Source of the DNA: a virus
Lineage: Duplodnaviria; Caudoviricetes
Reading direction: 5' to 3' (one strand)
Virus record (IMG/VR): IMGVR_UViG_3300044634_003731
Location: 1,155-65,154 of that record
DNA length: 64,000 nt
Position numbers and translations under genes: made by a program. Below, piece by piece: positions 1 through 64,000 of this stretch (positions within the stretch are counted from its first letter, which is position 1; each line of letters begins with the position of its first letter). The notes under the pieces are model-generated. The model was not told the DNA's origin. It made no database searches and saw only the letters and a program-made list of their open reading frames with translations.

Positions 1-1248
1 ATAACAAAATTTGTGTTGGAATATAATAATGTTCCAACTAAAGAAATACTTTGTATCGAGATTGAAAAGAGAATAGATATAAATGAAGACCAGTTTAAAA
101 AATTAATTCATTTAGTATCAAGTCTTGAAAGTATTGTAGTAGAAAAAAACTGGTTATTAGATACCACCGAAAAATGGTGTCGTGATCGTGCCATTTATTT
201 GGCACTTATGGAATCTATTCATATTGCTGATGGGGATGATAAAAAATCTCCAGATGCTATTCCATCAATACTCCAAGATGCTCTTGCAGTAAGTTTTGAT
301 AATCATGTTGGGCATGATTATCTTGAAGATTACGAAAAACGTTATGAATCTTATCATAAAAAGGAAGAAAAAATTGAATTTGATCTTGAATATTTTAACA
401 AAATTACAAAAGGTGGGATCCCTAACAAAACTCTTAATATCGCTCTTGCTGGTACGGGTGTCGGCAAGTCTCTATTCATGTGCCATGTTGCTAGCTCCGT
501 CTTGCTCCAAGGGAGGAACGTTCTGTACATTACGTTGGAAATGGCAGAAGAACGCATTGCTGAAAGAATTGACGCGAATCTCTTGAATGTCCCTATTCAA
601 GATATCGTCAATCTTCCAAAACAAATGTTCGAAAGTAAGGTTGCAAATCTTGCAAAGAAGACTCAAGGAACTCTAATCATTAAAGAATATCCAACTGCTT
701 CAGCACATGCCGGGCATTTTAAATCTCTTCTTAATGAACTTTCTCTTAAAAAGTCTTTTAAACCGGATATCATCTTTATCGACTATTTGAACATTTGTGC
801 TTCCAGTAGATATAAAGGTAATAGTAGCATTAATTCTTATACTTTTGTAAAAGCAATTGCAGAAGAACTTCGTGGACTTGCAGTGGAGTTTAATGTTCCT
901 ATTGTAAGTGCTACTCAGACAACTCGTTCTGGTTATGGTTCTTCTGATGTGGAATTGACTGATACCTCAGAATCATTTGGTCTTCCTGCCACTGCTGACC
1001 TGATGTTTGCTCTGATTTCTACAGAAGAACTTGAAGGACTTGGACAGATTCTTGTTAAACAACTTAAGAATCGTTATAATGATCCTACCATTCATAAGCG
1101 GTTTGTGGTTGGTATTGATCGTGCTAAAATGCGTCTTTATGACTGCGAACAATCTGCTCAACAAGATATCCTTGACAATGGGAAAGATGAAGAGTATGAT
1201 TATGAAGAAAAGAAACCTAAGAAAACTTTTGAGGGATTTAAATTCTGA
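1..1248 (+). CDS. gp41: T4 gp41-like replicative DNA helicase (5'-truncated by window edge)
   Basis: Walker A AGTGVGKS, YITLEMAEE, IFIDYLNI, SATQTTR, QLKNRY; frame is open from base 1. Confidence 0.95.
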   Translation: MTKFVLEYNNVPTKEILCIEIEKRIDINEDQFKKLIHLVSSLESIVVEKNWLLDTTEKWCRDRAIYLALMESIHIADGDDKKSPDAIPSILQDALAVSFDNHVGHDYLEDYEKRYESYHKKEEKIEFDLEYFNKITKGGIPNKTLNIALAGTGVGKSLFMCHVASSVLLQGRNVLYITLEMAEERIAERIDANLLNVPIQDIVNLPKQMFESKVANLAKKTQGTLIIKEYPTASAHAGHFKSLLNELSLKKSFKPDIIFIDYLNICASSRYKGNSSINSYTFVKAIAEELRGLAVEFNVPIVSATQTTRSGYGSSDVELTDTSESFGLPATADLMFALISTEELEGLGQILVKQLKNRYNDPTIHKRFVVGIDRAKMRLYDCEQSAQQDILDNGKDEEYDYEEKKPKKTFEGFKF

Positions 1249-1667
1249 TGACTGATAAAAAAGTAATTGATTCTGACAAATACATTGATTTTGTTCGTCA
1301 AACTACAAGTCCAGCAAGTAGTGACTTTGCTCAACTTCTTTCACGAATGACTGAACTTGAAGCAAAACATGATGCTGATGTTCCTCGTCTTTTGACCGCT
1401 GCTCTTGGTATGACTGCAGAAGCTGGTGAATTTACTGAGGTTGTAAAAAAAATCGTTCTTCAAGGTAAGCCTTATATTGAAGAAAATGTCTTTCATATGA
1501 AGCGTGAGCTTGGTGATATTTGTTGGTATATTGCTCAAGCTTGTATGGCACTTGATACCAACTTCCGTGAGATTATGGAAATGAACTATGAGAAATTGAG
1601 TGCTCGCTACCCAGAAGGAACATTTGATGTATATAGAAGTGAAAATCGTGTAGAGGGTGACCTATGA
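1248..1667 (+). CDS. mazG: MazG nucleotide pyrophosphohydrolase
   Basis: AEAGEFTEVVKK...RELGDICWY..NYEKLSARYP; usual cyanophage position after gp41. Confidence 0.92.
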   Translation: MTDKKVIDSDKYIDFVRQTTSPASSDFAQLLSRMTELEAKHDADVPRLLTAALGMTAEAGEFTEVVKKIVLQGKPYIEENVFHMKRELGDICWYIAQACMALDTNFREIMEMNYEKLSARYPEGTFDVYRSENRVEGDL

Positions 1668-1849
1668 CTAAAGAAAAACAAGTAACACTTAAACTTGATA
1701 CTCGTACCGCTGCAGCAGTCCGACAAGTTTTATTTGATGCCCAAAAAGGATATACTTATGATGAAGTCAGTGTTCCTCCTCGTGTAACTGATATTCGTGA
1801 GGTAATTGGGCAACTTGATGATAATATTGGCGCTGTTCTTGGTGCTTGA
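1664..1849 (+). CDS. small hypothetical protein
   Basis: 61-aa ORF overlapping the mazG stop, followed by a terminator. Confidence 0.7.
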   Translation: MTKEKQVTLKLDTRTAAAVRQVLFDAQKGYTYDEVSVPPRVTDIREVIGQLDDNIGAVLGA

Positions 1850-1854
1850 ATTTG

Positions 1855-1874
1855 ACTCCTTCGGGAGTTTTTTT
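1855..1874 (+). terminator. intrinsic terminator
   Basis: ACTCC-TTCG-GGAGT followed by a T-run. Confidence 0.8.
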
Positions 1875-1878
1875 GTTT

Positions 1879-1886
1879 TATAAATA
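1879..1886 (+). promoter_or_regulatory. T4-type late promoter TATAAATA
   Basis: Exact TATAAATA ~25 nt before ORF 1910; (A/T)AAATA variants precede many other ORFs. Confidence 0.75.
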
Positions 1887-1909
1887 AATAAAAAAGTATT
1901 TGTAAAAAA

Positions 1910-2623
1910 ATGTCTAGAATTACTGGAAAACAAGCTCTTGGACTTTTTGAGGCTTATCAAGCAGTATATGCTCCCCAAGAATTATCCGAAGAACAGATTT
2001 GGGAAGAAGTAGAAGAGTGGGTAAATTCACTTCTAGAAGAAGGATATGATCTGAGTGATTATACCTGGGAAGAAATGTACGAAGCATATATCGAAGAGGC
2101 AAGAGCAGAAGGTGTAAAACCTTATAAAGCAGGACCAACTCAAGCAGATGTAAGAGCAAATGCTGCTGCTGCTCGTCAAAAGCACGTTGCAGGCGCTTCT
2201 GGACAAAAAGGTTATGGACCTGAAGATAAGTTTAAGAGTGATTGGAAGCTAAGAGCAACTCCATCTTCGACAAGTAAGAGAAAAGATGGAACTATTGAAA
2301 CTGTTTCTCAGAGAATGGATAGAGAAAAGCCTTATGCTACCAGACCATTTTCTCCATTGTTTACAAAACAAGGAAGTCGCACTGCTTCTGCTGTAACAAG
2401 AACGATTGAGGGTCCAGGAGAACCACAAGCAGTCACAATGCCTAGAAAAGGTAGAGGTGAAAAACCAAAACTTTCTAGAGAAATTATCCGTAAGGAGCAC
2501 GTAGATGTTTATGATGTAGTTCTCTCTCATCTTCTTGGTGAAGGATATGCTAATTCGGTTGAATCTGCAGAAGCAATTATGGTAAATATGAGTGAGCAGT
2601 GGATTGAAAGTATTCTTGGTTGA
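1910..2623 (+). CDS. acidic/basic mosaic hypothetical protein, possibly a head-internal protein
   Basis: Glu-rich LLEEGYDLSDYTWEEMYE and LLGEGYA..AEAIMVNMSEQW modules flanking a basic insert; late promoter upstream. Confidence 0.6.
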   Translation: MSRITGKQALGLFEAYQAVYAPQELSEEQIWEEVEEWVNSLLEEGYDLSDYTWEEMYEAYIEEARAEGVKPYKAGPTQADVRANAAAARQKHVAGASGQKGYGPEDKFKSDWKLRATPSSTSKRKDGTIETVSQRMDREKPYATRPFSPLFTKQGSRTASAVTRTIEGPGEPQAVTMPRKGRGEKPKLSREIIRKEHVDVYDVVLSHLLGEGYANSVESAEAIMVNMSEQWIESILG

Positions 2624-2686
2624 TTTAAACTAAACCAAATTTATATCCCCCCCTTTTCTAAATATAAGAAAGGGGGGGATTTTTTT

Positions 2687-3685
2687 ATGGCCACTGGGCA
2701 ACAAATTGGCGAATATTTTGAAAAATCTTTTGAGTTTCACTTATCATCTCTATATAATATCGCAAGTTTGACAAACTTAAATATAGAAGCTGTTAATTTA
2801 GGTCTCACTTCAGCAGAAAAATTAAAAATAGATAATGAATCGAATGATACTGCAATAAGAGTAAAAGCAAAACTCTCACAATATTATGACATTGCTCCAA
2901 GTGTAATACGTCAAGTTCCAAAAAATCCAAAAACAAGTAAATTTTTTACTAAAATATATTCTGAATTTGATGACAGCAATCCATCTGATATTCTTTTAGA
3001 ATATTCAAGTAAAAAAATTCCAGAAGAAAAATATTTTGGAGTATCTTTAAAACGAACTGCTAAAAATACAAAAACAGTAAAAGCAAATCTTGGAGTCACT
3101 GATATTTTGCAGTTGTTTGGAAAAACAGGAAATGTTACAAATTGGGCGTCAAATTTTTTATATGATCAATTTGCAAAAAAAATTGTCCAAGATAGAAAGA
3201 AAGATGTAGAAGTAAATTATATTAATTACGGATTGATAAGTGCCCCAAAAAATCATTTTTCTACTTCATCTTCCGCTAAATGGTTTAATGCACAATTTGT
3301 TAGATCTTTGCCAAAAAATAAAATTCTATTTCAAAATGATGCAATACAAATAAAAAATAATTATGTTAATTATTTCGAACAAGAACTCAACAAATTATCT
3401 CAAGATACACTAAAGAAATTTATAATTGAAGATGCATTAAAAGAGGTTTCTTTGCCTTTATATATTGTTGCTAAAAGTTCTGGAGGAATATTTTCATCAT
3501 ATAGTACAAATAAGATATTAGATATTGCATCTTCAGACATTGTGGTGAATACTAGAAAAACGCCGCAGGGAGGAACTAGAATAATACTGAAGAGAAAGCA
3601 GGGTGTAGATAGTATAATTGAGATAAGAATAAAATTTTCATCTGGTCAAGATATGACTAGTCCAATAAAAGTTGAGATCACTTAG
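2687..3685 (+). CDS. putative PD-(D/E)XK-type, restriction-like endonuclease
   Basis: NPSDILL...FGVSLK motif; very AT-rich, Lys/Asn-rich. Confidence 0.45.
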   Translation: MATGQQIGEYFEKSFEFHLSSLYNIASLTNLNIEAVNLGLTSAEKLKIDNESNDTAIRVKAKLSQYYDIAPSVIRQVPKNPKTSKFFTKIYSEFDDSNPSDILLEYSSKKIPEEKYFGVSLKRTAKNTKTVKANLGVTDILQLFGKTGNVTNWASNFLYDQFAKKIVQDRKKDVEVNYINYGLISAPKNHFSTSSSAKWFNAQFVRSLPKNKILFQNDAIQIKNNYVNYFEQELNKLSQDTLKKFIIEDALKEVSLPLYIVAKSSGGIFSSYSTNKILDIASSDIVVNTRKTPQGGTRIILKRKQGVDSIIEIRIKFSSGQDMTSPIKVEIT

Positions 3686-3712
3686 ATAGATAAATACCTA
3701 TAAACCTATAAG

Positions 3713-5011
3713 ATGAAAAGATTTTCTCAATTTATATTAGAAGCAAAAGAAACCAGGGCATCTGAGCAAGCTAAGAAACTTGGTTTGGTTGGTGATGGTC
3801 ATGGGGATTGGTATAACTCCCAGGGAGAATTTGTTGCTAAAACTGTAGATGGGCAATTAAAATTTTTTAATAAAGGACAAAGAATTGGATTAAGAGATAT
3901 TCCACCAAAATCTGGACAAGGAAGAGGAGCATCTGCTACGGCACAACAGCAAGTATCTCCACAACAAACTCAAGGTCAGCAAATTTCTCCTCAAAGAATA
4001 CCTATTGGTCAAGAAGAGCAAATGCCTGCGGATGATGAGTTTTTAACAATTGTTCTTGCTAAATTTAATCCCCCATCAAAAGAGCATAAAAAATTATTTA
4101 CTACTGCAAAAAGAGTTTCTTTGGGCGGAGAAGTAAGAGTTTATCCATCTAGAACTCAAGATAATAAATCTAATCCATTATCTACAAATAGAAAAATTTA
4201 TTATTTGAAAATGATGTTTCCTGAAATTAAAGATGATATTGTAAATAATCCAGAAATTAAAACAATATTTGATGTGTTAATTGCAGGAAATGAAGATGGA
4301 TATTCGAATGTAAATATTGTTGTTGGGTCTGATCGCCAAGCCGAAATACAAAATTTAGCAAATAAGTATAATGAAAAATTTTATCAGTACAATGAAATAA
4401 AAGTAATTCCTACTGGAAATTTTGATACAGAAAAGGATGTTTCGGGAATTTCTTCTGGTATGATGAGAAAAACTGCTGCAGATAATAATTTTAGAGAATT
4501 TAAAAGAGCCGTTACTAAAAATGTTGATGACCTTGATGCTAGAAAATTGTTTAACGAGCTCAGGAAAGCAATGGGATTTAAAGAAAATGTTAAGGAAAAT
4601 TATAATCTTTGGGAAATTGCCCCAGAATTAGACTTTAAAAATTTAAGAGAAAATTATATCCAAAATAAAATTTACAAAATTGGAGATATTGTGGAAAATG
4701 TGAATACTGGTTTGGTAGGTAAAGTTATACGTAGAGGAACAAATTATTTGATTTGTGTTACTGAAGAAGATGTTATGTTTAAATCCTGGATAAAAGATAT
4801 TGTTGAGTACAATGAAGTTAAAATGGATAGTTTAATGAGGGATAAAACTCACCCAAATACTCTTGTTGGAACTTTAGGGTCATTTAAATATCACGCAAAA
4901 ATGACTCCAGGTGCAATTGGAACTAATAAGAAAAATCTTCAGTATGGGGGTAAAGCATATGGAGTAAATTTTATAAATAAATATAAGGCAAAAAAAGCAA
5001 GTACTTGTTAA
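3713..5011 (+). CDS. cyanophage cytidylyltransferase-like protein (HIGH nucleotidyltransferase fold)
   Basis: KFNPPSKEH, SRTQD..NPL, IVVGSDR, SGISSGMMR; N-terminus MKRFSQFILEA. Confidence 0.8.
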   Translation: MKRFSQFILEAKETRASEQAKKLGLVGDGHGDWYNSQGEFVAKTVDGQLKFFNKGQRIGLRDIPPKSGQGRGASATAQQQVSPQQTQGQQISPQRIPIGQEEQMPADDEFLTIVLAKFNPPSKEHKKLFTTAKRVSLGGEVRVYPSRTQDNKSNPLSTNRKIYYLKMMFPEIKDDIVNNPEIKTIFDVLIAGNEDGYSNVNIVVGSDRQAEIQNLANKYNEKFYQYNEIKVIPTGNFDTEKDVSGISSGMMRKTAADNNFREFKRAVTKNVDDLDARKLFNELRKAMGFKENVKENYNLWEIAPELDFKNLRENYIQNKIYKIGDIVENVNTGLVGKVIRRGTNYLICVTEEDVMFKSWIKDIVEYNEVKMDSLMRDKTHPNTLVGTLGSFKYHAKMTPGAIGTNKKNLQYGGKAYGVNFINKYKAKKASTC

Positions 5012-5012
5012 G

Positions 5013-7424
5013 ATGACTAAAGCAAAACCCGATTATCTTGATTTTGATAGTGATGGAAATACTAGAGAATCAATGAAAAAAGCTTTGAAAGATAAGAAAG
5101 CAAAATCTGTTAAAGAAGGGTTGATTGGCGGTCAAACTAAAATTGATGTTGCTGCTCCTTATGGGAAATTAACTTCTGCAGATTTTAAACATCTCCGAAA
5201 ATCAAAAAAGAAACTCACCAAAGAGGGATATTCAAATTGGAGAGAAGACCTGATTGAAATCGCAGATAAAATTCCAGTAAAAAAGGAAAAAGAAGAAAAA
5301 ATAACAGAAAAAGAAGTTAATAATAAAATTAAGATTAATCCAAAACTTGAACTGGGAGAAGCAGTAGAAAATCTTGGTGGAACTCTTATTGAAATGATCG
5401 AGATTGATGAAGTTGATTATATTGTTGAGAGTGTTTATAATGAACTTCTTGATGAAGGGTATGACGATGACGAAATTGAAGAAGCACTTGAATATGCTTT
5501 AGTTGAGGCAAAAGTAACTTTTGGACACGATACTCCAACAGGACAAAAGAAAAAAGGTAATCTATTAAAAGCAGTTGGAAGACTTGCAAGACAAAAACTT
5601 TCCAGTAAAGTTCGTGGAGTTAAAAGTGCTGCTTCCGGTGCTATTGCTTCTGGTGCAAGACAAGTTGCTAGAGGTGCATTAGGTGTTGCTCGTAAAATGG
5701 AAGGCGACAAAAAACCCAGTAAAGTTCATAGCAAACCCGGAGTAAGAGCATCATCGACTTATAGTGGTGCTGGAGTTGGACAAAGAGAAAGAGTAAGTAG
5801 TGGATCTTATTCTGCCCCAAAACCAGAAGCACCAAAACCAGAAGCACCAAAACCATCACCAAAACCAGAACAAAGAAAAGCATCATCTCCAGTTGCTGAT
5901 CCTTGGGGACCTGCAACTACTCCTTCAAAAAAATCAACACCAAAACCTCAGGCAAAGACAACTAAAGTTCCTGCAAAAACTTCAGAACCAGGATTGAGTG
6001 CTAAACAAAAGGCAGCAGCTGTAAGAGCGCAACGTAGAAATATAAACATATCTCCAGAAGATCTTCAAAGAGTTATTCGTAACGTAAAAGAAGATTATTG
6101 GATCTCTGCCGCTAATTCATATAAAGAAGAATATCAATTAACTGAAAAAGCAGAAAGTGAGCAGCAGCAAAAGATTTTTGGTCTTGCTCTTTCAGTGAAA
6201 AGAGGTCAAACCCCAAGATCTGAAGTAAGTGATAGAGTTCTTAAAATTGTTGATGGAATGGGCGAAAAGGAAATTCGTAAGTTTGCTAAAACAAAGCACG
6301 AAGGACTTCCCCACAAAGTCGAAACAAAAGAAGAAGTAATAAGACAACAACTTATTGCTAGAATGATTAATAAAATTGAAGAACAAAGTGAGATTTGCGT
6401 AGATGAAGCAAAACTTCCAAGTTCAATGAAAAAAGGTAAAAAAAAACTTGAGAGCAAAACTCAAGTAATACATGATGTTGATGATAATCTTGCAGATCAA
6501 AGACATCCTGATGCTGCTAAGATTGATGTGATGAGAAAGAAATCGGGTAAGTGGGAGAAGGTGCAATCATTAACACCTAGCCAGTTTGCCCATCATAAAC
6601 TCAGAAAACCAGGAGAACCGGTAAAGGAAGAAAATGATCCTGGGGATAAGTATGGATTTGATCAGTTTAGAGATACTAAAAAGTTTAAAGAAACGACCAA
6701 ACCAAACAAACCAGTAGTAAGGTTGGGAGACAGTCCAAGAAGACCTGCTCAAAAATCTGTGGTGACTGCTCGCGGCGGATCTGAATTTGGAAGTAAAAAA
6801 CCTAGTACTCCTATGGATAAACCTGGAGAGTTTGCTAAAGATTTAAAATCCAGAATTGGGGTAAAAAATCTGGAGAGAAAGAATGTTCATTTTACTGGGG
6901 GAATGCGTACAGGTTCTGGTCCTGAGAAAAAGGCAGAAGTAGTTAAAAAGATTGTAAAACCTGATGCTAAAAAAGTAATTGCAACAGACGATCATCTTCA
7001 AAATGTAAGGCATATGGCTGCTGCAGCATCTGAAACTGCACCTAAAGCAAAAGTTAGAGCATATCAATCAAAACCAGCGACAAAGGCAAAAGGTAAGGTT
7101 AAGACTGGAGATATTGTTCCAGTAAGAGTTGGTAAGGAAAAGGATTTAAGTGATACTAATATTGGTATAAGAAAGAATACCTCACCTTCATCCTCTACTA
7201 AAGAAACTCAACGTAGAAGAAAAACTGCAAAACGTGGTATGAGAAGTGAAGCACTTGATATAAATACTCAACAACAAAATACTTCACAAGTTAATCAACC
7301 AACTTCAAATGAATTAAATCCTAAACAAAAGTCTGCTCTTTCTAAGTTAGTGCAGAGTAAGACGATGCAATTGACGGCAGCAAAAAGAGCAGTTTCTTCT
7401 GGAGTTTCTCCTGATATTAGTTGA
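5013..7424 (+). CDS. large mosaic Lys/Glu-rich protein with an embedded HAD-like domain
   Basis: PDYLDFDSDGN, AESEQQQKIFGLAL modules; HDVDDNL / VTARG / ATDDHL motifs. Confidence 0.6.
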   Translation: MTKAKPDYLDFDSDGNTRESMKKALKDKKAKSVKEGLIGGQTKIDVAAPYGKLTSADFKHLRKSKKKLTKEGYSNWREDLIEIADKIPVKKEKEEKITEKEVNNKIKINPKLELGEAVENLGGTLIEMIEIDEVDYIVESVYNELLDEGYDDDEIEEALEYALVEAKVTFGHDTPTGQKKKGNLLKAVGRLARQKLSSKVRGVKSAASGAIASGARQVARGALGVARKMEGDKKPSKVHSKPGVRASSTYSGAGVGQRERVSSGSYSAPKPEAPKPEAPKPSPKPEQRKASSPVADPWGPATTPSKKSTPKPQAKTTKVPAKTSEPGLSAKQKAAAVRAQRRNINISPEDLQRVIRNVKEDYWISAANSYKEEYQLTEKAESEQQQKIFGLALSVKRGQTPRSEVSDRVLKIVDGMGEKEIRKFAKTKHEGLPHKVETKEEVIRQQLIARMINKIEEQSEICVDEAKLPSSMKKGKKKLESKTQVIHDVDDNLADQRHPDAAKIDVMRKKSGKWEKVQSLTPSQFAHHKLRKPGEPVKEENDPGDKYGFDQFRDTKKFKETTKPNKPVVRLGDSPRRPAQKSVVTARGGSEFGSKKPSTPMDKPGEFAKDLKSRIGVKNLERKNVHFTGGMRTGSGPEKKAEVVKKIVKPDAKKVIATDDHLQNVRHMAAAASETAPKAKVRAYQSKPATKAKGKVKTGDIVPVRVGKEKDLSDTNIGIRKNTSPSSSTKETQRRRKTAKRGMRSEALDINTQQQNTSQVNQPTSNELNPKQKSALSKLVQSKTMQLTAAKRAVSSGVSPDIS
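5817..5870 (+). repeat. short coding tandem repeat (PKPEA)
   Basis: ccaaaaccagaagca x2 plus degenerate copies. Confidence 0.7.
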
Positions 7425-7482
7425 TTGTTAAATTTAGGTAAAATTCCTAAATAGTTTTGAATCCATTTATCCGGAGGTTATC

Positions 7483-7653
7483 ATGGGAGTATTAGTCGAA
7501 GTTGTAAAACCACTTCTTTTCGCAGCAATGAATTCCTGTCACACCAAGCGTCTTGTAGTTGAACTACTTGAGCGTTATGTAAATACCACTGATAATGATA
7601 TTGATAATGTAATTGCAACAACTGTAAAATCAGCTCTTCTTAAAGGTTGCTGA
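7483..7653 (+). CDS. small protein (56 aa) absent from the ORF track
   Basis: GGAGG RBS; MGVLVEVVKPLLF...TDNDIDNVI...KGC*. Confidence 0.75.
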   Translation: MGVLVEVVKPLLFAAMNSCHTKRLVVELLERYVNTTDNDIDNVIATTVKSALLKGC

Positions 7654-7753
7654 TTTTCTTATACTTAACTTAAGAATATTAATGGAGACTTTAATTTAAC
7701 AGTCTCCATTTTTTATAAATAATTTTTAGCAAATAACTTTTACGGGAAAAGAC

Positions 7754-8515
7754 ATGGCACTCTGGGGAAATAATGATGCTAAAGGATCTGGTGGTACGGT
7801 ATCTTTAGACTATAATACTTTAATTGTAACTGGAACTGGTACAACTTTTGGGCAGGTAGGTGCTGCTGCTACTGGAGATGTAATTCGCTTCGGTGATAGA
7901 ACAGGAACTTATTATGGAGATGCTGTAATTGTTGGTATTGCAAGTACAACTCAATTATCAATTGGAAGAACTTGTGGATTAAGTGGTGCTGCTATTTCCG
8001 GAGTTCAATTTGATATTAGCGAACTTCCAAAATATACAATTAAAGATAAGAGATACCAACAGATTTTTACTGATACAACAGAAACAACCACTGCAGTAAC
8101 TACCACAGCATCTATTACTGCTGGTATTGGTACCAACGTTGTTGCTATTGCAAGTACAACTGGTATTTTAGTTGGCGATACTTTAGTTAGTGGAAGTGTT
8201 TCTAAAGTGGTCACTTCAATCGCATCAACAACGGTTTCTCTTGCTTCTACGATTGCATCCGCAATTACTTCTGGTACCTCTGTTGCATTTAATAGAATAA
8301 GTGGTGGGTACGAAGCATCAATTTATGGTGTTGCTGATGCTGGAGTTGCTGATGCTGCAACCACTACATATGAATTAACCCATTCTGGATGGGTTGGTAT
8401 TCAAACTTATAAAGATGCTGAAGGTAACTTGAGAGTTAAAAAAGAAGTTCTAGTTGCAATGTCTGGTATTACAACAGGAAATACTCCACTTTATGATTCT
8501 AATCCTTTTGCTTGA
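7754..8515 (+). CDS. virion structural / fibre-associated protein
   Basis: MALWGNND start, Thr/Gly-rich VGIASTT motifs, HSGWVG...VKKEVLVAM C-terminus; late promoter upstream. Confidence 0.7.
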   Translation: MALWGNNDAKGSGGTVSLDYNTLIVTGTGTTFGQVGAAATGDVIRFGDRTGTYYGDAVIVGIASTTQLSIGRTCGLSGAAISGVQFDISELPKYTIKDKRYQQIFTDTTETTTAVTTTASITAGIGTNVVAIASTTGILVGDTLVSGSVSKVVTSIASTTVSLASTIASAITSGTSVAFNRISGGYEASIYGVADAGVADAATTTYELTHSGWVGIQTYKDAEGNLRVKKEVLVAMSGITTGNTPLYDSNPFA

Positions 8516-8521
8516 TGATTT

Positions 8522-8914
8522 ATGTTTTTTACTGAATTGAATGAGGACAATTTTATTTTATTTGCTATTAAAAATTATGAAAATCCTCAAGCAGTAACAA
8601 AAGAAGATTTTGAAAAAGATTTAAATCATTTCAAATATATTAAAAGGTTACTGAAAAGATATAAAAGAGAAGGTGAATTAAAAACTCACCTTCTACTAAA
8701 TCATTTTATTATTCTTTATAATATTTTTGGGGAAGCAACAACTCCAATGTTATTTTTTAAAATAGAGAAAGAACTTTGGTCTTCTTTAAAATCATTTATT
8801 ATTTTTCTTGGTAGATTACCGGACTATCCAAAAACACCAATACATGATATTACGGTTGATATAAATTGCTTAACAAAGTTGTATAAAATCTACAATGAAT
8901 CAGAAAAAAATTAA
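8522..8914 (+). CDS. conserved T4-like hypothetical protein
   Basis: ELNEDNF.LFAIKNYENP...KYIKRLL...LLLNH. Confidence 0.8.
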   Translation: MFFTELNEDNFILFAIKNYENPQAVTKEDFEKDLNHFKYIKRLLKRYKREGELKTHLLLNHFIILYNIFGEATTPMLFFKIEKELWSSLKSFIIFLGRLPDYPKTPIHDITVDINCLTKLYKIYNESEKN

Positions 8915-9098
8915 TAGAATACTTGAAATATTTCGATCGCATTTAAATGAAGAACCTACTATGGCATTGAGTCATGGGCAAATTGCAGGAACAAAAGAAT
9001 CCGGTGATGAACCTCCTGTAGATTTGAGGAAAGGAAAAATGAGAACCTGGAATCCTTTCTTTAAGAATCTTGTAAAAATGTATAGAAGAAAAAAATAA
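8895..9098 (+). CDS. hypothetical protein
   Basis: EEPTM..GQIAG..GDEPPV module. Confidence 0.65.
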   Translation: MNQKKINRILEIFRSHLNEEPTMALSHGQIAGTKESGDEPPVDLRKGKMRTWNPFFKNLVKMYRRKK

Positions 9099-9179
9099 AA
9101 AAAATAAATATCTGTAGTACTACTTTGGGTTTATTTTTTATTTTTGTAGTATATAAAAAAAAAATAAATCCTTAAAAAA

Positions 9180-9608
9180 ATGTTCAACCAAAACACAACT
9201 ACCGATACTAAAATTGCTGTTTTAGAGGAACGTTTATCTTCTTACGAACTTTTATTAAAGAAGATAGATGAAGCAATTCAGATTATGGGTAAAACAAGTC
9301 AAAGTATTAGTAAAATGCTTGCTGTTCATGAAGAAAAAATCGAACAGTGTGTTAAATCAGATGATTTGATAGGTGGTCTTATTGGGGAACTAAAAGAAGA
9401 AAATAAAGAACATCGTTTGCATATTGATAAAAAAATAGAGCATATGGAAGAAAAGATAACAGAAATTGATAAAATAAAGTGGATTACTGTTGGAAGTGGG
9501 GTAGTACTTGCAGTTGTTGCTGCTTCAATATCTACTCTTGCTTCTGGGTGGTGGACTCCTGCTGGAATGGAAACTCACAATAGAATAGTTAACGAAAAGA
9601 TAAAATAA
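9180..9608 (+). CDS. coiled-coil protein with C-terminal TM helix (possibly holin-like)
   Basis: IAVLEERL...LAVHEEKI coil, then KWITVGSGVVLAVVAA. Confidence 0.6.
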   Translation: MFNQNTTTDTKIAVLEERLSSYELLLKKIDEAIQIMGKTSQSISKMLAVHEEKIEQCVKSDDLIGGLIGELKEENKEHRLHIDKKIEHMEEKITEIDKIKWITVGSGVVLAVVAASISTLASGWWTPAGMETHNRIVNEKIK

Positions 9609-9701
9609 GTAATAACAATCATCCCCCATTGTATAATATGGATACGCGCATTGACAAAACCAAATATTCTGGTATGATACATAGACGTTAAATGTGTTGT
9701 C

Positions 9702-10670
9702 ATGGATTTTGTCGATATTAAATATCTCAATTTGATATCCGCTAAATTGTTAAAGTTTAAAAAAATAAAAAATAATCTTTATAATTGCCGTTGCCCAATT
9801 TGCGGAGATTCTAAGAAAAACAAAAATAAAGCAAGAGGTTATTTCTATCAAGTAAAGAATAATACAAATTTTAAATGCCATAATTGTGGGGCAAATGTAT
9901 CATTTAATAATTTTTTAAAAGATTTTGATCCATTTACATACAAACAATATCAGCTTGAAAAATTTAAAGAAGGACACACTGGAAAAAACTTTACTACAGA
10001 AGAACCTAAATTTGAATTTGAGGCTCCAAAATTTAAACCTAAACTAGATTTACCAAAAGCATCAGAAAATGAAATTTCTAAAAATTATCTAGAAAGTAGG
10101 AAATTAAACTCTTATAAATTTTATTACGCAGACAAATTTAAATCGTGGACAAATTCTTTAAAAAAGGTCTTCGATGATACTAGTAAAGATGAACCTAGGA
10201 TTGTTATTCCTTTGTTCTATCAAAATAATCTTGTTGGATTTCAAGGTAGAGCACTTGGTCCAAACAAGATTAAATATATTACCGTAATGCTTAATGATGA
10301 TGTACCAAAAATCTACGGTCTCGATGAGATTGAAAAAAGTAAAACTGTCTACATCACAGAAGGACCATTCGACTCAACTTTCATTCGCAACTCAATTGCT
10401 CTTTGTGGAGCTGATGGTGATGTTAGTAAGTGGGGTATTGGCGATTGTGTTTGGATCTATGATAACGAACCACGTAATGCAGAAATCCACTCAAGAATAT
10501 CCCGTGCCATTAGTGATGGACAAAAAGTTGTCATCTGGCCAACATCAATAAAAGAAAAGGATATTAATGATATGATTTTGTCTGGACTTGATGTTCAATC
10601 TGTGATAGAATCAAATACTTACTCTGGATTAGAAGCAAAACTTAAATTTACTACCTGGAAAAAAATATGA
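9702..10670 (+). CDS. gp61: T4 gp61-like DNA primase
   Basis: CRCPICGDS / CHNCG zinc finger; TEGPFDS, YDNEPRN, KDIND TOPRIM motifs. Confidence 0.95.
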   Translation: MDFVDIKYLNLISAKLLKFKKIKNNLYNCRCPICGDSKKNKNKARGYFYQVKNNTNFKCHNCGANVSFNNFLKDFDPFTYKQYQLEKFKEGHTGKNFTTEEPKFEFEAPKFKPKLDLPKASENEISKNYLESRKLNSYKFYYADKFKSWTNSLKKVFDDTSKDEPRIVIPLFYQNNLVGFQGRALGPNKIKYITVMLNDDVPKIYGLDEIEKSKTVYITEGPFDSTFIRNSIALCGADGDVSKWGIGDCVWIYDNEPRNAEIHSRISRAISDGQKVVIWPTSIKEKDINDMILSGLDVQSVIESNTYSGLEAKLKFTTWKKI

Positions 10671-12967
10671 GTAACGGAACAAAAGTACAAAAACGTGATG
10701 GAAGAGTTGAATCTCTTGATTTAGATAAAATGCATTTGATGGTCGAAGAAGCATGTAAAAATCTTGCAGGAGTTTCTGCTAGTCAAGTAGAGATGAAATC
10801 TGGTATTCAATTTTATGATGGAATTTCTACTGAAGAAATTCAAGAAATTTTAATTCGTTCCGCCTCAGATTTAATTGATTTGGATCATCCAAATTATCAA
10901 TATGTTGCTGCTCGTCTTCTTCTCTTTTCTGTTCGCAAACAACTTTATGGAAAAATAAAGGAACTTCCCAATCTTGAGCAACATATTTACAATTGCGTAA
11001 ATGCAGAAGTTTACGATGGAGACATTTATACCAAATACTCTAAAGAAGAAATTGCAAAAGCAGATTCGTATATTGTTCACGAACGGGACATGAACTTTAC
11101 TTACGCAGGATTGCGTCAAGTAGTTGATAAGTACCTTGTACAAGATAGAAGTAGTGGTGGTGTATATGAGACTCCGCAATTTATGTACATGATGATTGCT
11201 CTGACTATTTTTGCAGAGTATCCAAAAGAAACACGTATGTCATATGTCAAGAGGTATTATGACGCAATCTCAAAACACAAAATCAACATCCCAACACCAA
11301 TCATGGCGGGAGTGCGAACTCCGCTTAGACAATTTGCTAGCTGTGTCCTTGTTGACGTTGATGACACCCTCGATAGTATCTTTAGTAGCGATATGGCTAT
11401 TGGCAGATACGTTGCACAGAGGGCGGGAATCGGCATCAACGCTGGTAGAATCCGTGGCATCAACAGCAAAATCAGAGGTGGAGAAGTTCAACACACGGGT
11501 GTTGTACCATTTCTCAAGAAGTTTGAAGCAACTGTCAGATGTTGCACGCAAAATGGCATACGAGGTGGATCCGCGACAGTTCACTTCCCCATCTGGCACC
11601 AAGAAATCGAAGACATCCTAGTTCTTAAGAATAATAAAGGTACTGAGGATAATCGTGTTCGCAAACTTGATTACAGCATTCAAATCAGCAAACTCTTCTA
11701 TGAGAGGTTCATTCAGGACGGTGAAATTACACTTTTCTCCCCACATGATGTACCTGGACTATATGATTCTTTCGGAACAATTGAGTTTGACTCTCTCTAT
11801 ATTGGATACGAAAATAATCCGTCCATTCAAAAGAAAACTGTTAAGGCGCAAGATCTTATTCTTAGTCTCCTTAAAGAACGCGCTGAAACGGGTCGTATCT
11901 ACATTATGAATATTGATCATTGCAACTCTCACTCTTCCTTTAAGGATAAAGTTGAGATGAGCAATCTGTGCCAGGAAATTACTCTACCAACGTATCCAAT
12001 TCAGCACATTGACGACGAACACGGGGAAATTGCACTTTGTATTCTTTCCGCAATTAATGTTGGTAAAGTTAAGTCCGATGAGGAACTGGAAGAACTTTGT
12101 GACCTTTCAGTTCGTGGTTTAGATGAATTGGTTGACTATCAAAAATACCCTGTAAAGGCGGCAGAAATCGCCACCAAGGCGCGTCGTTCTCTTGGTATAG
12201 GGTTTATTGGTCTTGCGCACTATTTGGCAAAACTTGGGTTTAATTATGGCGATCAAGAAGCATGGGATGCTGTTCATGGACTTTCGGAATCTTTCCAATA
12301 TTATCTACTGAAAGCATCTAATCAACTTGCTAAAGAAAAGGGCCATTGTGAATACTTTGGACGTACTAAATATGCTGATGGAATTCTTCCAATTGATACT
12401 TATAAAAAAGATGTAGATGAAATTTCTTCTATTCCGTTAGAACATGATTGGGAAACTCTTAGAGCATCTATCTTGGAATATGGTCTCAGGCACTCAACAC
12501 TGTCCGCACAGATGCCATCGGAGAGTAGTTCCGTTGTGTCAAACGCAACTAATGGAATCGAACCACCTAGGGATTACTTGTCCGTTAAGAAAAGTAAAAA
12601 GGGACCACTCAAACAGATTGTTCCCCAGTATCATACTCTCAAGAACAACTATACGCTTCTTTGGGATATGCCTAATAACATTGGGTATATTAACATTGTT
12701 GCGGTAATGCAAAAATTCTTTGACCAAGCAATTTCTGGTAACTGGAGTTATAATCCAGAAAATTACGACAATAATGAAGTTCCGACTTCAGTTATGGCAA
12801 ATGATTTTTTGACTACATACAAGTACGGGTGGAAAACTTCTTATTACCAAAACACTTATGATATTAAGACTGATGAGGTAGTAGAAGAACCAAAACAAGA
12901 CCTTCAATCACTCCTCCAAGAACTTTCTGGTGCCGAAGAAGAAGATTGTGAAAGTTGTAAGATTTGA
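10667..12967 (+). CDS. nrdA: class Ia ribonucleotide reductase alpha subunit
   Basis: ATP cone KRDG, PTPIMAG, SNLCQEI, C-terminal CESC. Confidence 0.97.
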   Translation: MSNGTKVQKRDGRVESLDLDKMHLMVEEACKNLAGVSASQVEMKSGIQFYDGISTEEIQEILIRSASDLIDLDHPNYQYVAARLLLFSVRKQLYGKIKELPNLEQHIYNCVNAEVYDGDIYTKYSKEEIAKADSYIVHERDMNFTYAGLRQVVDKYLVQDRSSGGVYETPQFMYMMIALTIFAEYPKETRMSYVKRYYDAISKHKINIPTPIMAGVRTPLRQFASCVLVDVDDTLDSIFSSDMAIGRYVAQRAGIGINAGRIRGINSKIRGGEVQHTGVVPFLKKFEATVRCCTQNGIRGGSATVHFPIWHQEIEDILVLKNNKGTEDNRVRKLDYSIQISKLFYERFIQDGEITLFSPHDVPGLYDSFGTIEFDSLYIGYENNPSIQKKTVKAQDLILSLLKERAETGRIYIMNIDHCNSHSSFKDKVEMSNLCQEITLPTYPIQHIDDEHGEIALCILSAINVGKVKSDEELEELCDLSVRGLDELVDYQKYPVKAAEIATKARRSLGIGFIGLAHYLAKLGFNYGDQEAWDAVHGLSESFQYYLLKASNQLAKEKGHCEYFGRTKYADGILPIDTYKKDVDEISSIPLEHDWETLRASILEYGLRHSTLSAQMPSESSSVVSNATNGIEPPRDYLSVKKSKKGPLKQIVPQYHTLKNNYTLLWDMPNNIGYINIVAVMQKFFDQAISGNWSYNPENYDNNEVPTSVMANDFLTTYKYGWKTSYYQNTYDIKTDEVVEEPKQDLQSLLQELSGAEEEDCESCKI

Positions 12968-13057
12968 CAAATTCATAAACCTAGATTATGATGAAACTCA
13001 AATATTCTGGAGAGTTAAATAGAATGTGTGAGTTAATTTCAGTAGAGGAGATAAAGT

Positions 13058-14248
13058 GTGAATTCTGTGCAGTTTAAAATTTCTTCCATAGAAGAACCAC
13101 AAACAAATATTAAAGGTATGACTGTTTTTAATACTGATCAAGTGAATACCAAAAAACAACCAATGTTTTTTGGTAAACCTTTAGGAGTTCAGAGATATGA
13201 TTCATACAAATATCCAATATTCGATAAACTAACCACTCAGCAACTAGGATACTTCTGGAGACCCGAAGAGGTGTCTCTCCAGAAGGATCGTGGAGATTAT
13301 CAAACACTTCGTCCAGAGCAAAAGCACATCTATACTTCTAATTTAAAGTATCAGATTATGCTCGACTCCATTCAGGGTCGTGGTCCTGGTATGGCGTTTA
13401 TTCCATACTGCTCTCTACCAGAACTAGAGGCATGTATGGAAGTATGGGGATTCATGGAGATGATCCATTCACGTTCATACACATATATTATTAAAAATGT
13501 GTATTCTGATCCAAGTGAGGTGTTTGATAAAATTGTGACCGATGAGCGTATTCTGGAGCGTGCTAAAAGCGTTACAGAGTCTTATGATGACTTCATTCAA
13601 TCATCACAACAGTATGCTGTATCCGACACTTGGATGCATAATCTTGAAGGAGTATCATACGCAAAGGAAACACTCAATGATGTTAAACGAAAATTGTACA
13701 GAGCAATCGCAAACGTTAATATTCTTGAAGGTATTCGCTTCTACGTTAGTTTTGCTTGTAGTTTCGCCTTTGGCGAACTTAAGCTTATGGAAGGATCCGC
13801 TAAAATCATTAGTCTCATCGCAAGAGACGAAAATCAACACCTAGCCATTACTCAGAATATTCTGAATAAGTGGCGTGATGGTGATGATCCAGAAATGAAA
13901 CAGATTATGAAAGAAGAGGAGGAATGGACATATGCTATGTTTGATCGTGCTGTAAATGAAGAAAAGAAATGGGCAGATTATCTGTTCAAAGATGGAAGCA
14001 TGATTGGACTAAATGACAAACTTCTCCAACAATATGTTGAATGGATTGCAAATCGTAGGATTAAAGCAATTGGTTTAAAACCACAATATGATATTGCGGC
14101 AAATAATAATCCTCTTCCTTGGACTCAACATTGGATTTCTTCTAAAGGTCTTCAAGTTGCTCCACAAGAAACGGAAGTTGAGTCCTATGTAGTGGGGGGT
14201 ATTAAGCAAGATGTTACCAAAAATACTTTCGCAGGATTCCAATTATGA
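13058..14248 (+). CDS. nrdB: class Ia ribonucleotide reductase beta subunit
   Basis: FWRPEE, EMIHSRSY, LEGIRFY, RDENQH, APQETE. Confidence 0.97.
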   Translation: MNSVQFKISSIEEPQTNIKGMTVFNTDQVNTKKQPMFFGKPLGVQRYDSYKYPIFDKLTTQQLGYFWRPEEVSLQKDRGDYQTLRPEQKHIYTSNLKYQIMLDSIQGRGPGMAFIPYCSLPELEACMEVWGFMEMIHSRSYTYIIKNVYSDPSEVFDKIVTDERILERAKSVTESYDDFIQSSQQYAVSDTWMHNLEGVSYAKETLNDVKRKLYRAIANVNILEGIRFYVSFACSFAFGELKLMEGSAKIISLIARDENQHLAITQNILNKWRDGDDPEMKQIMKEEEEWTYAMFDRAVNEEKKWADYLFKDGSMIGLNDKLLQQYVEWIANRRIKAIGLKPQYDIAANNNPLPWTQHWISSKGLQVAPQETEVESYVVGGIKQDVTKNTFAGFQL

Positions 14249-14360
14249 CGAATGGTGCGAACAGGAAATCCTGAACGCATACAAAGAAGCAGCGGAATGT
14301 GATGAATATTTGTTTGGAGATTATGATTATTGTAAAGAGTGGATTGATATAATTGCTTAA
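14211..14360 (+). CDS. small acidic protein overlapping the nrdB 3' end
   Basis: Open frame MLPKILSQDSNYDEWCEQE...DIIA*. Confidence 0.5.
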   Translation: MLPKILSQDSNYDEWCEQEILNAYKEAAECDEYLFGDYDYCKEWIDIIA

Positions 14361-14397
14361 AATATTATAGATATGGGAGAGTAATCTCCCATTTTTT

Positions 14398-14559
14398 ATG
14401 CCTAAAAATCAACTCAATAAGGACGAACTTAAAGTTCGGGTATTAAAACTAAAAGACAAACTTTATAAAGATCATATTCGTCCAGAAATGGATATGAAAG
14501 GACTTGCTCATAAATATCTGAACGAAGTTCTTGATATTATTGATGAGTACAGATATTGA
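14398..14559 (+). CDS. small hypothetical protein (53 aa)
   Basis: MPKNQLNKDELKVRVLKLK...AHKYLNEVLDIIDEYRY*. Confidence 0.65.
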   Translation: MPKNQLNKDELKVRVLKLKDKLYKDHIRPEMDMKGLAHKYLNEVLDIIDEYRY

Positions 14560-14986
14560 CTATGAAAATCCATGGAGTTATAATGGAAATCCTTTTACTA
14601 GTGCTGATATAGGAGACTACTTTGGTTTTGTTTATTTAATAGAAAATAAACAAAACGGTAGAAAATACATAGGAAGAAAGTACCTCTGGCAGTTTAGAAC
14701 ACCAAAAGGTAAAAAAAGAAAAGTAAAATCAGAATCAAATTGGAAGGAATACTATGGGTCTTGTCCGGAACTTAAAGAAGACATTGACAAATTGGGCAGA
14801 GAAAATTTTAGTCGAACTATCTTATCATTACATAAAACAAAGGGCAAAACAAACTTTGAGGAGACCAGAAGACTCTTCACCAATAATGTCCTCACCGAAT
14901 CCCTTGACTGCGGAGAACCAGCGTTCTACAATAGCAACATCCTCAATAGGTACTTCCGAAAAGATTATTATGGAAACAACGACTGA
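14543..14986 (+). CDS. GIY-YIG endonuclease (Seg-like)
   Basis: GFVYLIEN...RKYIGRK, YYGS, FYNSNI. Confidence 0.85.
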   Translation: MSTDIDYENPWSYNGNPFTSADIGDYFGFVYLIENKQNGRKYIGRKYLWQFRTPKGKKRKVKSESNWKEYYGSCPELKEDIDKLGRENFSRTILSLHKTKGKTNFEETRRLFTNNVLTESLDCGEPAFYNSNILNRYFRKDYYGNND

Positions 14987-15143
14987 AGATATTGTGGCAC
15001 ACGTAAGAACTTGGTCTCTTGATCGTGCAGCAGATATGAATATCAATAAAGAGGATGCTCGTGCTATTCTTGCAGAGTTTTATGAATGGATTGAACCTGA
15101 AGGAGATGAACTTGAGATTGTTTCCCTGGAACCTGAATCTTGA
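14970..15143 (+). CDS. small hypothetical protein
   Basis: METTTEDIV...ARAILAEFYEWIEP. Confidence 0.6.
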   Translation: METTTEDIVAHVRTWSLDRAADMNINKEDARAILAEFYEWIEPEGDELEIVSLEPES

Positions 15144-15219
15144 CAAATCCTAAATATTAACTTATTATGTAAAATCCCTATTATGAGTAGGGTTTTTTGT
15201 TATGAGATTTTGAGTACGA

Positions 15220-15290
15220 TTTAGAGCCGTGGGTGCTGCCCCTGAGAAGGGGAACTTCTCCTTTACCTATACGGATGTAGAGTTCTATTA
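15220..15290 (+). promoter_or_regulatory. candidate structured 5' leader RNA of the rlpA-like gene
   Basis: GC-rich nested stems TAGAGC/GTTCTA, CCGT/ACGG, CCCCT/AGGGG, alternative GAGAAG/CTTCTC. Confidence 0.45.
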
Positions 15291-15296
15291 AAATTA

Positions 15297-15659
15297 ATGC
15301 TTTTTAAAACACTTTCAATTCTTGCTATTGCTACTGTAGGATTGGCACCCCTTCAAGCAAAAGCAGCGAGCGGATGTTCCCTCGCATCACATTATGGAAT
15401 TGGTGATGGATATCACGGGCAGACAACTGCCAATGGCGAACGGTATAATGCTTACGGAAAATCAGTAGCACATCGTTGGCTTCCATTCGGAACAAAACTA
15501 AGAGTTACAAATCAATCTAATGGAAGATCAGTAATTGTGCGTGTAAATGATCGCGGTCCTTATATCGCGGGTAGAGACCTTGACCTTTCTTATGGTGCAT
15601 TCTCTACTATTGCTTCACCAAGTCAAGGTGTTGCTACAATTTGCTACTCGCGGGTATGA
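15297..15659 (+). CDS. rlpA: RlpA-like (DPBB) lytic transglycosylase with signal peptide
   Basis: ASHYG...TANGERY...AHRWLPFGT..V.VRVNDRGPY..GRDLDLS. Confidence 0.9.
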   Translation: MLFKTLSILAIATVGLAPLQAKAASGCSLASHYGIGDGYHGQTTANGERYNAYGKSVAHRWLPFGTKLRVTNQSNGRSVIVRVNDRGPYIAGRDLDLSYGAFSTIASPSQGVATICYSRV

Positions 15660-15714
15660 TTGGATGAAAACTAAATAATAAATAGAGGAGAGCGGTTGCT
15701 ACTCCTCTTTTTTT

Positions 15715-16119
15715 ATGTTTAATTTTAACTTCGGTAAAAAGAAACCAGATAAGAAGCAGATAATCCTTATAAGCGTCATACTCAGTGGTATTGTAGCAAC
15801 CCTCTCCCAATGCTCAGGAGTCCCTTCAGAGCGTCTCTGGGACCTTCTAGACGAGGTTCAGAGGTCTCTGTTCCCTCAGACCATAATCAACGATGTGCTT
15901 CTTCAAGACCCTTCTGTTGTAAAGAGAAGAGTTGAAAGAGATGTAGATAAAGCAATCAGAGAATATGAACGCTTGACAAGAGACTCAGAACCACCTAGAG
16001 TACCTTTGCCCAGGTTGATAGAGAAAGATCTAGATACTTCTAAGTGTTATACTGAAGAATGTAAGTCTTTAGGTGGAGAAATGAGACTTTGTGCTCCTTG
16101 GAAAGAAGACTGTATTTAA
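15715..16119 (+). CDS. membrane-anchored hypothetical protein
   Basis: N-terminal hydrophobic helix ending LSQC; Cys-rich C-terminus. Confidence 0.65.
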   Translation: MFNFNFGKKKPDKKQIILISVILSGIVATLSQCSGVPSERLWDLLDEVQRSLFPQTIINDVLLQDPSVVKRRVERDVDKAIREYERLTRDSEPPRVPLPRLIEKDLDTSKCYTEECKSLGGEMRLCAPWKEDCI

Positions 16120-16161
16120 AATGTATAAATAACTCATCCTTATTTTTTATTAAAGGTTATT

Positions 16162-16350
16162 ATGTCTGTATCACAAGAACTCTTAAATGCTGTTGAACTA
16201 TGGCAAGTAGAAGATGAAAAATTTTCTAAAGGAAACAATTCTGCAGGAACTCGTGCTCGTAAAGCACTTCAGGAAATTGCTAAATTAGTTAAAGCCCGTA
16301 GAACAGAAATTACAGAGGAAAAAAATTCCCGTAAAGAAGCAAAGGGTTGA
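16162..16350 (+). CDS. Hc1 / histone-H1-like small basic protein
   Basis: KGNNSAGTRARKALQEIAKLVKARR. Confidence 0.6.
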   Translation: MSVSQELLNAVELWQVEDEKFSKGNNSAGTRARKALQEIAKLVKARRTEITEEKNSRKEAKG

Positions 16351-16398
16351 AAATTAATAAGCAAACTCTTATAAATAAAAACACTTAGGTCGAACACA

Positions 16399-16500
16399 AT
16401 GTCTTTTCCATTACCCATTAAACAGATTAGTATTCTTGATTGCCAATATTGGCATATTGAGGGTACTCCCCTGTTTGCGGATATGGAAAGACATATGTAA
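16399..16500 (+). CDS. 33-aa peptide
   Basis: MSFPLPIKQISILDCQYWHIEGTPLFADMERHM*; late promoter before it, terminator after. Confidence 0.45.
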   Translation: MSFPLPIKQISILDCQYWHIEGTPLFADMERHM

Positions 16501-16526
16501 GATGTAATCCATAAAGCAAAATACAG

Positions 16527-16559
16527 GGGAGAGAAACCAAAAGTTTCCTCCCTTTTTTT
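16527..16559 (+). terminator. intrinsic terminator
   Basis: GGGAG..GAAAC/GTTTC.CTCCC plus T-run. Confidence 0.6.
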
Positions 16560-16776
16560 ATGCTTTGTGCCACTTGTTCAACTGGTCGTATCATTTGCCA
16601 TTGGGGTCCAAACCCTGGTATATTACTTGAGTCGGTGGGGGAACGAGACCCCAAGTGCCTAGGACCACTTCTGGAACTGGCACAAACCACTTGCCCCGCA
16701 ACGGGTTCCGTGGTATTCTTAAAGGGTGGTTGAGAGACCACCAGCACCTTGACAACTGAATATTTACCACATTATT

Positions 16777-16848
16777 GGGACATTAACTCAGCGGTAGAGT
16801 ATTCGGCTTTTAACCGATTAGTCCTCGGTTCGAATCCGAGATGTCCCA
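16777..16848 (+). tRNA. tRNA-Lys(TTT)
   Basis: cloverleaf, loop CT-TTT-AA. Confidence 0.93.
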
Positions 16849-16851
16849 TAT

Positions 16852-16933
16852 GGGAGGATTTCCGAGTGGTTAAAGGAATCTGACTGTAAATCAGACGGCT
16901 CTGCCTTCACAGGTTCAAATCCTGTTCCTCCCA
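16852..16933 (+). tRNA. tRNA-Tyr(GTA)
   Basis: cloverleaf with long variable arm, loop CT-GTA-AA. Confidence 0.93.
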
Positions 16934-16937
16934 CCTT

Positions 16938-17011
16938 GACGGTGTAGCTTAGTGGTTTAAAGCGCCTGCCTGTCACGCAGGAGATCGGGGGTTCAAATCC
17001 CCTCATCGTCG
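16938..17011 (+). tRNA. tRNA-Asp(GTC)
   Basis: cloverleaf, loop CT-GTC-AC. Confidence 0.93.
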
Positions 17012-17033
17012 TTGGAGTTTATCTCCATAATAT

Positions 17034-17108
17034 GGTCCTATCGTCTAGTGGTGAGGACATCACTCTTTCACAGTGAAGACACGGGTTCAAATCCCGTTAG
17101 GACTACCA
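17034..17108 (+). tRNA. tRNA-Glu(TTC)
   Basis: cloverleaf, loop CT-TTC-AC, encoded CCA. Confidence 0.93.
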
Positions 17109-17185
17109 CGGAATGTAGCGCAGTTTGGTAGCGCATCTGTTTTGGGAACAGAGGGTCGCAGGTTCGAATCCTGTCATTCCGACCA
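17109..17185 (+). tRNA. tRNA-Pro(TGG)
   Basis: cloverleaf, loop TT-TGG-GA, encoded CCA. Confidence 0.93.
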
Positions 17186-17258
17186 GGAAACATAGCTTAG
17201 TTGGTAAAGCATTCGACTGATAATCGAAAGAGCACTGGTTCGAGTCCAGTTGTTTCCA
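17186..17258 (+). tRNA. tRNA-Ile(GAT)
   Basis: cloverleaf, loop CT-GAT-AA. Confidence 0.93.
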
Positions 17259-17281
17259 TTGTTGCTTTGAAGCAACATTAA

Positions 17282-17371
17282 GGAAGTGTGGCAGAGAGGT
17301 TTAATGCAGTGGATTGCTAATCCGCCGATGTTCTTTAAGTGCATCCGTTGGTTCGAATCCAACCACTTCCG
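17282..17371 (+). tRNA. tRNA-Ser(GCT)
   Basis: long variable arm, loop TT-GCT-AA. Confidence 0.9.
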
Positions 17372-17373
17372 TA

Positions 17374-17454
17374 GGACTCCAGCAAGGTGCTTGCTAGGAT
17401 ATAAAAGACTGACGCCTCCCTCTTCAGAAAGAGTACCCAGCAGGTCAGCGTCCA
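17374..17454 (+). ncRNA. candidate structured ncRNA between tRNAs
   Basis: GGAC/GTCC closing stem, AGCAAG/CTTGCT, CTGAC/GTCAG and CTCTT/AAGAG helices. Confidence 0.45.
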
Positions 17455-17458
17455 CTTT

Positions 17459-17530
17459 GGCAGTGTAGTTCAGTGGTAGAACAAGAGATTCATACCCTCT
17501 ATGTCGGTAGTTCAATTCTACCCACTGCCT
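17459..17530 (+). tRNA. tRNA-Met or Ile2 (CAT)
   Basis: cloverleaf, loop TT-CAT-AC; one mismatch in the anticodon stem. Confidence 0.8.
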
Positions 17531-17531
17531 T

Positions 17532-17603
17532 GTGTCGTTAGCCTAGTGGTTAAGGCATCTGTTTGTGGAACAGAGGAGATGAGTTCAATTCTCATACGAC
17601 ACC
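17532..17603 (+). tRNA. tRNA-His(GTG)
   Basis: cloverleaf, loop TT-GTG-GA, C discriminator. Confidence 0.9.
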
Positions 17604-17605
17604 CC

Positions 17606-17676
17606 GCCCGATAAGCATTGTGGTGATGCAGCAGTTTAGTAAACTGCAGAGAACAGTTCAATTCTGTTATTGGGCT
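17606..17676 (+). tRNA. tRNA-Thr(AGT)
   Basis: GCCCGAT/ATTGGGC acceptor; GCAGT-TT AGT AA-ACTGC anticodon arm; TTCAATT T-loop. Confidence 0.8.
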
Positions 17677-17709
17677 CTCAACTATCCGGAATTTCCAGAT
17701 AGTTCAAAT

Positions 17710-17785
17710 GTTCAGGTGGCAGAGTGGTCGAATGCAGAAGTCTGCAAAACTTCTATCACCATGGGTTCGAATCCCACCCTGAACT
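17710..17785 (+). tRNA. tRNA-Cys(GCA)
   Basis: loop CT-GCA-AA, U discriminator. Confidence 0.88.
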
Positions 17786-17819
17786 CTTTAATCCCGTCGA
17801 ATTCCACGGGATTACATAA

Positions 17820-17891
17820 TCCAGAATCGACTAACTGGCAGGTCAGCACCCTTTGAAGGTGTACGTCTAGGTTCGAATCCTAGTTCTGGAA
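17820..17891 (+). tRNA. tRNA-Gln(TTG)
   Basis: cloverleaf, loop CT-TTG-AA. Confidence 0.9.
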
Positions 17892-17909
17892 TTGCTCCAA
17901 TAGGGGCAA

Positions 17910-18085
17910 CAATCTGTCCAACACTGGGGTTCGACTCCCCACATCTCCATTCTTGGGGATGAACTGGTATTCGACTGGGCAGAGGGTTTCGAGAATAAAT
18001 CTCAACAACATCGTATCTTTCCGCAGAACTGCTGTTGCCGTTTGAGCAATAGCACTTTGAGCGAACTGGGGAGTAATCCCCTTTC
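17910..18085 (+). ncRNA. ssrA: circularly permuted (two-piece) tmRNA
   Basis: T-arm + CATCTCCA (17926-17949) precedes GGGGATG...GGTATTCGAC (17955 onward); G3-U70 pair; tag ORF 18001-18045 LNNIVSFRRTAVAV*. Confidence 0.88.
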
Positions 18086-18087
18086 TT

Positions 18088-18161
18088 GTCCTTTTAGCTC
18101 AGTGGAACAGAGCAATAGGCTACGAACCTATGTGTCGGGAGTTCGAATCTCTCAAAGGACG
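18088..18161 (+). tRNA. tRNA-Arg(ACG)
   Basis: cloverleaf, loop CT-ACG-AA. Confidence 0.92.
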
Positions 18162-18162
18162 C

Positions 18163-18219
18163 TGCCAGTCTTCAAACTGGCACAAGGCACTTGACTTTCT
18201 TGGTCAGATGCCTTATGAT
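18163..18219 (+). promoter_or_regulatory. sigma70-like early promoter with upstream palindrome
   Basis: TGCCAGT-N5-ACTGGCA, then TTGACT-N17-TATGAT. Confidence 0.7.
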
Positions 18220-18237
18220 GATTGAGTCAAGGGTTAA

Positions 18238-18309
18238 GGGACTGTCGCCTATTGGTTAAGGCCCACTGCTTATAACGGTGTGAACAGAGTTCAATTCTCT
18301 GCAGTCCTA
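18238..18309 (+). tRNA. tRNA-Ile(TAT)
   Basis: cloverleaf, loop CT-TAT-AA. Confidence 0.88.
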
Positions 18310-18313
18310 CCTT

Positions 18314-18386
18314 GCTCCTTTAGCAATCTGGTGAATGCAGCGAACTCATAATTCGCCTGAGGCGTGTTCAATTCACGCAAGGAGCA
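18314..18386 (+). tRNA. tRNA-Met(CAT), elongator-type
   Basis: cloverleaf, loop CT-CAT-AA. Confidence 0.88.
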
Positions 18387-18410
18387 CTTGGTAATCAAAG
18401 ATTACCTTAT

Positions 18411-18494
18411 GGGAGTATGGTGGAATCGGTAGACACATCAGACTTAAAATCTGCTGGGAGCAATCCCGTGGGAGTTCAAGTCTCCCTACTCCTA
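18411..18494 (+). tRNA. tRNA-Leu(TAA)
   Basis: long variable arm, loop CT-TAA-AA. Confidence 0.92.
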
Positions 18495-18497
18495 CTT

Positions 18498-18571
18498 GCC
18501 GAAGTAATCCAACTGGTAGAGGTGCCTGACTCAAAATCAGGATGTTGTGGGTTCGAATCCCACTTTCGGTA
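18498..18571 (+). tRNA. tRNA-Leu(CAA), short variable loop
   Basis: loop CT-CAA-AA; 74 nt with no long variable arm. Confidence 0.8.
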
Positions 18572-18589
18572 TTGGTTATAACCAATTTT

Positions 18590-18661
18590 ATTGGGATGGT
18601 GTAATTGGTAGCACGAGAGTCTCCAAAACTTTTAGTTAGGGTTCAAGTCCCTATCCCAATG
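18590..18661 (+). tRNA. tRNA-Trp(CCA)
   Basis: cloverleaf, loop CT-CCA-AA. Confidence 0.88.
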
Positions 18662-18755
18662 CTTGACAAATTCTTCTGAGTTTGTTACTATATAAAAGGA
18701 TAGAGGTTAAGTCACTGTTACATCCTTATGAGGTGTATCACACTTAATCCATCAT

Positions 18756-18830
18756 CGTGGGGAAGTGTAACGGTTGCACAGAAGTCTCATAAGCTTCAGG
18801 TAGGTGGTTCAACTCCACCCCCCGCCTCCA
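18756..18830 (+). tRNA. tRNA-Met(CAT), initiator-like
   Basis: C1 mismatch in the acceptor stem, loop CT-CAT-AA, encoded CCA; lacks the 3 G-C anticodon-stem pairs. Confidence 0.75.
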
Positions 18831-18833
18831 ATT

Positions 18834-18916
18834 GCTTCAGTGGTGGAACGGTAGACACAGCGGACTTAGAATCCGCCGCCTTAAAAAGCGTGGAAGTTCA
18901 AATCTTCTCTGGAGCA
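18834..18916 (+). tRNA. tRNA-Leu(TAG)
   Basis: long variable arm, loop CT-TAG-AA. Confidence 0.92.
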
Positions 18917-18956
18917 CTTGACAATCAAACTTAAATAGTTTATGATTGTCTCAACT

Positions 18957-19028
18957 GCGGAATTAGTTCAGTGGTAGAACGCCATCCTTCCAAGTTGGAT
19001 GTCACCGGTTCGAATCCGGTATTCCGCT
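18957..19028 (+). tRNA. tRNA-Gly(TCC)
   Basis: cloverleaf, loop CT-TCC-AA. Confidence 0.92.
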
Positions 19029-19049
19029 CTGAACCTTCGGGTTCTTTAT

Positions 19050-19121
19050 TCCACAATAGCTCAGCGGTAGAGTCGGTGACTGTTAATCACTTGGTCCCTG
19101 GTTCGAATCCAGGTTGTGGAG
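19050..19121 (+). tRNA. tRNA-Asn(GTT)
   Basis: cloverleaf, loop CT-GTT-AA. Confidence 0.93.
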
Positions 19122-19245
19122 TTGGAAGGTCTGGAAATGTCTGGATCTTCCTCTAAATCCTAAGTTTTCTTAGGTCGGGGACTTGATCACCCCCGCTCGT
19201 TGCGGAGAGTGTCTTCCGCGAGTGGTGGGCACTCACTACTCATCA
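19122..19245 (+). ncRNA. multi-hairpin structured ncRNA (possibly manA-motif-like)
   Basis: Five hairpins plus possible loop-loop pairing AGTGTC/GGCACT; lies between tRNA-Asn and tRNA-Val. Confidence 0.55.
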
Positions 19246-19246
19246 A

Positions 19247-19318
19247 GGGCGATTAACTCAGCGGTAGAGTGGCTGCCTTACAAGCAGTAAGTCATTGGTT
19301 CGAATCCGATATTGCCCA
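19247..19318 (+). tRNA. tRNA-Val(TAC)
   Basis: cloverleaf, loop CT-TAC-AA. Confidence 0.92.
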
Positions 19319-19362
19319 TAATAAATAAATTATATTGATGAGAATGAATAGGGTTTAAAATA

Positions 19363-19614
19363 ATGTTGTCAATAAGATGCAAAGATTGTAATAAAGAATT
19401 AATAGGGCACCCATCAAAAACAGTAACGTGTGGTTGTCCCAATATGGCAACAATTCGTGGAGACAAGATTTCGGCACTTGACTTATCTCGAATTGTTATG
19501 CTAAACTCTTTAAAAGAAAATCAAAATAAAAGTGTGCTTACTTCTCAAGATATTGCTTGGCAAGAAGCACGTCGTCAACGTAAAGTAAGACGACTTGATT
19601 TTGAAGTCCGCTAA
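19363..19614 (+). CDS. Zn-ribbon hypothetical protein
   Basis: CKDC...CGCPN. Confidence 0.75.
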   Translation: MLSIRCKDCNKELIGHPSKTVTCGCPNMATIRGDKISALDLSRIVMLNSLKENQNKSVLTSQDIAWQEARRQRKVRRLDFEVR

Positions 19615-19625
19615 GGACTTAATTT

Positions 19626-19709
19626 GGAAAGGTGTCCGAGTGGTTTAAGGAACTTGTCTTGAAAACAAGCGTGTTAATAGCACCGTGGGTTCGAATCCCA
19701 CCCTTTCCG
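19626..19709 (+). tRNA. tRNA-Ser(TGA)
   Basis: long variable arm, loop CT-TGA-AA. Confidence 0.92.
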
Positions 19710-19833
19710 TTACATAGAATACAAATTTAATACTTTCTTTCGTTTTCTGTATAGTAGTGTTACAAAACACTGACATTTAGATGACGTTTAAAATTCTATG
19801 ATTAGTATATAGTAGTACTATGAATAGAAAAAA

Positions 19834-19983
19834 ATGGATCAGCACACCTATAATAATTGGGTGAAGATCAAGGAGACTTTTGAGACTTCTGGTAATACTG
19901 ATAATATGTTCTATAAGAGAGCAGTTGAAATCGTAAAAACCCGAAGAGATCCTCTTGCAAAATTTCTTGGCGATGAAAAATGA
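19834..19983 (+). CDS. small hypothetical protein (49 aa)
   Basis: MDQHTYNNWVKIKETFETSGNTDNMFYKRA..DPLA. Confidence 0.65.
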   Translation: MDQHTYNNWVKIKETFETSGNTDNMFYKRAVEIVKTRRDPLAKFLGDEK

Positions 19984-20183
19984 TATGTGAACAAAAAGAA
20001 TTTATTACACGTTCTGAAGTTCAGGAGATGATCGATGCAGCAATACGACGACACAACCGTAATGCTTCTATCATTAGTATGTGCGTCGGTTGGGTGGTTC
20101 TTGCTTTATTTGCTGAGGGACTTTTGAGATTAGTTGGAGTTATTCCTCCACTATTTTCTTGGATGAAAATAACATTAAATTAA
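19980..20183 (+). CDS. small membrane protein
   Basis: EVQEMIDAAIRRHNRNASIISM followed by a TM helix. Confidence 0.7.
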   Translation: MICEQKEFITRSEVQEMIDAAIRRHNRNASIISMCVGWVVLALFAEGLLRLVGVIPPLFSWMKITLN

Positions 20184-20302
20184 AAAAATGACTAAAACAA
20201 TATATAACGCTATAATTACTTTTAGTATTATTGGTTTTTTTATTTTTTGGGGACTTACTCACTCTTATTATAAATAAACAAAAATAAATTAATTGAAATA
20301 TT

Positions 20303-20797
20303 ATGGCAACAAAAACTATAACTTTATCTGTGACTTCTCCCACTGAAGGATATGCTTGGAATGTAAATTTTTCTGTTGATGATGCAACATTAATAAGAAA
20401 TATAGTTAATTTTTCAATTAATTGTCCTACTAATACTGAAGGTAATTTCTCTGTTCCAAGTACTGCAAATATAAGTCAAGTAGTTAATGGATATTCTAGT
20501 CATTCTGATACTAATGGAGGAACTCCTTCTTCTCTAGCAGATTCTGGAGCAAATAGTTATGTAACTTGGAGATCTATTTTAAGGAATGGACAATTTCCCA
20601 CTTCGGGAAAAAGTTTAGATATATGGAGTTATCAATTTTATAATGATATTATGTATAGTTCTAAAACTTGGGCACAAATAGGTAATGGATCTACTTATTC
20701 GTTAAACCCAGGAAAATGGAGTCTAATTTATGATTACTCCTCAAGGAATGTTTTTGCATTATCTAAAGGTGGAACATTAACAGTTTCTGTTGTATGA
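20303..20797 (+). CDS. Ser/Thr/Asn-rich hypothetical protein
   Basis: 164-aa ORF, beta-rich composition, no recognised motif. Confidence 0.6.
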   Translation: MATKTITLSVTSPTEGYAWNVNFSVDDATLIRNIVNFSINCPTNTEGNFSVPSTANISQVVNGYSSHSDTNGGTPSSLADSGANSYVTWRSILRNGQFPTSGKSLDIWSYQFYNDIMYSSKTWAQIGNGSTYSLNPGKWSLIYDYSSRNVFALSKGGTLTVSVV

Positions 20798-20909
20798 TAA
20801 AAATTGTAGAATATCTTTTGACCCATCAATGGTCATTGTTTGTTATTGGTTGTCTCTTGACACTTGGACCTGCAATGGGTATAATGATTGTGCATCAAAA
20901 TAAAAACAT

Positions 20910-20983
20910 CGGGCATTAGCGCAGTTTGGTAGCGCGTTCCGTTTGGGGCGGAAAGGTCAAAGGTTCAAATCCTTTATGCCCGA
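20910..20983 (+). tRNA. tRNA-Pro(TGG), second copy
   Basis: TTCCG-TT TGG GG-CGGAA anticodon arm. Confidence 0.88.
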
Positions 20984-21001
20984 CTCATAAAATCTTACTT
21001 T

Positions 21002-21232
21002 ATGAAAATGTATCCAGAACTTTCAGATCTCCAAAAATTTACAGTCGAAGAATTTCAATCGAATTTTGATACTCTGATGAATAGAGTAGAAAATGGCGAA
21101 TCATTTATTATTGCTGATGGTGCAAAAAATGCAGTGATAGTTCCATATAACGAAACTATCAAGTATACAATAGAATCAACATTGGGTGATGAATTGATTC
21201 ATATATACACTGACCACGAAGAAGGTTCTTGA
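21002..21232 (+). CDS. Phd/YefM antitoxin-like protein
   Basis: FTVEEFQSNFDTLMNRVENGESFII....AVIVP pattern. Confidence 0.55.
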   Translation: MKMYPELSDLQKFTVEEFQSNFDTLMNRVENGESFIIADGAKNAVIVPYNETIKYTIESTLGDELIHIYTDHEEGS

Positions 21233-21293
21233 ACTGTCCACCTTGACTTCTCACATCCAATCCCTTATAATACTAAGGTCAACATTCAAAACA

Positions 21294-21509
21294 ATGACTC
21301 TCACAGCAAAATTCAAGAAAGACGTTCAAACCCTTCGTGGTGCAGCAAATGGTGATTTCTACCTTGATGTAAAGAATCCAAAACTTTATAAAAAGGTTCG
21401 TCGTTACTACGAAAGTGAAGGTGTAGTATTTTCTGGTGATCCTTTGGACGACTATGAAATGCTTATGGAATATGTATACCAAGACCTTGAATCAGTTGAA
21501 GTTGCATGA
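21294..21509 (+). CDS. hypothetical protein
   Basis: MTLTAKFKKD...LDVKNPKLYKKVRRYYE; TTGACT-N17-TATAAT promoter upstream. Confidence 0.75.
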   Translation: MTLTAKFKKDVQTLRGAANGDFYLDVKNPKLYKKVRRYYESEGVVFSGDPLDDYEMLMEYVYQDLESVEVA

Positions 21510-21561
21510 TTAAATAGTCACGGATAGACTTTAACAGTACTAATTGGTGGGGGATCCAATT

Positions 21562-21789
21562 ATGCATAAATCGGATCTTCTTCGTTGGATTGGAAATATG
21601 CTCCTCATGATTGGTTATCAAACTATGTTATGGGGAGATTTTAAATATGGTTTGATGATAAAAGTTATTGGAGGATTACTCACAATTCCTTTTGCTATTA
21701 AACTTAAGCTTTGGGATGTGTTATTTTTATGTGCATTTTTTGGGTTTAGTGAAATATCAAAACTCATGCAACTTTTTTTAGTTTCTTGA
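21562..21789 (+). CDS. small multi-TM membrane protein
   Basis: Three hydrophobic segments. Confidence 0.65.
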   Translation: MHKSDLLRWIGNMLLMIGYQTMLWGDFKYGLMIKVIGGLLTIPFAIKLKLWDVLFLCAFFGFSEISKLMQLFLVS

Positions 21790-21823
21790 CCCCTCATCTT
21801 ACAAAAATCCTAATTGTAAAAAT

Positions 21824-23587
21824 ATGAGTTTAAATAACTCATATTTTTTTATATACATAAAAAATATTGTCTTATTTAATCTAATGAATGCCCATAGCGA
21901 TCTATTTTTGAAATCAAAAGAATTAAAAAACTTTTTATCCAGTAAAAAAGTTTTAGCAGTTAATGGATGCCATGATTCTTCTTTCACTTTTATAGATAAA
22001 AATGGAGATATAAGAATATTTGAATTAGAACGATTTTGTAAAAAAAGATATGCTGCTTTTAAAAAGCAGGCAGAACTTGATGGAGCAAATCACTCTATAG
22101 ACGATAAATGTAGACATGAATTTTTAACTTATTTGAAAATTCATTTAAATGAAGAACCAGAAATTATATTGTATAGTGAATTGGATGATTATGATGTAAC
22201 TTTCCTTTTAAAATATTTTCCCAAAGCAAGATTTTTTAGAATGGGACATCATATGTCTCATTGTGCTGGAGCATATTTCCAGAGTGGATTTGGTAAAGAA
22301 TGTCTTGTAATGTCACTTGATGCTGGGGGGATGGATTATCAAACTCTTAGTGAAATGTCATTGAGAAGTTATAGTGTATATTTTTTCTCTAAAGAAGAGT
22401 TTATTACTTTAGGGCATGTAAATTTTGGAAATAATCCGTTTATATTTGATCCCGGGATTTATGGATATTTTGGGCACTTTGTTAAAGAAATAACCAAGGG
22501 AAATAATGGTGATCCAGATCAAAAATCTTCTTTAGCATATGCAGGTAAAATAATGGGTCTTTCTGCTTATGGTAAAGTTAGACCAGAATGGGTTTCCCCA
22601 ATAGAAAAATTTTATAGGCAGCATCCATTAGTTCATTGGTCGTATCAAGGACCCGCTGTAGAACAAATGTCTAAAGAAATGGGAGTAGAACTTTTTACTG
22701 ATTGTTTCAGTGGACAAGATTCTTATGATTTGGCTGCAACAAATCAACATGTGTTTGAGAATTTATGTTTCTCGCTTATAAAACCATATATTGAAAAGTA
22801 TAATTTGGATTTGGTATTTTCTGGTGGATGTGCTTTAAATGTTATCTTCAATCAAAAGTTGAAAGAATACTTAGAATCAAAGGGATTGAAGTTGTATGTT
22901 CCACCAAACCCAAATGATTGTGGTTTATCTCTGGGGCACTTTACTTATTATCAAACTTTGGAAATTAATTTATCTCCTTATTGTGGATTTGATATTTTAG
23001 ATAGAGATAAAATACCATATTATTATCAACAATATCAAGATAGAGTTGAATATACTACAATTCCTAGAATAGTTGATTTAATTAAAAATGGAAAGATTGG
23101 TGGAATAATTGCAGGGTATTCTGAAGTTGGTCCTAGAGCGTTGGGGAATAGAAGTATTATTTGCGATCCTTCTATTCCAGATATGAAAGATATTATTAAT
23201 TCTAAAGTAAAATTTAGAGAATGGTTTAGACCATTTGCGCCGGTTTGTAGGGAAGAGGATAAAGATTTATACTTTGATAATGCATATTCATCCGAATATA
23301 TGAGTTTTGCTCCAACAGTAAAAGAAGAATATAAAAGTGTATTTCCCTCAATTACTCACGAGGATGGAACTGCAAGACTTCAAACAGTAACTAAAGAACA
23401 ACATTCTCTGTTTTATGAAATCCTAGAAGAGTTGTCTAATAGGCAATATCCTGCTATGATTATGAATACTTCTTTTAATATTAGAGGAAAACCCATACTA
23501 ACTACAGTCGAAGATGCATTTTATGTGTTGGAAAATACTGAATTAGACTTTATTGTTGTTGAAAATTTATTATTCATTAAAAAATGA
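21824..23587 (+). CDS. O-carbamoyltransferase (NodU/CmcH/TobZ family)
   Basis: HDSS, ELERF..KR, HHMSH, GKIMGLSAYG, SGGCALN, GPRALGNRS, KFREWFRPFAP, HEDGTARLQ, NTSFN. Confidence 0.92.
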   Translation: MSLNNSYFFIYIKNIVLFNLMNAHSDLFLKSKELKNFLSSKKVLAVNGCHDSSFTFIDKNGDIRIFELERFCKKRYAAFKKQAELDGANHSIDDKCRHEFLTYLKIHLNEEPEIILYSELDDYDVTFLLKYFPKARFFRMGHHMSHCAGAYFQSGFGKECLVMSLDAGGMDYQTLSEMSLRSYSVYFFSKEEFITLGHVNFGNNPFIFDPGIYGYFGHFVKEITKGNNGDPDQKSSLAYAGKIMGLSAYGKVRPEWVSPIEKFYRQHPLVHWSYQGPAVEQMSKEMGVELFTDCFSGQDSYDLAATNQHVFENLCFSLIKPYIEKYNLDLVFSGGCALNVIFNQKLKEYLESKGLKLYVPPNPNDCGLSLGHFTYYQTLEINLSPYCGFDILDRDKIPYYYQQYQDRVEYTTIPRIVDLIKNGKIGGIIAGYSEVGPRALGNRSIICDPSIPDMKDIINSKVKFREWFRPFAPVCREEDKDLYFDNAYSSEYMSFAPTVKEEYKSVFPSITHEDGTARLQTVTKEQHSLFYEILEELSNRQYPAMIMNTSFNIRGKPILTTVEDAFYVLENTELDFIVVENLLFIKK

Positions 23588-24357
23588 ACAGGATTTCTGA
23601 TTATAAAAAATTATCTATAGATATTATTGATTGGATGTATAATTATGCTAATAATAACAGCATAAATGCATTTGTAATTGGTGTTTCTGGAGGAATTGAT
23701 TCTGCTGTTTCTTCAGTACTTTCTGCTAAAACAGGATTGCCTGTTTATGCATTAGGTATGCCTATCCATCAGAAAGAAGAACAGGAAAATCTTTCTGATT
23801 TGCATTTAGAATATCTACAAAAAAATTTTAGCAATGTAATAGTTCAGAAGTATAATCTTTCGGAAGTATTTGAATCTTTTAAAAATGAGATGGGTGAATT
23901 TGGTATAAATTCTCATGCTCTTGCTAATACTCGTTCTCGTCTTAGAATGGTAACCCTCTATCAAGTTGCTACTTCAGTTGGTGGTATTGTTGTTGGTACT
24001 GGAAATAAAGTTGAAGATTATGGTATAGGATTTTATACTAAATATGGCGATGGTGGTGTAGATATTGCTCCCATTGCAGATCTCTATAAAACCGAGGTGT
24101 GGGAACTTGGTAAATCATTGGGAATAGACCAACGAATTATTGAGGCAAACCCAACTGATGGTCTTTGGGATGATGGAAGAACAGATGAAGACCAAATAGG
24201 AACTTCATACGAAATGCTTGAGTGGGTTATGGAAAGGGGACTAAATGAAGATTCAATGTTCTTGAATGAGAATCAGACTAACGCCATTCAAATTTACAAA
24301 AAATTTAACAAACAAAATAAGCATAAAATGATTTCTATTCCTACATTTAAACTATGA
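23584..24357 (+). CDS. nadE: NH3-dependent NAD+ synthetase
   Basis: GVSGGIDS, NTRSRLRM, GTGNKVE, FYTKYGDG, KTEV, PTDGLW..TDE. Confidence 0.9.
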   Translation: MNRISDYKKLSIDIIDWMYNYANNNSINAFVIGVSGGIDSAVSSVLSAKTGLPVYALGMPIHQKEEQENLSDLHLEYLQKNFSNVIVQKYNLSEVFESFKNEMGEFGINSHALANTRSRLRMVTLYQVATSVGGIVVGTGNKVEDYGIGFYTKYGDGGVDIAPIADLYKTEVWELGKSLGIDQRIIEANPTDGLWDDGRTDEDQIGTSYEMLEWVMERGLNEDSMFLNENQTNAIQIYKKFNKQNKHKMISIPTFKL

Positions 24358-25136
24358 CAATATCAATAACTGAAGTAAAAGAGTTCTGGGATAATCGCCC
24401 TTGTAACATAAGACATTCTAAAAGAGAAGTTGGAACTAAAGAATATTTTGATGAGGTAGAAAAAAAGAAATTTTTCGTAGAACCTCATATTAAATCTTTT
24501 TCGGAATTTAATCTTTGGAATGGGAAAAAAGTCCTTGAAATAGGATGTGGTTTGGCAACTGCAGGAATTAATTTTGCTCGTAATGGTGCAGATTATACTG
24601 GTATTGAATTGTCTAAAGAAAGTTTAGAACTTGCAAAAAAAAGATTTGAAGTTTATAATTTGAAAGGAAATTTTTACGAAGGGAATGCCGAAAATTTATC
24701 TGAGTTTCTTCCAAAAGAAAAATTTGATTTAATTTATTCTTGGGGAGTAATTCATCATACTCCCAATCCACAAAAAGTAATAAATGAAGTAAAAAAATAT
24801 CTTCATAAGAATGGAGTATTTAAAATGATGCTTTATTCTTCTAATTCATGGAAAAATTATATGATTGGTGCTGGATTGGATCAACCAGAAGCACAATATG
24901 GATGCCCTATTGCATATACATACACTGAAGATGAAATTAAAGATCTTTTAGGTGATGACTTTGAAATTATAAGCATTCAAAAAGACCATATTTTTCCATA
25001 TCAAATTGAACCATATAAAAGAGGGGAATATATAAAACAACCTTGGTTTGAAGTAATGCCTGATGAAATGTTTAAAATTCTTGAAAAAAAACTTGGATGG
25101 CATTTATTGATTACATCTAAAATTAAAAAGGAATAA
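24354..25136 (+). CDS. class I SAM-dependent methyltransferase
   Basis: VLEIGCG, FDLIYSWGVIHH. Confidence 0.9.
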   Translation: MTISITEVKEFWDNRPCNIRHSKREVGTKEYFDEVEKKKFFVEPHIKSFSEFNLWNGKKVLEIGCGLATAGINFARNGADYTGIELSKESLELAKKRFEVYNLKGNFYEGNAENLSEFLPKEKFDLIYSWGVIHHTPNPQKVINEVKKYLHKNGVFKMMLYSSNSWKNYMIGAGLDQPEAQYGCPIAYTYTEDEIKDLLGDDFEIISIQKDHIFPYQIEPYKRGEYIKQPWFEVMPDEMFKILEKKLGWHLLITSKIKKE

Positions 25137-25138
25137 TT

Positions 25139-26305
25139 ATGAAAATAGGAGTAATTGGCGCAGGTAGACTTGGAATTTGTTTCGCACTTTTGTGTGAATC
25201 GGCAGGATACGATGTCTTAGTCTCTGATATTAGAGAAGATTATATTAATGATCTAAACAATCGTAAAATTATTACAAATGAACCTGAGGTAGAAAATATT
25301 CTTAGGACTGCTAAAAATTTTAGAGCAACTACTGACAACAAAGAAGTTATTCGTGAATGTGATTTAATTTATACACTAGTATCAACTCCTTCTCTTGAAG
25401 ATGGATCTTATGATGTTTCTTATGTCTGGGATGTTATAGAAGACATTAAAAAAGAAGTTGAAAACATCTCAACAAAAAAGTATTTTGTAGTTGGATGCAC
25501 TGTAAACCCTGGAGATTGTGATAAATTTAAAAAGCATCTTCCATCAAAAATAAAAGTTCTTTATAATCCAGAATTTATTGCTCAGGGATCTATAATTAAT
25601 GATTTACGTACTGCTGATATGGTTCTATTGGGAATAGACCATTCTGATCAGACAGATCTAATTGTTTCTAATATGAGAAAGTTGTATGAAAAAATTCAGA
25701 CAACTCGCGCAATTGTATGTACAATGTCAACAACTGCAGCAGAAATTACTAAAATAGCAATTAATTGCTTCTTAACAACAAAAATTAGTTATGCAAATAT
25801 GTTGGGAGATATTCTACATCATTCTGGATGTGGTGATGAAGTCACATCAGTATTAAATTCTATTGGAACTGATAGTAGAATTGGAAGAAAATATCTTAAA
25901 TATGGATTTGGTTATGGTGGTCCCTGTCTTCCAAGAGATAATAGATCATTTGCTGCCTTTGCAAAGAAAGTTGGTTTAGAATATAATCTAGGAACAGTCA
26001 CTGATGAGATTAATAATCAGCACGCAACCTTTATTTGTGATTATTATGAAAAAATCAATAGAGACAATAAACCTTTTTATTTTGAATACATAACTTATAA
26101 AAAAGGCACCGATATTATTATTGAAAGTCAACAATATCGTCTTTGTACTGATTTGTTGGATAGAGGAAATATTGTCTATATTCTCAATGATAAAAAGATT
26201 ATTCCTCAAGTATGTGATTATTTGATTGATAAATATAGTGACCGGGTTAGATTTGTAGACGACATAAAATATATTATTGAACCCGTATTTATTGTAAATC
26301 TATAA
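25139..26305 (+). CDS. UDP-glucose/GDP-mannose dehydrogenase family
   Basis: GAGRLG, YNPEF, AEITK..N, GYGGPCLPRD. Confidence 0.9.
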   Translation: MKIGVIGAGRLGICFALLCESAGYDVLVSDIREDYINDLNNRKIITNEPEVENILRTAKNFRATTDNKEVIRECDLIYTLVSTPSLEDGSYDVSYVWDVIEDIKKEVENISTKKYFVVGCTVNPGDCDKFKKHLPSKIKVLYNPEFIAQGSIINDLRTADMVLLGIDHSDQTDLIVSNMRKLYEKIQTTRAIVCTMSTTAAEITKIAINCFLTTKISYANMLGDILHHSGCGDEVTSVLNSIGTDSRIGRKYLKYGFGYGGPCLPRDNRSFAAFAKKVGLEYNLGTVTDEINNQHATFICDYYEKINRDNKPFYFEYITYKKGTDIIIESQQYRLCTDLLDRGNIVYILNDKKIIPQVCDYLIDKYSDRVRFVDDIKYIIEPVFIVNL

Positions 26306-26344
26306 AAAAATATTATTCTTTTTGTAAATGTTAGGAGAAACTAA

Positions 26345-27403
26345 ATGAGTGATTATACGAAAACGGCACTTGTACTTGGTGCTGGTGGTTTCATTGGAAG
26401 TCATATGGTAAAGAGACTTCGTTCTGAAGGATATTGGGTGCGTGGAGTTGATCTAAAGCATCCAGAATTTTCTGAAACAGAAGCACATGAATTTATTCAA
26501 GGTGACCTGAGGGATCCAACTTTTGTTGAGAGGGTTCTTCAGTATAAAGGTCCTTATCGTAATTTTTATAATTTTGTCCCATCAAGGTATATTGATACCT
26601 TTGATGAAATTTATCAGTTTGCTGCTGATATGGGTGGAGCAGGATTTGTGTTTAGTGGTGAGAATGATGCAGATATTATGCATAATTCTGCAACTATTAA
26701 TCTGAATGTTCTTGAGGCACAACGACAACTGAATGACTTTAAAGGTACAAATAAAACCAAGATTTTCTATTCTGGATCTGCTTGTATGTATCCAGAGCAT
26801 AATCAACTAGACCCGGATAACCCAGATTGTCGTGAAGAATCAGCATACCCAGCTAACCCAGATTCTGAATATGGTTGGGAGAAATTGTTCTCAGAGCGGT
26901 TGTTTTTCGCTTATTCTCGTAATTATGGGATCCCTGTTCGGGTTGCTAGGTATCATAATATCTTTGGACCAGAAGGAACTTGGGAAGGGGGAAGAGAAAA
27001 GGCACCAGCAGCAATCTGCCGTAAAGTTGCCTATCTTTCTGAGGAAGGTGGAACCATCGAGGTGTGGGGAGATGGACTACAAACTCGTTCCTTCCTGTAT
27101 ATCGACGAGTGCATTGAGGCAACTCGTAGAATGATGGAATCTGATTTCATCGGACCAGTAAATATTGGTTCAGAAGAAATGGTTACTATTAATCAACTTG
27201 TAGATACTGCTGCTAAAGTTGCTGGAAAGAATGTAGAAAAAGAACATATTCTTGACGCTCCTCTTGGAGTTCGTGGCCGTAATTCGAATAATGAACTTAT
27301 CCGCGATAAACTTGGTTGGAATTATTCTCAAACTTTAGAGGAAGGAATTCGTAAGACCTACGAATGGATTTCCCAACAAATTTCTAATAAAAACTGTAAG
27401 TGA
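26345..27403 (+). CDS. GDP-mannose 3,5-epimerase-like NAD-dependent epimerase
   Basis: GAGGFIG, AADMGG, SACMYP, YGWEK, GGREKAPAAICRK, GVRGRNS. Confidence 0.88.
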   Translation: MSDYTKTALVLGAGGFIGSHMVKRLRSEGYWVRGVDLKHPEFSETEAHEFIQGDLRDPTFVERVLQYKGPYRNFYNFVPSRYIDTFDEIYQFAADMGGAGFVFSGENDADIMHNSATINLNVLEAQRQLNDFKGTNKTKIFYSGSACMYPEHNQLDPDNPDCREESAYPANPDSEYGWEKLFSERLFFAYSRNYGIPVRVARYHNIFGPEGTWEGGREKAPAAICRKVAYLSEEGGTIEVWGDGLQTRSFLYIDECIEATRRMMESDFIGPVNIGSEEMVTINQLVDTAAKVAGKNVEKEHILDAPLGVRGRNSNNELIRDKLGWNYSQTLEEGIRKTYEWISQQISNKNCK

Positions 27404-28068
27404 TAAAAATGGCAAAACTGCAAAACGCAATTCATCTTCGTCCTACATTTGAGGACTTTAATATCCAGCACTATGTTGAAACTGGAACTGGTGGAATTTT
27501 AGATTCATACGGTCAGAATTCTCTCCTTCAAGTTTCACAACTTCAAAAACCGGATTTGACTATGCATTCGATTGAAATTCTTGATCGAATTTATAATGAA
27601 GCGGTGGATTATTTTAAAGATAATTCCAAAGTCTGTATGCATCTTGGTAATAGTCACGATGAACTTCCAAAGGTTCTTGATGAACTAGATGAAAATCCTG
27701 CTCTGTTTTTCCTTGATGCCCATTTCCCAGATTCTTATAGGGATGAGTATCATCGTGAAGTTATTCGTGATGACCCCGATTACATTAAAATTCCTCTTGA
27801 AGGAGAACTACGTATTCTGTGCCAGAAGCGTGATGTGAGTAAAGATGTAATTGTTATTGATGACATTCGCATCTATAAAGAAGGTCCATATGAAAATGGT
27901 AACTTTGAAAATAAAGCACTTCATGGTGGAGAGAATCTAGATTTTGTTTATGAACTTCTTGATGAAACGCATATTATTGTTGAATCATATCTTCAGGAAG
28001 GATATTTGATTTGTTTCCCTATTATCGCTGAAGAAGATAAACTTCGTAATTATATTGTGGGTGCTTAA
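27400..28068 (+). CDS. methyltransferase-like protein
   Basis: YVETGT, SIEI, GNS, FFLDAH, VIDDIR. Confidence 0.6.
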   Translation: MIKMAKLQNAIHLRPTFEDFNIQHYVETGTGGILDSYGQNSLLQVSQLQKPDLTMHSIEILDRIYNEAVDYFKDNSKVCMHLGNSHDELPKVLDELDENPALFFLDAHFPDSYRDEYHREVIRDDPDYIKIPLEGELRILCQKRDVSKDVIVIDDIRIYKEGPYENGNFENKALHGGENLDFVYELLDETHIIVESYLQEGYLICFPIIAEEDKLRNYIVGA

Positions 28069-28928
28069 TGAGATTGCAAAATTGTAAGTATGTTGTTGCA
28101 TCTGGAACAACTGGGAGATATGCGGGATGCGATCTTCTTGCTCATCCGGAAATGAATGAACTCTACTGCTTGTGGAATTGTGGATTTTATTCCAATGAAT
28201 TTCAAGTTTTTAATTCACTCATTATTCTTTTGAGTCATGGAATAATCCCAGAGAAAATTAATTACTCTTTTGGATTTAGGCATTTTAAAAAAGATCCAGA
28301 ACAAGACATTTATCCATTATTTCATGAAATAAATGAAAGATGTGAATTGGATCTTTATCGTAGAATAATTCTTCCAGATTCAAATAAAAAACAATTTGAT
28401 CTTTATGATTTTTCAATTTATAATCAAATTATTAATCGATTTTTTGGTCCTAATGGAATAATTAAAGAGAGAAAACAATTTCTTATAGAAAAATATCAAA
28501 TAGATACTTCAAAAACAATTGCTGTACTGTATAGAGGAACTGATAAGGGAACAGAATTAATTATTGCTAATCCTGAAGAATACTTAAATGAAGTAAAAAA
28601 GATTTTAAAAGAAAATCCGGATTTTAAAGTATTAATTCAAACGGATCAAACTCAAGTAATTGAATATTTTTATTCTGAACTTCAAGATAAATTAATAACT
28701 TTTGAAGAAACACCATCTACTACTTCTAATAGTGTTATATGGAGTCTTATGGAAAAAAACGGTGCCAATTCAATTGATTGGTCTCAATGGTTTGATGCGG
28801 CATTAAGATGTGTTTCTGAATGCAAATATGTTATTAATCACACTGGAAATGTTGGTATGTTTATGAATTTGTATAGAGGGAATCTAAAAGGAGTATATCA
28901 ATTTAATGAAAATGGAGTTTTGTCATGA
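28068..28928 (+). CDS. NodZ/GT23-like glycosyltransferase
   Basis: AVLYRGTDK, IQTDQ. Confidence 0.6.
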   Translation: MRLQNCKYVVASGTTGRYAGCDLLAHPEMNELYCLWNCGFYSNEFQVFNSLIILLSHGIIPEKINYSFGFRHFKKDPEQDIYPLFHEINERCELDLYRRIILPDSNKKQFDLYDFSIYNQIINRFFGPNGIIKERKQFLIEKYQIDTSKTIAVLYRGTDKGTELIIANPEEYLNEVKKILKENPDFKVLIQTDQTQVIEYFYSELQDKLITFEETPSTTSNSVIWSLMEKNGANSIDWSQWFDAALRCVSECKYVINHTGNVGMFMNLYRGNLKGVYQFNENGVLS

Positions 28929-29503
28929 ATAAAATAGATTCTCAAATTAGTCTTATTGAAAATTTAACACCTTCATCCTGGCCATCAGGATATTTTGAAA
29001 ATACAATTTCTTATGTAAAGAATGATGGTTTATGGTTAGAATTTGGTGTTTGCTCTGGAAATACCATCAATATAATTTCATCAAAAACTAAAAATAAAGT
29101 TTATGGTTTTGATAGTTTTTTAGGTCTTCCTGAAGATTGGGGAAATCATCAACCAAAAGGAACTTACAATAGAAATGGAAATCTTCCAGTAGTTAATAAT
29201 AATGTAGAGTTAGTTGTAGGATTATTTCAAGATACTTTGGATGATTTTCTAAAAGAACATGAAGAACCAGTAGCATATTTACACTTAGATGCGGACTTAT
29301 ATTCATCAACTAAATTTGTTCTAGACAAACTTAAAAAAAGAATTGTTTCTGGAACTGTTATTTCGTTTGATGAAATTAGAAATTATCCAGAATATAGAGA
29401 TCATGAAATTAAAGCATGGTTAGAATTTTCTAGTAAAACAAAAATATCATATGAATGGATTACTAGAACAGATTACGAACAGGCAACTTGTATAGTAAAA
29501 TGA
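28925..29503 (+). CDS. TylF/MycF-like sugar O-methyltransferase
   Basis: LEFGV..G, GFDSFLGLPEDW, GLFQDTL, HLDADLY, FDE. Confidence 0.85.
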   Translation: MNKIDSQISLIENLTPSSWPSGYFENTISYVKNDGLWLEFGVCSGNTINIISSKTKNKVYGFDSFLGLPEDWGNHQPKGTYNRNGNLPVVNNNVELVVGLFQDTLDDFLKEHEEPVAYLHLDADLYSSTKFVLDKLKKRIVSGTVISFDEIRNYPEYRDHEIKAWLEFSSKTKISYEWITRTDYEQATCIVK

Positions 29504-30294
29504 ATAAAATACCAGACTTAGTTTTTCATCATCATACTTCACTCGGGGATAATTTTATTTGCAATGCAATTGTTCATACCTATGCTGAACAACTCTGCGA
29601 AAGACTTCATCTTCCTTGTCATCATAGGTATTATGAGACAGTAAGTTGTTTATATCAAGATTTCGATAATATTATTGTGCATCCTTTTCATGATGATTGG
29701 GCAACATTAGAAAAAGAAATGTTTCCTTGGGCACAACAAAAGGGGTGGCCTGTAACAAGAATTGGATTTGAGAAGGTTTATTATCGTCGTCTTCAAAGAG
29801 AAAATTCTCCACCGGAATATTTTGCTGTCAATTTTGATAGGCAATTTTATGAACAAGCAGGAATTCTTTTTAAAGAAAGATATGAAAAATTTATTTTACC
29901 AAAAGAAATACCAGGAGTAGATGAAGTTTATGATAAGTTAACAGAAGGTGAAAAAAACTATATCATAGTGCATAAAAATTCCAGTGCAGAAGGAGATTAT
30001 CCGATTGATCTTTGGACTTGGAGAAGAAATCAAATAGGCACAATCCCTGACACTAAAATTATAAAAATTGAAATGGGGCAGACAACAAATATGTTGTCAT
30101 ATATGAGACTTATTGAAAATGCAAAAGAGATTCATTGTCTAAACAGTAGTTTCTTTTGTTTAGTCGATAGTGTCGCTAAGAGGATTAAACCAAAACTTTT
30201 TTATCACGACATTCGTATGAATAATATTACTCAAACAAATTGTGAATCGAATGGTAATCGTTGGACCATTGTTGAATATCCGTTTAAAAAATGA
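29500..30294 (+). CDS. putative glycosyltransferase (GT-B-like)
   Basis: HHTSLGDNFICNA, IENAKEIHCLNSSF. Confidence 0.5.
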   Translation: MNKIPDLVFHHHTSLGDNFICNAIVHTYAEQLCERLHLPCHHRYYETVSCLYQDFDNIIVHPFHDDWATLEKEMFPWAQQKGWPVTRIGFEKVYYRRLQRENSPPEYFAVNFDRQFYEQAGILFKERYEKFILPKEIPGVDEVYDKLTEGEKNYIIVHKNSSAEGDYPIDLWTWRRNQIGTIPDTKIIKIEMGQTTNMLSYMRLIENAKEIHCLNSSFFCLVDSVAKRIKPKLFYHDIRMNNITQTNCESNGNRWTIVEYPFKK

Positions 30295-31169
30295 AAAAAG
30301 TAGCAGCTGTAACTTGGTGTACTGATGATTATGCAGTATATTTAAAACCAGAAAAATTAAAAAAATCAATCAATCATTTTCATCCAGAAATTGATTTTTA
30401 TATTGTGGATTCTAAACAAACTGAAAAAATAAAAAAAGAAAATCCTTGGTTGTTGTCGGAAAAAGTCAAATATCAAGATTGGATAAAAGTAATTACATGT
30501 CTTCCTTATGTTGAAGATTATGATATGATTATTTTATTAGATGCTGATTGTATTTGTATTGGAAGCCTTGATAAGGTTATTGAGTCTGATAAAGAACTTA
30601 TTGGAGTTAGAAATAATAATTTCTTTGGTAAAGCTGGATCTTCTCAACCATGTGTTGTCCCTTTCTATGAACCATATGGTGATGGTGGAATGATTGGTGG
30701 TGATGATTTTGTAAATGCCGGATTTGTAGCATCAAATGATAAAAAGTTTTGGTATGAATGGAGAGATTTTAATAAATTCATAGCAGAGCAAAGTGATTGT
30801 AGAACTTTTACTTTTAAACCCTGGCCTTTAATTAGAAACGAGCAAGATACTTGGAATCATATTTTCCATGCTAAAAACAAGTACACTAGTGAAATTATTG
30901 ATAGAGAAGGAAGTGGAGTCACTTATGGTATAATTAATACCTGGGGTGAAAATGATCATTGCGAGAGTTGGAAAAAACTATATGTAAAAGATGATCAGAT
31001 TTTCATTGATCATCCAATTACTGGACAACCACTGAGAACTAGTATTCTTCATGGTGCTGGTGTTGGAACTATGGAAACAATTAAACCAATGGGAGATCAA
31101 TATCAATGGATATATAATATTGTTCCTGAAGAAGTTTCTGATTATATTAAGTCTATTGTAGGGGATTGA
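30291..31169 (+). CDS. GT-A glycosyltransferase (GT8-like)
   Basis: LLDADCI DxD motif, VNAGFV, NEQD. Confidence 0.7.
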   Translation: MKKVAAVTWCTDDYAVYLKPEKLKKSINHFHPEIDFYIVDSKQTEKIKKENPWLLSEKVKYQDWIKVITCLPYVEDYDMIILLDADCICIGSLDKVIESDKELIGVRNNNFFGKAGSSQPCVVPFYEPYGDGGMIGGDDFVNAGFVASNDKKFWYEWRDFNKFIAEQSDCRTFTFKPWPLIRNEQDTWNHIFHAKNKYTSEIIDREGSGVTYGIINTWGENDHCESWKKLYVKDDQIFIDHPITGQPLRTSILHGAGVGTMETIKPMGDQYQWIYNIVPEEVSDYIKSIVGD

Positions 31170-31170
31170 T

Positions 31171-31728
31171 ATGTTTGGTCAAAATGAAAGCGTAAAGATT
31201 GATTTGGTTCATGCCCATTTTATTGGTGGATTAGTTGCATCTCTTAAACCACAAAATATTCTTGAACTTGGAATAGGTGGAGGAAGAGTTACTGATCAAA
31301 TTTTAAACTCTATAGAATTTAATGAAAATAATCCAAATTATACTCTTGTTGACAATTGGTATGATTTTGGATTTTGTATGCCAAATGAAGTAAAGCAAAA
31401 ATATTCTAATAAAATTAATATAGTAACATCTGACGAAAAGGAATTTATCTTTTCTACAAAAGATAAGTATGATTTTATAATGTCAGATGCCGATCATCAT
31501 CATACAAATGAATGGTTTGAATATGTTTATAGTGAATTACTTCTTCCTGAAGGCGTGTTGATTTATCATGATGTAAATGTATTTCCTGAAATTGAAGGTA
31601 GTTTCCCAAATCTTGTAGAGATTTTAGATAATTGTAAAGAAAAAAATATTCATCATAAACTTTTTAATAAATCTACATTATCTTATGAAAGGTGCCATAG
31701 AGGATTATTAGTTATTTTTAAACATTGA
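31171..31728 (+). CDS. SAM methyltransferase (Methyltransf_24-like)
   Basis: ILELGIGGG, YDFIMSDADH, GVLIYHD. Confidence 0.8.
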   Translation: MFGQNESVKIDLVHAHFIGGLVASLKPQNILELGIGGGRVTDQILNSIEFNENNPNYTLVDNWYDFGFCMPNEVKQKYSNKINIVTSDEKEFIFSTKDKYDFIMSDADHHHTNEWFEYVYSELLLPEGVLIYHDVNVFPEIEGSFPNLVEILDNCKEKNIHHKLFNKSTLSYERCHRGLLVIFKH

Positions 31729-31729
31729 T

Positions 31730-32128
31730 ATGAAAATTTTTGTCAACGGAACATTTGATATTCTTCATCGCGGACATCTTGAACTTCTAAACTTTGCACG
31801 AGGTTTAGGAGATTTTTTAATGGTTGGTATTGATACTGATGATAGAGTAAAGGAAAAGAAAGGTACTACAAGACCAATACATAATCAAGAAGAAAGAAAA
31901 TTTTTTCTTGAAAATTTAAAATCAGTGGATGAAGTAAAATTCTTTTCTAGTGATCAAGAACTAGAGGAATTGATAAAATCTTTTCAACCTGATATAATGG
32001 TTGTAGGATCTGATTGGAAAGGAAAATCAGTTATAGGATCTTATTATGCTTCTAAACTTATATTTTTTGATAGGATAGGTGACTATGCCACAACAAAAAT
32101 CATACAAGATATTATTGATAGGAGATAG
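31730..32128 (+). CDS. sugar-phosphate nucleotidylyltransferase (HldE domain II-like)
   Basis: GTFDILHRGH, KGTTRPI, VGSDW, ATTKII. Confidence 0.88.
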   Translation: MKIFVNGTFDILHRGHLELLNFARGLGDFLMVGIDTDDRVKEKKGTTRPIHNQEERKFFLENLKSVDEVKFFSSDQELEELIKSFQPDIMVVGSDWKGKSVIGSYYASKLIFFDRIGDYATTKIIQDIIDRR

Positions 32129-32834
32129 TTGTATAGATGAATATGTTTATGGATCTTGTGAAAGACTAAATCCAGAAGCACCTGTTCCTATTCTAAAATA
32201 TGGAAGAAAAGAAACCCGTAAAGGTATGGCATGGAACGTGAGAGAAAATCTCAAAGCGTTTGGATTGGAAGTCTATATGATTACTAATCAAGAAAATATT
32301 GTAAAAACAAGATATATTGATGAAAGATATAATCATCAAATTTTGAGAGTTGATACTGAATATCCATTAAACCCTATGAATTATGATTTACCCGATGAAA
32401 AATTTGACGCACTTGTAATATCTGATTACGATAAAGGATTTATAACCCAAGATAAATTATTTCATCTAGTTCTTAATTCAAGAATACCTGTTTTTGTTGA
32501 TAGTAAGAAAACATATTTACCGGAATCAAATTGTTTTATAAAGATAAATGAAAGTGAATCAAAACTTCTAAAAAGCAAACATGACAATCTTATTGTTACA
32601 AAGGGATCTGGTGGAGCAGAATTTGATGGAGTAACTTATCCTGGAGAAAAGGTTAGTGTTTTTGATGTAGTTGGCGCAGGAGATACTTTTCTTGCATCAC
32701 TTGTTTATTTTTATCTAGTCCATGGTACAATAGAAAAAGCAATTCCTTTAGCAAATAAAGCAGCATCTATCGCTGTTCAGAATTTTGGAACTTATGTTTT
32801 AACTCAGGAAGATATAAATGAAATATGTAATTGA
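32085..32834 (+). CDS. PfkB-family sugar kinase (HldE domain I-like)
   Basis: IGDSCIDEY.YG..ERLNPEAPVP, SDYDKG, DVVGAGDTF. Confidence 0.88.
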   Translation: MPQQKSYKILLIGDSCIDEYVYGSCERLNPEAPVPILKYGRKETRKGMAWNVRENLKAFGLEVYMITNQENIVKTRYIDERYNHQILRVDTEYPLNPMNYDLPDEKFDALVISDYDKGFITQDKLFHLVLNSRIPVFVDSKKTYLPESNCFIKINESESKLLKSKHDNLIVTKGSGGAEFDGVTYPGEKVSVFDVVGAGDTFLASLVYFYLVHGTIEKAIPLANKAASIAVQNFGTYVLTQEDINEICN

Positions 32835-33138
32835 TATTGATGGGACCATATGTAGTATTACTGATGGTAATTATGAATTTGCCATTCCAATTGAGACTAG
32901 AATTGAAAAAATAAATAAACTGTATGATGAAGGGAACCATATAATTTACTTAACTGCAAGAGGTATGGGTAGATTCAAGAACTCAAGACTTCTTACATAT
33001 AAGCATTTTTATGATATCACTCATTCTCAATTAAAATCTTGGGGATGTAAATTTCATGAACTTCATCTTGGAAAACCCTCAGGGGATTATTACATAGACG
33101 ATAAAGGAATTAACTCTGATGACTTCTTCGGAAATTAA
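32818..33138 (+). CDS. HAD-family phosphatase
   Basis: DIDGTI, TARG, GKP, YIDDK. Confidence 0.85.
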   Translation: MKYVIDIDGTICSITDGNYEFAIPIETRIEKINKLYDEGNHIIYLTARGMGRFKNSRLLTYKHFYDITHSQLKSWGCKFHELHLGKPSGDYYIDDKGINSDDFFGN

Positions 33139-33469
33139 ATTTGTCCCTAAAGGTTGGGGATTTGAAAAATGGATAGTGAATAACCGTGAATATTGTGGTA
33201 AACTTTTATACCTTATAAAAGATAAGAAATGTTCTTGGCATTACCATATCTTAAAGGATGAGACATTTTATGTGCAAAGTGGTAAAATACTCTTAAAGTA
33301 TTCGGAGTCTGATGATCCTATGTTTGAAAAAATTCTTCTACCTGGAGATAGTTTTCATGTATATCGTGGTCTTAGGCATCAAATGATCGCTCTTCAAGAT
33401 ACTGAACTTTTTGAGTTTTCTACAGAGCATTTTGATGAAGATAGTTATCGTATAATTAAGGGAGATTGA
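33119..33469 (+). CDS. cupin, sugar isomerase-like
   Basis: KGWGFE, CSWHYH..KDETF, HQM. Confidence 0.8.
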   Translation: MTSSEIKFVPKGWGFEKWIVNNREYCGKLLYLIKDKKCSWHYHILKDETFYVQSGKILLKYSESDDPMFEKILLPGDSFHVYRGLRHQMIALQDTELFEFSTEHFDEDSYRIIKGD

Positions 33470-33470
33470 A

Positions 33471-35018
33471 ATGAGTTTTGAAATTCGATTGATGGAGGGA
33501 ATGCATAGAGGATTTCTTTCAAATTATCTTACTATATTGACTAGTTTTAGAACTCTAGAAAAGAAAGGAGTTGATCTAAATCAAGTTTGTGTTTCTCCAT
33601 CTATGTTTATGCTTTATGGAAATCCCTCTAATTGGTTTGATGAATCGAGGGTTTCTGATGACTCATTGAAACAATTTAATGCACAAGATGGATGGGATTG
33701 TGATTATCCTTGGGCATCGTTTAGAGATTTTGATCTGAGTAAGTATAGGAAATATATTCCATATAACAATAGAATGCAATCAATTGTTGATTCAATTCCT
33801 TCGGAGAAATATGCAAACGCTTTAGGTGTCCATTATCGGGGAACTGATGGTGTTGGGCATACTGAGTTTGTTGCAATTGAAAATTATTTGAACGCAACAA
33901 AAAAAGAATTTGAGTCTGGAAGTTATGATTGCATCTTTCTAACTACAGACCAAACAAATGTGATTGATGAATTTAAAAATTATTTTCCAGATATTACAAT
34001 TCATTATTATGATCATCAGCGTACAATGAGTACTGCTGGGTTGCATTATTCTATTCAAGCGCAACCAAATAGTCCAGAGAGAATTTTGGCTGGAGATGAA
34101 GTTTTGGTTGATGCAACTACTTTGTCAATGTGCAAAACTATCATCGGAAAGTCTTCTAATATTACCAACTATTCACGCATTTTAAATCCTTATGTAGAAA
34201 TTCTATATCAGGATCTGCATAGTAAAAATGATCATGGAGATCATGCAGATTTTAATAGTAGAGGGTATTTGGAAAGATTTCCTCAGATCAGAGTAAAGGA
34301 TATTCAACCCTTTATCTTCAATTGGAATCGTCAGTTTGAAAAAACTTGCGCAATTGAAGATGCACTTAAAGAAATTTTTGAAGATGTTACGGTCATCAAT
34401 AGTGATGATAATAACACTAGAGAAGGTTGGATTGATTTGGGAGATTCTGCATATTTCACTTCTCAGTTTACTGAAGCACTTAAACTCTTTAAGGATGATA
34501 AAAAAGTTCTTCTTCATATTCAAGGAGATACTGAATATGCCGACTGGAAAGGTCTAGTAAATGACGCAAGAAAGTATTATAATCTTTATGAGTGGGGTGT
34601 TTATGCTCCAGATGTAACTAATGTTTGGTATACTCCAGATCAAACAGATATTGATGGATTGCAATCAGAAGATTCTAATATTAAAATGGTTGCTTGCACT
34701 GATGAAACAGTTTGGTTTATTCATAAAGATGTAATTAATGATTTTTATAAGAGAGATCTTCTGAAAATTATGACACCAGAAACAATGAAAATGGGATGGG
34801 GATGGGATCTTGTGATGAATGGAATTTCATTTATTATGAGTAGACCTGTAATTAGAGATTATCGTCATCAAATTCAACATGCAAAAGGAACAAATTATAA
34901 CAAAGAAACTGCTGGACAAGAGATGGCAAATCTTTGGAATAGTCTTCCTGAAGATTTGAAAGAATGTATTTCTTATATTAAAGGTGATAGGGAAAAACTA
35001 GTGAAGTATTTTGAATGA
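33471..35018 (+). CDS. two-domain glycosyltransferase (NodZ-like + GT-A)
   Basis: GVHYRGTD, FLTTD, GKSSN; C-terminal IQGD, MGWGWD. Confidence 0.65.
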   Translation: MSFEIRLMEGMHRGFLSNYLTILTSFRTLEKKGVDLNQVCVSPSMFMLYGNPSNWFDESRVSDDSLKQFNAQDGWDCDYPWASFRDFDLSKYRKYIPYNNRMQSIVDSIPSEKYANALGVHYRGTDGVGHTEFVAIENYLNATKKEFESGSYDCIFLTTDQTNVIDEFKNYFPDITIHYYDHQRTMSTAGLHYSIQAQPNSPERILAGDEVLVDATTLSMCKTIIGKSSNITNYSRILNPYVEILYQDLHSKNDHGDHADFNSRGYLERFPQIRVKDIQPFIFNWNRQFEKTCAIEDALKEIFEDVTVINSDDNNTREGWIDLGDSAYFTSQFTEALKLFKDDKKVLLHIQGDTEYADWKGLVNDARKYYNLYEWGVYAPDVTNVWYTPDQTDIDGLQSEDSNIKMVACTDETVWFIHKDVINDFYKRDLLKIMTPETMKMGWGWDLVMNGISFIMSRPVIRDYRHQIQHAKGTNYNKETAGQEMANLWNSLPEDLKECISYIKGDREKLVKYFE

Positions 35019-35815
35019 TGGACAAAAACAAATCAGTATATAAACTTAAAGGTATTCCATATATTTACTGGATTAATCTGGATGCAGATACTCATCGTCG
35101 GGAGTATATGGAAAATCAATTTAAGTATTGGGAAATTGAAAATCATATTCGTATCTCTGGGTATGATGGGAGAGATGATGATGTATCTCTTCATCTTAAG
35201 GGAAGGATTCCGGATAATGTTTCTCAAAATGAATTGGGATGTTGTATGTCACATCTTAAAGCAATTAAACATTTTTATGAGAACAGTACGGATGATTATT
35301 GTCTGATTCTTGAGGATGATGTTAATTTTAATATTGTAAAATATTGGAATTTTACCTGGACGGATTTTTTTGCTGAAGTTCCTTACGATTGGGATTGTGT
35401 TCAATTAACTACAATTTGTACTGGAGATATTCATGTTAAATTGCATTTAAAGTTTATTAATGATTTTTCTGCAGCAATTTATTTGATTAGTCGCCATCAT
35501 GCTGCAAAAATGATGAAACACCATATTCGTGGAGATAAGTATAAACTTGATAATGGTGTAAAACCACGAGCAGTATCAGAGGATACTATCCTAGAAACTG
35601 GTAAAACTTACACTATTCCTCTTTTTCTTTACAATCTTGAAATGGGTTCTGCGATTCATCCGGAACACCTTGGAATCTTTCATAAAGCACCTCATGATGC
35701 ATTGTTGAATTATTGGCAACAGCAAGGTGCTCAAATTGATATTAAAGATTATATGAATTATGATCCTTATCTTGGTAGAATAACTGAAAACTCTTCGGTA
35801 CATCAAAATACTTGA
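35015..35815 (+). CDS. glycosyltransferase family 25
   Basis: YWINLD...RR, ELGCCMSH, ILEDD, AIYLIS. Confidence 0.85.
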   Translation: MMDKNKSVYKLKGIPYIYWINLDADTHRREYMENQFKYWEIENHIRISGYDGRDDDVSLHLKGRIPDNVSQNELGCCMSHLKAIKHFYENSTDDYCLILEDDVNFNIVKYWNFTWTDFFAEVPYDWDCVQLTTICTGDIHVKLHLKFINDFSAAIYLISRHHAAKMMKHHIRGDKYKLDNGVKPRAVSEDTILETGKTYTIPLFLYNLEMGSAIHPEHLGIFHKAPHDALLNYWQQQGAQIDIKDYMNYDPYLGRITENSSVHQNT

Positions 35816-35917
35816 CATGATCCCAAAGAAACTGTTAAGATAAATACCGTGATGTGACGATGCCGCAACTATTTGCAAAGTTACACAACTGTCGTTTAGT
35901 ACTAAAAACAAATTTTT

Positions 35918-37384
35918 ATGAAACTCAAACAACTGATGCTTGCACCTGTTGCTCTGGGAATGGTTGCTCCTGTTGCTGCGAATGCCGCAGACCTTAATAT
36001 GGCAGCAGTCAACCAATACTCTTCTGAGCAGGTTACAAGCGTTACTCAATTCTCTGATGTCCGTCCTACCGATTGGGCATATCAGGCACTCAGCAACCTC
36101 GTAGAGCGTTATGGTTGCGTTGCTGGTTATCCTAACGGCACCTTTGATGGTGGTAAGGCAATGACCCGTTATGAGGCAGCAGCACTTCTGAATGCTTGCC
36201 TTGATCGTGTGACTGAAGTTACCGATGAACTGAAGCGTCTTCAAGCAGAATTTGCACAAGAACTTGCTGTTCTTCGTGGTCGTGTAGACAAACTGGAAGC
36301 ACAAGTTACTACACTTGAAGCACAACAGTTTTCCACCACTACCAAACTTCGTGGTGAAGCAAACTTCGTAATCGGTGGTGTTGATGATTATCTAACCAAA
36401 GATGGTGATTCAACTCGCACTGCATTCAACTACGATCTGCGTCTGAACCTGGATACTTCATTCACTGGTAAGGATCTGCTTCGCACTCGTCTGCGTTCTG
36501 CTAACTTCAGTAGCAATCCTTTCGGTTCCAGTTCTTCAATTTTCAAACTGGATAAAGCAGACAACACTTCCAGTGAAGTTGGTAACAATGTAGTTATCGA
36601 CCGTCTCTACTATTCATTCCCTGCGTTCAATAACACCACTACTATTACTGCTGGTGCTCTTGTTCGCAATACCGAGATTGCTTGGTTGCCTACTGCTTAC
36701 AAGTCCAACATTCTTGACTTTTTCCAAGTTGCTGGTACCCCTGGTGTTTATAACAAAGCAACTGGTTCTGGTTTCGGTGTTCAGTACGGCAAAAAAGGTC
36801 TTGTTGCTGGTGTAAACTATGTTGCCCAAAACGGTAGCGATAGTGCAACCGGTGAGTTTGATCGCTCTGGTGCTCTCAACACTCTGGCACAAATTGGATA
36901 TCGTGGTACTAACTGGGGTGCTGCATTTGGTTACCGTTATGGTACTGAAGGCACCCGTGTTCGTACCTACAACGGTCTGAACGGTGCTTCTGGTGCTCTG
37001 GTTCCTGGTCAAACCTCTAACGGTTATGCTATCAACGCATACTGGCAACCTACCCAATCTGGTTGGGCACCTTCCATCTCTGCTGGTTATGGATGGAATA
37101 CTGTAAGTGGTACTCCCAGCGATGCTACCAATAGTCAGTCTTGGTTTGCTGGTCTTCAGTGGGAAGATGTATTTGTTGATGGTAACTCTGCTGGTGTTGC
37201 TATCGGTCAGGCACCTACTGGTGAAGATCTTGAGAAAGCAACGATGCTTGAATTCTTCTACAAGTATCAAGTATCTGACAATATTAGTGTCACTCCTGCA
37301 ATCTTCTATGCAAGCGACAATCAGCGTCTTGTAAATAACTCCTCTAATTGGGGCGGTGTAATCCAGACCACATTCAAGTTCTGA
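35918..37384 (+). CDS. cyanobacterial outer-membrane porin (Som type: SLH + beta-barrel)
   Basis: Signal peptide, QVTSVTQFSDVRPTDWAYQAL SLH domain, QFSTTTKLRG, terminal Phe. Confidence 0.93.
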   Translation: MKLKQLMLAPVALGMVAPVAANAADLNMAAVNQYSSEQVTSVTQFSDVRPTDWAYQALSNLVERYGCVAGYPNGTFDGGKAMTRYEAAALLNACLDRVTEVTDELKRLQAEFAQELAVLRGRVDKLEAQVTTLEAQQFSTTTKLRGEANFVIGGVDDYLTKDGDSTRTAFNYDLRLNLDTSFTGKDLLRTRLRSANFSSNPFGSSSSIFKLDKADNTSSEVGNNVVIDRLYYSFPAFNNTTTITAGALVRNTEIAWLPTAYKSNILDFFQVAGTPGVYNKATGSGFGVQYGKKGLVAGVNYVAQNGSDSATGEFDRSGALNTLAQIGYRGTNWGAAFGYRYGTEGTRVRTYNGLNGASGALVPGQTSNGYAINAYWQPTQSGWAPSISAGYGWNTVSGTPSDATNSQSWFAGLQWEDVFVDGNSAGVAIGQAPTGEDLEKATMLEFFYKYQVSDNISVTPAIFYASDNQRLVNNSSNWGGVIQTTFKF

Positions 37385-37475
37385 TGAGTCAGCAAATCTA
37401 AACAAAACATTAAGAGGGTCTTGACAGACCCTCTTTTTTCATATATACTATTGTTGTAAATCTTTACAAATCATA

Positions 37476-37670
37476 ATGACTGTAACGACTAATGAGCATG
37501 GACAGCAAAATATGTGGGCAAAAGAGCCTGCAATGTACTATGAAAACTATGGGATGCTGTCTCCCAATGAAGTAAAGGAGCGCACCAATGGACGTTGGGC
37601 TATGGTCGGTTTTGTTGCTGGGGTCATTTCTTATGCTATCACTGGCAACTTCTTCTTCGGAATCTTCTGA
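37476..37670 (+). CDS. hli: high-light inducible protein
   Basis: ERTNGRWAMVGF...TG. Confidence 0.9.
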   Translation: MTVTTNEHGQQNMWAKEPAMYYENYGMLSPNEVKERTNGRWAMVGFVAGVISYAITGNFFFGIF

Positions 37671-37769
37671 TAATTGATTGACAATGACTTCACTTTTCCT
37701 TACAATAACATCTGTTGCCTTCTTCGTATTGTTGGCAGCATCTGTAGAAAAACTTTGTGAAACTTACTA

Positions 37770-38063
37770 ATGGCAACCTATAACGTTACCCTTCAATCCC
37801 CTGATGGCACTGAAACTACCATTGAGTGCCCTGATGATCAATATATTCTTGACGCCGCTGAATTTGCTGGCGTAGACCTTCCTTCGTCTTGTCGTGCTGG
37901 TGCTTGCTCTGCCTGTGCTGGTAAACTGATTAGCGGCACAGTTGATAACGAGGAGCAATCATTCCTTGATGATGAACAAATGGCAGAAGGATGGGTTCTT
38001 ACCTGCGTCGCTTACCCCATCAGCGATTGTGTCATCTTGACTGAACAGGAAGAGAACCTGTGA
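37770..38063 (+). CDS. petF: plant-type [2Fe-2S] ferredoxin
   Basis: CRAGACSAC...LTCVAYP. Confidence 0.95.
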
Positions 38064-38338
38064 GTGCTGGAATGTTGGGGCAATTCGCTCTTGCCCTCGA
38101 AACACTTGGATGGGATAAAAATGATGACATCTCAGTTGAAATTGGTGGAGTAGCAGTCACAGGAACTGCTACTAGCCCAACTGCAAATCCAAAATGGGCA
38201 AAACCATTTGGGACAGTATCTTATCAAAACGATGCCTTTATCGTAATTAAAAATAAATCAAGGAACCCAGTTATTCCTTCACAACCAAATCCTGAACTTA
38301 AACAACAACACCCTTATAATGGAACACTCTCTAGTTGA
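38060..38338 (+). CDS. hypothetical protein
   Basis: ORF coupled to the petF stop. Confidence 0.65.
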
Positions 38339-38504
38339 ACTACTGACTTATTATGTGATTGTTGCTGCTCTATTCATTGGAGCACCAGCAGTATTCTTCA
38401 CAATTGTTTTTATGCCTGCACTTATGAATACTAAGGGTGCAGTTGTTGGTTATAAAATTCACCGTGATTATGGTGAAACATCTATCTATTCTAAAGTAAA
38501 TTAA
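38319..38504 (+). CDS. small membrane protein
   Basis: Single long hydrophobic helix. Confidence 0.6.
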   Translation: MEHSLVELLTYYVIVAALFIGAPAVFFTIVFMPALMNTKGAVVGYKIHRDYGETSIYSKVN

Positions 38505-38519
38505 TTAAGGAGAAAACAA

Positions 38520-38639
38520 ATGAAGAAAATTTTTACCGAAAAAGCAGAACGTATTAATGGTTGGTTCGCAATGATTGGTTTCGTTGCAGCCGTTGGTTCT
38601 TACCTTGTTACCGGTCAAATTATTCCTGGTGTATTTTGA
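38520..38639 (+). CDS. hli: high-light inducible protein, second copy (39 aa, absent from the ORF track)
   Basis: AAGGAG RBS; AERINGWFAMIGF...TGQIIPGVF*. Confidence 0.92.
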   Translation: MKKIFTEKAERINGWFAMIGFVAAVGSYLVTGQIIPGVF

Positions 38640-38650
38640 TGGAGGTTTCT

Positions 38651-39154
38651 ATGAGAGCAGAAGGATATGAAATTCCCCAGGTGGAATTTGTATTTCGTGA
38701 GAATGGTAAATTTGTAAATCGTACATCAAAAGAACTTTTCGATGGGAAGCGTGTGGTCATTTTTAGTCTGCCTGGTGCTTTCACTCCTACTTGCAGTGCC
38801 TATCAGCTACCTGGATTCGAAGAGAAATACGACGACTTTATTGGTAACGGCATCGACGCTATTTACTGCATCTCTGTTAATGATGGGTTTGTGATGAATG
38901 CATGGGCAAAAGACCAAGGAATTGAAAAGGTAAAACTTATTCCTGATGGTAATGCGTATTTTACGCGATCTATGGGGATGCTTGTTACTAAATCTAATCT
39001 TGGTTTTGGTGAAAGGTCTTGGCGTTATGCTGCAGTTGTAGATAATGGCATTATTGAAAAACTTTTTGTTGAAGCAGGAAAACGTGATAATGCAGATACT
39101 GATCCTTATGAAGTAACTAATCCAGAGACTATTCTTTCTTATTTGAAAAGTTAA
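38651..39154 (+). CDS. type II peroxiredoxin (Prx5 family)
   Basis: GGAGG RBS; LPGAFTPTCS, SVND.FVM.AW, RSWRYA. Confidence 0.92.
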   Translation: MRAEGYEIPQVEFVFRENGKFVNRTSKELFDGKRVVIFSLPGAFTPTCSAYQLPGFEEKYDDFIGNGIDAIYCISVNDGFVMNAWAKDQGIEKVKLIPDGNAYFTRSMGMLVTKSNLGFGERSWRYAAVVDNGIIEKLFVEAGKRDNADTDPYEVTNPETILSYLKS

Positions 39155-39221
39155 TATTGAAATGAGGAGGGAATTAACCCTCCTTTTTTAATAAATAATT
39201 TTATCTGGTTTGGGTACTATA

Positions 39222-39920
39222 ATGCTTATAGATCTTCATAACTTTTTTAAATTCTACGATGAGAAAAATCCAAAGCATGTTGCTGCAGTAGAACAGTTTG
39301 AAAAAGATTTGCTTTTAAAATCTCAAGAATTGATACAAGATGATGCTAACTGGGTTAGAATTTTTAGAACTAAAGAAGACAAACCCCAAGCAACTATTTT
39401 ACCAGTTCCTTTCTATCCACAAACAGATAACTATAGAGATGCAAATAGAACTTGCAACTCATCTGCTTGTGCGATGTGCCTTGAGTATTTCAAACCTGGT
39501 ACACTAAAAGGATCTAAAGGCGATGATGCCTATGTACAAAAAGTTTTCTCGATCGGTGACACAACTGATCACTTGGTTCAGACCAAGGTTCTTGCAACAT
39601 ATGGTATTAAATCCAGTTTTTCCTACAGCCTTACTTTTGCTGATCTTGATAGAGAGCTTGCCGCTGGTAGACCTGTTGTTATTGGTATTCTTCATCGGGG
39701 TCCTTTATCTAACCCCACGGGAGGACACATGGTAGTTGTGATTGGTAAAACTCCTAGTGGAGATTATGTAGTAAATGATCCTTATGGATCACTCAACGAT
39801 GGTTATACTGGTGCAGTAACTAATGGTAAGGGTGCAGTATATAAGCGTAGTGAACTTACTCGTAGATGGTGTCCTAGTGGAAAAGATGGTTGGGGTAGAA
39901 TATTTGATGTAAAAAAGTAG
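39222..39920 (+). CDS. C39-like cysteine peptidase (lysin N-terminal part)
   Basis: Cys-His-Asp triad RTCNSSACAM / GGHMVVV / VNDPYG; ends GTA AAA AAG TAG. Confidence 0.85.
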   Translation: MLIDLHNFFKFYDEKNPKHVAAVEQFEKDLLLKSQELIQDDANWVRIFRTKEDKPQATILPVPFYPQTDNYRDANRTCNSSACAMCLEYFKPGTLKGSKGDDAYVQKVFSIGDTTDHLVQTKVLATYGIKSSFSYSLTFADLDRELAAGRPVVIGILHRGPLSNPTGGHMVVVIGKTPSGDYVVNDPYGSLNDGYTGAVTNGKGAVYKRSELTRRWCPSGKDGWGRIFDVKK

Positions 39921-39983
39921 AATCAGCACTACAATCAAAAATCCCTCAATGTGGTGTTGATTTAATTAGAGAATTTGAGGGAT
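39911..39983 (+). promoter_or_regulatory. programmed -1 ribosomal frameshift signal (slippery heptamer + H-type pseudoknot)
   Basis: A_AAA_AAG 39911-39917; stem 1 39921-33/39950-62; stem 2 39941-49/39975-83. Confidence 0.8.
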
Positions 39984-40399
39984 GTCATTTAAATGCCTAT
40001 CCAGATCCATTGACTGGTTCACTCCCAATCACAATTGGTTGGGGTTCTACCAAAGATTTTAATGGACAATCGTTTAAACTTGGAAGAAAAATCACCCAAG
40101 AGTATGCAGATAAACTACTATTGTTTGACCTTGAGCAAAGATTTCTTCCTTCACTACAAAAAATCCCACATTGGAATGAAATGTCAGATGGAAAAAGAGG
40201 CGCTTTGCTCAGCTTTGCTTATAATCTTGGTGCCGGTTTTTACGGCGGTTCTAACTTTAATACTATTACTAAATGTCTGAAAAATAAAGAATGGTCTAAA
40301 GTTCCTGATGTATTATATCTTTATCGCAATCCCGGAACTAATGTAGAGAAAGGACTTGCTCGCAGAAGAGTTGCTGAAGGTAAACTCTGGAATTCTTAA
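39917..40399 (+). CDS. GH24 lysozyme domain in the -1 frame with no start codon before its active site
   Basis: GVDLIREFEG..AYPDP...TIGWGST, ALLSFAYNLG, GLARRRVAEG. Confidence 0.85.
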   Translation, partial: VESALQSKIPQCGVDLIREFEGCHLNAYPDPLTGSLPITIGWGSTKDFNGQSFKLGRKITQEYADKLLLFDLEQRFLPSLQKIPHWNEMSDGKRGALLSFAYNLGAGFYGGSNFNTITKCLKNKEWSKVPDVLYLYRNPGTNVEKGLARRRVAEGKLWNS

Positions 40400-40728
40400 T
40401 CACTATCTTCTACTCTTGTTCTTAGTGCAATTACTGTAGTAAGAATAGTCAGTAAAGTTTCATATCCTCTTCTTTCAGATTCTTTGCAATCTAAAGGAGG
40501 AGGGTTTTTTAATTCTCCTTTTACATTTGCTTTGTTTATAGTTCCCGGAATCATAAAGTTGCAAGAAACAAAGTTAATACCAACAAATCCAATTACAGAA
40601 CAACATATTACAAATATAAGTTTATTTAATAATGAACCGTGCTTTTTTCCTACCTCTTTTGGCGGGTCGTCTAATGAATCTGATGATTTCTGGGAATTGT
40701 CTTTTTGGTTGAGGTCTTCTTCCTTCAT
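40396..40728 (-). CDS. membrane hypothetical protein
   Basis: TM helix; C-terminal TLLTILTTVIAL. Confidence 0.6.
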   Translation of the reverse strand: MKEEDLNQKDNSQKSSDSLDDPPKEVGKKHGSLLNKLIFVICCSVIGFVGINFVSCNFMIPGTINKANVKGELKNPPPLDCKESERRGYETLLTILTTVIALRTRVEDSD

Positions 40729-40788
40729 TGAATACTCCTTCGTTGGTGATTAGTCTCATAACCAACAATCCAATGATAAGTGTTAATT

Positions 40789-40980
40789 TCATCGTCCTTC
40801 AGAGATATGAATCCACGTTTTAAGTTCTTGTAAATATTTTCTTAACATATCTGCTTTTTCTAGATGCCATTTATCCCCACTCCTAAAGTATTCTTGAGTA
40901 TGATTATCTATTGCTTTAAGGATATTATGTATTGGAGCATTCCAGGGCTCTCTGATAGGAGTATTCCATTCCCTTGGCAT
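40789..40980 (-). CDS. hypothetical protein
   Basis: MPREWNTPIREPWN..LKAIDNH; minus-strand TAAATA at ~41004-41009. Confidence 0.7.
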   Translation of the reverse strand: MPREWNTPIREPWNAPIHNILKAIDNHTQEYFRSGDKWHLEKADMLRKYLQELKTWIHISEGR

Positions 40981-41056
40981 ATGGGAGGGTAAGCAATTTC
41001 AATTATTTAGGGTTTTGGTGTATAATAAATACTTTCATATCTAGGTTGTTGTAATA

Positions 41057-43075
41057 GTGGTGCTTAAAAAACCTTCAGAATATTTTAAGAAGGACATTCC
41101 CTCTGTAGATAATTCAATTCAAGAAGCAGTAAAATTGCCTGAATTGAATACTTTTTCTGATGCTTTTCAGTCTTTTAAAAATAACTTAAGCAAGATTGAA
41201 GTTCTTTCAGAGTTTTCTGAAACTCTAGACAACTATCGCGTTAATATTGAAAGAGTTAATTTTCTTTCAGAAAAAGTAGAAGATATTCAAAATGAGATCC
41301 AAAATCTTCTTAAAAAAGAAGATTTAGATCGTGCAATTATGTCTCAACTTCTTGTGGTTGAGCAGAGTATTCAAGATCTTCAAAATAAAGTTAAGGGAAT
41401 TAATGAAAAAAATCTCACAGAAATTCGTTTAGATGTTGCTGGACTTACTGAGTCTGTAAGTGAATTTCTTGAAGTTGAAGTACCAAAATACAAGAAGTTA
41501 GTTATTGATTCTGAACTTCGTACTAATGATCGGTATGAAGAGTTGGAGTCAAATGTCAATTCAACACTCGAAGGTATTGGGGAATTTGTTGATAATAAGT
41601 ATCAGAAACTTACTGAAAGTCTTCAAGGTATTAATGAGAATAGTCTTTCTGGAATTGTAGAAGATTTCAAAAAACTTGATGAAGCAGTTCTGCAACTTAA
41701 GGAACAAGAGATTCCTAAGTACAAAGGTTTTATCGTAGAGAATGAAAGGAAAACTGAAGTTAGTCTGGATGAGTTTAATCAAAAGTTAGATAAAGCTCTT
41801 ATAAATTTTGACGAAAAAGTTCAAGAATCTATTCAATATCTTGATGATAAAGTTGATAAAAAAATCGGTATATTTCAAGATTCAATTGAAGAAATAGATG
41901 AAAAGTTTATTGAACTTAAGGAACAAGAGATTCCAAAGTATAAAAGATTTATTGTTGAAACCGAAAAGAAAACAGAGTCAAAATTAAATGAATTTGATGA
42001 AAAATTAGACACAACTATAAATGAGGTCTTAGAAGTAGTAAATTCCGTAGAGGTACTTAATTCCGATACAGAAAGAAAAATATCTAAAAATATTGAAGAT
42101 GTTCAAGATCTTCAATCGAGAGTTAATGTAGAATTAAAAAATGTAGAGGAGCATAAAGAAAAATTAAGTAAGAAAGTAATTGATTTAGAAGTTGAAATTG
42201 TCCGTAATGAAAGTCATATTAAATCACAAAATGAATATATTGAAAATATTCAAGAAGAAGTCCGTGATGTAATTTCTAAGTTACAGATAGAAAAACTTGA
42301 AGAGAAAAATCACGAACTTACTAAAAAAATTAAGTATCTTGAAGAAATTTTTGAAAAGTTTAATGAAAAAGAAATTCTTTCTGAAAATATTATTGTTGAA
42401 CCACCTTCAACAAAAAATGAAGATCCATTAACTCCTTTAGATCAAAACTTTGTTACTTTAGATCAACTTAATCAGCATTATCGTTTATTCCTTAATCGCA
42501 TTCAGCAACAACTTGCAACGATTGGTGGAGGGGGTGAAACTCAACTTAAGTATCTTGATGATATTGTTGGTATTGCGACAAATGCAAGTGCATATAATAA
42601 TAAATTTTTAAAATATAATCATAGTATTGGTAAGTTTGAATTTGTTTCTGTTGGTGCTGGATCACAAGATCTTAATGATACTCTTCAACTTGGAAATTCT
42701 TCTTCTTTGGGGATGTCTGTTGGGGTTGCTACAGTAACTTCTCTGGATGTTGATAGTGTTGCTAATTTTGATACTAACACTATTACGTTCGGTTCTTCAT
42801 CTCCAACGCAAATTTATTCTTTTTCTGCAACACAATATCGTTCTGCAAAATTACAAATTCAAATTACTCAAGGATCTGATTATCAAACATCTGATATATT
42901 ATTAATTCATAATGGATCTGTTGTAAATATTGTTGAGTATGCTTCTATTTCTACGAATGATTATTTGGGAACGTTTGATGCTTTGATTAGTGGTGGTAAT
43001 GTTTCTTTGCGAGTCTTAATGGGAAGTTCTTCTTCATCAACAATCAAGGTTGTCTCTCAAGCAATATCATTGTGA
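41057..43075 (+). CDS. long coiled-coil virion protein with C-terminal beta module
   Basis: Three internal E(I/V)PKYK..(I/V)..E.(K/R)T repeats; LATIGGGGETQLKYLDD; YRSAKLQIQITQG..EYAS. Confidence 0.7.
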   Translation: MVLKKPSEYFKKDIPSVDNSIQEAVKLPELNTFSDAFQSFKNNLSKIEVLSEFSETLDNYRVNIERVNFLSEKVEDIQNEIQNLLKKEDLDRAIMSQLLVVEQSIQDLQNKVKGINEKNLTEIRLDVAGLTESVSEFLEVEVPKYKKLVIDSELRTNDRYEELESNVNSTLEGIGEFVDNKYQKLTESLQGINENSLSGIVEDFKKLDEAVLQLKEQEIPKYKGFIVENERKTEVSLDEFNQKLDKALINFDEKVQESIQYLDDKVDKKIGIFQDSIEEIDEKFIELKEQEIPKYKRFIVETEKKTESKLNEFDEKLDTTINEVLEVVNSVEVLNSDTERKISKNIEDVQDLQSRVNVELKNVEEHKEKLSKKVIDLEVEIVRNESHIKSQNEYIENIQEEVRDVISKLQIEKLEEKNHELTKKIKYLEEIFEKFNEKEILSENIIVEPPSTKNEDPLTPLDQNFVTLDQLNQHYRLFLNRIQQQLATIGGGGETQLKYLDDIVGIATNASAYNNKFLKYNHSIGKFEFVSVGAGSQDLNDTLQLGNSSSLGMSVGVATVTSLDVDSVANFDTNTITFGSSSPTQIYSFSATQYRSAKLQIQITQGSDYQTSDILLIHNGSVVNIVEYASISTNDYLGTFDALISGGNVSLRVLMGSSSSSTIKVVSQAISL

Positions 43076-43106
43076 TATTAAAATAAATAGAAAAAAGTAA
43101 GCAAAA

Positions 43107-44549
43107 ATGTCTAAGAATAGGATAGGTTTTGGAAGTGATTTAATACTTTTTAATAGTAACGTTGGTATAGGTACAACGCGACCAACAGAAAAACTCCACG
43201 TTGTTGGAATTATTTCTGCTACATCTTATCGTGGCGATGGAAGTCAATTAACAAATATTGTTTCTGTTGCTGGAGTTGGACTTAATACGGTTGGTGGAAA
43301 TGTTGGATATGGCGCTACTGTTTTAGATTTTCGAGGAAGTGGGATATCTACAATAACTTTAAGTTCTGGTATTGGAACAATTTATATTGAAGGGGGTGGT
43401 TCTCAAGGTACAGGATCCCAAGGTTCTCAAGGTACTCAAGGACTTCAAGGAACTATAGGTTCTCAAGGTCTCCAAGGTACTCAAGGACTTCAAGGAACAT
43501 TAGGTTCTCAAGGTTCTCAAGGAACTATAGGTTCTCAAGGTCTCCAAGGTACTCAAGGACTTCAAGGAACATTAGGTTCTCAAGGTCTCCAAGGTACTCA
43601 AGGTCTCCAAGGTACTCAAGGACTTCAAGGAACATTAGGTTCTCAAGGTTCTCAAGGTGTTCAGGGTGTTGCTGGTCCAGTAGCAGGATCTGCTAATCAA
43701 GTTGTTTATAAAGATGCTTCTAATAATCCTACTGGTTCTGGAAACTTAACCTTTGATGGTACTAATCTTTATGTTGGTGGTAATGTTACGATCGGTGGAA
43801 CAAGTTTTATTGTTGCTGCTAATACATTAACAGTAAAAGATAAGGATATTGTTGTTGGTCTTGCTACGACTGCCGGTGGTGTTGATATTTCTAATGATAC
43901 AACAGCAAATCATGGTGGTATTGCGGTTGCTTCGACCGAAGGAAGTCCATTAATTAATATCAATGCTGGTGTTGGTACTGACGACATTCCATCCACATAT
44001 AAGCAAATTATGTGGATTAAGTCTGGTACTTTTACTGGACTGAATACTGATGCTTGGATATTTAACTATGGTGTTGGTATTGGAAGCACTCAAATTCCCA
44101 ATGGAGTTAGACTTGCTGCTGGAGGTATGCAAGTCACTGATAGTACTTTAAGTGTTCTGCAACTTAATATTTCTGGAGTTTCTACCTTTAGTGGCACATT
44201 AGAATTATCTGGCGGTCTTAAAGATAAATTTAATACTGTTGGTGTTGCTGGTTCTATTCTTATTTCCACTGGATCTGGGGTTTCTTGGACAACTCCTTAT
44301 GCGGCTGGTCTTCAAGGCACTCAAGGACTTCAAGGAACTTTAGGTTCTCAAGGACTTCAAGGAACTATAGGTTCTCAAGGACTTCAAGGCACTCAAGGAC
44401 TTCAGGGATTAAGTAATCAAGGTGCTCAAGGACTTCAAGGTTTAAGTAATCAAGGTACTCAAGGACTTCAAGGTATTGCTGGAAGTGCGGGAACTGGTGG
44501 TGGTGGGGAAGCATCAATAGATCTTTTAGAAGTGATGTTATTCGCATAA
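43107..44549 (+). CDS. tail-fibre-like protein with collagen-like (G-X-Q) repeats
   Basis: NVGIGTT.P..KLHVVG motif; two QG(L/T/S) repeat blocks. Confidence 0.8.
   Translation: MSKNRIGFGSDLILFNSNVGIGTTRPTEKLHVVGIISATSYRGDGSQLTNIVSVAGVGLNTVGGNVGYGATVLDFRGSGISTITLSSGIGTIYIEGGGSQGTGSQGSQGTQGLQGTIGSQGLQGTQGLQGTLGSQGSQGTIGSQGLQGTQGLQGTLGSQGLQGTQGLQGTQGLQGTLGSQGSQGVQGVAGPVAGSANQVVYKDASNNPTGSGNLTFDGTNLYVGGNVTIGGTSFIVAANTLTVKDKDIVVGLATTAGGVDISNDTTANHGGIAVASTEGSPLININAGVGTDDIPSTYKQIMWIKSGTFTGLNTDAWIFNYGVGIGSTQIPNGVRLAAGGMQVTDSTLSVLQLNISGVSTFSGTLELSGGLKDKFNTVGVAGSILISTGSGVSWTTPYAAGLQGTQGLQGTLGSQGLQGTIGSQGLQGTQGLQGLSNQGAQGLQGLSNQGTQGLQGIAGSAGTGGGGEASIDLLEVMLFA
43400..43667 (+). repeat. 9-bp-period coding tandem repeat (collagen-like)
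   Basis: caaggNNNN units; second block at ~44310-44475. Confidence 0.85.
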
Positions 44550-44573
44550 ATATTCAAAAACTATAAAGATATA

Positions 44574-44933
44574 ATGGCACTTGCAAAGGTAGGATTAGGG
44601 ACGGTCACAAGAGTTGCACTCGGAACTACTGCGACTGTTTTGACAGTAGGATCTGCAAAGACTTGTTATATTCGTTCAGTAATTCTTCACAATATTGATA
44701 CTCTTAATCAAAGCACAGTTAAAGTTCATATTGTTCCAAACTCTGGTGGTTCTGTTGGAACCGCAAGTTCTGATAATCAATTAGCACAACTTTCAGTTCA
44801 ACCAACAGATACTTATTTCTTTGAACTTGCATATCCTATTACATTATCAAGTAATAATGATACTATTCAGGTTTATAACTCAAGCACTATAGACGCTGTT
44901 AATGTTTTAATTCTTGGCGATAAGGAGGCATAA
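44574..44933 (+). CDS. fibre-associated small beta protein
   Basis: YIRSVILHN...VHIVP...L..NDTIQ pattern. Confidence 0.6.
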   Translation: MALAKVGLGTVTRVALGTTATVLTVGSAKTCYIRSVILHNIDTLNQSTVKVHIVPNSGGSVGTASSDNQLAQLSVQPTDTYFFELAYPITLSSNNDTIQVYNSSTIDAVNVLILGDKEA

Positions 44934-44938
44934 GAAGT

Positions 44939-46843
44939 ATGGCGGGAAAAAGTGCAAATTCTTTTGGTGCAAAGAATTGGTCACCGGGACCACCAGCAAC
45001 CAGATATAATGTAAGTGGGAAAAATAGAGAGTTTTATACTTTTGAAAACTCTCCTGGCACAGGTGCTTATGCAACTGGTGGAACAATTATTGATGGTGGT
45101 GATGGGTACATTTACCACATATTTACTGGTAGTGGAACTTTTACGGTTAATCGCCCACCAGCAGCCATTAATAGTGTTGATTATTTGATTGTTGCTGGGG
45201 GTGGTGGAACGACCGCTACTGGAGGGGGAGGTGGCGGTGCTGGCGGAATGTTATTTGGAACAACTTCAGTTAGTATTTCGAGTTATCCAGTTACTGTTGG
45301 TGGTGGTGGAGTTACTACTCCTGGACCACCGGCAATTATTAGAAGCGGAAATCCTTCAAGTGCTTTTGGACTCACTGCCGCTGCTGGCGGCGGTGGTGGT
45401 GCATCTCCAGGTGGTCCTGGTGCATCTGGCGGATCGGGTGGAGGCGGATCATCTCCATTTGGTTCAGGTTCTATTGGAAATACACCATCAACAGTTCCAA
45501 GACAAGGATATGCTGGTGGTTCTGGGGGAGGATCCTTCGCTGGATCAGGCGGTGGTGGTGGCGCTGGTGGAGTTGGAAATGTTGGATCTGGACCACCGGC
45601 AGTAGGTGGTTTAGGAGGTCCTGGGAGAATTGACCAAAATTTTCCAGCAACTATTGTTGGAAAAGCAATACCTGCTCCTGTTTATCCAACTTGGCAACCA
45701 CTTATTAGTCTGGGTGGTTATGCTGCTGGTGGACCTGGATTTCCATCTCCATCACCGAGAACTACACCAACAAATTCTGGTTATGGTGGAAATCCTGGTG
45801 GAACTGCTGGCGGTTCTGGAATTGTTTGTATAAGATACAAAAAAACTGCAGCATATCAAAGAGCAACTGGAGGGACAATAGAACCAAACACTCATCCAGA
45901 ACATCCTGGTGTATGGAGACATATTTTTACTTCTCCTGGTAATTTTACTATTACTGACCCAACACTTCAGTGGATTGATTATTTTGCTGTTGGTGGTGGA
46001 GGTGCTGGTGGAGATATAAATCCAGCAACTGCGGGAGCAGGTGGTGGTGGAGGTGGTGGTGGTTTTGTATCATCTATCCACACTTCAACAACAACTCCAA
46101 CATTAATTCCAGAAGCATATTCTTGGAATCCTGGATATTCTGTACAAGTTGGAGAACAAATGCCAGTTGGTGTTGGTACTTATCCTATTGGCATTGGAAC
46201 TGGTGGAGTTACTACTAATTCCCCGAGAAATGGAAGTCCCACTACGATAGGATTTCCTGGTCCATCACAAATTATTGCTGCAGGTGGTGGAGGTGGCGCA
46301 TCTGTACCTGGAACTGGTGGTTCTGGCGGTTCTGGTGGTGGTTCTAGCACAATAGGACCAGGAATACCCGGAGGTGCAGCAAGTCCTTCACCCGGTATTC
46401 AAGGAAACAGTGGAGGTAATGGAACAGTTACTCCAGGAATTAGAAATGCTGGAGGTGGAGGAGGTGCTGGTGGTGTTGGATTAAATGGACCAGGTTCAGG
46501 AGCTGCACCTTATCCAGGAGTTGCTGGTGGTCCTGGTTGGTATTCTGTATTGTCGCCATCTGCATATGGAACTCCTGGACCACTAACTCCAACTGCACAA
46601 TATAGATATTTTGCTGGTGGTGGTGGTTCTGGGGGAACTTATTGGGTGGGAGGCACTACATCTCCTTCTCCTGGTGGTGCTGGTGGAGCAGGAGGAGGTG
46701 GCACTGGTGGAGCACCACCATCTTCACCTGGTACTTCTGCTGCTACTCCTGGAACTACTAATACCGGTGGTGGTGGAGGTGGAGCAGGAAGTGCTGGGGG
46801 AAATGGAGGACCAGGAATCGTTATTATTCAATATCCAGAATAA
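44939..46843 (+). CDS. Gly/Pro-rich two-repeat virion protein
   Basis: Two ATGGT..HIFT..G.F..DY..V.GGG...GG.GIV.I.Y modules. Confidence 0.75.
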   Translation: MAGKSANSFGAKNWSPGPPATRYNVSGKNREFYTFENSPGTGAYATGGTIIDGGDGYIYHIFTGSGTFTVNRPPAAINSVDYLIVAGGGGTTATGGGGGGAGGMLFGTTSVSISSYPVTVGGGGVTTPGPPAIIRSGNPSSAFGLTAAAGGGGGASPGGPGASGGSGGGGSSPFGSGSIGNTPSTVPRQGYAGGSGGGSFAGSGGGGGAGGVGNVGSGPPAVGGLGGPGRIDQNFPATIVGKAIPAPVYPTWQPLISLGGYAAGGPGFPSPSPRTTPTNSGYGGNPGGTAGGSGIVCIRYKKTAAYQRATGGTIEPNTHPEHPGVWRHIFTSPGNFTITDPTLQWIDYFAVGGGGAGGDINPATAGAGGGGGGGGFVSSIHTSTTTPTLIPEAYSWNPGYSVQVGEQMPVGVGTYPIGIGTGGVTTNSPRNGSPTTIGFPGPSQIIAAGGGGGASVPGTGGSGGSGGGSSTIGPGIPGGAASPSPGIQGNSGGNGTVTPGIRNAGGGGGAGGVGLNGPGSGAAPYPGVAGGPGWYSVLSPSAYGTPGPLTPTAQYRYFAGGGGSGGTYWVGGTTSPSPGGAGGAGGGGTGGAPPSSPGTSAATPGTTNTGGGGGGAGSAGGNGGPGIVIIQYPE

Positions 46844-46854
46844 GGAGATAATAT

Positions 46855-47247
46855 ATGGCACACTTTGCACAGATTGGTATTGATAATGTTGTTTTAAGGG
46901 TTGATGTTGTAAGAAACGAAGATATTCTTGACGAAAATGGAAATGAAAGTGAAGAAATGGGGATACAATACCTCAAATCAGTTCACGGACCATTAACAAA
47001 CTGGTTGCAAACCTCATATAATAATAAGTTTAGATTTCGTTATGCTGGTCCTGGAATGGTTTATAATAATCAATATGATGTATTTTTAAATGCCCAACCA
47101 TATCCATCCTGGACTTTAAATACTGAAACTTTTGAATGGGAATCTCCAATTCCAGAACCAGAACTTACTGAAGAACAAAGAGAGACTGGAAGTTATTATG
47201 AGTGGAATGAAGAAACTCAAGAATGGAAATTGAAAGAACAAACTTGA
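46855..47247 (+). CDS. hypothetical phage protein, companion of the Gly-rich protein
   Basis: MAHFAQI...WLQTSYN..FR..YAG.G...QPYPSW.LN. Confidence 0.75.
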   Translation: MAHFAQIGIDNVVLRVDVVRNEDILDENGNESEEMGIQYLKSVHGPLTNWLQTSYNNKFRFRYAGPGMVYNNQYDVFLNAQPYPSWTLNTETFEWESPIPEPELTEEQRETGSYYEWNEETQEWKLKEQT

Positions 47248-47301
47248 GATTCTTGTAAGAATAATATATAATGAGTGATGAATAGATTATAGGAGATTGA
47301 T

Positions 47302-47922
47302 TTGGCATTTCAATCAATTTGGTATTTTTCAGATATTCCTGAAAAAATCATAGAAACAATAGAAGAAGATTTAACAGATAAGTTTCAAGAACAAATGGGA
47401 GACTCCAGACTGATGGGAGATTCTCTCAATCGTGATAAGAGAAATTCAAAAAATGCCTGGGTCCCAACGCATCATTGGACTGCAGGGTTTGTGTGGCATT
47501 ATATTGAAAGAGCAAATCGTGAGAATTTTCTTTACGATATACGAAATATTGACGGTGAATCTATGCAATTCACTCAATATGGAGTTGGTGAATTTTATAG
47601 TTGGCACAATGATGCTGGTATTTCTTGTCATTATAAACCAGTAAGTGTTGGTAATCATCACGAAGGAAGGGCACAAGATTATTTGAATGAAAATCTTGAA
47701 CTTGTACGAAAACTTTCATTTGTCGTTCAACTTTCAGATCCTGACGATTATGAGGGTGGAAATCTTCAACTTCTTGCAGAGGATGGTAAGTCTTATTTTG
47801 CTCCAAGAAAAAGAGGAACTGTGATTGTTTTTGACTCTAGAACTCAACATAGAGTTTTAAAGGTTACCAAAGGAGTTCGTAAGTCTCTTGTTGGTTGGGT
47901 TGTAGGTCCAAGGTGGAAATAA
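47302..47922 (+). CDS. 2OG-Fe(II) oxygenase (prolyl-4-hydroxylase/PKHD-like)
   Basis: YSWHND, RKLS, YEGG, HRV..VTKG.RKSLVGW. Confidence 0.9.
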   Translation: MAFQSIWYFSDIPEKIIETIEEDLTDKFQEQMGDSRLMGDSLNRDKRNSKNAWVPTHHWTAGFVWHYIERANRENFLYDIRNIDGESMQFTQYGVGEFYSWHNDAGISCHYKPVSVGNHHEGRAQDYLNENLELVRKLSFVVQLSDPDDYEGGNLQLLAEDGKSYFAPRKRGTVIVFDSRTQHRVLKVTKGVRKSLVGWVVGPRWK

Positions 47923-47923
47923 T

Positions 47924-48643
47924 ATGGTAGAACAAATGACAGAAGAGCAACTCTTCTTCCAAGAAAGATTGAATACTGGAACTTCTTGGACTCGTAATGA
48001 GTTTTTTGAAAAAAATGGATATCTTGTGATTAAAAATCTATGGGATTCCCAAGAACTTTATCGGTCAGTTCCGGAAGAAAGAGGACAAATAAATTATTGG
48101 GGTAAAGGATTAGATCAATTTACTTATACTGAAGTTGAACAGCAAGTAGAAGGTTCTCTCGCTTGTTATTGGCATCCACAATATCGGTCAATTCATTCTA
48201 GTATTCGTTTAAAGTTGGAAAAAGAACTTGGAAGAAAATTGTATAAGACTTATTATTACGACCGTTTTTATTTTCCAGGACAAGCACTAACAAGACACGC
48301 AGATCGTGATGCTTGTGAGATTTCAGTAACTGTTCATATCAGTTCTAATCTTAAAACTCCTTGGCCGATTTGGATTAAAACTCCAGATACTTATGCAGAT
48401 AAGAAAAAAACTTTAATTACTCAAAGAGGTGAAAATCGTTCAGTGATTCTAAATGCTGGCGATGGGATGGTTTATAAAGGATGTGAAAGACCTCATTGGA
48501 GAGAACCAATGCATACTGAACATACAAGAACTTGGTATGGTAAAAGAGTAGAGAAAGAAGGTCTTTATTATCACCAAATCTTTTTTCATTATGTTCTTGC
48601 TGATGGCCAAAGAGTACAATGTGCAAATGATATGGCAAAATAA
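47924..48643 (+). CDS. 2OG-Fe(II) oxygenase-like protein
   Basis: RHADRDACEISVT, YKGCERPHWRE, QIFFHY. Confidence 0.8.
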   Translation: MVEQMTEEQLFFQERLNTGTSWTRNEFFEKNGYLVIKNLWDSQELYRSVPEERGQINYWGKGLDQFTYTEVEQQVEGSLACYWHPQYRSIHSSIRLKLEKELGRKLYKTYYYDRFYFPGQALTRHADRDACEISVTVHISSNLKTPWPIWIKTPDTYADKKKTLITQRGENRSVILNAGDGMVYKGCERPHWREPMHTEHTRTWYGKRVEKEGLYYHQIFFHYVLADGQRVQCANDMAK

Positions 48644-48663
48644 AAAAATATTTTTGAACCCCC

Positions 48664-48713
48664 TTGACACCCTCAGAGGTCGGTGTTATGATAAATAGGT
48701 AAACAAATGTTAA
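48664..48713 (+). promoter_or_regulatory. psbA promoter (sigma70 with overlapping late TAAATA)
   Basis: TTGACA-N17-TATGAT overlapping ATAAATA. Confidence 0.7.
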
Positions 48714-48743
48714 GAAATTCACACAATTCTTAACATTGTTAAA

Positions 48744-48850
48744 CACCCATTAACCGAGACCTATGGGGTGTATAAATTACGTCTCTCATATCTTCTCTAG
48801 GGGTGAGAAGAAATATTGAACCATGTTCGTCCCCACGAACTCTTACTTAA
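48744..48850 (+). ncRNA. PhotoRC-II-like cis-regulatory RNA in the psbA leader
   Basis: GAGAC/GTCTC stem, CTTCTC/GAGAAG and GTTCGT/ACGAAC hairpins; family assignment from recall, not from a CM search. Confidence 0.65.
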
Positions 48851-48863
48851 CCCTTTTTCAAAT

Positions 48864-50635
48864 ATGACTGCTTCAATCGCTTCACGCCGTTCTGGCGAAA
48901 ACCTCTGGGAACAATTTTGCCAGTGGGTAACTTCAACCGATAACCGTCTTTATGTTGGTTGGTTCGGTGTTCTGATGATTCCAACGCTGCTTGCTGCTGC
49001 TACTTGTTTCATCATCGCATTTATCGGTGCTCCTCCTGTAGACATTAACTAATCGGTGTCCCTTACTCGTAAGAGTATTGACGAAACTGGGTGAATTGCT
49101 GGAAACCGAAAGGTAATCAGCAGCCAAGCCTCAAGTACACTTGAGGAAGGTTCAGAGACTACCTGAGAGGTTCAGTCCCCTTAATGACAGGTTTAAGTGC
49201 CCAGCCCCTTCTATGAAGGGTGAAGATATAGTCCACACTTCACAGAGTAATCTGAAATAACCTAAGTCTTATGATATGGTTGTTTATATGAAGTTGCGAC
49301 GGGATTCGTGAACCAGTTGCTGGTTCTCTAATGTACGGAAACAATATCATCTCTGGTGCTGTTGTTCCAAGTTCAAATGCTATCGGACTTCACTTCTATC
49401 CCATCTGGGAAGCCGCTTCTCTTGATGAATGGTTGTACAATGGTGGTCCTTTCCAACTGGTTGTGTTCCACTTCCTGATTGGTATCTACTGCTATATGGG
49501 TCGTGAGTGGGAACTTTCCTACCGTCTTGGTATGCGTCCTTGGATTATGGTTGCTTACAGCGCACCTGTTGCTGCTGCATCTGCTGTATTCTTGGTCTAT
49601 CCTTTCGGTCAAGGTTCTTTCTCTGATGCGATGCCTTTGGGTATCTCTGGTACGTTCAACTATATGCTTGTGTTCCAGGCAGAGCACAACATCCTGATGC
49701 ACCCCTTCCATATGCTTGGAGTTGCTGGTGTCTTTGGTGGTTCTCTGTTCAGTGCTATGCACGGTTCGTTGGTGACTTCTTCACTGGTTCGTGAAACCAC
49801 TGAGAATGAGTCTCAGAACTATGGTTACAAGTTTGGTCAAGAAGAAGAGACATATAACATCGTTGCTGCACACGGTTATTTTGGTCGCCTTATTTTCCAA
49901 TATGCTTCCTTCAATAACTCACGTTCACTCCACTTCTTTTTAGCGGCGTGGCCCGTTGTAGGCATCTGGTTCACTGCTCTTGGTGTTTCTACGATGGCTT
50001 TTAACCTCAATCGTCGGGGTCCCGTCCTAGCAATTTGACGGTAAACTTTGGGTGAATTGCTGGAAGCCCTCCATAAATGGGTAATCAGCAGCCAAGTCCA
50101 AGACGCTTCTTGGAAAGGTTCAGAGACTAGGTGGTTTCTCAAGCGTGAGATGTAATACACCAATAGCGCCCAACATCCTAAATGGATGAAGATATAGTCC
50201 TCGCCTTAAAGATGGTAAATTTAAGGAAACAGAGTAACGGTTTCAACTTCAACCAGTCCATTATGAGTTCTGAAGGAAAGGTAATTAATACCTGGGCTGA
50301 TGTACTCAACCGAGCAGGTCTCGGAATGGAAGTGATGCACGAGCGTAGATTTGGGTGTTGCGCTCTTTAAATCGGATGAATTGCTGGAAACCCCAAGAGG
50401 GCAATCAGCATCCAAGTCCAGAGTACACTCTGGAAAGGTTCAGAGACTACCTGAGGAATAGAGTTTCCTTAATAACAGGTTTAAGCGTCCGACACCAGAA
50501 ATGGTGATGATATAGTCCAATCCTGGTAGTAATACCAGACAACCAAAGGAATAAAAGAATGCCCATAATTTTCCTTTGGACCTTGCATCTGTTGAAGCAA
50601 CTCCTGTTGCCTTGACTGCACCGACCATCGGGTGA
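48864..50635 (+). CDS. psbA: photosystem II D1, spliced join(48864..49045,49297..50007,50235..50346,50558..50635), 360 aa
   Basis: Exons restore APPVDI|DGIREP, MAFNL|NGFNF, VMHER|[10 protein letters not shown]; 1083 nt in total. Confidence 0.96.
49046..49296 (+). mobile_element. group I intron 1 in psbA (251 nt, ORF-less)
   Basis: Exon ends in U and pairs with IGS GTGTC; core AATTGCTGGAA, AATCAGCAG, GTTCAGAGACT, AAGATATAGTCC; ends in G. Confidence 0.92.
50008..50234 (+). mobile_element. group I intron 2 in psbA (227 nt, ORF-less)
   Basis: Exon ACCU pairs with GGGT; same P/Q/R/S core; ends in G. Confidence 0.92.
50347..50557 (+). mobile_element. group I intron 3 in psbA (211 nt, ORF-less)
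   Basis: Exon GAGCGU pairs with GCGCTC; same core; ends in G; inserted at ER|NAH. Confidence 0.93.
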
Positions 50636-50702
50636 TATAATAAAGGGGAACTCTTTGGAGTTCCTTTTTTTATAAATAATTAAGCACGAAAGAAAACACG
50701 AA

Positions 50703-51131
50703 ATGACTAAACTATACTCCGACTTGTATAGAACCTGTATGACTTGCGGTGTTGAAAAGAACATTCTAGAGTTTTATATGCGTGATAAGAAAACTGGTAG
50801 GAGGCACTCTGCTTGTAAAGAATGTGATAAAACAAGAGTAAAAGCACGGCATCAAGCAAATCCAGAACGCACGAGAAATAATGACTTGAAGAGAAACTAT
50901 GGTATAACCCTTCAAGAACATCAGGAAATGTATAAAAACCAGAATGGAGTTTGTGCTATTTGTAAAGGTGAAGGTGATGGTAAATGGAAGAAATTATGCG
51001 TAGACCACGACCATAATACAGGTAAAGTTAGGCAATTACTTTGTAGAAATTGTAATATGGTTCTGGGTCAAGTTGGAGACAATCCAAATCTTTTAGAAGA
51101 AATGATTAAATACCTACAAAAGCACCAATAA
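50703..51131 (+). CDS. free-standing EndoVII-type HNH homing endonuclease (F-CphI-like)
   Basis: CAICK...LCVDHDH.TGKVR.LLC..CN..LG; N-terminal CxxC pairs; directly after psbA. Confidence 0.88.
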   Translation: MTKLYSDLYRTCMTCGVEKNILEFYMRDKKTGRRHSACKECDKTRVKARHQANPERTRNNDLKRNYGITLQEHQEMYKNQNGVCAICKGEGDGKWKKLCVDHDHNTGKVRQLLCRNCNMVLGQVGDNPNLLEEMIKYLQKHQ

Positions 51132-51132
51132 T

Positions 51133-51255
51133 ATGTCTCATAATAATCAACATCATCCTATGGAACCCTGGGTAATCTGGGCAGGTGTAGGTATGATGGT
51201 ATTCACAGTTCTTGTGTTTGTTTTATTCACTCTTGGAGTAATTTATTGGGGATAG
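51133..51255 (+). CDS. small membrane protein (40 aa)
   Basis: Hydrophobic ORF between the endonuclease and psbD. Confidence 0.5.
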   Translation: MSHNNQHHPMEPWVIWAGVGMMVFTVLVFVLFTLGVIYWG

Positions 51256-51322
51256 GTAGAAATCTCTATTGACCTCTTTGTTAAGGAATGTTAAGATAAA
51301 TATGAGAAATACATAGGAGGTT

Positions 51323-52384
51323 ATGACTTCTTCAACACTTTCACAACCAATTAACCAGCGAGGATGGTTTGATGTCTTGGATGACTGGCTTAAACGAGAT
51401 CGCTTTGTATTTGTGGGTTGGTCTGGATTACTACTTTTTCCCACTGCTTATCTTGCCCTTGGTGGCTGGCTTACTGGCACAACGTTTGTTACAAGTTGGT
51501 ACACCCACGGGTTGGCGTCTAGTTACCTTGAAGGCGCTAATTTCCTTACGGCTGCTGTGTCAACGCCTGCAGATTCTATGGGTCATTCTCTTCTTCTACT
51601 TTGGGGTCCTGAGTCTCAAGGGGATATCATCAGGTGGTTCCAACTTGGGGGACTCTGGACTTTTGTGGCGCTCCACGGATCTTTCGCTCTGATTGGATTT
51701 ATGCTTCGACAGTTTGAGATTGCACGACTGGTCGGTATTCGCCCTTACAACGCAATCGCATTCTCTGGTCCTATTGCAGTATTTGTTTCTGTATTCTTGA
51801 TGTATCCACTGGGACAATCCAGTTGGTTCTTTGCACCTTCATTTGGTGTTGCTGCAATCTTCAGGTTCCTTCTATTCCTTCAGGGTTTCCACAACTGGAC
51901 TCTCAACCCCTTCCATATGATGGGTGTCGCAGGTATTCTTGGGGGAGCACTGCTCTGTGCGATTCACGGGGCAACAGTTGAAAACACTCTATTTGAAGAC
52001 GGTGACCAAGCAAACACTTTCAAGGCATTTGAACCAACACAAGAGGAAGAGACCTACTCTATGGTCACTGCTAATAGATTCTGGTCTCAGATTTTTGGTA
52101 TTGCTTTTAGTAACAAGCGTTGGCTTCATTTCTTTATGTTGTTTGTGCCTGTTATGGGTCTCTGGACCTCCAGTATCGGTATTATTGGTCTTGCCCTTAA
52201 TCTTCGTGCTTACGATTTTGTTTCTCAGGAGATTCGTGCGGCAGAGGATCCCGAATTTGAGACTTTCTATACGAAGAATATTCTTCTTAATGAAGGACTT
52301 CGAGCGTGGATGGCACCTGTAGATCAACCTCACGAGAACTTTGTGTTCCCAGAAGAGGTTCTCCCTCGCGGAAATGCCCTTTAA
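51323..52384 (+). CDS. psbD: photosystem II D2
   Basis: [23 protein letters not shown]...[10 protein letters not shown]; no intron. Confidence 0.98.
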
Positions 52385-52526
52385 TAATAAATAGAGGAGT
52401 TCCACAAGAACTCCTTTTTTTATGCTTCTTATACTTACACTATTCGTAGCATTTGGTTTCTTTATGTTCATAATGTCATTAACACAAAATCACTGACCTC
52501 ATACATAAGAAGGTTGCTTTTTACCA

Positions 52527-52688
52527 ATGAAAACCATAACACTCACAGAAGACCAAGTAAAACTTCTTGCCGATGCGGTATGGATGAGACAAAGATGTTT
52601 TATTGCTGGCGACAAAAGATTCAGAGAATACGGAGTAATGCTAGAAGATATTCTTGGAAACCTTGAATATACGCCATCAAGATATTGA
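52527..52688 (+). CDS. small hypothetical protein (53 aa)
   Basis: MKTITLTEDQVKLLADAVWMRQRCFIAGDKRF. Confidence 0.55.
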   Translation: MKTITLTEDQVKLLADAVWMRQRCFIAGDKRFREYGVMLEDILGNLEYTPSRY

Positions 52689-52799
52689 TTATGAATTATG
52701 GTAGGATCTATTGCTTGGAAAATAATATCTTCAATTCATAACAAAATCTAACACATTAACAAGAACTCATTATAATTAGAAATGAGTTCTTGCTTTTTT

Positions 52800-53462
52800 A
52801 TGAAGATCTTTTTAGACACAGCAGATGTTTCAATGATTAGTTCAGCATATGACACTGGACTATTGGATGGAGTCACTACAAATCCCACTTTAATTCTTAA
52901 AAGTGGGAGACAACTATTAGAAGTTATTGAAGAAATAACAAATTCTTTTTCAAAACTAGAAAGTATTTCAGCAGAGGTAGTTGCAGATAATGCCGAAGAA
53001 ATGCTTTCACAAGCGCAAAAATATTATACAATTGCACCAGCAGTTACTATCAAAGTTCCTTGCACAGTTGAAGGACTTAAGGCTTGTAAATTTCTTTCTG
53101 ATAAAGGAATTCGAGTTAATGTAACATTAGTATTTTCAGTAGCACAAGCAATTCTTGCATCTAAAGCAGGAGCAACATATATCTCACCTTTTGTTGGTCG
53201 TTGGATGGACAATTCTATTGATGGGATTGAACTCATCAAAAATATCCGCAAGGCATTTGATTATTCTGGAACATCTACACAAATTCTTGCAGCATCTCTT
53301 CGTGATGTAAGACAGGTAGAACAATCTGCTCTTGCTGGCGCAGATGTGATTACAATTCCTCCAGTTGTATTCTGGGGAATGTATAAGAATATTATGACTG
53401 ATAAGGGTCTAGAACTCTTTCAGAAGGATTGGGATGAGGTTATTAAATCCACAGAAAAATGA
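52800..53462 (+). CDS. talC: transaldolase (TalC/FSA family)
   Basis: IFLDTAD, GVTTNP, TIKVP, NVTLVFS, YISPFVGR, LAASLR. Confidence 0.95.
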   Translation: MKIFLDTADVSMISSAYDTGLLDGVTTNPTLILKSGRQLLEVIEEITNSFSKLESISAEVVADNAEEMLSQAQKYYTIAPAVTIKVPCTVEGLKACKFLSDKGIRVNVTLVFSVAQAILASKAGATYISPFVGRWMDNSIDGIELIKNIRKAFDYSGTSTQILAASLRDVRQVEQSALAGADVITIPPVVFWGMYKNIMTDKGLELFQKDWDEVIKSTEK

Positions 53463-53665
53463 AGAAAGAACATCAGTGTTGGAATTTCGTAATGTCTTCT
53501 TTCGCTAGAATTTATGGTGTAAACAAAATGAAAAGTGAAGAAAGATTCCATTCATTTGCATTAGAGTGGTGTGATGAACATAATTATACTTGTGATATTC
53601 ATCTTGATGATTTAAATAAGGTTGATAGGTATTTTAGACAACAATACGAATCTTGGGAGGATTAA
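53459..53665 (+). CDS. hypothetical protein
   Basis: ORF coupled between talC and gnd. Confidence 0.6.
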   Translation: MKKEHQCWNFVMSSFARIYGVNKMKSEERFHSFALEWCDEHNYTCDIHLDDLNKVDRYFRQQYESWED

Positions 53666-54700
53666 ATGAAAGTAGGATTAATTGGACTAGGGCGAATGGG
53701 CGAAGGAATGTCCCGTCGTATGATGAAGGCAGGAATAGAAGTATGGGGTTATCGTAGGAATTATGAAAAAGCAAGTGAAGCATATGAAAACGGATATGTG
53801 AATGGAGTTGCAACTACTATCGAAAACCTTGTTAAAATAGTTAAACAAAATAAAAAAGGTAGTACTCAACCAGGCATTTTTCAAATGGTTGTTCCTGCCG
53901 AAACAGTGGAGGAGACTATCAATGAGTTACTACGATATTGTGGTGAAGGAGATATTATTATTGATCATGGCAATAGCAATTTTAAAGACAGTCGGAAGAG
54001 AGCAGAACGTCTGGCAAAAATGGGTATCCAATATATTGATTGTGGCACTAGCGGCGGTGTTTATGGATTGGATCGTGGATACTGTCTTATGGTTGGAGGT
54101 GGAGATACTGCAGTCGCCACTTGTTCAAAGATATTCTCTGCCCTCTCCCCAGATATTCACTCCTGCCATAGAACGGATCCAACATCTGATGTAACTTCTG
54201 CTGAATATGGATGGTTACATTGTGGTGGTCCAGGTGCAGGACATTTCGTAAAGATGGTGCATAACGGCATTGAGTATGGTATTATGCAAGCGTATGCTGA
54301 AGGATTTAACATTATTAAGAATGCTAATGCAGGTGCTCAGTATGTTAGAGAAGGAGATGCAGAGGTTGCCCCTATGGCAGACCCAGAATCCTATTGTTAT
54401 GATATTGATGTTGCTGAGGTTGCTGAGTTATGGCGTCGTGGTAGCGTGGTTGGTAGTTGGTTACTCGATCTTACTGCTGATGTGCTACGCAGGGATGGTA
54501 GCCTTAAACAGTTCTCTGGAGGCGTATCCGACAGCGGTGAGGGTCGTTGGACTGTTTCTGCCGCTGTGGATCTGGGGGTTCCCGCTCCTGTTATTACTAC
54601 AGCACTATTTGAAAGATTTAACTCACGCAATCTCGGATCGTTCGGAGCAAAGATCTTAAATGGAATGCGTTATATGTTTGGGGGTCATTTAACAAGATAA
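53666..54700 (+). CDS. gnd: 6-phosphogluconate dehydrogenase (short form)
   Basis: GLGRMG, IDHGNS, DCGTSGG, GHFVKMVHNGIEYG, SGEGRW, FGGH. Confidence 0.95.
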   Translation: MKVGLIGLGRMGEGMSRRMMKAGIEVWGYRRNYEKASEAYENGYVNGVATTIENLVKIVKQNKKGSTQPGIFQMVVPAETVEETINELLRYCGEGDIIIDHGNSNFKDSRKRAERLAKMGIQYIDCGTSGGVYGLDRGYCLMVGGGDTAVATCSKIFSALSPDIHSCHRTDPTSDVTSAEYGWLHCGGPGAGHFVKMVHNGIEYGIMQAYAEGFNIIKNANAGAQYVREGDAEVAPMADPESYCYDIDVAEVAELWRRGSVVGSWLLDLTADVLRRDGSLKQFSGGVSDSGEGRWTVSAAVDLGVPAPVITTALFERFNSRNLGSFGAKILNGMRYMFGGHLTR

Positions 54701-54810
54701 TATGATTAATTCAGAAACACCTTATAAACTTGCAGAGATCATTCGTGATACTTGGCCTAATCTTTACAGACCCGTAAAAGTATCTTACAATAATAAAAAA
54801 GATACTAAAG

Positions 54811-55083
54811 ATGAACGAATACTGGATCGTAACTGAAAATAGGACTGGAAGAGTCATTGCCCATTGTGGAGATATTAATGATGCAATTATGATGGTTGGA
54901 TTTGATCCTAATCATAGGTCTTATAGTCGTCATCGTTTTATTATGGATCAAGTAATTGATATTACTTCAACAACTGATAAGCAACTTCCAGGACAGATTG
55001 GACTGCCTTCTGGAAAAGTAAATCAAATTAATCCAGAAGTAATTCGACTTAATGAGGGTCAAGGACAACCAGTAATTGTATGA
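54811..55083 (+). CDS. hypothetical protein
   Basis: 90-aa ORF. Confidence 0.6.
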   Translation: MNEYWIVTENRTGRVIAHCGDINDAIMMVGFDPNHRSYSRHRFIMDQVIDITSTTDKQLPGQIGLPSGKVNQINPEVIRLNEGQGQPVIV

Positions 55084-55127
55084 TTATACGCATATAAAAT
55101 AAATAACAAATAATTATATTGGGTAAA

Positions 55128-57443
55128 ATGGGTTTGAAAATTGTTCAAATTGGTGCAAATAAAGGGAATGATGAATTATCTCAGTATATTTTTGATAATT
55201 TTAAAAAAATAGAATTTGGATTATTTGTTGAGGCTAATAGTTTTCATATAGAAGAATTAAAAAAATGTTATGAAAACTACGAAAATATAATTGTAGAAAA
55301 TATTGCGATAAAGGATCCTTCATATTCGGAGGATAATATTACAATATACTACCACACAAATGAATATCCTCATTATGGAATAGCATCTTCTAATATTAAA
55401 CATTTAGAAAAACATATGGAATGGTGTCCTCATTTGCAGGGAGGGCAAATTGAATCTTTCAATGTTTCTTGTATTACGCTTGATGAGTTGTTTCAAAAAT
55501 ATTCAATTTGTGATCTTGATATTTTATTCTTAGATATAGAAGGGATAGATGCTGAAGTTTTATTAAGTTTTGATTGGGCAAGATATTCTATTAAAAGAGT
55601 AGAATTTGAATATATCCATCTTGGAGAACATGAAACTTATATAAAAAAAATGTTCAATGATATGGGATATTCTCAAGTGGATTCCCTTCATGAATATAAT
55701 TGGGCATTTGAAAAAAATAAGGATTTGAAAGTTTTATTTTTTGGAAGAAATTCTAGAGAAGATGTTTGGGAGTATGATTTTATCTTAAATGATATTCTTC
55801 CTAAAGATTACTTTAAAAGAACTCATTTCTTGTCTTTAGATGAAGTAAGAAATTCTTCAGACACTTTTGATGTTTTTGTTTATAGTGCCAGAAATCCAAA
55901 TAATTATCCTTGGGGATATATGCCTACCTATGAGGAATCTTTGGAATGTGTATTAAAAACAAAACCAAAAATTGTTATACAATTATCTGATGAATTTTAT
56001 TATGAAGATCTACATGAACACAATAATTTGGCAAATTATTGTAAATTATTTCTAAGACAATATCATCATCCCAATTATCAATATAATGAAAATACAATTC
56101 AACTTCCTTTAGCATATTGTAATGATACACCAATTGAAGATAAACTTATTCTAAATGTTATTGACAGGGATTTAGATTGGTCTTTTGTTGGAAATATTAA
56201 AAGCGATAGACTTGAAATGATTGATAATTTTAAGTCGATAGAAAATCATTTTGTTAGTTCTTCTTTAAGTAAAGAAGAAATGATAGATTTTTATGCCAGA
56301 TCTATTTTTGTTCCTAGTGGTAGAGGAAATTCTAGTTTAGATTGTTTTCGTTTATATGAAGCATCAATGTGTGGTGCTATTCCTGTGGTTGTTGGATCAT
56401 CTGAAGAAATTAAAAATACTTTTGCGTATGATGAAACCCCACCTTGGATATTTGCAGAATCTTGGGATGAGGCGGTAGAAAAATGTAAAAATCTTCTGGA
56501 TGATAAAGATAATTTGCAAGAGATTCAAAACAATCTATTAGATTGGTGGAGTAATATAATTATCAACATTCAAGATAAAGTCAATCGGGTTTTTGTTGGT
56601 GATACAACTGATGATCATTCATATAAACTTAAAAAATTTCCTCCAATTAATTTTATAAGTGTTGATAAATCTGAAGATAGGAGAAAACTTCTTTATGAAA
56701 AATTTTCCAAGTATAATCTAACAAATATTAGACCTCATATATTTGAAGTTTATAATGATGAAGATCACAATTATATTGGAGAATCTTTTCGTGAATTGAA
56801 TGGTATGGGAAGAGGACCTACAACTTCTCACTTAAAAGCAATTAAAGATTGGTATTTTGATACAGAAGAAGAATATGCTTTCTTCTGTGAGGATGATATA
56901 AGCTTTGAGACTGTTAAATATTGGAATTTTACTTGGGAAGAGTTTTTTAATTCTCTACCAAAAGATTGGGAATGTGTCCAACTTTGTTGGGTTAGAGAAA
57001 ATGATATGTTTGTATTTTCTAATAATGGACTTAAATTGAGACATAGATGTTGGTGTGATTGGTCGGCATGTGCATATCTTATTAAAAGGTCACATGCTAA
57101 AAAATTAATATCCAATTACTATCGAAATGGATCATTTAATCTTGATTTTGTTGGAAATGATTCTCACGTAAGGCCACAATGGGCTAAAAATCCTGTAGCA
57201 GAAACTATAGTTTTTTCCCCTCTGGGAAATCCTAAAGATAGTAATGTTAATGTGAGTCCTATATATGGATTTCCTTTATTTGTTGAAGATGTTTATAATT
57301 GTGAATCTTGTTTATTAAAGTTTGATAATTTGAATATATTAAATCGTCAAAGAGTAATTAATGAAATGTCTTACGATACAATAGTTAATTGGTGGGAAAC
57401 AAAAGGAAAAAATTTAAAGATAGAAGATATTATAGATATTTGA
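55128..57443 (+). CDS. fusion of FkbM methyltransferase, exostosin/GT47-like and GT25-like domains
   Basis: QIGANKG..VEAN..LDIEG.D; FVPSGRG..DCFRLYEA..GAIPV; FISV..S.DRR..SHLKAI..CEDD. Confidence 0.75.
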   Translation: MGLKIVQIGANKGNDELSQYIFDNFKKIEFGLFVEANSFHIEELKKCYENYENIIVENIAIKDPSYSEDNITIYYHTNEYPHYGIASSNIKHLEKHMEWCPHLQGGQIESFNVSCITLDELFQKYSICDLDILFLDIEGIDAEVLLSFDWARYSIKRVEFEYIHLGEHETYIKKMFNDMGYSQVDSLHEYNWAFEKNKDLKVLFFGRNSREDVWEYDFILNDILPKDYFKRTHFLSLDEVRNSSDTFDVFVYSARNPNNYPWGYMPTYEESLECVLKTKPKIVIQLSDEFYYEDLHEHNNLANYCKLFLRQYHHPNYQYNENTIQLPLAYCNDTPIEDKLILNVIDRDLDWSFVGNIKSDRLEMIDNFKSIENHFVSSSLSKEEMIDFYARSIFVPSGRGNSSLDCFRLYEASMCGAIPVVVGSSEEIKNTFAYDETPPWIFAESWDEAVEKCKNLLDDKDNLQEIQNNLLDWWSNIIINIQDKVNRVFVGDTTDDHSYKLKKFPPINFISVDKSEDRRKLLYEKFSKYNLTNIRPHIFEVYNDEDHNYIGESFRELNGMGRGPTTSHLKAIKDWYFDTEEEYAFFCEDDISFETVKYWNFTWEEFFNSLPKDWECVQLCWVRENDMFVFSNNGLKLRHRCWCDWSACAYLIKRSHAKKLISNYYRNGSFNLDFVGNDSHVRPQWAKNPVAETIVFSPLGNPKDSNVNVSPIYGFPLFVEDVYNCESCLLKFDNLNILNRQRVINEMSYDTIVNWWETKGKNLKIEDIIDI

Positions 57444-57493
57444 CTTTACAAAAAATAAAAAGGATGATAATATCTTATTTTAAAAACAAAGGT

Positions 57494-57733
57494 ATGAAAT
57501 TTACAGTTTATTCTAAAGATGGGTGTCCATATTGCACTAAAATTCAACAAGTACTAGAATTGACAAATTTACAGCATGTTGTTTATAAACTAAATGTTGA
57601 TTTTACTCGTGAAGAATTTTATTCTGAGTTTGGAGATGGATCTACTTTTCCCCAGATTGTTTTAAATGATACTCAGCATCTTGGTGGATGCTCAGATACA
57701 GTTCAATATTTGAAAGAACAGAATTTGATTTAA
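57494..57733 (+). CDS. glutaredoxin
   Basis: CPYC, TFPQI, GGCSD. Confidence 0.93.
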   Translation: MKFTVYSKDGCPYCTKIQQVLELTNLQHVVYKLNVDFTREEFYSEFGDGSTFPQIVLNDTQHLGGCSDTVQYLKEQNLI

Positions 57734-57957
57734 TTGTGAAAGAAGATCAGGATGATAAAAAAAGAAAACTAAATAAAAATGAACCTCAGATTAATCGAGG
57801 TATTGAATTATTATTACGCAATAGGAGGAGAGAATCTACACCAAAAACGTTTCAATTGAAATTTGGTAAGATGATTTCTCTTTTTCGTAGAGAGTTTCAT
57901 TTTTTTATAGAATTTCATTTCGATATTAGAAAAAAATAAACTCTCTGGAGAAAGCAA

Positions 57958-58209
57958 ATGGAACTATCAATCATTTTGACCTTTACAATTTTATTTTGTG
58001 TAATGTTCCTTTTCATCGGTTTAATTGGTGGATGGATTTTTAAACAATATCAAGTAGAAAGAATTTACGGTATTCGCAATATTCATCCAGAATTTCTTGA
58101 TAACAATGGAAATATAATACCTGATGAAGTATTAGCTGTTCGTTTTGAAGAGGGATTTTTTGATGGTGAAGAATATGATGATGAAGATGATGAAAATGAA
58201 GAAGATTAA
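57958..58209 (+). CDS. membrane protein with acidic tail
   Basis: TM helix followed by HPEFLD.NGN. Confidence 0.7.
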   Translation: MELSIILTFTILFCVMFLFIGLIGGWIFKQYQVERIYGIRNIHPEFLDNNGNIIPDEVLAVRFEEGFFDGEEYDDEDDENEED

Positions 58210-58254
58210 TAAATAACCAAAATAACTATATTAAACTGATTTGTATTAAAAATT

Positions 58255-58821
58255 ATGGCAGCAACTAAAACAAAACCTAAAACATTGATTGAAAATTTAC
58301 CTACAAATCCTTTTATTTTTGAAATTTTAAATTTAGTTTCAAAACAAAGAACAAATGGTAAAAAAATAGAAATTCTTCAAAAATATGAAGATCCTTCACT
58401 TAAAACAATTTTAATTTGGAACTTTGACGAGTCTGTGATTTCTTTACTTCCAGAGGGGGAAGTTCCTTATGCAAGTACAGGGGAGCAGACATCTTATAGT
58501 GGAACATTAAGTGGAAAAATTGAAGATGCAGTTTCTAAAATGGAAGAAATGAATTCAAATTCTCTTGGATCTATGGACCAAGGTAAATCTTCAATTAGAA
58601 AAGAATATACTATGTTTTATAATTTCGTAAAAGGTGGTAATGATGGATTAAGTTCTCTTCGCAGAGAAACTATGTTTATCAATATTCTTCAGGGTCTTCA
58701 TCCACTTGAAGCGGAAATTGTTTGTCTTGTAAAAGATAAAAAACTTCAAAATAAATATAAAATTACTAAAGAAATTGTTAGTGAGGCATATCCCGATATT
58801 CAATGGGGTGGTCGTTCATGA
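58255..58821 (+). CDS. conserved T4-like hypothetical protein
   Basis: IWNFD..LPEGEVPY, RRE.MFI..L.GLHP.EAE. Confidence 0.8.
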   Translation: MAATKTKPKTLIENLPTNPFIFEILNLVSKQRTNGKKIEILQKYEDPSLKTILIWNFDESVISLLPEGEVPYASTGEQTSYSGTLSGKIEDAVSKMEEMNSNSLGSMDQGKSSIRKEYTMFYNFVKGGNDGLSSLRRETMFINILQGLHPLEAEIVCLVKDKKLQNKYKITKEIVSEAYPDIQWGGRS

Positions 58822-59150
58822 ATGTGCTTTTAAAGGAGAAATCGAAAATGGCAGAAAAAAATCAAACCAATAAAGTTCTGCCTAGTGAATATGGATGTGA
58901 AATTCTTCTTGAAAAGACCACTCTTGATAAAACAAAAGATTCTTCATTTCCAAATGACGCATATTTAATTTGGTATAAAGTGGATGAAGAAATTCACATC
59001 GATCTTGTAAGAGGATCTAGGGTCCGTATTTTTGATATGTATTATGATAAGTATGGATTGGGATCTGTTCAAAAAATCGATTTTGGATATGGAAGAACAA
59101 ATCCAAAATTGTGGAGATATCAAAAACCAGAAAAGAAAAAAAAGAAATGA
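58818..59150 (+). CDS. hypothetical protein
   Basis: IFDMYYD...FGYGRTNPKLW. Confidence 0.7.
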   Translation: MNVLLKEKSKMAEKNQTNKVLPSEYGCEILLEKTTLDKTKDSSFPNDAYLIWYKVDEEIHIDLVRGSRVRIFDMYYDKYGLGSVQKIDFGYGRTNPKLWRYQKPEKKKKK

Positions 59151-59338
59151 ATAAAGGATTTAATAATGATCTTGAAGTTCAATTTGAACTTCCCAAACAA
59201 GATTTAAATAAACTTTTAAAACAATATAAAAAAGTAAAAAAATATCAAAAATCATCTCTGTTTGCTATTAAATCAATGGATGGTACTGAAGAGATTGTGA
59301 GTTCATTGATTAAGGAAGCGGAGGATAATCCACTATAA
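59147..59338 (+). CDS. hypothetical protein
   Basis: Basic small ORF coupled to its neighbours. Confidence 0.6.
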   Translation: MNKGFNNDLEVQFELPKQDLNKLLKQYKKVKKYQKSSLFAIKSMDGTEEIVSSLIKEAEDNPL

Positions 59339-59665
59339 ATGGGTAAGCATTATCTACTTAACTTGTATGGATGCTCGTTTGTTCTTTTGGATGATGAGCG
59401 TTGTCTTATTGACCTTTTAGAAAACGCAGCGGTTGCAAGTGGTGCTACTGTGATTCAGACTATCTCAAAGAAGTTTGAACCACAGGGAGTCACTGTAATT
59501 TGTCTGTTGTCGGAAAGTCATATCAGTATTCATACTTGGCCGGAGGAAGGTAAAGCAGCAGTGGATGTCTATACCTGTGGTGATTGTAATCCAAAGATTG
59601 GATGTGATATTATTATTCAGCAACTTTATGCTCAAAATCATACGTTAAGTTATATTGAGCGATAA
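59339..59665 (+). CDS. speD: S-adenosylmethionine decarboxylase proenzyme
   Basis: FEPQGVT..LLSESHISIHTWPE...DVYTCG. Confidence 0.95.
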   Translation: MGKHYLLNLYGCSFVLLDDERCLIDLLENAAVASGATVIQTISKKFEPQGVTVICLLSESHISIHTWPEEGKAAVDVYTCGDCNPKIGCDIIIQQLYAQNHTLSYIER

Positions 59666-59692
59666 CTAAATACACTATACCTGGAGAAGACT

Positions 59693-60010
59693 ATGCTCTC
59701 TACTCAATACCGTCTTCGCCTTGAAGCAATCTGTGAGAGAATTGTAAAGGGCGAATCTGTAGAGTTAAATGAAATGATATGGGCGGAAAAGTTAGCAAAA
59801 GCAAATCGTTCTGCCTCAACTATTTTGAGACAAGCAAGACGCCGTGCCGCTAATCCAGATATGCAAGAAGGTGGTATGGATGATTTTCTAAATCAACTAG
59901 ATTTGGGCGATCCAGATCCATCAAATCATAGAACAGGATTTAATGATGTAGATGATATTATTGACTTCTTTAGTCAAGATAAACCAGATGACTGGCGTAC
60001 TAGAGATTAA
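59693..60010 (+). CDS. hypothetical protein
   Basis: MLSTQYRLRLE...LGDPDPSNH...DWRTRD. Confidence 0.75.
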   Translation: MLSTQYRLRLEAICERIVKGESVELNEMIWAEKLAKANRSASTILRQARRRAANPDMQEGGMDDFLNQLDLGDPDPSNHRTGFNDVDDIIDFFSQDKPDDWRTRD

Positions 60011-60014
60011 TTTG

Positions 60015-60065
60015 GTATAATATTTTACAATTTTATTTGCATAACTATACTAACAGGTCTATAAT
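60015..60065 (+). promoter_or_regulatory. NtcA-like box plus sigma70 promoter
   Basis: GTA-N8-TAC 60015-60028; TTGCAT-N17-TATAAT. Confidence 0.55.
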
Positions 60066-60072
60066 GACCTTA

Positions 60073-60166
60073 CGTTCATCCCTATGGGACGGAAGTAAGC
60101 CGACGCGGAACGGATCGTTCATTCGCTATTCGTAAATAGCGAACGCAAACGCCGACTGAAGGAACG
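60073..60166 (+). ncRNA. tandem glutamine riboswitch aptamers (glnA / Downstream-peptide family)
   Basis: Two CGTTCA...CGAC...GGAACG units (60073-60112, 60116-60166) upstream of a YRG-motif ORF. Confidence 0.82.
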
Positions 60167-60199
60167 CTCTTTAACTTAAAAAACTAAGGAGAAAACCTA

Positions 60200-60337
60200 A
60201 TGTCTAAAGTAGTTTATCGCGGTATCGAGTATGATACTGAAAAGCGTATTCAGTATCAGCAACAAATGATGCAACAACCTCAACAATACAATGAAACCTA
60301 TCGTGGTGTTAAGTTTGTAAAGGAGGGGCATAAGTGA
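60200..60337 (+). CDS. DUF4278-like small protein (45 aa)
   Basis: AAGGAG RBS; MSKVVYRGIEYD...TYRGVKF. Confidence 0.85.
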   Translation: MSKVVYRGIEYDTEKRIQYQQQMMQQPQQYNETYRGVKFVKEGHK

Positions 60338-60435
60338 TTAAGAAACTTAATGTATTGCAACTCATAAAAGAGCAAAAGCAAAAAGAAGAGAGGCGCAAAA
60401 AAGCATCTCTTGCCACTCTATTGGCAGCAAAATAA
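60334..60435 (+). CDS. 33-aa basic peptide
   Basis: AGGAGG RBS, GTGA overlap; terminator at 60441-60469. Confidence 0.5.
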   Translation: MIKKLNVLQLIKEQKQKEERRKKASLATLLAAK

Positions 60436-60501
60436 CATAAGAGGGGGACTTGACTCCCCCTCTTTTTTTATGTATAATTACCTTTGTCGAGGTTGATAAA
60501 A

Positions 60502-60672
60502 ATGGATAGAGAAAAGATTAAGCTCATCGTAAGAAACCTTGAGACTTTAGTTGAATGTCTTAAGAAAGAACTTGATTTTGAAGTTAAAGATCCTCAATAT
60601 GAGGAAGTTAAGAATTTTCTAGCTGATTACGACGAAGTATTTTATGACGAGGAGGATGAATATAATGTTTGA
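60502..60672 (+). CDS. small acidic hypothetical protein
   Basis: MDREKIKLIVRNLE...DYDEVF. Confidence 0.65.
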   Translation: MDREKIKLIVRNLETLVECLKKELDFEVKDPQYEEVKNFLADYDEVFYDEEDEYNV

Positions 60673-61375
60673 TGACTTTGAGTTTATGAAACCAGAAGTA
60701 AAACTTGTATCTGTTACACCAGGTGCAGAGAAACATATGGCATACTGTGCTCGTGTTTCTAATCCAGCAAACCAGGAGAATGATAAGTTTGCTGGACTAC
60801 TTAAGTATTGTATTCAGCATCAGCATTGGAGTATCTTTGAACAAGCTTCAATGACTGTAGAAATTAATACTACTCGTGGTCTAGCAGCACAAATTCTTCG
60901 TCATAGGAGTTTTACATATCAGGAATTTTCACAACGATATGCTGATAGTACTCTTCTTGGAAAAACCATTCCTCTTCCAGAACTTCGTCGTCAGGATAAT
61001 AAGAATCGTCAGAACTCAATTGACGATATTCCTGATTATTTGAAACTAACCCTAACAGAAGATATTCGCGTTCATTTTGAGCACTCTATGCGCCTCTACA
61101 ATCGCCTTCTAGAGAAAGGAGTAGCAAAGGAGTGTGCAAGGTTTGTACTGCCTCTAGCAACGCCTACACGCCTCTATATGACCGGTTCTGTAAGGTCATG
61201 GATCCATTACATTGATCTACGGTCTGCTCACGGCACACAAAAGGAACATATGGAGATTGCTGAACTTGTACGTTGTATCTTCACTTGTCAGTTTCCTGCA
61301 GTATCTGAAGCACTTGGTTGGACTCGTGAAGGATGCTCTGAATGCGTTGATCCTCCTTCTATTACTATTGAATAA
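60665..61375 (+). CDS. thyX: flavin-dependent thymidylate synthase
   Basis: HWSIFEQ, QILRHRSFTYQEFSQRY, ARFVLP, TQKEH; start uncertain. Confidence 0.95.
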   Translation: MFDDFEFMKPEVKLVSVTPGAEKHMAYCARVSNPANQENDKFAGLLKYCIQHQHWSIFEQASMTVEINTTRGLAAQILRHRSFTYQEFSQRYADSTLLGKTIPLPELRRQDNKNRQNSIDDIPDYLKLTLTEDIRVHFEHSMRLYNRLLEKGVAKECARFVLPLATPTRLYMTGSVRSWIHYIDLRSAHGTQKEHMEIAELVRCIFTCQFPAVSEALGWTREGCSECVDPPSITIE

Positions 61376-61404
61376 ATACTCCCATATACTATGGAGGAAT
61401 AAAG

Positions 61405-61653
61405 TTGGCAACTTATCCAATTTATAATAAAATTACTGGAGAACAAAAAGAGATTGTTCTCAGTGTTCATGAGTGGGATCAATGGAAAAAAGATAATCCG
61501 GAATGGGATAGGGATTGGAGTGATCCATCAACTTGTCCAGCATCTGGTGAAATAGGTGAAGTTTATGATAAACTAAAGAAGTCTCATCCCGGATGGAACG
61601 ATGTCTTGCATCGTGCAAGCAAAATGCCAGGGTCAAAAGTAAAACCAGTTTAA
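61405..61653 (+). CDS. hypothetical protein
   Basis: ATYP...TGE...NPEW...GWNDVL. Confidence 0.7.
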   Translation: MATYPIYNKITGEQKEIVLSVHEWDQWKKDNPEWDRDWSDPSTCPASGEIGEVYDKLKKSHPGWNDVLHRASKMPGSKVKPV

Positions 61654-61662
61654 TTTTTTTAT

Positions 61663-62418
61663 ATGGCAAGAAGAAAAAGAGTAGATGACCAACCAATTGG
61701 TGTTGGAATGACTGCAAAACAAATAAAGCGCAAAAAACCAATTAGTGCTGATTTGATGAGAGATGTTGAACCTCTTACTGAGAATCAAAAACTTCTTTTT
61801 AAATCATATGATTCAAATCAAAATATTGTTGCTTATGGTGCAGCAGGTACGGGTAAAACTTTCATCACTCTCTATAATGCACTTCAAGAAGTTTTAGATG
61901 AAAGGTCTCCTTACGAAAAAATTTATATTGTAAGATCTCTTGTTGCTACTCGTGAGATTGGGTTTCTTCCTGGAGATCATGAAGACAAGTCTTCTCTTTA
62001 CCAAATTCCATATAAGAATATGGTAAAGTATATGTTTAATATGCCAGATGATCCATCTTTTGAGATGCTCTATGGAAATCTTAAGACTCAAGGTACGATT
62101 AGTTTTTGGAGTACTTCTTTTATTCGCGGAACTACTCTAGACAAAGCAATTATTATTGTTGATGAATTTCAGAATCTTAACTTCCATGAATTGGATTCTA
62201 TTATTACTCGGGTTGGTGAAGATAGTAAAATTATGTTCTGTGGTGATGCCACTCAAAGTGATTTAATTAAAACTAATGAGAAGAATGGTATTATTGATTT
62301 TATGAAGATTCTTCGTGTAATGCCATCATTTGATATTATTGAATTTGGTATTGAAGATATTGTTCGTTCTGGACTAGTTAAAGAGTATATCGTAGCAAAA
62401 ACTGAATTGAATCTATGA
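61663..62418 (+). CDS. phoH: PhoH-family ATPase
   Basis: GAAGTGKT, GFLPG, RGTT, DEFQN, GDATQSD, DIVRS. Confidence 0.95.
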   Translation: MARRKRVDDQPIGVGMTAKQIKRKKPISADLMRDVEPLTENQKLLFKSYDSNQNIVAYGAAGTGKTFITLYNALQEVLDERSPYEKIYIVRSLVATREIGFLPGDHEDKSSLYQIPYKNMVKYMFNMPDDPSFEMLYGNLKTQGTISFWSTSFIRGTTLDKAIIIVDEFQNLNFHELDSIITRVGEDSKIMFCGDATQSDLIKTNEKNGIIDFMKILRVMPSFDIIEFGIEDIVRSGLVKEYIVAKTELNL

Positions 62419-63095
62419 CATTTATTCATCATAATTACTTGGGTGATATTGAACTAGAATGTAAGACAACAGAAAGCATCCGTCTTTATAATCTACCTAA
62501 TGGAGGATGGGTGCCTTCTATTACTTCTGTAACTTCTTTTTATAATCGTCAGATTTTTATTGATTGGCGTAAAAGAGTTGGTCTCGAAGAAGCAAACCGA
62601 ATTACTAAAAAAGCAACAGCAAGAGGAACTGATTTTCACCAAGTGTGTCAAGATTATCTTGAAAATAAAGAGTTAAATTGGGATGATTATCAACTCTTAA
62701 CAAAACACATGTTTCATCATGCTAAACCATACTTAGATAAGATAAATAATATTCATGCAATCGAAAGAACTCTTTATTCGGAGTACTTGGGACTTGCTGG
62801 AAGAGTTGATTGTATCGCAGAATATGAAGGAGAACTTGCAGTTATTGACTTCAAGACTTCAGAGAAAATAAAACCAGAAAAGTGGATTGAAAACTATTTT
62901 GTACAAGAAACATTTTATGCTGCGGCATACTATGAACTAACTGGAAAAGTAGTTGAAAAACTCATTACATTGATGGTCACTCCTGGTGGAGAAGTAAAAG
63001 TGTTTGACAAAAGGAATAAAGGAGACTATATTAAACTATTAGTTCGTTACATTAAAGAATTTGTACATCACAATACTGGGTCAAATGGAGAATGA
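62415..63095 (+). CDS. PD-(D/E)XK exonuclease (T4-like core gene)
   Basis: PSITSV, RGT.FH, AGRVDCI, IDFKTS, Q..YA. Confidence 0.9.
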   Translation: MTFIHHNYLGDIELECKTTESIRLYNLPNGGWVPSITSVTSFYNRQIFIDWRKRVGLEEANRITKKATARGTDFHQVCQDYLENKELNWDDYQLLTKHMFHHAKPYLDKINNIHAIERTLYSEYLGLAGRVDCIAEYEGELAVIDFKTSEKIKPEKWIENYFVQETFYAAAYYELTGKVVEKLITLMVTPGGEVKVFDKRNKGDYIKLLVRYIKEFVHHNTGSNGE

Positions 63096-63339
63096 GTTAG
63101 AAAAAGCACTTGAAAATAAATTCATTTCTTCTGCAAAATTTTCTGAAGAAATTGAAAAAATAGTATCAAGTCAAAAAGTTAATTATATTGATGCAATAGT
63201 ATTTTATTGCGAACAAAATACTATTGATTTAGAATCTATTCCTAAACTTATATCAAAACCTTTGAAAGAAAAGATTAAATATGAGGCAATGGAACTTAAT
63301 TTTCTTAAAAAAACTTCCCGTGCAAAATTGATCTTTTAA
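63085..63339 (+). CDS. gp33: gp33 late transcription co-activator
   Basis: FSEEIEKIV..YIDAIV..CE..LISKPLKEKIK.EA..LNFLK. Confidence 0.88.
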   Translation: MENELEKALENKFISSAKFSEEIEKIVSSQKVNYIDAIVFYCEQNTIDLESIPKLISKPLKEKIKYEAMELNFLKKTSRAKLIF

Positions 63340-63340
63340 T

Positions 63341-63961
63341 ATGTGGTATGTTTATGCATATTTAAGAAAAAATAAAACTCCTTACTATATTGGAAAGGGT
63401 AGTGGTAAAAGATGTTATGTAAAACATCGTAGAGGTAATGGTGGATTTTCGGCTCCCGAAAAAGAAAGAATACTTATTTTAAAAGAATTTAATAATGAAG
63501 ATGAATGTTTTCAATTTGAAAAATATATGATTTTTCTTTATGGGAGAAAAATTGATGGGGGAATCCTTATTAATGAATGTTTAGGTGGGTTAGGTAAAAA
63601 AACTATTTTTACTGAAGATGAAAGAATTCAAAAAAGAAAACAAAGCAGGCAAAAATGGTTAGAAAAAAATAAAGAATATCATAAAAATTATTGGGAAAAA
63701 AATAAAGAAAAGTTAAATAATAAACAAAATGAAAGATACTATGGAAATTTAGAAAGTAGAAAACAATACTGGCAAGATAATAAAGAGCAATTAAACAAGA
63801 AACAAAGAGAAAAATATAATGAAGGAGAAAGTGAAAAAAGAAAAGAATATAAAAAAAATTATGGTGAGGAATATAGAAAGAAAAATAGAGAAAAGCATAG
63901 GCAATATATGAAACAATATTACAATATGAAAAAACTTGAAAATAGTAATGAGGATGAATAA
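63341..63961 (+). CDS. free-standing GIY-YIG homing endonuclease
   Basis: YVYAY....PYYIGKG.G.R, E..I...GR...G.L.N...GG; charged repeat tail. Confidence 0.85.
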   Translation: MWYVYAYLRKNKTPYYIGKGSGKRCYVKHRRGNGGFSAPEKERILILKEFNNEDECFQFEKYMIFLYGRKIDGGILINECLGGLGKKTIFTEDERIQKRKQSRQKWLEKNKEYHKNYWEKNKEKLNNKQNERYYGNLESRKQYWQDNKEQLNKKQREKYNEGESEKRKEYKKNYGEEYRKKNREKHRQYMKQYYNMKKLENSNEDE

Positions 63962-64000
63962 AGTGGTTCCTTTTGATGTCTATAAATGTTATTTGTCATT
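63954..64000 (+). CDS. probable gp59 helicase loader, N-terminus only
   Basis: MNKVVPFDVYKCYLS; expected position after gp33; truncated by window edge. Confidence 0.55.
   Translation, partial: MNKVVPFDVYKCYLS

Follow-up and report, generated by a model that had tools for sequence, protein, structure and literature searches.

The window, the whole 64,000-nucleotide stretch of viral DNA that we analyzed, carries a peptidase ORF followed in the -1 frame by lysozyme-coding sequence, with a slippery heptamer and predicted RNA structure at the junction, all on the + strand. The 0-frame ORF (39222–39920) ends in TAG and encodes a predicted 232-aa C39-like (papain-fold) cysteine peptidase with an N-terminal module of ~50 aa. 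Its product matches the profile PF13529 (Peptidase_C39_2) at 52.1 bits against a cut-off of 24 (E 1.4e-13), and Q67, C78, C83, H169 and D186 are invariant in seven of seven diverse homologues. A sequence search of the PDB produced no match at E 0.1, so a fold search was used in its place. With an AlphaFold model of the peptidase (pLDDT 78.6) as query, Foldseek returned 19 matches at E<=0.001, the listed ones being papain-fold or C39-like peptidases, among them the phytochelatin-synthase-like peptidase Alr0975, 3erv (C39-like), the peptidase domains of PCAT1 and ComA, and the pseudomurein endoisopeptidase PeiR, with TMq values of 0.4–0.5. The profile match, the conserved Cys, His, Gln and Asp and the papain-like fold of the model all fit, indicating that the product is a papain-fold cysteine peptidase of the Peptidase_C39_2 type.

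The -1-frame continuation (39917–40399; 160 codons and a stop) consists of a linker and a GH24 lysozyme domain. It matches PF00959 (Phage_lysozyme) at 72.2 bits against a cut-off of 22.3 (E 6.2e-20, residues 22–157 of 163), as well as nine solved GH24 lysozymes or endolysins (best E 8.6e-14). The Glu of its EFEG motif, which we take to be catalytic from T4 and P22 lysozymes, is present and invariant in the rows of the lysozyme alignment. As originally predicted, the frame opens at 39908, after a TGA at 39905–39907, reads CKKVESALQSKIPQCGVDLIREFEG... and holds no start codon before this Glu (39977–39979); the first ATG, GTG or TTG is the TTG at 40010, 3' of the Glu codon. Initiation at 40010 would truncate the lysozyme domain, because the solved GH24 lysozymes, the best relative included, align from residue 13 (PQCGVDL) of the -1 frame. 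The lysozyme is annotated only as a truncated CDS starting after the catalytic Glu in the records of cyanophages S-PM2 and S-CAM7, and the reading developed below would correct both annotations.

The peptidase frame ends ...GAT GTA AAA AAG TAG. This places the slippery heptamer A_AAA_AAG (39911–39917) in the X_XXY_YYZ phase of the peptidase frame and directly against the 0-frame stop (TAG, 39918–39920), the arrangement from which the original prediction had started. The available part of PMC5009743 describes A_AAA_AAG, the heptamer of dnaX, as the one most prone to shifting among those assayed in E. coli. The motif alone is not significant here: the window has 56 copies, and 49.05 are expected. 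Nor is it depleted in phase when the ORFs of the whole 65-kb contig around the window are counted (9 against 6.8 expected; 252 of 300 shuffles gave no more than 9), suggesting that the heptamer alone is probably tolerated. As the heptamer is common by chance and the window's own 80 nt fold weakly (z-score only -1.93), any significance must come from homologous loci rather than from the window alone.

The six-A run is real and both frames are under selection

The split between the two frames could in principle be an artefact, with an assembly indel in a homopolymer breaking up a plain fusion gene, or could mark a dying lysozyme pseudogene. Homopolymers are error-prone, other lineages do have the two domains fused in frame, and a seventh A in the reads had been raised from the outset as a concern. 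However, a 375-nt contig of one DNA run (X2) bridges the junction with no differences, and a 1551-nt contig of another (X3), from a different study, bridges it with 12 substitutions and no gaps. The A6 run is thus confirmed in contigs of two independent DNA runs and is not an assembly error. Further, the A6G-plus-stop arrangement recurs in S-PM2 and, across many metagenomes, in 68 loci, and none of these loci, that of S-PM2 included, has a broken lysozyme frame. Among 31 frameshift-type sequences, with dS of ~0.9–1.3, median dN/dS comes to 0.13 in the lysozyme frame; in the peptidase it is 0.10. As judged from these substitution ratios, the lysozyme frame is under purifying selection, as is the peptidase, and an explanation by artefact or decay is effectively refuted.

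An in-phase heptamer accompanies the -1 lysozyme frame across lineages

We collected 248 loci, comprising three overlapping IMG/VR scans of 80 loci each, seven isolate records and the window. A peptidase C-terminus and a lysozyme N-terminus are adjacent in 172 of these, which reduce to 124 distinct junction sequences. The lysozyme lies in the -1 frame, overlapping the peptidase frame, in 50 distinct junctions (68 loci), and every one of the 50 carries A_AAA_AAG in phase; another three have an in-phase U_UUU_UUU instead (S-CAM7 type, with a run of 8 T). No junction among the 124 combines a -1 lysozyme lacking its own ATG with the absence of a heptamer. S-PM2 has the same layout as the window at ~72% nucleotide identity. 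The 0-frame stop, TAG in 43 of the 50, directly follows the heptamer in 46, comes one codon later in three and 69 codons later in one. The X-bearing codon encodes A, V, T, P, I or E, with a third base that is always A, and synonymous pair difference at the heptamer codons is 0.00–0.07 versus 0.38 overall. The expectation that homologous loci would keep the heptamer and its adjacent stop is thereby borne out.

The lysozyme might instead be made alone, by termination–reinitiation or from a non-canonical or rare start in the linker, with the heptamer and hairpin serving, say, pausing or mRNA stability. In keeping with this, start and stop overlap as ATGA in S-SRM01 and in loci L113–115, L123, L124, L126 and L128, and some NTG codon occurs in the lysozyme frame upstream of the LIKEFEG motif in 17 of the 50 frameshift-type junctions (ATG in four). 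S-SRM01 keeps the heptamer next to this ATG and has no predicted hairpin, which indicates that the heptamer can persist where re-initiation may do the job. Yet there is no ATG before LIKEFEG in 46 of the 50 junctions, and in 33, the window and S-PM2 included, no ATG, GTG or TTG from the opening of the frame to that motif; where NTG codons are present, their positions vary. The separate-gene lysozymes of relatives carry an additional N-terminal module, their own copy of the 50-aa module of the peptidase (54% identity, E 4e-15), which would be missing from a re-initiated product here and reaches the frameshift-type lysozyme only via fusion. Separate synthesis would also leave the invariant phase of the heptamer unexplained, and we consider it improbable.

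Fusion of the two domains by a -1 frameshift would yield a protein of a kind that exists naturally. We found 19 distinct in-frame peptidase–lysozyme fusions, and the two halves encoded in the window map collinearly to a single family, PHROG 3617 (405 positions), the peptidase to 1–235 and the -1 frame to 243–405. Going by these sequence comparisons, the fusion is a natural protein. Neither heptamer nor hairpin is found in 13 of the 19 fusions (hairpin call in 1 of 13). Plain in-frame homologues of this kind had been proposed as grounds for dismissing a frameshift; they do occur, in other lineages, and are diversity of architecture rather than a refutation.

The frame relation itself also varies. 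In the ACG-2014f type and in loci L109 and L110 the 0-frame encodes the long form, and a -1 shift stops after one codon (GTC TGA or GCC TGA). The heptamer-plus-hairpin module is kept in both configurations, which differ by one spacer base. The family may be viewed as a natural experiment in how genes fuse and split: the two enzymes are encoded by separate or coupled genes, by frameshift fusions, or by in-frame fusions with the domains in either order, and single-base spacer changes act as switches between states.

A hairpin past the heptamer is conserved as structure

Immediately 3' of the stop, AATCAGCACTACA (39921–39933) can pair with TGTGGTGTTGATT (39950–39962), the latter within the codons C-G-V-D-L at the start of the lysozyme domain. 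This predicted stem 1 has 13 bp, two of them G-U, constitutes the minimum-free-energy structure of RNAfold (-17 kcal/mol) and is recovered unprompted by RNAalifold. The register of the hairpin is shifted by 3 nt between clades, so we counted pairs per clade and did not use an all-lineage alignment. In the window's clade, compensatory changes on both sides affect 5 of the 13 pairs, a number reached by 0 of 500 shuffles; clade 2 alone, with too little variation, has one double change, and 282 of 500 shuffles do as well. At least five sequence-unrelated arm pairs occur across lineages, and the arms differ but stay complementary: own-arm duplexes average -18.2 kcal/mol versus -8.1 for cross-lineage pairings, with the own arm best in 30 of 31 cases. 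A search of Rfam gave only a noise match (rli40, 9.6 bits against a threshold of 100).

We then scored folding by a shuffle z-score of the stretch from the heptamer to the LIK codons. Values below -2 were obtained for 49 of the 50 A_AAA_AAG junctions with a -1 lysozyme (mean -4.55), for all three U7 junctions and for four of the six in-frame fusions that keep the heptamer, but for only 1 of 13 in-frame fusions without it and 14 of 52 stand-alone lysozymes. A comparison of raw minimum free energies, which ran in the opposite direction to the hairpin model (-16.4 kcal/mol for frameshift-type loci versus -20.8 for others), was dropped in favor of these z-scores, since the G+C-rich Ala/Pro linkers of non-frameshift loci make raw values misleading.

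Among heptamer-bearing junctions of the first two IMG/VR scans, the main helix starts 0–7 nt after the heptamer in 46 of 48. The usual spacer at frameshift sites is 5–9 nt. In the window's clade the spacer is only 2–3 nt if the full 13–14-bp stem forms, and a spacer of ~6 nt would arise only with the A-U-rich base of the stem unpaired. Together, the folding and co-variation data indicate that a putative 3' stimulatory structure lies a few nt past the heptamer and is conserved as structure rather than as sequence.

The hairpin also bears on whether slippage would occur during transcription, with RNA polymerase adding an A to the A6 run or dropping one (in the S-CAM7 type, a U) so that some of the mRNA encodes the fusion in frame. 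The site is a homopolymer, and the run of 8 T in the S-CAM7-type variant could qualify; known bacterial slippage runs are ~8–9 nt or longer, however, and the A run is shorter, at exactly six in 49 of the 50 distinct junctions. The available parts of two papers lend this route some plausibility, in that AAAAAAA and UUUUUUU are perhaps avoided on its account (PMC4066793) and Thermus, with two tRNA-Lys, uses polymerase slippage for dnaX (PMC5009743). RNA contigs of two metatranscriptome runs leave 39717–39964, and with it the junction, uncovered. Still, position 7 is always G and the X_XXY_YYZ phase is invariant, features that matter to tRNA re-pairing and not to a polymerase, and the co-varying hairpin accompanies the heptamer at a spacing typical of ribosomal frameshifting and is absent where the heptamer is absent. 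Slippage by the polymerase is therefore an unpromising explanation, and a shift on the ribosome the far better one.

A putative second stem in the window's clade

The original prediction described the downstream structure as an H-type pseudoknot. Both of its stems can be drawn as described: besides stem 1, ATCCCTCAA (39941–39949; codons I-P-Q), in the loop of stem 1, can pair with TTGAGGGAT (39975–39983; within the codons F-E-G-C) to form a putative stem 2 of 9 bp, with feasible pseudoknot loops of 7, 0 and 12 nt. The stem 2 duplex is predicted at -13.8 kcal/mol, a value reached by 0 of 200 loop shuffles. Across the 18 sequences of the clade 96.9% of cells are paired, with one-sided changes going to wobble pairs, but compensatory double changes affect 0 of 9 pairs, and both arms fall in conserved codons.

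Synonymous sites provide some evidence for stem 2. The Pro codon CCT in the 5' arm is invariant, as are only 22 of 203 comparable codon columns (11%). In the 3' arm, all 18 sequences of the window's clade use GGA and 17 of them GAG; clade 2, in which the 5' arm is missing, is variable at these codons (GAG 3/10, GGA 6/10). A longer version of the pairing recurs in L118 (14 bp, -21.2 kcal/mol) and in L109 and L110 (-19.1 kcal/mol). Clade 2, S-PM2, L032, the U7 type and L083 had no significant stem 2 pairing. We conclude that stem 2 is plausible in the window's clade, on the strength of synonymous-site constraint and recurrence in some lineages. As several frameshift-type lineages, S-PM2 included, lack it, the general stimulator would be the hairpin; the first stem of the predicted pseudoknot is well supported, and the second is not general.

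A model for two lysin forms from one start

The heptamer in phase, the -1 ORF that is under selection without a start of its own and the conserved 3' structure are all present, as expected of a frameshift cassette. The phase of the heptamer, the -1 relation, the co-varying 3' hairpin, the reality of A6 and the purifying selection on the lysozyme together give strong comparative support to the core claim of the original prediction, that a -1 frameshift at A_AAA_AAG yields two forms. We put the probability at about 0.85 that this is a programmed -1 ribosomal frameshift of the dnaX/IS3 type, producing a 232-aa peptidase and a 392-aa peptidase–muramidase.

In the model we favor, the cassette would sit at the junction of two cell-wall hydrolase domains in a T4-like cyanophage with relatives among the Kyanoviridae. 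A ribosome translating the peptidase ORF would reach A_AAA_AAG with Lys-tRNAs on AAA in the P site and AAG in the A site, where a stable hairpin of 13–14 bp, with a G+C-containing core ~6 nt past the heptamer, would resist unwinding; in the window's clade this hairpin possibly closes into an H-type pseudoknot. A fraction of ribosomes would then slip back one base, re-pair on AAA-AAA and go on in the -1 frame, generating the 392-aa peptidase–linker–GH24 muramidase with the junction ...FDVKK-VESALQ.... Unshifted ribosomes would stop at the UAG that comes next, leaving the 232-aa peptidase as their product. The layout of the sequence, its conservation and co-variation between lineages, the real A6 run, selection on both domains and naturally occurring in-frame fusions are the directly observed parts of this model; slippage on the ribosome, its efficiency and a role of both products in lysis are what we infer.

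Slippage at AAG had also been predicted to depend on a phage tRNA-Lys(UUU), so that lysis could be tied to tRNA supply. The phage does encode this tRNA (16776–16849). We surveyed relatives by BLAST with the window's tRNA and ran ARAGORN on the matches only, on a set in which many contigs are incomplete. tRNA-Lys(UUU) is present in the frameshift-type window, S-PM2 and G003 and also in the separate-gene G006 and G007; by these searches, and subject to the same incompleteness, it was not detected in S-SRM01, DSL-LC02, ACG-2014f or S-CAM7. Given the mixed distribution and the incomplete contigs, we rejected an association between phage tRNA-Lys(UUU) and the frameshift as evidence either way. The proposed tie is unsupported, as the tRNA occurs in separate-gene relatives and went undetected in other heptamer-bearing isolates, and in-phase heptamers are not avoided. 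Separately, the neighboring peroxiredoxin, searched for in genome contigs, matched mostly Alphaproteobacteria, with no picocyanobacterium among the matches.

If the frameshift operates as modeled, phage recoding, usually described in tail-chaperone and capsid genes, would gain a well-conserved site in the lysis machinery of cyanophages that abound in aquatic habitats. The cyanobacterial wall is thick and highly cross-linked, and the frameshift may explain how peptidase and muramidase are dosed on it. One speculative extension, which we regard as unlikely, is that the cassette is an evolvable setter of the lysis ratio: selection would act on the making of both proteins, single-base spacer indels would invert the ratio, and a shift efficiency that varies during infection would serve as a lysis clock. 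A shift in the window or S-PM2 would add the lysozyme and a shift in L109, L110 or the ACG-2014f type would give the peptidase alone; efficiency could follow the supply of phage tRNA-Lys(UUU) or the translational state of the host. S-PM2 and its host Synechococcus WH7803, both laboratory strains, offer a directly testable system for the cassette.

Comparison with known recoding and lysin systems

The frameshifting device is known from elsewhere; its use in a lysin gene appears to be new, as far as we found. The original prediction knew of no such description, and likewise our literature searches, together with PMC10885494, PMC5009743 and PMC4066793 in their available parts and 10.1101/2025.10.02.679949, contained none of a frameshift in a cyanophage lysin, within a scope of largely non-subscription literature. 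The lysin studied by Shearman in 1994, which bears on this, is tied to a frameshift in the available part of the PRFect paper, where that study is cited as a lysin 'known to contain a frameshift' (PMC10885494).

A close parallel is E. coli dnaX (tau/gamma), where A_AAA_AAG is likewise followed within a few nt by a 3' hairpin and the two products have their N-terminus in common. The ACG-2014f type and L109 and L110 share its polarity, with the long form in the 0-frame. In contrast, the shift in the window would lengthen the protein where that in dnaX truncates it, the 0-frame stop abuts the heptamer and the gene encodes a phage cell-wall hydrolase. No upstream Shine-Dalgarno-like stimulator is evident in the window, and the Rfam model of the dnaX hairpin gives no match to it.

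Among phage genes, the tail assembly chaperones (lambda G/GT and relatives) use a conserved -1 frameshift to make two forms, one short and one extended, from a single start; in lambda the shift takes place at G_GGA_AAG, without a strong structure. Lambda G/GT is a virion assembly gene, whereas the cyanophage gene is a predicted lysis gene. As for lysins, the Shearman lysin is reportedly a case of overlapping in-frame genes. Two lysin species sharing sequence are made from one gene in mycobacteriophage Ms6, where, according to the available part of PMC3111421, LysA has an internal in-frame start. The second Ms6 product thus starts internally, without a change of frame, and is missing the N-terminus; the two cyanophage forms would begin identically, and a change of frame would give one of them an entire additional catalytic domain at the C-terminus.

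The layout of the window follows the logic of OrfA/OrfAB of the IS3 family (IS3, IS911, IS150), in which an upstream product is made alone and as a trans-frame fusion, the downstream ORF has no start and the site is A_AAA_AAG. The IS3-family stimulator is a hairpin or pseudoknot, like that predicted for the cyanophage cassette, and the IS3 pseudoknot has been used as a tool (PMC4066793, available part). Unlike the IS3 elements, the cyanophage locus is not mobile and encodes unrelated proteins, and the 3' arm of its stimulator lies within a conserved part of the downstream catalytic domain, its first helix.

Anatomy of the peptidase-lysozyme junction

The original prediction held that a pseudoknot-stimulated -1 frameshift joins a C39-like peptidase to a GH24 lysozyme, yielding a two-form lysin. 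The peptidase ORF (39222-39920, 232 aa; Pfam Peptidase_C39_2, 52.1 bits against a cut-off of 24) ends GTA AAA AAG TAG, and the lysozyme (Pfam Phage_lysozyme, 72.2 bits, cut-off 22.3) lies in the -1 frame, which is shut by a TGA at 39905-39907 and open from 39908 to 40399. Solved GH24 lysozymes align to this frame from residue 13 onward, and its first ATG, GTG or TTG is a TTG at 40010, downstream of the Glu codon of the EFEG motif (39977-39979). A -1 shift joining the two frames has room only within ~10 nt (39908-39917), a stretch occupied by the slippery heptamer A_AAA_AAG (39911-39917) in X_XXY_YYZ phase. The peptidase ORF, the heptamer and the -1 lysozyme frame were all confirmed as predicted. 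Both proposed stems were also found: stem 1 (39921-39933 with 39950-39962, 13 bp), which is the minimum free energy structure in RNAfold (-17 kcal/mol), and stem 2 (39941-39949 with 39975-39983, 9 bp).

A terminator-like hairpin (39164-39185) separates the lysin unit from an upstream peroxiredoxin gene (38561-39154) that matches phrog_2281; the closest relatives of this gene among 185,579 species genomes are mostly from Alphaproteobacteria, not picocyanobacteria (52-66% identity). A 110-aa ORF on the - strand (40396-40728), with a long hydrophobic stretch (...LIFVICCSVIGFVGINFV...) and no PHROG match, converges on the lysin gene and could encode a putative lysis-module membrane protein, for example a holin.

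Two DNA runs, each from a different study, yielded contigs that cross the junction ungapped, one of 375 nt that is identical and one of 1551 nt with 12 substitutions, excluding an assembly indel; the sequence is found in lake and freshwater metagenome runs. At frameshift-type loci the lysozyme frame has a median dN/dS of 0.13 and the peptidase one of 0.10. These values and the bridging contigs rule out an artefact or a dead gene.

Taken by itself, the sequence of the window presents an arrangement no more than expected by chance: there are 56 copies of AAAAAAG where 49.05 would be expected, the 65-kb contig holding the window has nine in-phase A_AAA_AAG heptamers in its ORFs where 6.8 would be expected, and the junction's own 80-nt fold has a z of -1.93. 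The case for a frameshift therefore rests on other loci. A further in-phase A_AAA_AAG (59138-59144; context AAA GAA AAA AAA GAA ATG A) lies three codons from the end of the ORF at 58803-59150.

Slippery heptamers at homologous junctions

In a blastn search against isolate phages, 61 records of Synechococcus phages matched with 60-80% identity. We compared 248 loci: the window, seven isolate loci and three partly overlapping IMG/VR scans of 80 loci each, queried with the lysozyme frame of the window and with the fusions of ACG-2014f and L110. In 172 of these, which reduce to 124 distinct sequences, the peptidase C-terminus (GWGR) adjoins the lysozyme N-terminus (EFEG); the other 76 were left out as cut contigs, other lysozyme neighbours, gene gaps above 420 nt or reversed domain order. 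The last occurs in phage S-CREM1 (L003 797-1978), where a single ORF carries the same two domains with the lysozyme before the peptidase, in agreement with PHROG 10051, on which the peptidase maps to positions 225-453.

Every one of the 124 junctions fell into one of five classes. Fifty, from 68 loci with the window and S-PM2 among them, have a -1 overlapping lysozyme with an in-phase A_AAA_AAG, and three, of the S-CAM7 type, have a -1 overlapping lysozyme with U_UUU_UUU. Six are in-frame fusions that still contain an in-phase A_AAA_AAG, 13 are in-frame fusions lacking it, and in 52 the lysozyme has an ATG of its own and is either separate from the peptidase or abuts it. All -1 lysozymes without their own ATG in this set have an in-phase slippery heptamer. 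The prediction that homologues keep the heptamer and a co-varying stem is largely borne out by the 50 A_AAA_AAG junctions; the 13 plain fusions point to varied architecture and not against the frameshift.

The codon supplying the first A of the heptamer encodes V, A, T, P, I or E depending on the locus, and its third base is always A. The A run is exactly six in 49 of the 50 A_AAA_AAG junctions, and in 46 the 0-frame stop directly follows the heptamer. The Lys codons, AAA then AAG, show a synonymous pair difference of 0.00-0.07, compared with 0.38 gene-wide; the median dS is 0.9-1.3.

A 3' hairpin across lineages

The stretch from the heptamer to the LIK codons was folded against dinucleotide shuffles, with z below -2 as the threshold. 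This value was reached by 49/50 A_AAA_AAG junctions (mean -4.55), 3/3 U_UUU_UUU junctions, 4/6 in-frame fusions with the heptamer, only 1/13 without it, and 14/52 stand-alone lysozymes. Across the first two scans, main helices are 7-21 pairs long, and in 46 of the 48 junctions that bear a heptamer the helix begins 0-7 nt past it.

The hairpin arms have no sequence relation between lineages, as in AATCAACACCACA with TGTGGTGTTGATT, GCCAACTAA with TTAGTTGGC, and, in S-PM2, AGCTCTACT with AGTAGAGCT; L032, L083, L111, L116 and the U_UUU_UUU type supply further unrelated pairs. A 5' arm pairs with its own 3' arm at a mean of -18.2 kcal/mol and with those of other lineages at -8.1, the own arm being the best partner in 30 of 31 cases. 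In the 18 distinct sequences of the window's clade, stem 1 has two-sided changes at 5 of 13 pairs; none of 500 shuffles and no slid control matched this number. RNAalifold returns the stem unprompted. A second hairpin clade (clade 2) is by itself too uniform to add statistical weight.

Putative stem 2 in the window's clade

Stem 1 of the predicted H-type pseudoknot is well supported by these two-sided changes; stem 2, which pairs I-P-Q codons in the loop with F-E-G-C codons, is plausible in the window's clade and did not hold up as a general feature. In that clade, 96.9% of its cells are paired, with no two-sided change at any pair; one-sided changes produce wobble pairs or fall at the helix end. 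Loop-to-downstream duplexes in this clade reach -9.7 to -14.6 kcal/mol, matched by 0-4 of 200 loop shuffles, except at locus L035 (-5.2 kcal/mol, not significant).

Codon invariance lends stem 2 indirect support. The clade has 203 degenerate codon columns whose amino acid is invariant, and only 22 of them are also codon-invariant; those in the lysozyme frame include the heptamer codons, Pro CCT in the 5' arm and Gly GGA in the 3' arm; the 3'-arm Glu codon is GAG in 17 of 18. In alignment rows of clade 2, which lacks the 5' arm, the same Glu and Gly codons vary. We lean towards stem 2 forming and mattering in the window's clade. Two further lineages have longer forms of the pairing, at -21.2 kcal/mol in L118 and -19.1 kcal/mol in L109/L110, and no significant pairing was found in clade 2, S-PM2, L032, L083 or the U_UUU_UUU type. 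By these comparisons, stem 2 is not general to the family.

Frame-flipped and U-run variants

Loci L109 and L110, near the S-PM2 lineage, retain the heptamer and an 11-16-bp hairpin (AGTTCTACT with AGTAGAACT) that is compensatory to the S-PM2 stem. Their spacer is 6 nt instead of 5, which leads the 0-frame on into the lysozyme and leaves the -1 frame a single codon before a stop. ACG-2014f-type loci follow the same frame logic with a 7-8-bp hairpin. We propose that both resemble dnaX, with ordinary decoding giving the long form and a shift the short one; support for this apparent flip is moderate, because it comes from two lineages with few independent sequences.

The S-CAM7 type (L087, L106, L107) reads G TTT TTT TTC CA CAG TAG at the junction. 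Its lysozyme is in -1, U_UUU_UUU sits inside an 8-T run, and 5 nt after it begins a 13-bp hairpin containing the 0-frame stop. The slippery site has been swapped and the arrangement retained, with polymerase slippage at the 8-T run a live alternative for this type.

Phage tRNA-Lys(UUU)

A proposed dependence on phage tRNA-Lys(UUU) was not upheld. In the window this gene (16776-16849) belongs to a + strand cluster of 24 tRNA genes (16776-20984), whose first genes (Lys, Tyr, Asp, Glu) are in the same order in S-PM2. S-PM2 and the related record G003, both of the frameshift type, carry it, as do G006 and G007, which encode the lysozyme separately; none was detected in S-SRM01, DSL-LC02, ACG-2014f or S-CAM7. 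Among these genomes the tRNA has no specific association with the frameshift type. According to PMC5009743, roughly half of all bacteria possess just one tRNA-Lys, and in E. coli this is the reason why A_AAA_AAG is slippery. Just upstream of the tRNA cluster of G003, a complete 246-kb relative, ARAGORN reports an asterisk-flagged candidate tmRNA-like gene (L255 828-1129; tag peptide ANKIVAFSRSKVATLV), possibly a false positive.

The predicted fusion protein and known systems

In-frame peptidase-lysozyme fusions occur naturally, and the window's two halves are collinear on PHROG 3617 (positions 1-235 and 243-405 of 405). Stand-alone lysozymes of the DSL-LC02 type start with a 50-aa module 54% identical to the peptidase N-terminus (E 4e-15), a module that a frameshift-type lysozyme can acquire only by fusion. 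This ~50-aa module (39222-39380, IDLHNFFKFYDEKNP...) has no Pfam match, is helical in the model and recurs N-terminally in stand-alone lysozyme ORFs (L039, L036 and L113); targeting, regulation and wall binding are possible roles. A second group of stand-alone lysozymes has a different N-terminal module (MTIKFIDA...). Peptidase residues Q67, C78, C83, H169 and D186 are kept in 7/7 diverse homologues, and its model (pLDDT 78.6) resembles, at TMq 0.4-0.5, papain-fold and C39-like peptidases, including a pseudomurein endoisopeptidase. PHROG annotations and domain content suggest that the pair acts as an endolysin.

A conserved programmed -1 ribosomal frameshift making a peptidase and a peptidase-muramidase is the best explanation of these data (probability roughly 0.85). 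In GenBank, S-PM2 and S-CAM7 have truncated lysin CDSs without a slippage join, deposited as 'putative lysin' or 'lysin' (L001 1757-1975 and L087 1759-2031); the annotated starts lie well past the catalytic EFEG, and the gap after the peptidase stop is unannotated. These short CDSs look like mis-annotations caused by the frameshift. S-PM2 and WH7803, both laboratory strains, provide a system amenable to testing.

Neither a full-text literature search nor term look-ups in a 2016 review of recoding, the PRFect paper (PMC10885494), a 2025 preprint and Sharma et al. 2014 turned up a frameshift described for any cyanophage lysin or lysozyme. The PRFect paper counts 'lysins' with the genes in which a frameshift is known, citing 1994 work on a lactococcal phage. 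The comparative support for a lysin frameshift is unusually rich here; the mechanism is classical, and its setting in a lysin is new within the literature searched.
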